Below are positions 1 through 20,020 of a stretch of 20,020 nt of DNA, in pieces. The notes under the pieces were generated by a model. It was not told the DNA's origin. It saw only the letters and a program-made list of their open reading frames with translations, and did no database searches. Source of the DNA: Candidatus Heimdallarchaeota archaeon (lineage in GTDB: Archaea; Asgardarchaeota; Heimdallarchaeia; Heimdallarchaeales; Heimdallarchaeaceae). Location: contig JAEOTE010000101.1 in the NCBI GenBank assembly GCA_016839945.1, positions 1 through 20,020 on the forward strand, read 5' to 3'. Position numbers and translations under genes: made by a program. Numbering within the stretch: the stretch's first letter is position 1; each line of letters opens with the position of its first letter.

Positions 1-1
1 A

Positions 2-70
2 AAGGTTAAAGAGAACAAAGCACGCTACCGAATTGTCCTATACAACGACATCGAGAAAGTGGGTCTCTAA
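2..70 (+). CDS. 3' end of probable NAD(P)-dependent Zn alcohol dehydrogenase (cinnamyl-ADH/Ahr-like), partial
   Basis: Own translation of frame 2: KVKENKARYRIVLYNDIEKVGL*. The 'KARYRIVL' segment resembles the C-terminal 'GKARYRVVL' of Ahr/YjgB-type ADHs. Only 22 codons are visible. Confidence 0.5.
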   Translation, partial: KVKENKARYRIVLYNDIEKVGL

Positions 71-274
71 ATGAGTCTTTCATTTTAATAATGATAAGTA
101 ATTATCAGGGATGTTAGAGAAATCGAACAATAAGTATAGCAAAGCCTGAAATATAATATTTATGGAATAACATAAAAACGTAAAAACATGGCTAAAACAG
201 AACAACATGATTACTCTGTTGAGTTACCTATAATATGGCATTCTTAGTTTAAAGTAAAAACTCATATCTCAAAA

Positions 275-383
275 TGGTGGGACACGGCGGATTCGAACCG
301 CCGACCTCACGGTTATCAGCCGTGCGCATATTAGTTTATGGTACGCAGCCATTAAACTTCTAACCAAGCTGAGCTAGTGTCCC
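275..383 (-). tRNA. tRNA-Ile(GAU) with 31-nt intron at non-canonical position 23/24 (intron 328-358); CCA encoded
   Basis: Reverse complement reads GGGACAC-TA-GCTC-AGCTTGGTTA-GA[intron]GC-G-CACGG-CTGATAA-CCGTG-AGGTC-GGCGG-TTCGAAT-CCGCC-GTGTCCC-A-CCA. All stems pair after removing the intron (78 nt mature). The junctions form a bulge-helix-bulge. Confidence 0.96.
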
Positions 384-409
384 TTACTTGCTCTTTTCCT
401 TCAATATTA

Positions 410-426
410 CTTTTAAAAGTTTTTTC
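410..426 (-). promoter_or_regulatory. Putative BRE/TATA promoter of tRNA-Ile
   Basis: Minus strand GAAAAAAC-TTTTAAAAG about 27-35 nt upstream of the mature tRNA 5' end. Confidence 0.5.
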
Positions 427-475
427 TTACACTTCTCTTTTAATTCTTGTTCCTTGTTCTACTTTTGCCATGGTA

Positions 476-483
476 TTTATAAA
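476..483 (+). promoter_or_regulatory. Putative TATA box for a leaderless DinB-1 transcript
   Basis: TTTATAAA begins 29 nt upstream of ATG 505, the spacing expected for a leaderless archaeal mRNA. Confidence 0.5.
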
Positions 484-504
484 GTAGGGGTGCTTCTCAA
501 ATTT

Positions 505-990
505 ATGTTGTCAACGGCTCAAATTTATAAAATATTTTTAGAAGAGAAAAATAGAGCTCTTGAGAGATTCAAAGAAGTTGATTCCAAACATTTCTATTTC
601 ATTGTTCATGAAAATACATGGAGTCCTGAGATGATTTTCCGCCATTTAATTATGAGCGGATATTGGATGATGGGACATGATCATAAAGAAGGGAAACCTG
701 AATCTTCAAAATATGCACTTGAAAATGGAGTTATTCCAAACGAAAAATCAACAATTAACGAGGTTGAAAAAGAACTTAATGAAATAACAGAGATAGTTTT
801 TAAAACGCTTGAAACATTCAATTCGGAAAAGGAAGAAGAGTTTATTGAATCATGGTGGGGTAAAATTCCTAGACAGGAAGCCATAGTTCGTATGATTTTG
901 CATGATTATGGTCATTTAGCTCAAATAGTGAGTCTTTTCAAATTGTCTACAGGCTGGACTGATAAGGAAATTTATAATCTAAAAGACTAG
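505..990 (+). CDS. DinB/YfiT-like family protein (paralogue 1)
   Basis: Motifs WSPEMIFRHL and LHDYGHLAQI give the H...HxxxH triad of the DinB four-helix bundle. Start moved from 388 to ATG 505 because the upstream extension is low-complexity and overlaps the tRNA promoter. Confidence 0.8.
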   Translation: MLSTAQIYKIFLEEKNRALERFKEVDSKHFYFIVHENTWSPEMIFRHLIMSGYWMMGHDHKEGKPESSKYALENGVIPNEKSTINEVEKELNEITEIVFKTLETFNSEKEEEFIESWWGKIPRQEAIVRMILHDYGHLAQIVSLFKLSTGWTDKEIYNLKD

Positions 991-1076
991 AATCGGTTCT
1001 TTAGATATTTTTTCATCTCTTTCTCTCTTTTGTAGAAGCATTATAAGTGTATGAACGCTCAATCCATTTGATAATT

Positions 1077-1550
1077 ATGGTTTCAATTGAACAACTCTAT
1101 AGTATTGTTGAAGAGGATAGAAAGAAAACCTTTGGTTTCTTTAAAAAAATAGAAAAAAAACATTTTCATAATCCATTAATCGAAAATACGTGGAGTCCTG
1201 AATTAATCTTTCGTCATCTTCTTATGAATATTAATTGGATGCAGGAGAAACTTCCTAGTAATCCACCAACACCCTCCAAACTTGCTTTCGATCTTGATGA
1301 ACAAGTTAGTAACCAAGTTACTTTAGATGAAATTATTGAAGAGTTTGATATCATCTCCCCAATTTTTAGGAAGCAATTATCTTCACTAACTATTGAACAA
1401 GAAGAAGAGGATATTGACATGTGGAAGGGAAAAATGAAGAGAAGAATCTATTTAGTACGCTTAATCAATCATGAACATAGACATTTAGGTCAGATACAGT
1501 GGATTCTTAAACGTTCTACTGGTTGGACTGATGAAGAAATATATGGATAA
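1077..1550 (+). CDS. DinB/YfiT-like family protein (paralogue 2)
   Basis: Motifs WSPELIFRHL and NHEHRHLGQI. Aligns end to end with paralogue 1 (ENTWSPE.IFRHL, STGWTD.EIY). Start at ATG 1077 matches the paralogue N-terminus, with TTATAA at 1041. Confidence 0.8.
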   Translation: MVSIEQLYSIVEEDRKKTFGFFKKIEKKHFHNPLIENTWSPELIFRHLLMNINWMQEKLPSNPPTPSKLAFDLDEQVSNQVTLDEIIEEFDIISPIFRKQLSSLTIEQEEEDIDMWKGKMKRRIYLVRLINHEHRHLGQIQWILKRSTGWTDEEIYG

Positions 1551-1567
1551 TAAAATAAACAACTTAG

Positions 1568-2320
1568 TTATATAGTAAATTCTGTTGGATCTGGTTCTAC
1601 TAAACTATTGTAACGTTTTGGATTATACATGTAAGAAACATATATTGGAATTCCTTTTTTCATTGACTTCCATCTGTTTTGAGGTTCTCCAAGTCTTAAT
1701 GCTGGAATTTCTTCGTAGTTATTATTATATTCCCATCTGCCATCCTTAATTCTATAATAACATTCTCCTCTAGATCTTTTGTAATCACTACTTATCTCTT
1801 CAGCATTAGTAGCCCTTATTCTTGCTAATATTGTTTTTTTCTGACTTGGATTGATTATCGTTACACCATATGAAGGAGGAATTGCTAACAAATCCTGTTT
1901 TTGTGCTCTTATCATTATGACATCTTTGACTTTTTCATGGTATTCTCCTTGTTGTTGTAAAACAAATTCTGCATAACCTTCTATTAATTGATAAATTTCA
2001 GGATATCTGTATTCATTATCTGCAAAGGACCTATAATATCCAAGTGTTTTAATGAATTCCTCTCCTAGATTTCCAGCTTGAACTACAATCAAATCGAATC
2101 GCATATCATCCCAAAATTCTTTATCTTCTGTTTTTTTAACTTCTTCATAAACACGGAAAACTTCTTTTTCGGTTTCTTTAGACTTCCAAACTTGTTTCAG
2201 AACTGAAAGCTGCAAATCCTTAACTTTGTAGACTGTTATTTTTTTTACATCAACTTCATTACTATTATATTGAATCATTTCTTCAGTACTTTCTATAGGT
2301 AACCCAAGATATTCTCTCAA
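1568..2320 (-). CDS. Cupin-type (archaeal) glucose-6-phosphate isomerase homologue, metal-binding histidines absent
   Basis: RFDLIVVQAGNLGEEFIKTLG, YPEIYQLIEG, IPPSYG...INP and G.CYY match the cupin GPI family pattern. The family GHYH and YGH motifs read GYYR and YGV here. Confidence 0.75.
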   Translation of the reverse strand: MREYLGLPIESTEEMIQYNSNEVDVKKITVYKVKDLQLSVLKQVWKSKETEKEVFRVYEEVKKTEDKEFWDDMRFDLIVVQAGNLGEEFIKTLGYYRSFADNEYRYPEIYQLIEGYAEFVLQQQGEYHEKVKDVIMIRAQKQDLLAIPPSYGVTIINPSQKKTILARIRATNAEEISSDYKRSRGECYYRIKDGRWEYNNNYEEIPALRLGEPQNRWKSMKKGIPIYVSYMYNPKRYNSLVEPDPTEFTI

Positions 2321-2346
2321 ATCAAAAGACCTCTTCTCTTAGCTAT

Positions 2347-2610
2347 TCACATACTATAGAAATGGTCTTCTCCCTCTTCAGTAATCTTCCAACTATCTAG
2401 CGTCCCAACTTGGAATTTACTTAGAAAACCTTGCATGGTTAAATCATTTAAGATGTCTGTAAGCAGTGATTTTTCCATCATTTCCCCTTTTGCTCTGTAG
2501 ATATCATTTAACTGAAACATAACATCTACAAAAGCCAGACCTCGTTTTGCTGAAACAAATATATCTAGTACATCAATTATAACTTGTTCTTTTTCTAGCA
2601 TGTTTCTCAT
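2347..2610 (-). CDS. Small winged helix-turn-helix protein
   Basis: 87 aa with helices followed by 'LNDLTMQGFLSK...WKITEEG', the typical L..L...G.(l/i) ... (Y/W).IT..G wing signature of PadR/MarR-like wHTH domains. Confidence 0.6.
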   Translation of the reverse strand: MRNMLEKEQVIIDVLDIFVSAKRGLAFVDVMFQLNDIYRAKGEMMEKSLLTDILNDLTMQGFLSKFQVGTLDSWKITEEGEDHFYSM

Positions 2611-2767
2611 TTATGTTATTTCTTTATCTTTCTAAAATTTTTCTAAAAAAAGTGATAAACCAAAAATAATAATAGCAAACGAAATTTATTTATCTAAAAC
2701 GCAAACATGGGGAACTAGAGTTATTTACTCAAGTTTTCACACAAGTTGAAGAACAGAGGAGATAATA

Positions 2768-4042
2768 ATGTCACACCAGAAAGAAAAAGAAGAAAAAAGA
2801 TCTTCAGTTGAACGCTACTTACTTAAGCATGAAATAGAGAAGCTGGAATCCAGACGTAGTTTTAACATGTCTACAAGTCTGGTATCATTATACATTCCTC
2901 CTGGAACTCGACTATCTGATATTAATTCTCAATTAAGAGATGAGTATGGAACTGCTACAAATATTAAAGATAAAAGCACTGGAAAAGCAGTTCAATCTGC
3001 TCTTTCATCAATTATGTCTAGAATGAAGAATCTCACAAACCCTGGTGAGAATGGTATCGCAATTTTCTGTGGAATCACTCAAACTAACAAAGTTGAATAT
3101 TTCTTAATTTACCCACCTGAGAGAGTGGGAATTAAATTATATGTATGCGATTATGTCTTTCATATTGATCACCTTAAAGACATGTTAGAAAGTAAATTAA
3201 GATACGGTTTAGCACTTGTTTCTCGAGGTGGAGCTACGTTAGCAATTGTGCAGGGATCACGTTTAGATATTATATGGGATGAAGATTCTTTTGTTCCAGG
3301 TAAAACTAGAATGGGTGGGCAATCTCAGCGTCGTTATCAACGTTTGGTTGATGAAGCAGCTCAAAGATGGTTTACTAAAGTAGCTACAAAGATGAATGAT
3401 ACATTCATGAATAACTACCCTGTTGAAGGTATTGTGGTTGGTGGACCTGCTTTATCTAAAGCTGAATTTTTAGAATCAAAAGAAATAGATTACCGTTTGA
3501 AAGAAAAAGTGATTGGAATTCATGATGTTGGATACTTGAAATCCCCAGGTATCAGAGAATTGCTAGAAAAAGCAGAAGATGACCTATCTGATTTTGAATT
3601 AATAAAAGAGAGGAAGTTAACACAAAAATTTATGGAACATCTAGGAAAAGATACGGGTTTAGCAGCTTATGGTGAAAAACAGGTTAGAGAAGCTCTTGAC
3701 AAAGGGGCTGTTGATACTGTTTTAGTAAGTGAAGATGTTGATCGAGTTAACATGGAAATCAAGTGTGATGGATGCAATTATAGTAACATAGAATCCGTTA
3801 AAACAAAAGATTACAATGAATTCGTAAAGAAATTATCTGATAAAAAATGCCCTGAATGCAAAGAATCCAAAATGTATATTGATAAAGAGACAGATTTGAT
3901 TACAGAATTACATGAACTATCAAAAAATACAGGAGCTAATCTTGAAGTCATAGCAACTAGCCACGAAGATGGAGCAATGTTGTATGGTGCGTTTGGCGGT
4001 ATTGCAGCTATTCTTAGATACAAATTATTTGATGGATACTAA
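2768..4042 (+). CDS. prf1: Peptide chain release factor aRF1
   Basis: SLYIPPG, NIKD (NIKS site), YxCxxxF (YVCDYVF), GGQS, CxxC...CxxC minidomain and FGGIAAILRY. GAGGAG Shine-Dalgarno upstream. Confidence 0.97.
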   Translation: MSHQKEKEEKRSSVERYLLKHEIEKLESRRSFNMSTSLVSLYIPPGTRLSDINSQLRDEYGTATNIKDKSTGKAVQSALSSIMSRMKNLTNPGENGIAIFCGITQTNKVEYFLIYPPERVGIKLYVCDYVFHIDHLKDMLESKLRYGLALVSRGGATLAIVQGSRLDIIWDEDSFVPGKTRMGGQSQRRYQRLVDEAAQRWFTKVATKMNDTFMNNYPVEGIVVGGPALSKAEFLESKEIDYRLKEKVIGIHDVGYLKSPGIRELLEKAEDDLSDFELIKERKLTQKFMEHLGKDTGLAAYGEKQVREALDKGAVDTVLVSEDVDRVNMEIKCDGCNYSNIESVKTKDYNEFVKKLSDKKCPECKESKMYIDKETDLITELHELSKNTGANLEVIATSHEDGAMLYGAFGGIAAILRYKLFDGY

Positions 4043-4067
4043 TAGTTAAACTATATGAAAGTTTGAA

Positions 4068-4763
4068 TTAACCATTAACTATTGTTCCTATCTGTTCTCC
4101 TTTAACAACCTTTTGGATATTTTCTGGTTTAGAACCATTGACAAAAATCAGTTTTATGTTCGATCTTTTAATAATCTCGCAACCAACTGTGTCGAATAAA
4201 TCATATTTGCCTGGTTCTTCTTCTTGTTTTAGAATTATCTCCAGTAGCTCTTCTGAGGTCATTTTATCTATAGGTTTTGCATCTGGAAATCTGTGAGGAT
4301 CTTTGTTATAGACTTTATCTACGTTGGTTAAGTTTAGCAAGAAATCTGCACCCCAGTATTCAGCTAATAATGCAGAAACAGCACTTGTTGATTGACCTGG
4401 TTGAAGCCCTCCAGTGACTACAATTTTACCGGTAGAAAGAGCCTTTCCAACCTCCTCAAAAGATCTTGGAACTAGTAAGTATGCTTTATCTTTCAGAGAA
4501 GCTATAACCAATAATGCGTGAATTCTTGTTGATTCAACAGCTAGAATGTCTTTGAATGTTGTAACATGCCCTAAAACATCACTAGCTTGAATAATGATTC
4601 TAGCTAGTTTTCCTCCTCCAACTACTATAGCTATTTTATGTCCCTCTTCATGTAGAGAATTTATTACATTAATTATGTTGTTTATTAATTCCACATTTAA
4701 TGTCATTTCTTCTTTATAAAGAACAGACCCGCCAAATTTTATTACAATCTTCTTTGAAGTCAT
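4068..4763 (-). CDS. pyrH: Uridylate kinase (archaeal UMP kinase)
   Basis: KFGGS, VVGGGKLAR, GGLQPGQST, TNVDKVYNKDP and C-terminal GTIV of the amino-acid-kinase fold, archaeal PyrH type. Confidence 0.93.
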   Translation of the reverse strand: MTSKKIVIKFGGSVLYKEEMTLNVELINNIINVINSLHEEGHKIAIVVGGGKLARIIIQASDVLGHVTTFKDILAVESTRIHALLVIASLKDKAYLLVPRSFEEVGKALSTGKIVVTGGLQPGQSTSAVSALLAEYWGADFLLNLTNVDKVYNKDPHRFPDAKPIDKMTSEELLEIILKQEEEPGKYDLFDTVGCEIIKRSNIKLIFVNGSKPENIQKVVKGEQIGTIVNG

Positions 4764-4891
4764 TGTTAAAACTCATATAACTGACAACTAAATAATTTTT
4801 TCCCTAAATCCAGATTCTAGAAACACAACAATAAAGCGAATCTTTTTTAATTCAGTTTCAGAGAAGCAATCAAAAACTCTGAGGATTTAAA

Positions 4892-6205
4892 ATGGATTTA
4901 AAACAAAGAAATGCTATTGCAGAGATATTTGCAACCAATATAAATAGTGTGACAATAGCAGGATGGATACAACAAGTCAGAGATCTTGGTGGATTAAGGT
5001 TTGTTCAACTTCAAGATAGATCAGGAATAGTTCAAATCGTAATACCCAAGAAAAAAGTATCACAAGAGATATTCTCCTTGGAATTACAGGAAGGAGACAT
5101 AATTATTGTTACTGGAGAAGTTATCGAAAATAAAAGTGCCCCAGATGGAAAAGAAGTTCTTCCATCTGCCTTGAAAATCCTAAATAAAAGAGAGCAAGAA
5201 TATCCAATAGCAATTACTGATAAAATTGAAACAAATCCAGACAAAAGATATGATTTTAGATTTTTAGATTTAAGAAACAGAAAAGTTTCACAAATCTTCG
5301 AAATTGAAAGCACTGTTGCTTACTCTATACAAGAATATTTCAAAGAAAATGATTTTTTGCAATTTTTCTCAGCTAAGATTGTAGGATCAGCAACTGAAAG
5401 CGGAGCAAATGTATTTGAGATAAATTACTTTGATAAGAAAGCTTTCTTAGCTCAGTCTCCTCAATTTTATAAACAAATGATGTTAATGGGAGGATTTGAG
5501 AGAGTATTTGAAATAGGTCCAGTTTTTCGAGCTGAAAAACACCATACTAACAGGCATTTATGTGAGTATACATCCATAGATTTTGAGATATCCTACATCA
5601 ATGATCAAAGAGATGTGATGAAGGTTTTGCAAGATGCAGTAAACTATACACTGGGAAAGGTTAAGACAGAGAAGAAAAAAGCTTTGGAAGAACTAGAGGT
5701 AACAATAGATAATCAACCAAAAGAATGGCCTGTGCTTACAATGCCTGAATGCAACGAAATTTTGGCTAAAGCAGGAAAAGAGTTAGGTCTCTATGAAGAC
5801 CTAGATGCTGAAGCTGAAAAAATTATTGGAAAATATGTTAAGGAGAAGTGGAATTCTGATTTTGTTTTTGTTGATCAATATCCTTGGGATGTAAGACCAT
5901 TTTATACAATGAAAGACGACAACGATCCTAATTTAACTAAATCTTTTGATCTACTATACAAAGGTCAAGAATTGACAACAGGTGGACAAAGAGAACACAG
6001 AATTGATATTTTAACAGTACAAGCAGAAGAGAAAGGTTTTAACTTAAAACATATTGATAGTTATCTGCAATTCTTCAGAAATGGAGCACCACCTCATGGA
6101 GGAAGTGGAACAGGAATTGAGAGATTTGTACAACAAATTCTAAGTTTACCCAATATAAGAGAAGCAAGATTACACCCAAGAGATCCAACAAGATTAGAAC
6201 CTTAG
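4892..6205 (+). CDS. aspS: Aspartate--tRNA ligase, archaeal type
   Basis: OB-fold AGW...[15 protein letters not shown], motif 2 [18 protein letters not shown], motif 3 PPHGG.G.G.ER and PRD. 437 aa, the archaeal length. Confidence 0.95.
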
Positions 6206-6289
6206 CTCAATAATAGTTTCATATCAAAATGAAAACTCTTAAAAAAAGAATGAAAGTCAATATAGTAGTCATAAGTAATGATTTTATTT

Positions 6290-6412
6290 GCGGGGATAGC
6301 CAAGTAGGTCAACGGCGGCGGACTTAAGATCTCGGCTTATGCCAGAAATAAGGGTTAGATAAGCAATCCGTTCCTTAGTGGTTCGGGAGTTCGAATCTCC
6401 CTCCCCGCACCA
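6290..6412 (+). tRNA. tRNA-Leu(UAA) with 37-nt canonical 37/38 intron (6329-6365); CCA encoded
   Basis: GCGGGGA-TA-GCC-AAGTAGGTCAAC-GGC-G-GCGGA-CTTAAG[intron]A-TCCGT-long variable arm-GGGAG-TTCGAAT-CTCCC-TCCCCGC-A-CCA. BHB with central helix CUUA/UAAG and bulges AG|A and CA|A. Confidence 0.96.
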
Positions 6413-6430
6413 AATTTCATTGTAGTTTCT

Positions 6431-6453
6431 AGATCTTGATTTTTTTATCAGAT
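6431..6453 (+). terminator. Possible oligo-T terminator after tRNA-Leu
   Basis: T7 tract flanked by a short inverted repeat (TGAT...ATCA) about 25 nt downstream of the CCA. Confidence 0.35.
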
Positions 6454-6463
6454 TTCTTCTTGT

Positions 6464-6556
6464 TTTAACTCATGGGTTAAACACATTTACCCTTCAATTA
6501 CAACAGATTAACCCAATGATTAAGAATATAATCTAAATGATTAAAAAAACGATTAA
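6464..6556. promoter_or_regulatory. Palindrome plus paired direct repeats upstream of the bactofilin-like genes (candidate operator region)
   Basis: Near-perfect 18-bp palindrome TTTAACTCATGGGTTAAA (6464-6481), a third half-site TTAACCCA (6508-6515), and GATTAA at 6506, 6518, 6539 and 6551. Confidence 0.35.
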
Positions 6557-6590
6557 ATAAAGGCATGATATTTGTATTTTGGTGAATTAA

Positions 6591-7487
6591 TTGGCAAAGC
6601 ACGAAATCAAAATGTACGAAGAGTTACTAGAACTCCTTGAAAAGAGGTACAAAGATGGTGAAATTGACAAAGAAAACTATAACGAATTAAAAGAACGTTA
6701 TTTAGCAAAATTGGAAGGTGCTAAGAAGGATTTTGAAGTTCATAAGGAAGCTTCTCAAATCTACACTTCTGGAGTTAAGGTAATGACTAATGGTTCTGTA
6801 TCTGCAGCAGGTTCTACAAGAATTACAGGGGGAGAAGTCCCTAAAGACATACGAATTGCTGGTTCAGGAAAAATTGAAAGTGATGTTATCTGTAATCAAT
6901 TTAAAACAGCTGGTTCCTTAAAGAGTTCTGGAAATATTACAGCTCGTGGAGATGTAAGAGCTTCTGGATCTTTTAAATGTGAAGGTTTTCTTCAAACAGA
7001 TAAGGATGCAAAGTTTTCTGGGTCTGCAAAGATAGACAAAGATACTGTAGTTCAAGGAAGATTAACTGCTGCTGGAAGTTTCAAATGTAATGAAAATGTA
7101 CAAGCAGAAGTTGGGGTAAAATTTGCAGGTTCCTCCAATATTGGTGGAAGTTTATTATCCCAAGGAACTGTTGAAATAGAAGGAAAAACACAAATAGCAG
7201 AAAATCTTGTTGGAGAAGATGTTTTAATAAACAAAGGAAAAGAATCATTATTCTTTAGACGTAAAAGACTTAGTAAATCTGAAATAGGAAAAGATGTTTT
7301 TGCAACTGGTGATGTGTATATAGCAAACACAAATGTGAATGGAGATGTAAAAGGAGTATCTGTTGAACTTGGTCCTTACACTAAAGTCTATGGAACAGTG
7401 TTTTATGTTGAAAGATTTGATGTAGATAAAAAAGCGGAATTAGTAAATGAGCCAGTTAAGATAAGTAGAGAAAAATTACAACTTTAA
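6591..7487 (+). CDS. Bactofilin-like (polymer-forming cytoskeletal, YhbE/YhbF-type) beta-solenoid protein with N-terminal SHOCT-like domain
   Basis: TTG start after GGTGA. N-terminus LELLEKRYKDGEIDKENYNELKERY fits the SHOCT pattern. About 8 GS-initiated 17-18 aa rungs follow, then a C-terminal 'NTNVNGDVKGVSVELGPYTKVYGTVFY' bactofilin-like segment. Confidence 0.72.
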   Translation: MAKHEIKMYEELLELLEKRYKDGEIDKENYNELKERYLAKLEGAKKDFEVHKEASQIYTSGVKVMTNGSVSAAGSTRITGGEVPKDIRIAGSGKIESDVICNQFKTAGSLKSSGNITARGDVRASGSFKCEGFLQTDKDAKFSGSAKIDKDTVVQGRLTAAGSFKCNENVQAEVGVKFAGSSNIGGSLLSQGTVEIEGKTQIAENLVGEDVLINKGKESLFFRRKRLSKSEIGKDVFATGDVYIANTNVNGDVKGVSVELGPYTKVYGTVFYVERFDVDKKAELVNEPVKISREKLQL

Positions 7488-7507
7488 AATTATGGAGTGA
7501 AATTAGA

Positions 7508-8401
7508 ATGTCAAAAGAACAAATTAGTGAAAATGAAGAAATAGTGGAAAGAGCAATGATAAGCTCTGCAGGAAGTTTAAGAGAAGACGAAGAGAGAATC
7601 AAAGTTTCCGGATCTGCCAGCATATCTAGTGGAATGGTTGATAAATTTGTAAAGATTTCAGGATCAGGAAAAATAAATGGGAATTTTCAATGTAATGGAA
7701 TTAGAAGTTCTGGATCCTTGAAATGTTTGGGAAGTTTGGTTTCTAATGGTATCTCAAAGAGCTCGGGCTCTTTTAGTATAGATGGTAATTTATCATCAAA
7801 GGATTATGTTAGAAGTTCAGGCTCTTTTAGTATAAATGGGAATCTATCAACACAAGGTTTTGTTAGAAGTTCAGGTTCATTTAGAGTTGGAGAGAATCTA
7901 AAAGGAGATAGTGATGCCAAATTTGGCGGTTCAGCAAAAATTGGTGGAGAGATTACAATTCTAGGATTATTAAAATCCTCAGGCTCACTTAAAGTAGAAA
8001 GAGGTGTACAAGCCGAAAATGGGTTTTTAACTTCTGGTTCTGCATACGTTGGAGGTAATCTTCTATCTCAAGAACGTGTCGACATGAAGGGTTCAGCGAA
8101 AATAAATGGTGATGTAACAGCAAATGATCTTTTTACAGGTTTTAGAAGATGGTGGAGAAATATACGAATAGGAAGAAAGTTCAAATACCCATATAAGATT
8201 CATGGAAATGTTTTTGCAAAGAATTTCGTTGAACTAAATAACACTCTTGTAGAAGGGGATGTTAAAGGAAAAAATGTGAAAATAGGTCGTCGTTCTCAAG
8301 TTACAGGTAAAATATACTTCGCGGAAACAATTAAAATTCATAGAAGAGCAAAAATATCTGTAGAACCTACTCAAATCACAGAAAATGATCTTAGTTTGTA
8401 A
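7508..8401 (+). CDS. Bactofilin-like beta-solenoid protein, paralogue 2
   Basis: About 10 GS-initiated 17-18 aa rungs and C-terminal 'NTLVEGDVKGKNVKIGRRSQVTGKIYF'. Collinear with the upstream paralogue but lacks the SHOCT-like segment. GGAGTGA Shine-Dalgarno upstream. Confidence 0.72.
   Translation: MSKEQISENEEIVERAMISSAGSLREDEERIKVSGSASISSGMVDKFVKISGSGKINGNFQCNGIRSSGSLKCLGSLVSNGISKSSGSFSIDGNLSSKDYVRSSGSFSINGNLSTQGFVRSSGSFRVGENLKGDSDAKFGGSAKIGGEITILGLLKSSGSLKVERGVQAENGFLTSGSAYVGGNLLSQERVDMKGSAKINGDVTANDLFTGFRRWWRNIRIGRKFKYPYKIHGNVFAKNFVELNNTLVEGDVKGKNVKIGRRSQVTGKIYFAETIKIHRRAKISVEPTQITENDLSL
7760..7900 (+). repeat. Imperfect 54-bp tandem repeat (about 2.6 units) encoding 18-aa solenoid rungs
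   Basis: GGCTCTTTTAGTATA at 7766 and 7820; TGTTAGAAGTTCAGG at 7807 and 7861. Both spacings are 54 bp. Confidence 0.85.
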
Positions 8402-8480
8402 TTTGGGTACTTGTATTTTATTCTTTACCCACAAAACAAAATCTTCTTTAATCTCTCTTTTCTTCTTTTTTTGATTATTC

Positions 8481-9821
8481 ATGTTAGGAAAACTTGGAAC
8501 CTCTCTTAACAAAGCAATCTCAAAAATCTTAAGGGGAGGACCCCCAGATAAAGAGGTTATTAAAGAACTCAAAAATTCTATGCTAAAAGCATTGCTTGAA
8601 GCTGACGTTCAATTTGACTTAGCTGCTAATGTAGTAAATGAAGTAGAACGCAAATCATTCGAAAAAGAATTGCCAGATGGACTTTCTCGAAAAAAAAGTG
8701 TTCTTTCGATTATAAATGAAGAGCTTTCTAAATTCTTAGGCACAAAAGCATATCCATTAATTTTAAATCCAGATCGTCCTACAATCATAGAGCTAGTTGG
8801 AATACAAGGTTCTGGGAAGACAACAACCACAGCTAAACTTGCAAAATACATTAAGAAAAGAGGAAAAAAAGTTGCGGTTATAACAACGGATAATTTTAGA
8901 CCCGGGGCCTATGAACAACTTAAACAACTTTGTGATAGTATTGAGGTTCCTGTCTATGGAGATCCTGACAATAAAAATGCTGTAAAAATTGCCACAGACG
9001 GAGTTAAGAAATTCATAGATGAGAAGTATAATGTTGTTCTTATTGATACAGCAGGTCGTCATAAAGAAGAAAAAGCACTCCTTAAAGAAATGAAAGAGAT
9101 TAGTGAAAAAACAAAACCTGATGAAATCATTCTAGTTATTGATGCAAATTTGGGCCAAACAGCTTATGAACAAGCACTAGCTTTCGCTCAATCCACAAAG
9201 ATTGGTTCTATTATCGTTACAAAAATGGATGGATCTGCTAAAGGAGGAGGTAGTCTTTCTGCTGCAGCAGCAACCAAAGTTCCAATCAAATTTTTAGCTG
9301 ATGGTGAGGATATAGATTCACTAGAGGAATTTAATCCGACTTCATTCGTTGGAAGGCTTATAGGTGTTGGTGATTTAGAGGGATTATTAAAAGAAGTAAA
9401 GGATATGGAAGCTTTACCAAGTAAAGAAGAAGCCATGAGTATGCTCAGTGGCAAAATTTCATACCGCCAAATGATGGAGCTTTTAGATAGTTTTGGGTCG
9501 ATGGGATCCATGAAACGAATGATGTCAATGATACCAGGCTTAGGAATGTCTTTTGATGAAGATATGCTAGATCTTTCCAAAGAGAATATGAAGAGATTCA
9601 AAGTTATAATGTCTTCAATGACCGATGATGAGTTAGATGGAAAAACAAAATTAAGTAGTTCTAGAATTCAACGCATAGCAAAAGGAAGCGGTCGCTCTAT
9701 TAATGAAGTTAAAGAGCTGATAAGTCAACACAAAACTGTTACTGCACTCGTAAAACGAATGAGAAAAGGCCGTAGAGGTGGAATGCAGATACCAGGAATA
9801 CCCCCAGGATTACTTGGATAA
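8481..9821 (+). CDS. srp54: Signal recognition particle 54 kDa protein
   Basis: ALLEADV N-domain, GIQGSGKTTT, DTAGR, TKMDGSAKGGG, and Met-rich M domain with IMSSMT..E and RIQRIAKGSG. Confidence 0.97.
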   Translation: MLGKLGTSLNKAISKILRGGPPDKEVIKELKNSMLKALLEADVQFDLAANVVNEVERKSFEKELPDGLSRKKSVLSIINEELSKFLGTKAYPLILNPDRPTIIELVGIQGSGKTTTTAKLAKYIKKRGKKVAVITTDNFRPGAYEQLKQLCDSIEVPVYGDPDNKNAVKIATDGVKKFIDEKYNVVLIDTAGRHKEEKALLKEMKEISEKTKPDEIILVIDANLGQTAYEQALAFAQSTKIGSIIVTKMDGSAKGGGSLSAAAATKVPIKFLADGEDIDSLEEFNPTSFVGRLIGVGDLEGLLKEVKDMEALPSKEEAMSMLSGKISYRQMMELLDSFGSMGSMKRMMSMIPGLGMSFDEDMLDLSKENMKRFKVIMSSMTDDELDGKTKLSSSRIQRIAKGSGRSINEVKELISQHKTVTALVKRMRKGRRGGMQIPGIPPGLLG

Positions 9822-9848
9822 TAACAACATAAGCCATGTGAACTGTCC

Positions 9849-10418
9849 ATGCTACGACATTATTTTGTTATTAATGCACCGCCACTTTCATTTTCAAAAT
9901 CTGAATTATATCTACAAAATTCAAAAATCAACCCAATGGGACCTTTTATCAAAGCAATATCAGATGCCTTTTTCTTATCAAACCAGTTTCGTAAAAACAA
10001 TTTTGTATATTATTGTACAGAATACAAAAAAACGCAGTATATCGTTACTTTTAATGGAGAAACTCTAAAGTATTTGGGACCAAGTTTTTTCTCTTCAGCT
10101 CATCTTTTATTAAGAGTAAAAAATCATATCAAAGATTCAAAATCAAGAAGTGGAAAATTAACTCCAGGGCTTTCTGTTTATAAGAAAGACACTAATTGGA
10201 TTTTTGAAAAACACACCAAAGATATTTGGATAAATATTATCAAGAGTGATTCTATCACAGAAGAATATCTTTTAACCGATTCAAAATCATCATATGTTTT
10301 CTTTTACAATTTTGAGGACAAAATTCCAAATCACAAAGCAATTAAATTATCTTTGGGATCCCTTGATATAGATGAACAAGTAATTCTAACTAACTATTTC
10401 ATTGAGAGTTTGATGTAA
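9849..10418 (+). CDS. trmY: TrmY-like tRNA (pseudouridine54-N1)-methyltransferase (SPOUT), divergent
   Basis: AFFLSNQFRKN, G.TLKYL.P, TPGLSV and LSLG resemble TrmY. It sits at a usual TrmY position directly upstream of pus10 (stop adjacent to ATG). Confidence 0.65.
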   Translation: MLRHYFVINAPPLSFSKSELYLQNSKINPMGPFIKAISDAFFLSNQFRKNNFVYYCTEYKKTQYIVTFNGETLKYLGPSFFSSAHLLLRVKNHIKDSKSRSGKLTPGLSVYKKDTNWIFEKHTKDIWINIIKSDSITEEYLLTDSKSSYVFFYNFEDKIPNHKAIKLSLGSLDIDEQVILTNYFIESLM

Positions 10419-11750
10419 ATGAATCTAGAGGAAATAACTTTCGAGATTCTCGAAAACCATTCTTTATGTGATTATTGTTTAGGAAGACAGTTTTCTAATT
10501 TAGCAACGGGGACTACAAACTTGAAGCGCGGTCAAACAATTAAGTCATTTTTAGCCATGAAATTTACTTCTTTAGATTCGAAAAATAATGTGGCAGCATT
10601 GCAAGTTTTATCGCAATCAGGATCAGATTTAGCAAGAAAATTTTTAGAAAAAAAAGCCATTCTTCCAAAAGAAACAAGTGAATGTTATATTTGTGAAAAC
10701 TTGCTCTTGAAAATTGAAAGCCTTACAGAAGTTATTCAGAAAGAAATTAAAGATCTTGAAGTTAGAACATTCTTGATTGGCACAATACTCCCTAAAGAGT
10801 ATTTAGAAAGGGAAAAGGAATTAAAAGAGAAATACCAAGTTCATCAATCAGAATATCTTAAACAAGAGTTTAATAGAAATATTGGGAAAAAACTAACCGA
10901 GAAAACACACCTCAATACAGATTTTCAAACCCCTGAAATTGTTATTGAAACACATCCAATTTCCTTAAATGTTCATCTTAAAATTAGTTCGTTGTTTATT
11001 TATGGAAAGTATAACAAATATGTTCGCACAATTCCTCAGACTCGATGGCCTTGTAGAAAATGCAAGGGAAAAGGATGTAAAGAATGTGATCATACTGGGA
11101 AAAGATATGATGTATCCGTTGAAGAACTAATCGAGCATGAAGCTTTAAGAGTAACTAAAGGAGAAAAAGGAGTTTTGCATGGAGCGGGAAGGGAAGATAT
11201 TGATGCTCGAATGCTTGGTTCAGGAAGACCTTTTGTTCTTGAGATTATAAATCCAAAAGCTAGAAGTATTGATCTAGCAGAACTAGAGAAATGTACAAAT
11301 CTTCATGTTAGAGAACAGATAGAAGTTCGGAATTATCGTTTTTCTACTAAAAATGAAGTTATTTATTTGAAAAGAAGTGCAGAAGAATCAATTAAGAAGT
11401 ATAGAGCCTTAATAGAATTTGATTCTCCCATTACAAATAAAGACTTAGAAAAAATAGAAAGTCAGTTTTGTGAAATTATCATAAAACAAAGAACTCCAAA
11501 ACGAGTTTCTCACAGGAGAGCTGATAAGGTTCGCAGTAAGAAAGTATATTCAGTGCAAAGCAAAATAGAAAATAAAAGAGAGGTCGAATCAATTATTGTT
11601 TGTGATGGAGGATGCTATGTAAAAGAATTAATTTCAGGTGATGAAGGTCGCACTTCGCCAAGTATAGCAGATGTAGTTGGTACCAAAGCCCATTGTAAAG
11701 AGTTAGATGTCTTGGAAATCGAAGAAAAAACTTATTCCAAAGAGAAATAA
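10419..11750 (+). CDS. pus10: tRNA pseudouridine(54/55) synthase Pus10
   Basis: LCDYCLGR, CYIC, YGKYNKYVRTIPQTRW, catalytic GAGREDIDARMLGSGRPF, QRTPKRV.HRR, GG.YVKELISGDEGRT.PS and ELDV. Confidence 0.96.
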   Translation: MNLEEITFEILENHSLCDYCLGRQFSNLATGTTNLKRGQTIKSFLAMKFTSLDSKNNVAALQVLSQSGSDLARKFLEKKAILPKETSECYICENLLLKIESLTEVIQKEIKDLEVRTFLIGTILPKEYLEREKELKEKYQVHQSEYLKQEFNRNIGKKLTEKTHLNTDFQTPEIVIETHPISLNVHLKISSLFIYGKYNKYVRTIPQTRWPCRKCKGKGCKECDHTGKRYDVSVEELIEHEALRVTKGEKGVLHGAGREDIDARMLGSGRPFVLEIINPKARSIDLAELEKCTNLHVREQIEVRNYRFSTKNEVIYLKRSAEESIKKYRALIEFDSPITNKDLEKIESQFCEIIIKQRTPKRVSHRRADKVRSKKVYSVQSKIENKREVESIIVCDGGCYVKELISGDEGRTSPSIADVVGTKAHCKELDVLEIEEKTYSKEK

Positions 11751-11864
11751 TGCATTTCATTATAGCATAATTAAAACACCTAAAACGGATAACGAAAAGA
11801 TTAAAAATCTCATCGAGGGATTTTGGACACTTATAAGATTCTAAGTAACTAAAAGGTGACATCA

Positions 11865-12176
11865 ATGCGAAAATCGAAAGGTTACCGTCATGGTACAAGA
11901 CGTCTCTTCAAAAAGCACATTAGGAAAAAAGGTTTACGTCCTCCTGATTATGTATTAACAGATTTCAATGAAGGAGACATCGTAGACATTATTATTGATT
12001 CTGGTGAACATAAAGGGATGCCTCATAGAAGATATCATGGAAAGACTGGGGAAATTATTCGAAAGCAAGGAAAAGCTTACGTTGTATATATTAAACAGGG
12101 AAAATCTATGAAAGAAATCATAGCAAATAAAGAACACTTGCGTTTAAGTCGTTCAGTAATTCAAACAACAAACTAA
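11865..12176 (+). CDS. rpl21e: 50S ribosomal protein L21e
   Basis: MRKSKGYRHGTR, GDIVDI.ID, HKGMPHRRYHGKTG and EHLR. ATG 11865 is preferred because GGTGA lies just upstream. Confidence 0.97.
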   Translation: MRKSKGYRHGTRRLFKKHIRKKGLRPPDYVLTDFNEGDIVDIIIDSGEHKGMPHRRYHGKTGEIIRKQGKAYVVYIKQGKSMKEIIANKEHLRLSRSVIQTTN

Positions 12177-12192
12177 AAAAAAGTGATGTATT

Positions 12193-12549
12193 ATGCCTAG
12201 AGAAGTTCTTGATAAAAAACCAATTACAATTTCAGAGGCAATGAGAATTCTGCAAGAAAGAAGTGAAGAATCAGAACTCTCCTATTGGCAAAGAGTAGCA
12301 TTTGAACATGCTATGCAAAATGCTCGTATTGAACCAGAAGAATCTCTGGAAATTCTTCAAAAATTAACAAAGAAATTTGATTTAACAGAACTTTCAGCTT
12401 TCACTATTGCAAATATATTACCACCTTCTCCAGAAGAGTTGAAAGATTTACTTCAAAAAGAACCAAAAATGCTTACAGAATCTGATATAACTCAAATCTA
12501 CGTAATCATTAAACCTTACATTGAAAAATACAAAAAAGAGAAAAAATAA
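12193..12549 (+). CDS. rpoF: RNA polymerase subunit F (Rpo4)
   Basis: ITISEA..IL, ELSYWQRVAFEHA and IANILP...EEL, in the conserved position after rpl21e. Confidence 0.9.
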   Translation: MPREVLDKKPITISEAMRILQERSEESELSYWQRVAFEHAMQNARIEPEESLEILQKLTKKFDLTELSAFTIANILPPSPEELKDLLQKEPKMLTESDITQIYVIIKPYIEKYKKEKK

Positions 12550-12627
12550 CTTGTAAGCTCGAATTAAATTAAATAAAAGAGAACAAAAACTTTTTTTGGG
12601 TTCAAGATTATATATGGTGAGAATATA

Positions 12628-13293
12628 ATGGTAAATAATCAATATCCCGATAAAAATAAACGAACTGAAAAAATCAATGAAAGTGATGATTTCATTATTA
12701 GTCCAGTAACACACATACGACAATCAAAAAAGACTGAATCCCGTGTGTTAGTATTAGACTATTTACCAGAAGGCAAAGGGTTCGGGCAAACAAAACAGAG
12801 AGAACCTATACTTCAGTGTATCGGGACAACTTGGTTTACTCTTTTAGAACTTTCTACAGAAAGAAGAAGTAATTTCACACAATATGTAGAATATTCTCTA
12901 ACTGGAAAGGATAAAAAATCACCAATTAAGCAAGTTAAAAGACGTATTACAATAAATGATTTAACAAATACAGGTTATCAATCGCTAGAGGAAGCTGTAT
13001 TGAAAATAATTAACAGAAACGAAAAACGTTTTGTTTCTTTCTTTAATAAAGCTCAACCAATTACAAACCGCATACATTCCCTCCAACTCATACCGGGTAT
13101 TGGAAAAAAACTGATGTGGGAGATTTTAGCTGCTAGAAAAGGTATGCCTTTTGTTTCTTTTTCCGATATAGAAGAACGTGTGAAAATTTCAGATATTCGT
13201 AAAATGATATTAAATAGAGTTAAGCAAGAGCTTGAAGAGGACGAAAAGCACAGGTTATTTACTGCAAGTTCGGAAACTAGTTCAAAACGATAG
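12628..13293 (+). CDS. DUF655 family protein (putative RNA-binding, HhH motif)
   Basis: VLDYLPEG, IGTTWFTLLE, FVSFFNKAQPIT.R.HSLQLIPGIGKK.MWEIL and F.SF.DI.ERV, in the conserved rpoF-DUF655-rsmA context. Confidence 0.92.
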   Translation: MVNNQYPDKNKRTEKINESDDFIISPVTHIRQSKKTESRVLVLDYLPEGKGFGQTKQREPILQCIGTTWFTLLELSTERRSNFTQYVEYSLTGKDKKSPIKQVKRRITINDLTNTGYQSLEEAVLKIINRNEKRFVSFFNKAQPITNRIHSLQLIPGIGKKLMWEILAARKGMPFVSFSDIEERVKISDIRKMILNRVKQELEEDEKHRLFTASSETSSKR

Positions 13294-13311
13294 TACTGAT
13301 AGGTTTGAGTA

Positions 13312-14196
13312 ATGGATTGTTGGAATTCTTCAACGGAATTAAGAAATTACATTTTTGAGGGTTTAAAACAATTGCAGATAAAACCTTCTAACCAAAGAGG
13401 TCAGAATTTTCTAATAGATGCAAACATTATTCATTTTCAAATTAAGCAAGCAGATATTCATTCCAAAGATACGATCTTAGAGATAGGGGGAGGATTAGGA
13501 AATTTAACGAAATGTTTAGCACAAAATGCTAAAAAAGTATATGTTATTGAAAACGATAGAAGAATGTTCAATTTCCTTAATGACAAATTTGGAGTTCGTT
13601 CTAATATTGAAATTATATATGGTGATGCAGTTAAGGTTGATTTTCCTTCTTTTACAAAATGCATATCTAATATTCCGTTTCAGATTTCATCTCCCATAAC
13701 CTTCAAACTCTTGGATTACTCTTTTGATCTAGGAATTATTATGTATCAGAAAGAATTTGCCCAAAGATTATTTGCGAAGCCAGGAACTAAAGACTATTCG
13801 AGAATAGCTGTTATGATACAATTAAGAGCTGTTTGTAAATATCTAAAAACAGTTAAACCGACGTCCTTTTACCCTCCACCTAAAATTCATTCTGCAATAG
13901 TATCTATTCAAAAACTGAAAAAGGAATTGATAAAGGATTTGAATAATTTTAGCAAATTCAATACATTGTTATTTACAAACAAGAAAAAAACTGTTAGAAA
14001 CATATTAGTTAATTTGATGAAAAGGAAGGTAAAACAGGACATCTTACTACCAAGTAAAACTTTGGAAACAGTACCACATCTAGAACGAAGGGTTTTTACT
14101 CTTACAATAGATGAATTGAATGAGATCTTTAAAATTCTCAAAAAAAGAATAGGCGAAGATTTGTGGTCAGATATAACTTCCCAGAATACGAAATAG
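13312..14196 (+). CDS. rsmA: 16S rRNA m6,2A dimethyltransferase RsmA/KsgA/Dim1
   Basis: GQNFLID, LEIGGGLGNLT, SNIPFQISSPI, MYQKEFAQRL.A.PG..DYSR and SFYPPPK..SA.V. Confidence 0.95.
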   Translation: MDCWNSSTELRNYIFEGLKQLQIKPSNQRGQNFLIDANIIHFQIKQADIHSKDTILEIGGGLGNLTKCLAQNAKKVYVIENDRRMFNFLNDKFGVRSNIEIIYGDAVKVDFPSFTKCISNIPFQISSPITFKLLDYSFDLGIIMYQKEFAQRLFAKPGTKDYSRIAVMIQLRAVCKYLKTVKPTSFYPPPKIHSAIVSIQKLKKELIKDLNNFSKFNTLLFTNKKKTVRNILVNLMKRKVKQDILLPSKTLETVPHLERRVFTLTIDELNEIFKILKKRIGEDLWSDITSQNTK

Positions 14197-14798
14197 AATT
14201 AGAAATATCTGAAGATATTTATTTTCCTGCAGAGGATACATTTTTCTTGATAGAATCTATTAATCTAACCAATCTTCATCATTCAATCGTTGAAATAGGG
14301 GGAGGATCTGGAATTATTTCAATAGTTTTAGCTCAGAGAAATCCAAAAGCTAGATTCATTGTTACTGATTTAGTATTTAATTCGGCAAAAACCATAGGAA
14401 CAAATTGTAGAATAAATAAAGTTGAAGGTCAAATATATCCTATTTGTATGGATAAAATGCAAGGTCTTCGTTTTTTTTCTCCTGAATATATATTCTGGAA
14501 TCCGCCTTATCTTCCAATTGATAAAGAAAGTAGTTCTTTCCCCCATACAGAAAAGATTATGCTTCTTGGCGGAAAAAAAGGTTATGAAGAGACTTATTCG
14601 CTAATTGAGCATTTAAGATGTAACAAAATAAAAGCAAAATTAATTACAGTATTCTCTTCCTTAGCTTGGGATGTCAAAATGTTAAAAATATTTCATAAGA
14701 AGGGTATTAAAGCAGAAATAGTTGATGAAAAAAAACTTTTCTTTGAAAAGTTATATTTAGTTATATTTGATTTTAGTGATAGTAATGTCGACAGATAA
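14163..14798 (+). CDS. HemK2/Mtq2 (N6AMT1-like) protein-glutamine methyltransferase
   Basis: YFPAEDTFFL, VEIGGGSGIIS, NPPYLP, GG..G and FFEKL match archaeal HemK2. GTG start overlaps the rsmA 3' end. Confidence 0.88.
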   Translation: MVRYNFPEYEIELEISEDIYFPAEDTFFLIESINLTNLHHSIVEIGGGSGIISIVLAQRNPKARFIVTDLVFNSAKTIGTNCRINKVEGQIYPICMDKMQGLRFFSPEYIFWNPPYLPIDKESSSFPHTEKIMLLGGKKGYEETYSLIEHLRCNKIKAKLITVFSSLAWDVKMLKIFHKKGIKAEIVDEKKLFFEKLYLVIFDFSDSNVDR

Positions 14799-15519
14799 AA
14801 TTAATTTAAGCGTAATTTTGATGGAACCTAAAATTGAAGGGAATGTAGGTGCTATAGCGAGAATATGTAACAATTTTGCTGTAGCTGAGTTAGTTTTAGT
14901 ATCTCCTCAAATTAACCACTTATCAGAAGATGCAAGGAAAAGAGCTAAACATTCTATTCATTATTTAGAAAATGCAATAATTTCTCATGATTTCTCGGAA
15001 ATCAGAGAAAAATTTGATTTTTTAATAGGAACATCTGCAAAAGCTGGTAAATCATATAATGTTTTACGTCAGCCTGTGGATCCTGAATTCTTTAAGAAAA
15101 TAGAAAAACTGCCAAACTCGAGAATAGGTTTTGTGTTTGGGAGAGAAGATAGAGGTTTATCAAATGAAGAGATAAGAAAATGTGATTTTATAGCTTCAAT
15201 TCCCCTGCCTGGTGATCATAAGGTTTTGAATATCTCGCATGCTGTTACTATTTTTTTGTATGAGTTTTGGAAAAGTTTTGACCTATATAAGAAACAAACC
15301 TCTCAAGAACAACCTTCCTCAAGTAAAGACAGAGAGATTCTTTTCGAATTATTCAACGAAATTACAGAAAGTTTATCATATGAAGATTATCGAAAACCAA
15401 TTGTTCAACACACATTTAAAACTGTTATAAATAGGAGCCTTCCATCGAAGGAAGAAATACATTCCTTAATAGGCGTATTCAAATCTTATCTCCAAAACAA
15501 AGTTAAGAAAAACGGTTGA
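14785..15519 (+). CDS. trmJ: TrmJ-family tRNA 2'-O-methyltransferase (SPOUT, TrmH group 1)
   Basis: LMEPKIEGNVGAIAR..NF, A..RAKH, IGTSA, VFGREDRGLSNEE and LNISHAV. Start taken at ATG 14785 (alternative TTG 14767). Confidence 0.88.
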   Translation: MSTDKINLSVILMEPKIEGNVGAIARICNNFAVAELVLVSPQINHLSEDARKRAKHSIHYLENAIISHDFSEIREKFDFLIGTSAKAGKSYNVLRQPVDPEFFKKIEKLPNSRIGFVFGREDRGLSNEEIRKCDFIASIPLPGDHKVLNISHAVTIFLYEFWKSFDLYKKQTSQEQPSSSKDREILFELFNEITESLSYEDYRKPIVQHTFKTVINRSLPSKEEIHSLIGVFKSYLQNKVKKNG

Positions 15520-15526
15520 TAAAACG

Positions 15527-16126
15527 ATGAAACAGAAAGATCTTGAGATTATCCTAACTAACCTTTTGAACTTTAGTGAACCGAAGATATTTCTGGAACA
15601 ATATCAAATCCCTCCACGTTTAGCTGCAATGATAACTTGGAGAGCTTATCAATTAGGTGATATTGAGAATAAAAAAGTAGCAGATTTCTGTTGTGGGACA
15701 GGACTTTTTGCAATAGCAGCCAAAATCTTAGGAGCAAAGGAAGTATATGGTATTGAAATAGATGAAGATGCATTAGAATTGGCAAAGCAGAACTCGAAAA
15801 GCGTAGATGCTAAAATTAATTTCATTCAAGGAGATGTTAGAGAGATTCAAATGGAATTTGACACCATTTTAATGAATAGTCCTTTTGGTATCAGAGGAGA
15901 GATAAAGGATAAAGAATTCCTAATCGCGGCTTTACAGAGATCTAATGTTTGTTATTCATTACATTTGCATCAAGAGAATAATATCCGGTTTTTAACCCAA
16001 CTAGTAAAGAAGAATGGAAAGGATGTAAAGGAAATAATAAAAGCGGAATTTGAGATACCAAAGATGTATCGTTTTCATAGAAAAAGGTATCATGTTATTC
16101 AAGTTGCTATTTTACGTTCTTTATAG
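15527..16126 (+). CDS. METTL5-family N6-adenine RNA methyltransferase
   Basis: PKIFLEQY, VADFCCGTG, MNSPFG (NPPFG variant), YSLH and IPKMYRFHRK. Confidence 0.88.
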   Translation: MKQKDLEIILTNLLNFSEPKIFLEQYQIPPRLAAMITWRAYQLGDIENKKVADFCCGTGLFAIAAKILGAKEVYGIEIDEDALELAKQNSKSVDAKINFIQGDVREIQMEFDTILMNSPFGIRGEIKDKEFLIAALQRSNVCYSLHLHQENNIRFLTQLVKKNGKDVKEIIKAEFEIPKMYRFHRKRYHVIQVAILRSL

Positions 16127-16143
16127 CAGAAAATCTAAAGTTA

Positions 16144-16317
16144 TCAACGTTCATTGCTTTTGATTAGTTGTCTTCGATATTTTGAGTATTTCTTTTCTTT
16201 TTCCAAAGAGAATCTTGCCGGTTGTGGGGATATAACTTTTCCACCGCAGTTAGGACATTCTTTACTATTGAGTGTGTATTTTTTGCACTTTGTACATCTA
16301 AAAATAGATTTTGTCAT
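16144..16317 (-). CDS. nop10: H/ACA RNP protein Nop10 (not in the ORF track)
   Basis: Own translation: MTKSIFRCTKCKKYTLNSKECPNCGGKVISPQPARFSLEKEKKYSKYRRQLIKSNER* (57 aa). Contains CxxC, YTL, CPxCG, PARFS and YSKYR, and lies directly downstream of aIF2-alpha. Confidence 0.95.
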   Translation of the reverse strand: MTKSIFRCTKCKKYTLNSKECPNCGGKVISPQPARFSLEKEKKYSKYRRQLIKSNER

Positions 16318-16335
16318 TAGAGGACCTCTTTCTCC

Positions 16336-17133
16336 TTATTTTGATTCAACCACTTTAACTGTTGCATTATGATCTGCTAATGAGCTCTCAACATTATGAA
16401 GAGCTTTTGACATTAATTCTTCTGCAAGTTGATAATCTCGTGCTGAAATAACAAAACGATAGATAGGAGCACCTCTAACATAAAGAGAAATGCTAAGCTC
16501 TTCTTCTTCAGCATCAATTTCATCTCGTGCTTTTAGGGCTTTTTTCAACGCGTTTTTAATTAGATTTACACCATTTCCTTCCCAACAAATTACTTCAAGA
16601 TCTCTTCTTATTTCTACTGTAGGAATTGTTAAATTCTTTTTTGCTATTTCTGTAAGAACACTTGACCATTCCTCAGTTACACCTGCTTCTGAAAAAACAG
16701 ATTCTCCTTTGAATAATGATTCTTCAAAGGCTTGATAGAGACTCCCATAATATGCTGCACATATATCTTCAACTTCAGAACGAGCTGTTTCAAAATCAAC
16801 TTTTCTTTTTTTCGCTCCCATTTCAAGTAGAGTTAGTGCTGTCTTATAATGTTTCCATTCTTCAATTTTAGATCTTTTTAGACCATCAGATACTCTCTTA
16901 ATACTAACATCTATTTGGTTCTCCTTTACTCTCATTACCCTTCCTACGATCTTTTTTCCTAATCTCATAACGTTTCTAATATTTCTAACCCAGGTAGAAC
17001 TAACCTCTGAAACATGGCAATACGCTTGAAGGTCTTCATATTCATCAAGTTTAACGTAAACACCATGATCGTAGATGCTAGAAACGGTACCAATAACAAG
17101 ATCTCCATTTTCGGGAAGATTTCTTCTACTCAT
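16336..17133 (-). CDS. eif2a: Translation initiation factor 2 subunit alpha (aIF2-alpha)
   Basis: LPENGDLVIGTV S1 domain, HVSEVSSTWVRNIR, IDVSIKRV, GVNLIKNAL and GAPIYR. Confidence 0.96.
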   Translation of the reverse strand: MSRRNLPENGDLVIGTVSSIYDHGVYVKLDEYEDLQAYCHVSEVSSTWVRNIRNVMRLGKKIVGRVMRVKENQIDVSIKRVSDGLKRSKIEEWKHYKTALTLLEMGAKKRKVDFETARSEVEDICAAYYGSLYQAFEESLFKGESVFSEAGVTEEWSSVLTEIAKKNLTIPTVEIRRDLEVICWEGNGVNLIKNALKKALKARDEIDAEEEELSISLYVRGAPIYRFVISARDYQLAEELMSKALHNVESSLADHNATVKVVESK

Positions 17134-17203
17134 TCAAATCAATACATTTTTGCTTAATCCTATTTAAAAAGTTAATTAAAGATTAGAATCTATATATTAT
17201 AAT

Positions 17204-17785
17204 GTGAAAACTCATATTCGTACTATTGGCATTGATGACTCAGCGTTTCAACGTGGTATATCATCAAAGACTTTTGTTTTTGGAGTAGTAGTAAGAGATT
17301 ACAGTTTAATTGAAGGTGTTTTAAGAACAGATGTAGAAATCGATGGTTTAGACGCAACTTCGAAAATCGCTGACATGATTCTTCAAAGTAAGTTTCAGAA
17401 TCAACTAAAAGCAATCATTCTAGGAAGCTCAACTATTGCAGCATTTAATGTAATCAATATTAATTTATTATACGAAAAAACTGATATTCCAGTTATTAAT
17501 ATTCTTAATCAGCTTCCAAATGATACAGAAGTAAAAAAAGCACTATCTCATTTGTCTGATTGGGAATTGAGATATGAAATTTTAACAAATAATCCACTAA
17601 TTCAGAGAGTAGAATTTGAGAATCAAATAGGAAATAAATATGAAACAAATATACAGCAAGTTGGATTTAGTAGATTGGAAGAAGTAAAAAACATACTTAA
17701 AATCACATCATTTTCTAGTTCAATTCCTGAATGCTTAAGAATTGCTGATTTAATCGGTCAGAGTTTCAAGTCATTTACTATGTGA
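17204..17785 (+). CDS. DUF99 family protein (endonuclease V-like fold)
   Basis: IRTIGIDDSAF, GVVVR...IEGV, IDGLDAT, AFNVIN and IPECLRIADLI. Confidence 0.85.
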   Translation: MKTHIRTIGIDDSAFQRGISSKTFVFGVVVRDYSLIEGVLRTDVEIDGLDATSKIADMILQSKFQNQLKAIILGSSTIAAFNVININLLYEKTDIPVINILNQLPNDTEVKKALSHLSDWELRYEILTNNPLIQRVEFENQIGNKYETNIQQVGFSRLEEVKNILKITSFSSSIPECLRIADLIGQSFKSFTM

Positions 17786-17793
17786 TTATAGTA

Positions 17794-18231
17794 TCATGGT
17801 TTTTGCTTTGGTATAATTTTCAATTCGTCACACAATTGATTAATCAAGTGAGTAAAGGCTTCTCCACAAATAACTTGTTCTGTTTTATCACTTAAATTCC
17901 ATTTTTCTCTTAGAAATTTAGACAAGATTTTTATCATGTCATAAATTGAATTTTTATTTTTAATATAAACAAAACTTAGAAATGCTTCAACCGCATCGCC
18001 TAATTCACCGCTATTTTTTTTACTTCCTAAATAGCTTCTTAGAGGTGAATTTCGACAAGCATCTGCAAGACTTTTATCCCAGACTTTAATTCCTTGAAGT
18101 TTTTGTTTAGATTCATAAACTGCGGCATTATAAATGAAATTTACAATAGAATCTCCAAACTTAGCAAAATTAGTATTAAGAAGTATCTCTTCTAGTTTTA
18201 AATCAATATTAGGTGAATCCAAAAAAAACAC
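17794..18231 (-). CDS. Archaeal ribonuclease III-like family protein (stand-alone RNase III domain)
   Basis: FAKFGDSIVNFIY and GDAVEAF give the RNase III-type GD and DxxE signatures. No dsRBD is visible. Confidence 0.8.
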   Translation of the reverse strand: MFFLDSPNIDLKLEEILLNTNFAKFGDSIVNFIYNAAVYESKQKLQGIKVWDKSLADACRNSPLRSYLGSKKNSGELGDAVEAFLSFVYIKNKNSIYDMIKILSKFLREKWNLSDKTEQVICGEAFTHLINQLCDELKIIPKQKP

Positions 18232-18233
18232 CT

Positions 18234-18518
18234 TTATTCGATTTTTGCTTTACATAATTCAATAAAATCTTTCACTTCAACCTCTAGTCGTCCAAGTGCT
18301 TCATTAATGGCATCGACAGGATCTGCAGTTTTTTTCTTCATCTTTACTTGAAATACAACAGATTCATAAAAAGATTCATCTCTCCAATATCCAGCAAAAT
18401 CAACATTTTGAGCTTTTAGAAGTTCTTCTCTTAAAAGATTGAATAGTGTGTGAGGATCTGTTTTTTTAATACTAAGCTTAATGTAACCAGGGTCTTTTTT
18501 CAAGATTTTAATATCCAT
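18234..18518 (-). CDS. rpoL: RNA polymerase subunit L (Rpo11), divergent
   Basis: HTLFNLLREELL, VDFAGY and DPVDAINEAL, in the csl4-DUF2067-rpoL context. ATG 18518 follows GAGG. Confidence 0.85.
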   Translation of the reverse strand: MDIKILKKDPGYIKLSIKKTDPHTLFNLLREELLKAQNVDFAGYWRDESFYESVVFQVKMKKKTADPVDAINEALGRLEVEVKDFIELCKAKIE

Positions 18519-18590
18519 TTTCAAACCTCGCAATTCATTCTTTATTACGTGATTTATATATTTTGTTAGTCTAGAGTTTTATTCAAGTGA

Positions 18591-19280
18591 CTATTCTTTG
18601 AAATAACGTCGTCTTATTGACCAATCCTCTTCGATGAATTTGCCATATTCTTGTTTTGTATTTTCATCTGATAATTTCAGAAGCAGATGCTCTATACATT
18701 TTTCAGGTGCCATATTGACCACTATCGAATCTGATAGTTGTCGAAAACATTTGTGTTTAAGCCCTTGGTCAACAATAAATTCTGGTGAATAGTTTGTACA
18801 ATAACTTACAGTTAGAATTATAGTTTTCATGGTTTGTGATCTTACATTAAGAGGAAGTTCCTGCATAAGAACAAACAGTTCTGAAAGGACTTTCTGTACT
18901 TCTTTCATATTAGCCTTTGTAACTAATTCTTGATCAACTACAAATGTTGATATGCCTGAATTTTGAAGAACAGAGGATAAACTATCTAACGATATAATCT
19001 TTGAACCTATTTGTTGAATCAGTTGAAGGTGGTGAGAATAATATCCTTCATTATTTGGTGTAGAAGATCTAACAAACATACTACTCAAATTCTTAACAAG
19101 ATGAGCTGATTGGAAAACGACATCTTTTTCACCAGTAATTCGAATTTTCAATCTTCCTTGTCTATAATTGAGAGAGAATTCTACATGCTTTAATGCGTTA
19201 GATATGGTTTCAATGAAAGATTGTAAATATTCTTTATTTGGAAAGTTTACATAAACTTCTTTTACAGCTGTTTTTGCCAA
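18591..19280 (-). CDS. DUF2067 family protein
   Basis: F.E.I...L, RLKIRITGEK and P...GYY resemble DUF2067, and the gene lies between csl4 and rpoL. TTG 19280 follows GGTGA. Confidence 0.65.
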   Translation of the reverse strand: MAKTAVKEVYVNFPNKEYLQSFIETISNALKHVEFSLNYRQGRLKIRITGEKDVVFQSAHLVKNLSSMFVRSSTPNNEGYYSHHLQLIQQIGSKIISLDSLSSVLQNSGISTFVVDQELVTKANMKEVQKVLSELFVLMQELPLNVRSQTMKTIILTVSYCTNYSPEFIVDQGLKHKCFRQLSDSIVVNMAPEKCIEHLLLKLSDENTKQEYGKFIEEDWSIRRRYFKE

Positions 19281-19310
19281 AAAAATCACCTTTCTTAAGG
19301 AATACAAAGA

Positions 19311-19913
19311 TTATAGTTTGAACGCCAAGTGTCCATTCCCATAATCTATGGTTGTTTTTCTTCTCTCAATTTTTGAGCAGTTAGTACATTTTAGTTTGTT
19401 CCTACCAATTTTCTTGAGTCTTTCTCCACAAGAAGAACAGTTGGACAAAATTACGCCTAGTTGAGAACCTACCAAAGATCCTTGTAATGGAATGGTTTTT
19501 GCATCAATTATTTTTCCCCGAACTATGTCCCCGTGAAAAATAACCTCATCAGCACTATCCAAATATTCTCTAGAGACTTGTGACACATGTGTTACTAGAG
19601 TATATGTTGGGTAAACCTCTTTGTTTTTAATGTAATGAATTGCAATAGTAACCATTTGACGAGAAACATTCACAACACCACCAACGAAGATATCACCATT
19701 TTTTGGGATTATTGTTGTTTTAGCTTTTGGCAATACAGAGATTTCATGTTTCTCTAAATCGATAATTACATTACCGGTTACAGCTGAAAAGATATATTTC
19801 TCATCAGCGTATGTTCCTGATCCCCCTAAAAATTCTTCTTTTACTGCTACTCTAGTGCCTGGATATACTAGTACGTCTGAATCTTTTGTACGATCATAGA
19901 TTTCATTTATCAT
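19311..19913 (-). CDS. csl4: Exosome complex RNA-binding protein Csl4
   Basis: VYPG..V...EEFL.G.GTY, PKNGDI..G.V, HVSQVS..Y, GDIVRGK, LGVI and a CxxC...CxxC...ERRK Zn ribbon. Confidence 0.94.
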   Translation of the reverse strand: MINEIYDRTKDSDVLVYPGTRVAVKEEFLGGSGTYADEKYIFSAVTGNVIIDLEKHEISVLPKAKTTIIPKNGDIFVGGVVNVSRQMVTIAIHYIKNKEVYPTYTLVTHVSQVSREYLDSADEVIFHGDIVRGKIIDAKTIPLQGSLVGSQLGVILSNCSSCGERLKKIGRNKLKCTNCSKIERRKTTIDYGNGHLAFKL

Positions 19914-20020
19914 TCAAAGTCACTTTACTTTTTGATAATTGTAATTCAATACATAAAATATCTTTCCATTACTCACAAAGTGCACTACTAATCAAAAACT
20001 ATATAATATAAACTTCTAAA

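Follow-up and report, generated by a model that had tools for sequence, protein, structure and literature searches.

A short hydrophobic membrane-targeting motif at the N-terminus is typical of bacterial bactofilins, although it is not universal. The canonical members of the family (PF04519/DUF583), for example, C. crescentus BacA (PDB 2n3d) and T. thermophilus TtBac (PDB 6RIA; Deng et al., bioRxiv 10.1101/617639), are small, cytoplasmic proteins without a nucleotide-binding motif, folded as right-handed, three-faced β-helices of about six windings with ~18 residues per winding and with a disordered tail on either side. The precedent for a tandem pair is Bacillus subtilis BacE/BacF (YhbE/YhbF) (PMC4627819). 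These are long solenoids of ~13 windings, encoded by tandem paralogues in one operon that includes the regulator BacR (PMC11459167; PMC4627819; PMC13649987). A BacEF-like cluster of 13-winding proteins with archaeal members has also been published, as have the halofilins (PMC11459167). HalA of Haloferax volcanii, an archaeal protein of ~300 residues, has two bactofilin-like segments and, between them, an internal element that is a membrane-targeting sequence; some Asgard homologues of HalA have been reported (PMC11459167).

The family to which the two genes described here belong is already annotated as “polymer-forming cytoskeletal protein” in NCBI, UniRef, and JGI. Given this annotation, the halofilins, and the 13-winding cluster, the original prediction was only partly right in taking long or archaeal bactofilins to be unexplored. 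The Asgard bactofilin-type rod family itself has, to our knowledge, been characterised by nobody.

The A-B Locus and Its Putative Transcription Signals

The window, which is the whole stretch of 20,020 nucleotides analysed, comes from an Asgard host, a member of the Heimdallarchaeaceae, as had been suspected from the sequence. All the features described below are on the + strand. Two co-oriented ORFs, A (6591–7487; 298 aa) and B (7508–8401; 297 aa), are separated by a spacer of 20 nt (7488–7507). Informational genes surround the pair (eRF1, AspRS, SRP54, Pus10, L21e, Rpb4, and DUF655). The predicted tRNA-Leu lies on the A side and srp54 on the B side, giving the order aspS, tRNA, A, B, srp54, and this synteny is maintained in relatives at ~50–65% protein identity. 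ARAGORN reported no tRNA at the locus; Rfam recovered one at 6290–6409 (RF00005, 46.4 bits, E 3e-7), which marks the upstream boundary of the locus. Its length of 120 nt shows that an intron is present, and the anticodon loop, which reads CUUAAGA, is consistent with the tRNA probably being Leu(UAA).

An A-rich segment with a TTAAATAAAG motif, at 6543–6562, is nearly invariant in 12 of 12 aligned genus loci, in which the motif lies ~30–45 nt ahead of the A start. We read this segment as a candidate BRE/TATA-like archaeal promoter that would serve the A-B unit. Each gene has its own Shine-Dalgarno sequence, as the original prediction stated. That of A is the SD-like GGTGA at 6581–6585, ten nt before the TTG codon, which is seen again as GGTGA or AGTGA in relatives; that of B is GGAGTG at 7494–7499, eight nt before the ATG codon and within the 20-nt spacer. 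Ahead of B, no promoter-like motif was found in the nine pair-bearing loci inspected, the SD standing alone. Downstream, at 8402–8455, a T-rich tract and then a conserved motif (8432–8455) lie before srp54. The motif is kept in the aligned A+B and A-only loci, and the tract lies ahead of it in most of the aligned loci. On our reading, the A-B unit would end here, and srp54 would have a promoter of its own.

With a promoter-like motif ahead of A, nothing but the SD ahead of B, and a separate conserved motif ahead of srp54, A and B look bicistronic, in keeping with the operon-like tandem arrangement that had been predicted. We propose that A and B are transcribed as one unit from the conserved motif ahead of A.

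Fold and Family of the Two Proteins

A and B are indeed paralogues (BLASTP, 32% identity over 267 columns, E 6e-40). The Pfam search called for in the original prediction places both in the bactofilin family, as follows. Against a PF04519 gathering score of 27.9 bits, A reaches 32.0 bits (E 1.5e-7) and B reaches 42.9 bits (E 6e-11), with separate pieces of B matching the HMM three times. A profile of the B family matches BacA 2n3d with an E of 0.0016. No Pfam match to FapA, MinC_C, or Hexapep was found for either protein at E ≤ 1. The GS-initiated rungs noted earlier are also present: “GS” occurs at 17/18-residue spacing 7–8 times in A and 10–11 times in B, and BLOSUM autocorrelation of A and B gives peaks at lags of 18 and 36. 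In the shared C-terminal module of ~70 aa, A aligns with B, and the B copy matches both the Bactofilin HMM and BacA.

In the AF2 models (pLDDT 91.7 for A and 92.2 for B), each protein is predicted to fold as one continuous, right-handed, three-faced β-helix with windings of ~17–18 residues. Sequence rungs and models together give about 12–13 windings (~6 nm) for A and about 14–15 (~7 nm) for B, so that the proposed near-doubling of length, about 12–15 windings versus the canonical six, is borne out. In the ESM-Atlas, the nearest clusters consist of archaeal “polymer-forming cytoskeletal” proteins, and PF04519 is carried by 90% of them (TM 0.78/0.81 over 268 residues). With VIA-align, right-handed β-helices superpose on nearly the whole model at an rmsd of 2.8–3.6 Å, e.g., EtpA 8vba (Z 19.5 over 265 residues) and HMW1 2odl (Z 18.0). 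The left-handed hexapeptide enzymes LpxD, GlmU, LpxA, and QdtC give 11.4–11.9 Å despite high Z; the high Z values for adhesins and LpxD/GlmU reflect generic solenoid shape. Foldseek against the PDB found no match at E ≤ 0.001 for either model, and the wide and second-look VIA-align searches listed generic β-helices and no solved bactofilin chain. The solved bactofilin chains are short, so that their absence from both searches is uninformative.

Weak profile matches of A and B to ice-binding proteins (E 0.004–0.04), AIDA, YdcK, and LpxD raise the question of whether A and B are secreted or surface β-helices, of the adhesin or ice-binding type, or left-handed hexapeptide acyltransferases. However, an rmsd of ~11.7 Å to the left-handed enzymes indicates a handedness opposite to that of the models, and the Hexapep family is not matched. 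Further, hydrophobicity over all 19-residue windows (maximum Kyte-Doolittle values of 0.59 for A and 0.89 for B) is too low for a signal peptide or a membrane helix, and the proteins are small and basic (pI 8.2 for A and 9.8 for B), with a cytoplasmic gene context. We regard this explanation as very improbable; the acyltransferase, adhesin, and ice-binding candidates were rejected on handedness, the missing signal peptide, and the missing family matches.

Like the canonical bactofilins, A and B match PF04519, have windings of similar length and the same handedness, and are small, cytoplasmic, and free of a nucleotide-binding motif. They differ in their winding number, in a basic loop ahead of the last 3–4 windings, and in having no disordered, hydrophobic, membrane-targeting tail: the N-terminus of B is acidic and disordered, and that of A is a charged, folded helical hairpin.

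Gene A may start at TTG 6591 or at ATG 6612, both forms occurring among homologues. Residues 1–54 (6591–6752) form the hairpin (H2–21 and H27–54 in the AF2 secondary structure), which is common to A and a paralogue, C, and absent from B. The hairpin holds 7 of the 28 invariant columns of A (L13 to Y37). The isolated N-terminus scores 16.1 bits (E 0.0098) against Pfam SHOCT PF09851, for residues 13–37, below the cut-off of 27 bits; SHOCT matches at E ≤ 0.05 occur in 10 of 18 family members (best 2e-4), and GvpG and Tricorn_C1 give similar scores. The hairpin is, then, SHOCT/GvpG-like below threshold, and we suggest it as a candidate oligomerisation or bundling module. Residues 57–213 (6759–7229) make up ~9 windings, to judge from the AF2 model, the rung spacing, and a Bactofilin HMM match on residues 65–137. 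A basic loop with a short helix follows at residues 214–229 (7230–7277; low pLDDT, 65–81); over the wider segment of residues 209–231, the mean net charge is +3.4 in 39 homologues. The C-terminal sub-domain, residues 230–298 (7278–7484), has ~3.5 windings and ends in a short helix; YYV and EP.QI are its conserved motifs.

In B, the model and the rung spacing give ~11 windings for residues 18–210 (7559–8137), two 18-aa rungs more than in Loki/Thor homologues. The basic and aromatic loop of B is at residues 211–228 (8138–8191; pLDDT 58–72), with a net charge of +7 and seven aromatic residues over residues 207–232. Residues 229–297 (8192–8398) form the C-terminal sub-domain, a homologue of the one in A; this piece alone matches the Bactofilin HMM (E 7.7e-4), and BacA 2n3d aligns here. 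In both AF2 models, the loop, of 16–18 residues, breaks the helix ahead of the last 3–4 windings, and it is basic across homologues. It may be a membrane- or nucleic-acid-binding element. A short C-terminal helix is modelled on both proteins and the N-terminal hairpin on A only.

The resemblance to HalA is in size, archaeal host, and the placing of an internal element between two bactofilin-like segments. In HalA, two equal, six-winding sub-domains are arranged head to head through an α-helical hairpin joint, whereas the models of A and B show an unequal split, 9–11 plus 3.5 windings, across the loop. The helix seems to be continuous with a single polarity because residues 18–294 align sequentially to uninterrupted β-helices at ~3 Å rmsd. 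The resemblance to BacE/BacF and the 13-winding cluster is in winding number and gene layout, as set beside the published description; a Bacillota Atlas cluster, 56% of it with PF04519 (TM 0.76 over 196 residues), is only suggestive of BacEF kinship. Unlike the Bacillus operon, the A-B unit contains no regulator; it belongs to an Asgard archaeon, some of whose congeners do without B. A and B are an undescribed architectural variant within the known bactofilin family.

Distribution and the Relation of B to A

Each of the 28 Heimdallarchaeaceae genomes sampled has the bactofilin-type family, and A fills the slot between the aspS-tRNA pair and srp54 in every congener locus recovered. Of the 19 genomes first sampled, 6 showed no B at the locus, where srp54 comes immediately after A, and one more has a shortened B; counting matches puts the pair in about 14 of 23 genomes. 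In the sister genus g10, the single-contig genomes show one match only. Paralogue C, which is A-like in architecture, stands alone, and its locus and the A-B locus are both amid informational genes. A wHTH protein adjoining C was considered as a dedicated BacR-like regulator and set aside, since its score also exceeds the TFIIE_alpha cut-off and its neighbour is a PUA protein of housekeeping type.

Synteny and phylogeny, proposed earlier as a check, show a conserved gene order and a B that groups with solitary Loki/Thor homologues, closer to them than to A. These Asgard and Bathyarchaeia relatives, e.g., Lokiarch_35790 of Lokiarchaeum GC14_75, are 38–48% identical to B and have the same domain order, C-terminal motif, and loop position. 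They differ in being only 226–252 aa long, in being solitary in unrelated gene contexts, and, from A, in having no SHOCT-like hairpin.

These data bear on the proposal that A and B are obligate partners that alternate or co-assemble end to end in one filament, neither working alone. The adjacent, co-oriented genes with an SD-only spacer and a bicistronic look, and the BacE/BacF precedent (PMC4627819), are in its favour. So are the congruence of the A and B sub-trees within the genus and the dN/dS values of 0.10–0.24 (A, 0.10–0.19; B, 0.14–0.24), which indicate purifying selection on both genes. The correlation of pairwise A and B identities across genomes (r 0.95) was rejected as evidence of co-evolution, since shared phylogeny explains it. 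A predicted A + B complex gave ipSAE values of 0.00 and 0.01, which count neither for nor against binding. Against an obligate heteropolymer are the loci without B, the solitary paralogue C, and the one-match g10 genomes. With about a third of congeners showing no B at the locus, and with B grouping with solitary Loki/Thor genes, an obligate two-component system is unlikely. Thus, of the tandem two-component system originally predicted, the tandem, operon-like pair stands, and the two-component part as stated does not.

Instead, we propose that A is the conserved core gene and B an accessory paralogue that evolves faster and varies in its number of rungs (forms of 278, 297, and 226–252 aa). 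Where present, B would modulate, or may join, an A-based assembly.

Possible Assembly and Its Significance

The explanation we favour, with somewhat more confidence than doubt for the whole of it, is that A and B are bactofilin-superfamily proteins of the cytoplasm whose most likely function is nucleotide-independent self-assembly. By analogy with other bactofilins, they would build filaments or a scaffold beneath the membrane. A polymerisation interface might show as terminal windings conserved above the rest, but no such excess was seen: in both proteins, conservation is spread about evenly from end to end.

The helical elements at the ends, i.e., the A hairpin and the C-terminal helices, could cap the helix ends and block end-to-end stacking. 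They fit a different explanation, in which A and B are non-polymerising adaptors or rulers: end-capped monomeric or dimeric rods whose basic loop would bring partners to membrane or nucleic acid. Functional analogues would be the C-terminal β-helix domains of MinC or FapA/DUF342. The variable rung number of B, the informational surroundings of both loci, the “DUF342 family” label of some members in JGI, and a PF03961 FapA match in the homologue P0160 agree with such a role. However, Pfam assigns A and B themselves to Bactofilin and not to FapA or MinC_C, and the short Loki/Thor members start right at the first rung, so that their N-terminal end is uncapped. Moreover, all bactofilin-domain proteins tested in the literature polymerise, including the divergent HalA and HalB (PMC11459167). 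On balance, we find the adaptor role rather unlikely.

Self-assembly remains the preferred reading. It is tempting to extend it to a sub-membrane bactofilin skeleton of the Heimdallarchaeaceae, in which rods of 6–7 nm would attach to the membrane by the internal basic/aromatic loop in place of an N-terminal tail, the SHOCT-like A hairpin would bundle the filaments, and B would co-assemble and so tune filament geometry; this we put forward as a speculation that is quite unlikely to hold in full.

The Heimdallarchaeaceae are among the closest known relatives of eukaryotes, and work on Asgard cell architecture has centred on eukaryote-like systems, namely actin, tubulins, and ESCRT. Beside these, there is a conserved, selected family of bactofilin-type rods, kept in all the sampled Heimdallarchaeaceae and in many Loki-type genomes. 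Whether or not the rods polymerise, they are an incremental extension of a known kind of protein and bring no new principle. If they do not, they would be a case of the bactofilin fold reused as an adaptor. If they polymerise on membranes, the known range of bactofilins would widen to longer subunits, an internal loop as a possible membrane anchor, and a SHOCT-like module, and the rods would be candidate determinants of the protrusions and irregular cell shapes of cultured Asgard archaea. Should the proposal of a skeleton prove true, it would amount to an unrecognised Asgard cytoskeletal system beside actin, tubulin, and ESCRT-III.

A paralogous gene pair between tRNA-Leu and srp54

Genes A and B lie on the + strand of the window, as follows. 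Gene A extends from 6591 to 7487 and encodes 298 amino acid residues from a TTG start, with an alternative in-frame ATG at 6612 that is the start in some homologues. Gene B begins after a gap of 20 nt and extends from 7508 to 8401 (297 residues). At the sequence level the two products are clear paralogues: across 267 columns they are 32% identical (E 6e-40). Motifs at Shine-Dalgarno distance precede both starts, GGTGA at 6581 for A and GGAGTG at 7494 for B. In both proteins 'GS' dipeptides are spaced 17 or 18 residues apart, and self-similarity is maximal at lags 18 and 36. Upstream of A, at 6290-6409, is a 120-nt intron-containing tRNA that is matched by Rfam (46.4 bits) and was not detected by ARAGORN. 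Its anticodon loop, CUUAAGA, is read as Leu(UAA), and the intron is presumably located 3' of that loop. The surrounding genes encode eRF1, an amino-acid-kinase-fold protein, AspRS, SRP54, Pus10, L21e, Rpb4, a DUF655 protein, and KsgA. Since the ORFs, paralogy, Shine-Dalgarno motifs, GS period, tRNA, and neighbours are all seen, the description in the original prediction is confirmed: two co-oriented paralogues, each with its own Shine-Dalgarno motif and built from GS-initiated rungs of 17-18 residues, in informational surroundings running from tRNA-Leu to srp54.

The upstream regions of 12 loci from the genus were aligned. An A-rich plus TTAAATAAAG motif (6543-6562 in the window), nearly invariant and 30-45 nt before A, is found in all 12 and is read as a putative BRE/TATA promoter. 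Upstream of B, the alignments display a Shine-Dalgarno motif only. A further motif, CAAAACAAAATCTTCTTTAATCTC (8432-8455), is strongly conserved 25-50 nt before the srp54 start, again in 12 of 12 loci; it comes after B, or after A where B is absent, and is usually preceded by a T-rich tract. This element is probably the srp54 promoter or part of its 5' leader. Given this arrangement of signals, A and B look like a single bicistronic unit, distinct from srp54.

The gene order aspS, tRNA, A, B, srp54, 189-residue ORF, pus10, L21e, rpb4 is retained in relatives with A and B proteins just 50-65% identical to those of the window. The 189-residue ORF (9849-10418, between srp54 and pus10) is without a Pfam match, and its position and length (189-190 residues) are kept in distant congeners. 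Another ORF, of 200 residues at 388-990, is without a Pfam family at E<=0.001.

Family assignment and predicted fold

The original prediction called the pair bactofilin-like, and both proteins score above the Pfam gathering cut-off of 27.9 bits for Bactofilin, PF04519 (A, 32.0; B, 42.9). Taken as separate pieces, the N-terminal, middle, and C-terminal thirds of B each match the Bactofilin HMM. The best solved relative of the B-family profile is C. crescentus BacA (2n3d, E 0.0016), aligned on the C-terminal module, in agreement with the bactofilin-like C-terminal part that had been described.

AlphaFold2 models made with family alignments have mean pLDDT values of 91.7 (A) and 92.2 (B). The A model has a hairpin of two helices (residues 2-54), beta-strand triplets (57-213), a loop of low confidence that includes a short helix (214-229), and further windings (230-278) followed by a short terminal helix. 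In B, a disordered, acidic N-terminus leads into windings (18-210), a loop (211-228), and C-terminal windings (229-277), then a short helix. Foldseek returned no significant match for either model, a usual result for solenoids. In VIA-align, right-handed beta-helices fit almost the whole model length at 2.8-3.6 A; these include EtpA 8vba (Z 19.5, 265 residues, model range 18-294), HMW1 2odl, pertactin, and MpAFP 3p4g. The left-handed hexapeptide enzymes LpxD, GlmU, LpxA, QdtC, and YdcK give similar Z scores, yet fit at 11.4-11.9 A. The models are thus right-handed, as bactofilins are. The sequential alignment crosses the loop, which argues that the C-terminal module continues the main helix with the same polarity, without head-to-head stacking. 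Rung counts suggest about 12-13 windings in A and 14-15 in B; at the standard rise of 4.8 A per winding, the rods would be roughly 6-7 nm long. In the ESM-Atlas, the closest clusters consist of archaeal 'polymer-forming cytoskeletal' proteins, and 90% of these carry PF04519 (TM 0.78/0.81, 268 residues).

Pairing and distribution

The original prediction further proposed that A and B form a two-component system. The branching order of the A and B sub-trees is identical. Both A and B are under purifying selection, with dN/dS at 0.10-0.19 (A) and 0.14-0.24 (B); the value for srp54 is 0.04. An obligate pair is, however, unlikely. Among the 19 genus genomes first sampled, 11 have A and B, in six srp54 comes directly after A, and one (G004, L033:4083-4835) has A with a shortened B of 250 residues, which may be decaying, as an in-frame TAA lies within its read-through alignment. 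In a larger sample of the genus, the pair is present in about 14 of 23 genomes, and single-contig genomes of the sister genus g10 have just one match. In the tree, B and solitary Loki/Thor genes (226-252 residues, in unrelated gene contexts) form a clade with strong support, apart from A and from C, the solitary A-like paralogue. B length shifts by whole rungs: in the closest relative (L011:1495-2331, G016) B has 278 residues, one 18-residue rung fewer than the 297 here, and the Loki/Thor homologues have two rungs fewer. A is present at every congener locus recovered and B was not found at some; thus, by gene content, A is the fixed occupant and B a dispensable accessory, selected and apparently co-transcribed. 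The earlier interpretation is therefore partly supported: the bactofilin assignment holds, and the obligate two-component system does not.

Judged from named homologues and loci, the window belongs to the Heimdallarchaeaceae; relatives include Heimdallarchaeota AB_125, Candidatus Heimdallarchaeum endolithica, and Candidatus Heimdallarchaeum aukensis. At E<=1e-15, the B-family profile matches 93 of 301 sampled genomes of the phylum, including all 28 others from the host's family; outside that family matches are patchy, with 31/68 in one family and 0/76 in another. A library-wide profile search extended into Bathyarchaeia, with 54 clusters at E<=1e-30 rising to 742 at E<=1e-10. The Lokiarchaeum GC14_75 member is Lokiarch_35790, named 'polymer-forming cytoskeletal protein' in UniRef.

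Four genes of the bactofilin superfamily are present in the window's genome (3.0 Mb, 88% complete): A, B, C (300 residues, A-like architecture), and a 400-residue GS-repeat protein. The last, an acidic solenoid (PF04519, 47.8 bits), is on contig 62 (L001:688-1890), as is C (L005:753-2235), which has a SHOCT-like hairpin as in A. In each of 15 loci checked in the Heimdallarchaeaceae, C adjoins a divergent 143-residue winged-helix protein, and in 14 of them a PUA/DUF1947 protein is next. The winged-helix neighbour matches ArsR HTH_5, also scores above the TFIIE_alpha cut-off, and is better conserved than C. A record labelled 'Candidatus Thorarchaeota archaeon' (L058, JBHLQZ010000001.1) has a C region 90% identical to that of the window's genome, with ORFs matching those of G003, a genome of the same genus; its NCBI label is probably wrong.

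Possible assembly and relation to known bactofilins

By homology, A and B would most likely self-assemble, independently of nucleotide, into filaments or a scaffold. The main rival explanation, an end-capped adaptor that does not polymerise, draws on the helical elements at the N-terminus of A and at both C-termini, which might cap the ends; against such capping, the short Loki forms start straight at the first rung. For self-assembly, the A hairpin is a candidate oligomerisation module. It is limited to A and C, contains 7 of the 28 invariant columns of A (L13 to Y37), and resembles SHOCT, the GvpG C-terminus, and Tricorn_C1, all below threshold. The internal loop, a candidate contact to membrane or nucleic acid, has a position common to A, B, C, and the Loki/Thor/Bathyarchaeia homologues and is basic in all, with a mean net charge of +3.4 for members of the A family and +3.7 for those of the B family; residues 207-232 of B carry a charge of +7 and seven aromatic residues. 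Both proteins are basic (pI 8.2 for A and 9.8 for B), and in neither does the hydrophobicity of any segment reach that of a membrane helix or a signal peptide.

Bactofilins are widespread in archaea (bioRxiv 10.1101/617639), and tandem pairs are exemplified by B. subtilis BacE/BacF (PMC4627819). The study that characterised the Haloferax volcanii proteins HalA and HalB also reports a BacEF-like cluster, some of it archaeal, whose proteins have 13 windings (PMC11459167). The same study mentions some HalA homologues for Asgard; apart from that mention, full-text searches yielded no paper treating Asgard bactofilins. In position, the basic loop is analogous to the hairpin that targets HalA to the membrane, likewise an internal element (PMC11459167). 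The head-to-head design of HalA is absent from the A and B models. In sequence and fold, A and B belong with the bactofilin superfamily, and public databases already annotate their family as bactofilin-like; they differ from canonical bactofilins in length, internal loop, and hairpin. They represent an architectural variant, so far undescribed, within a known kind of protein, and the lineage that carries it is of evolutionary interest.
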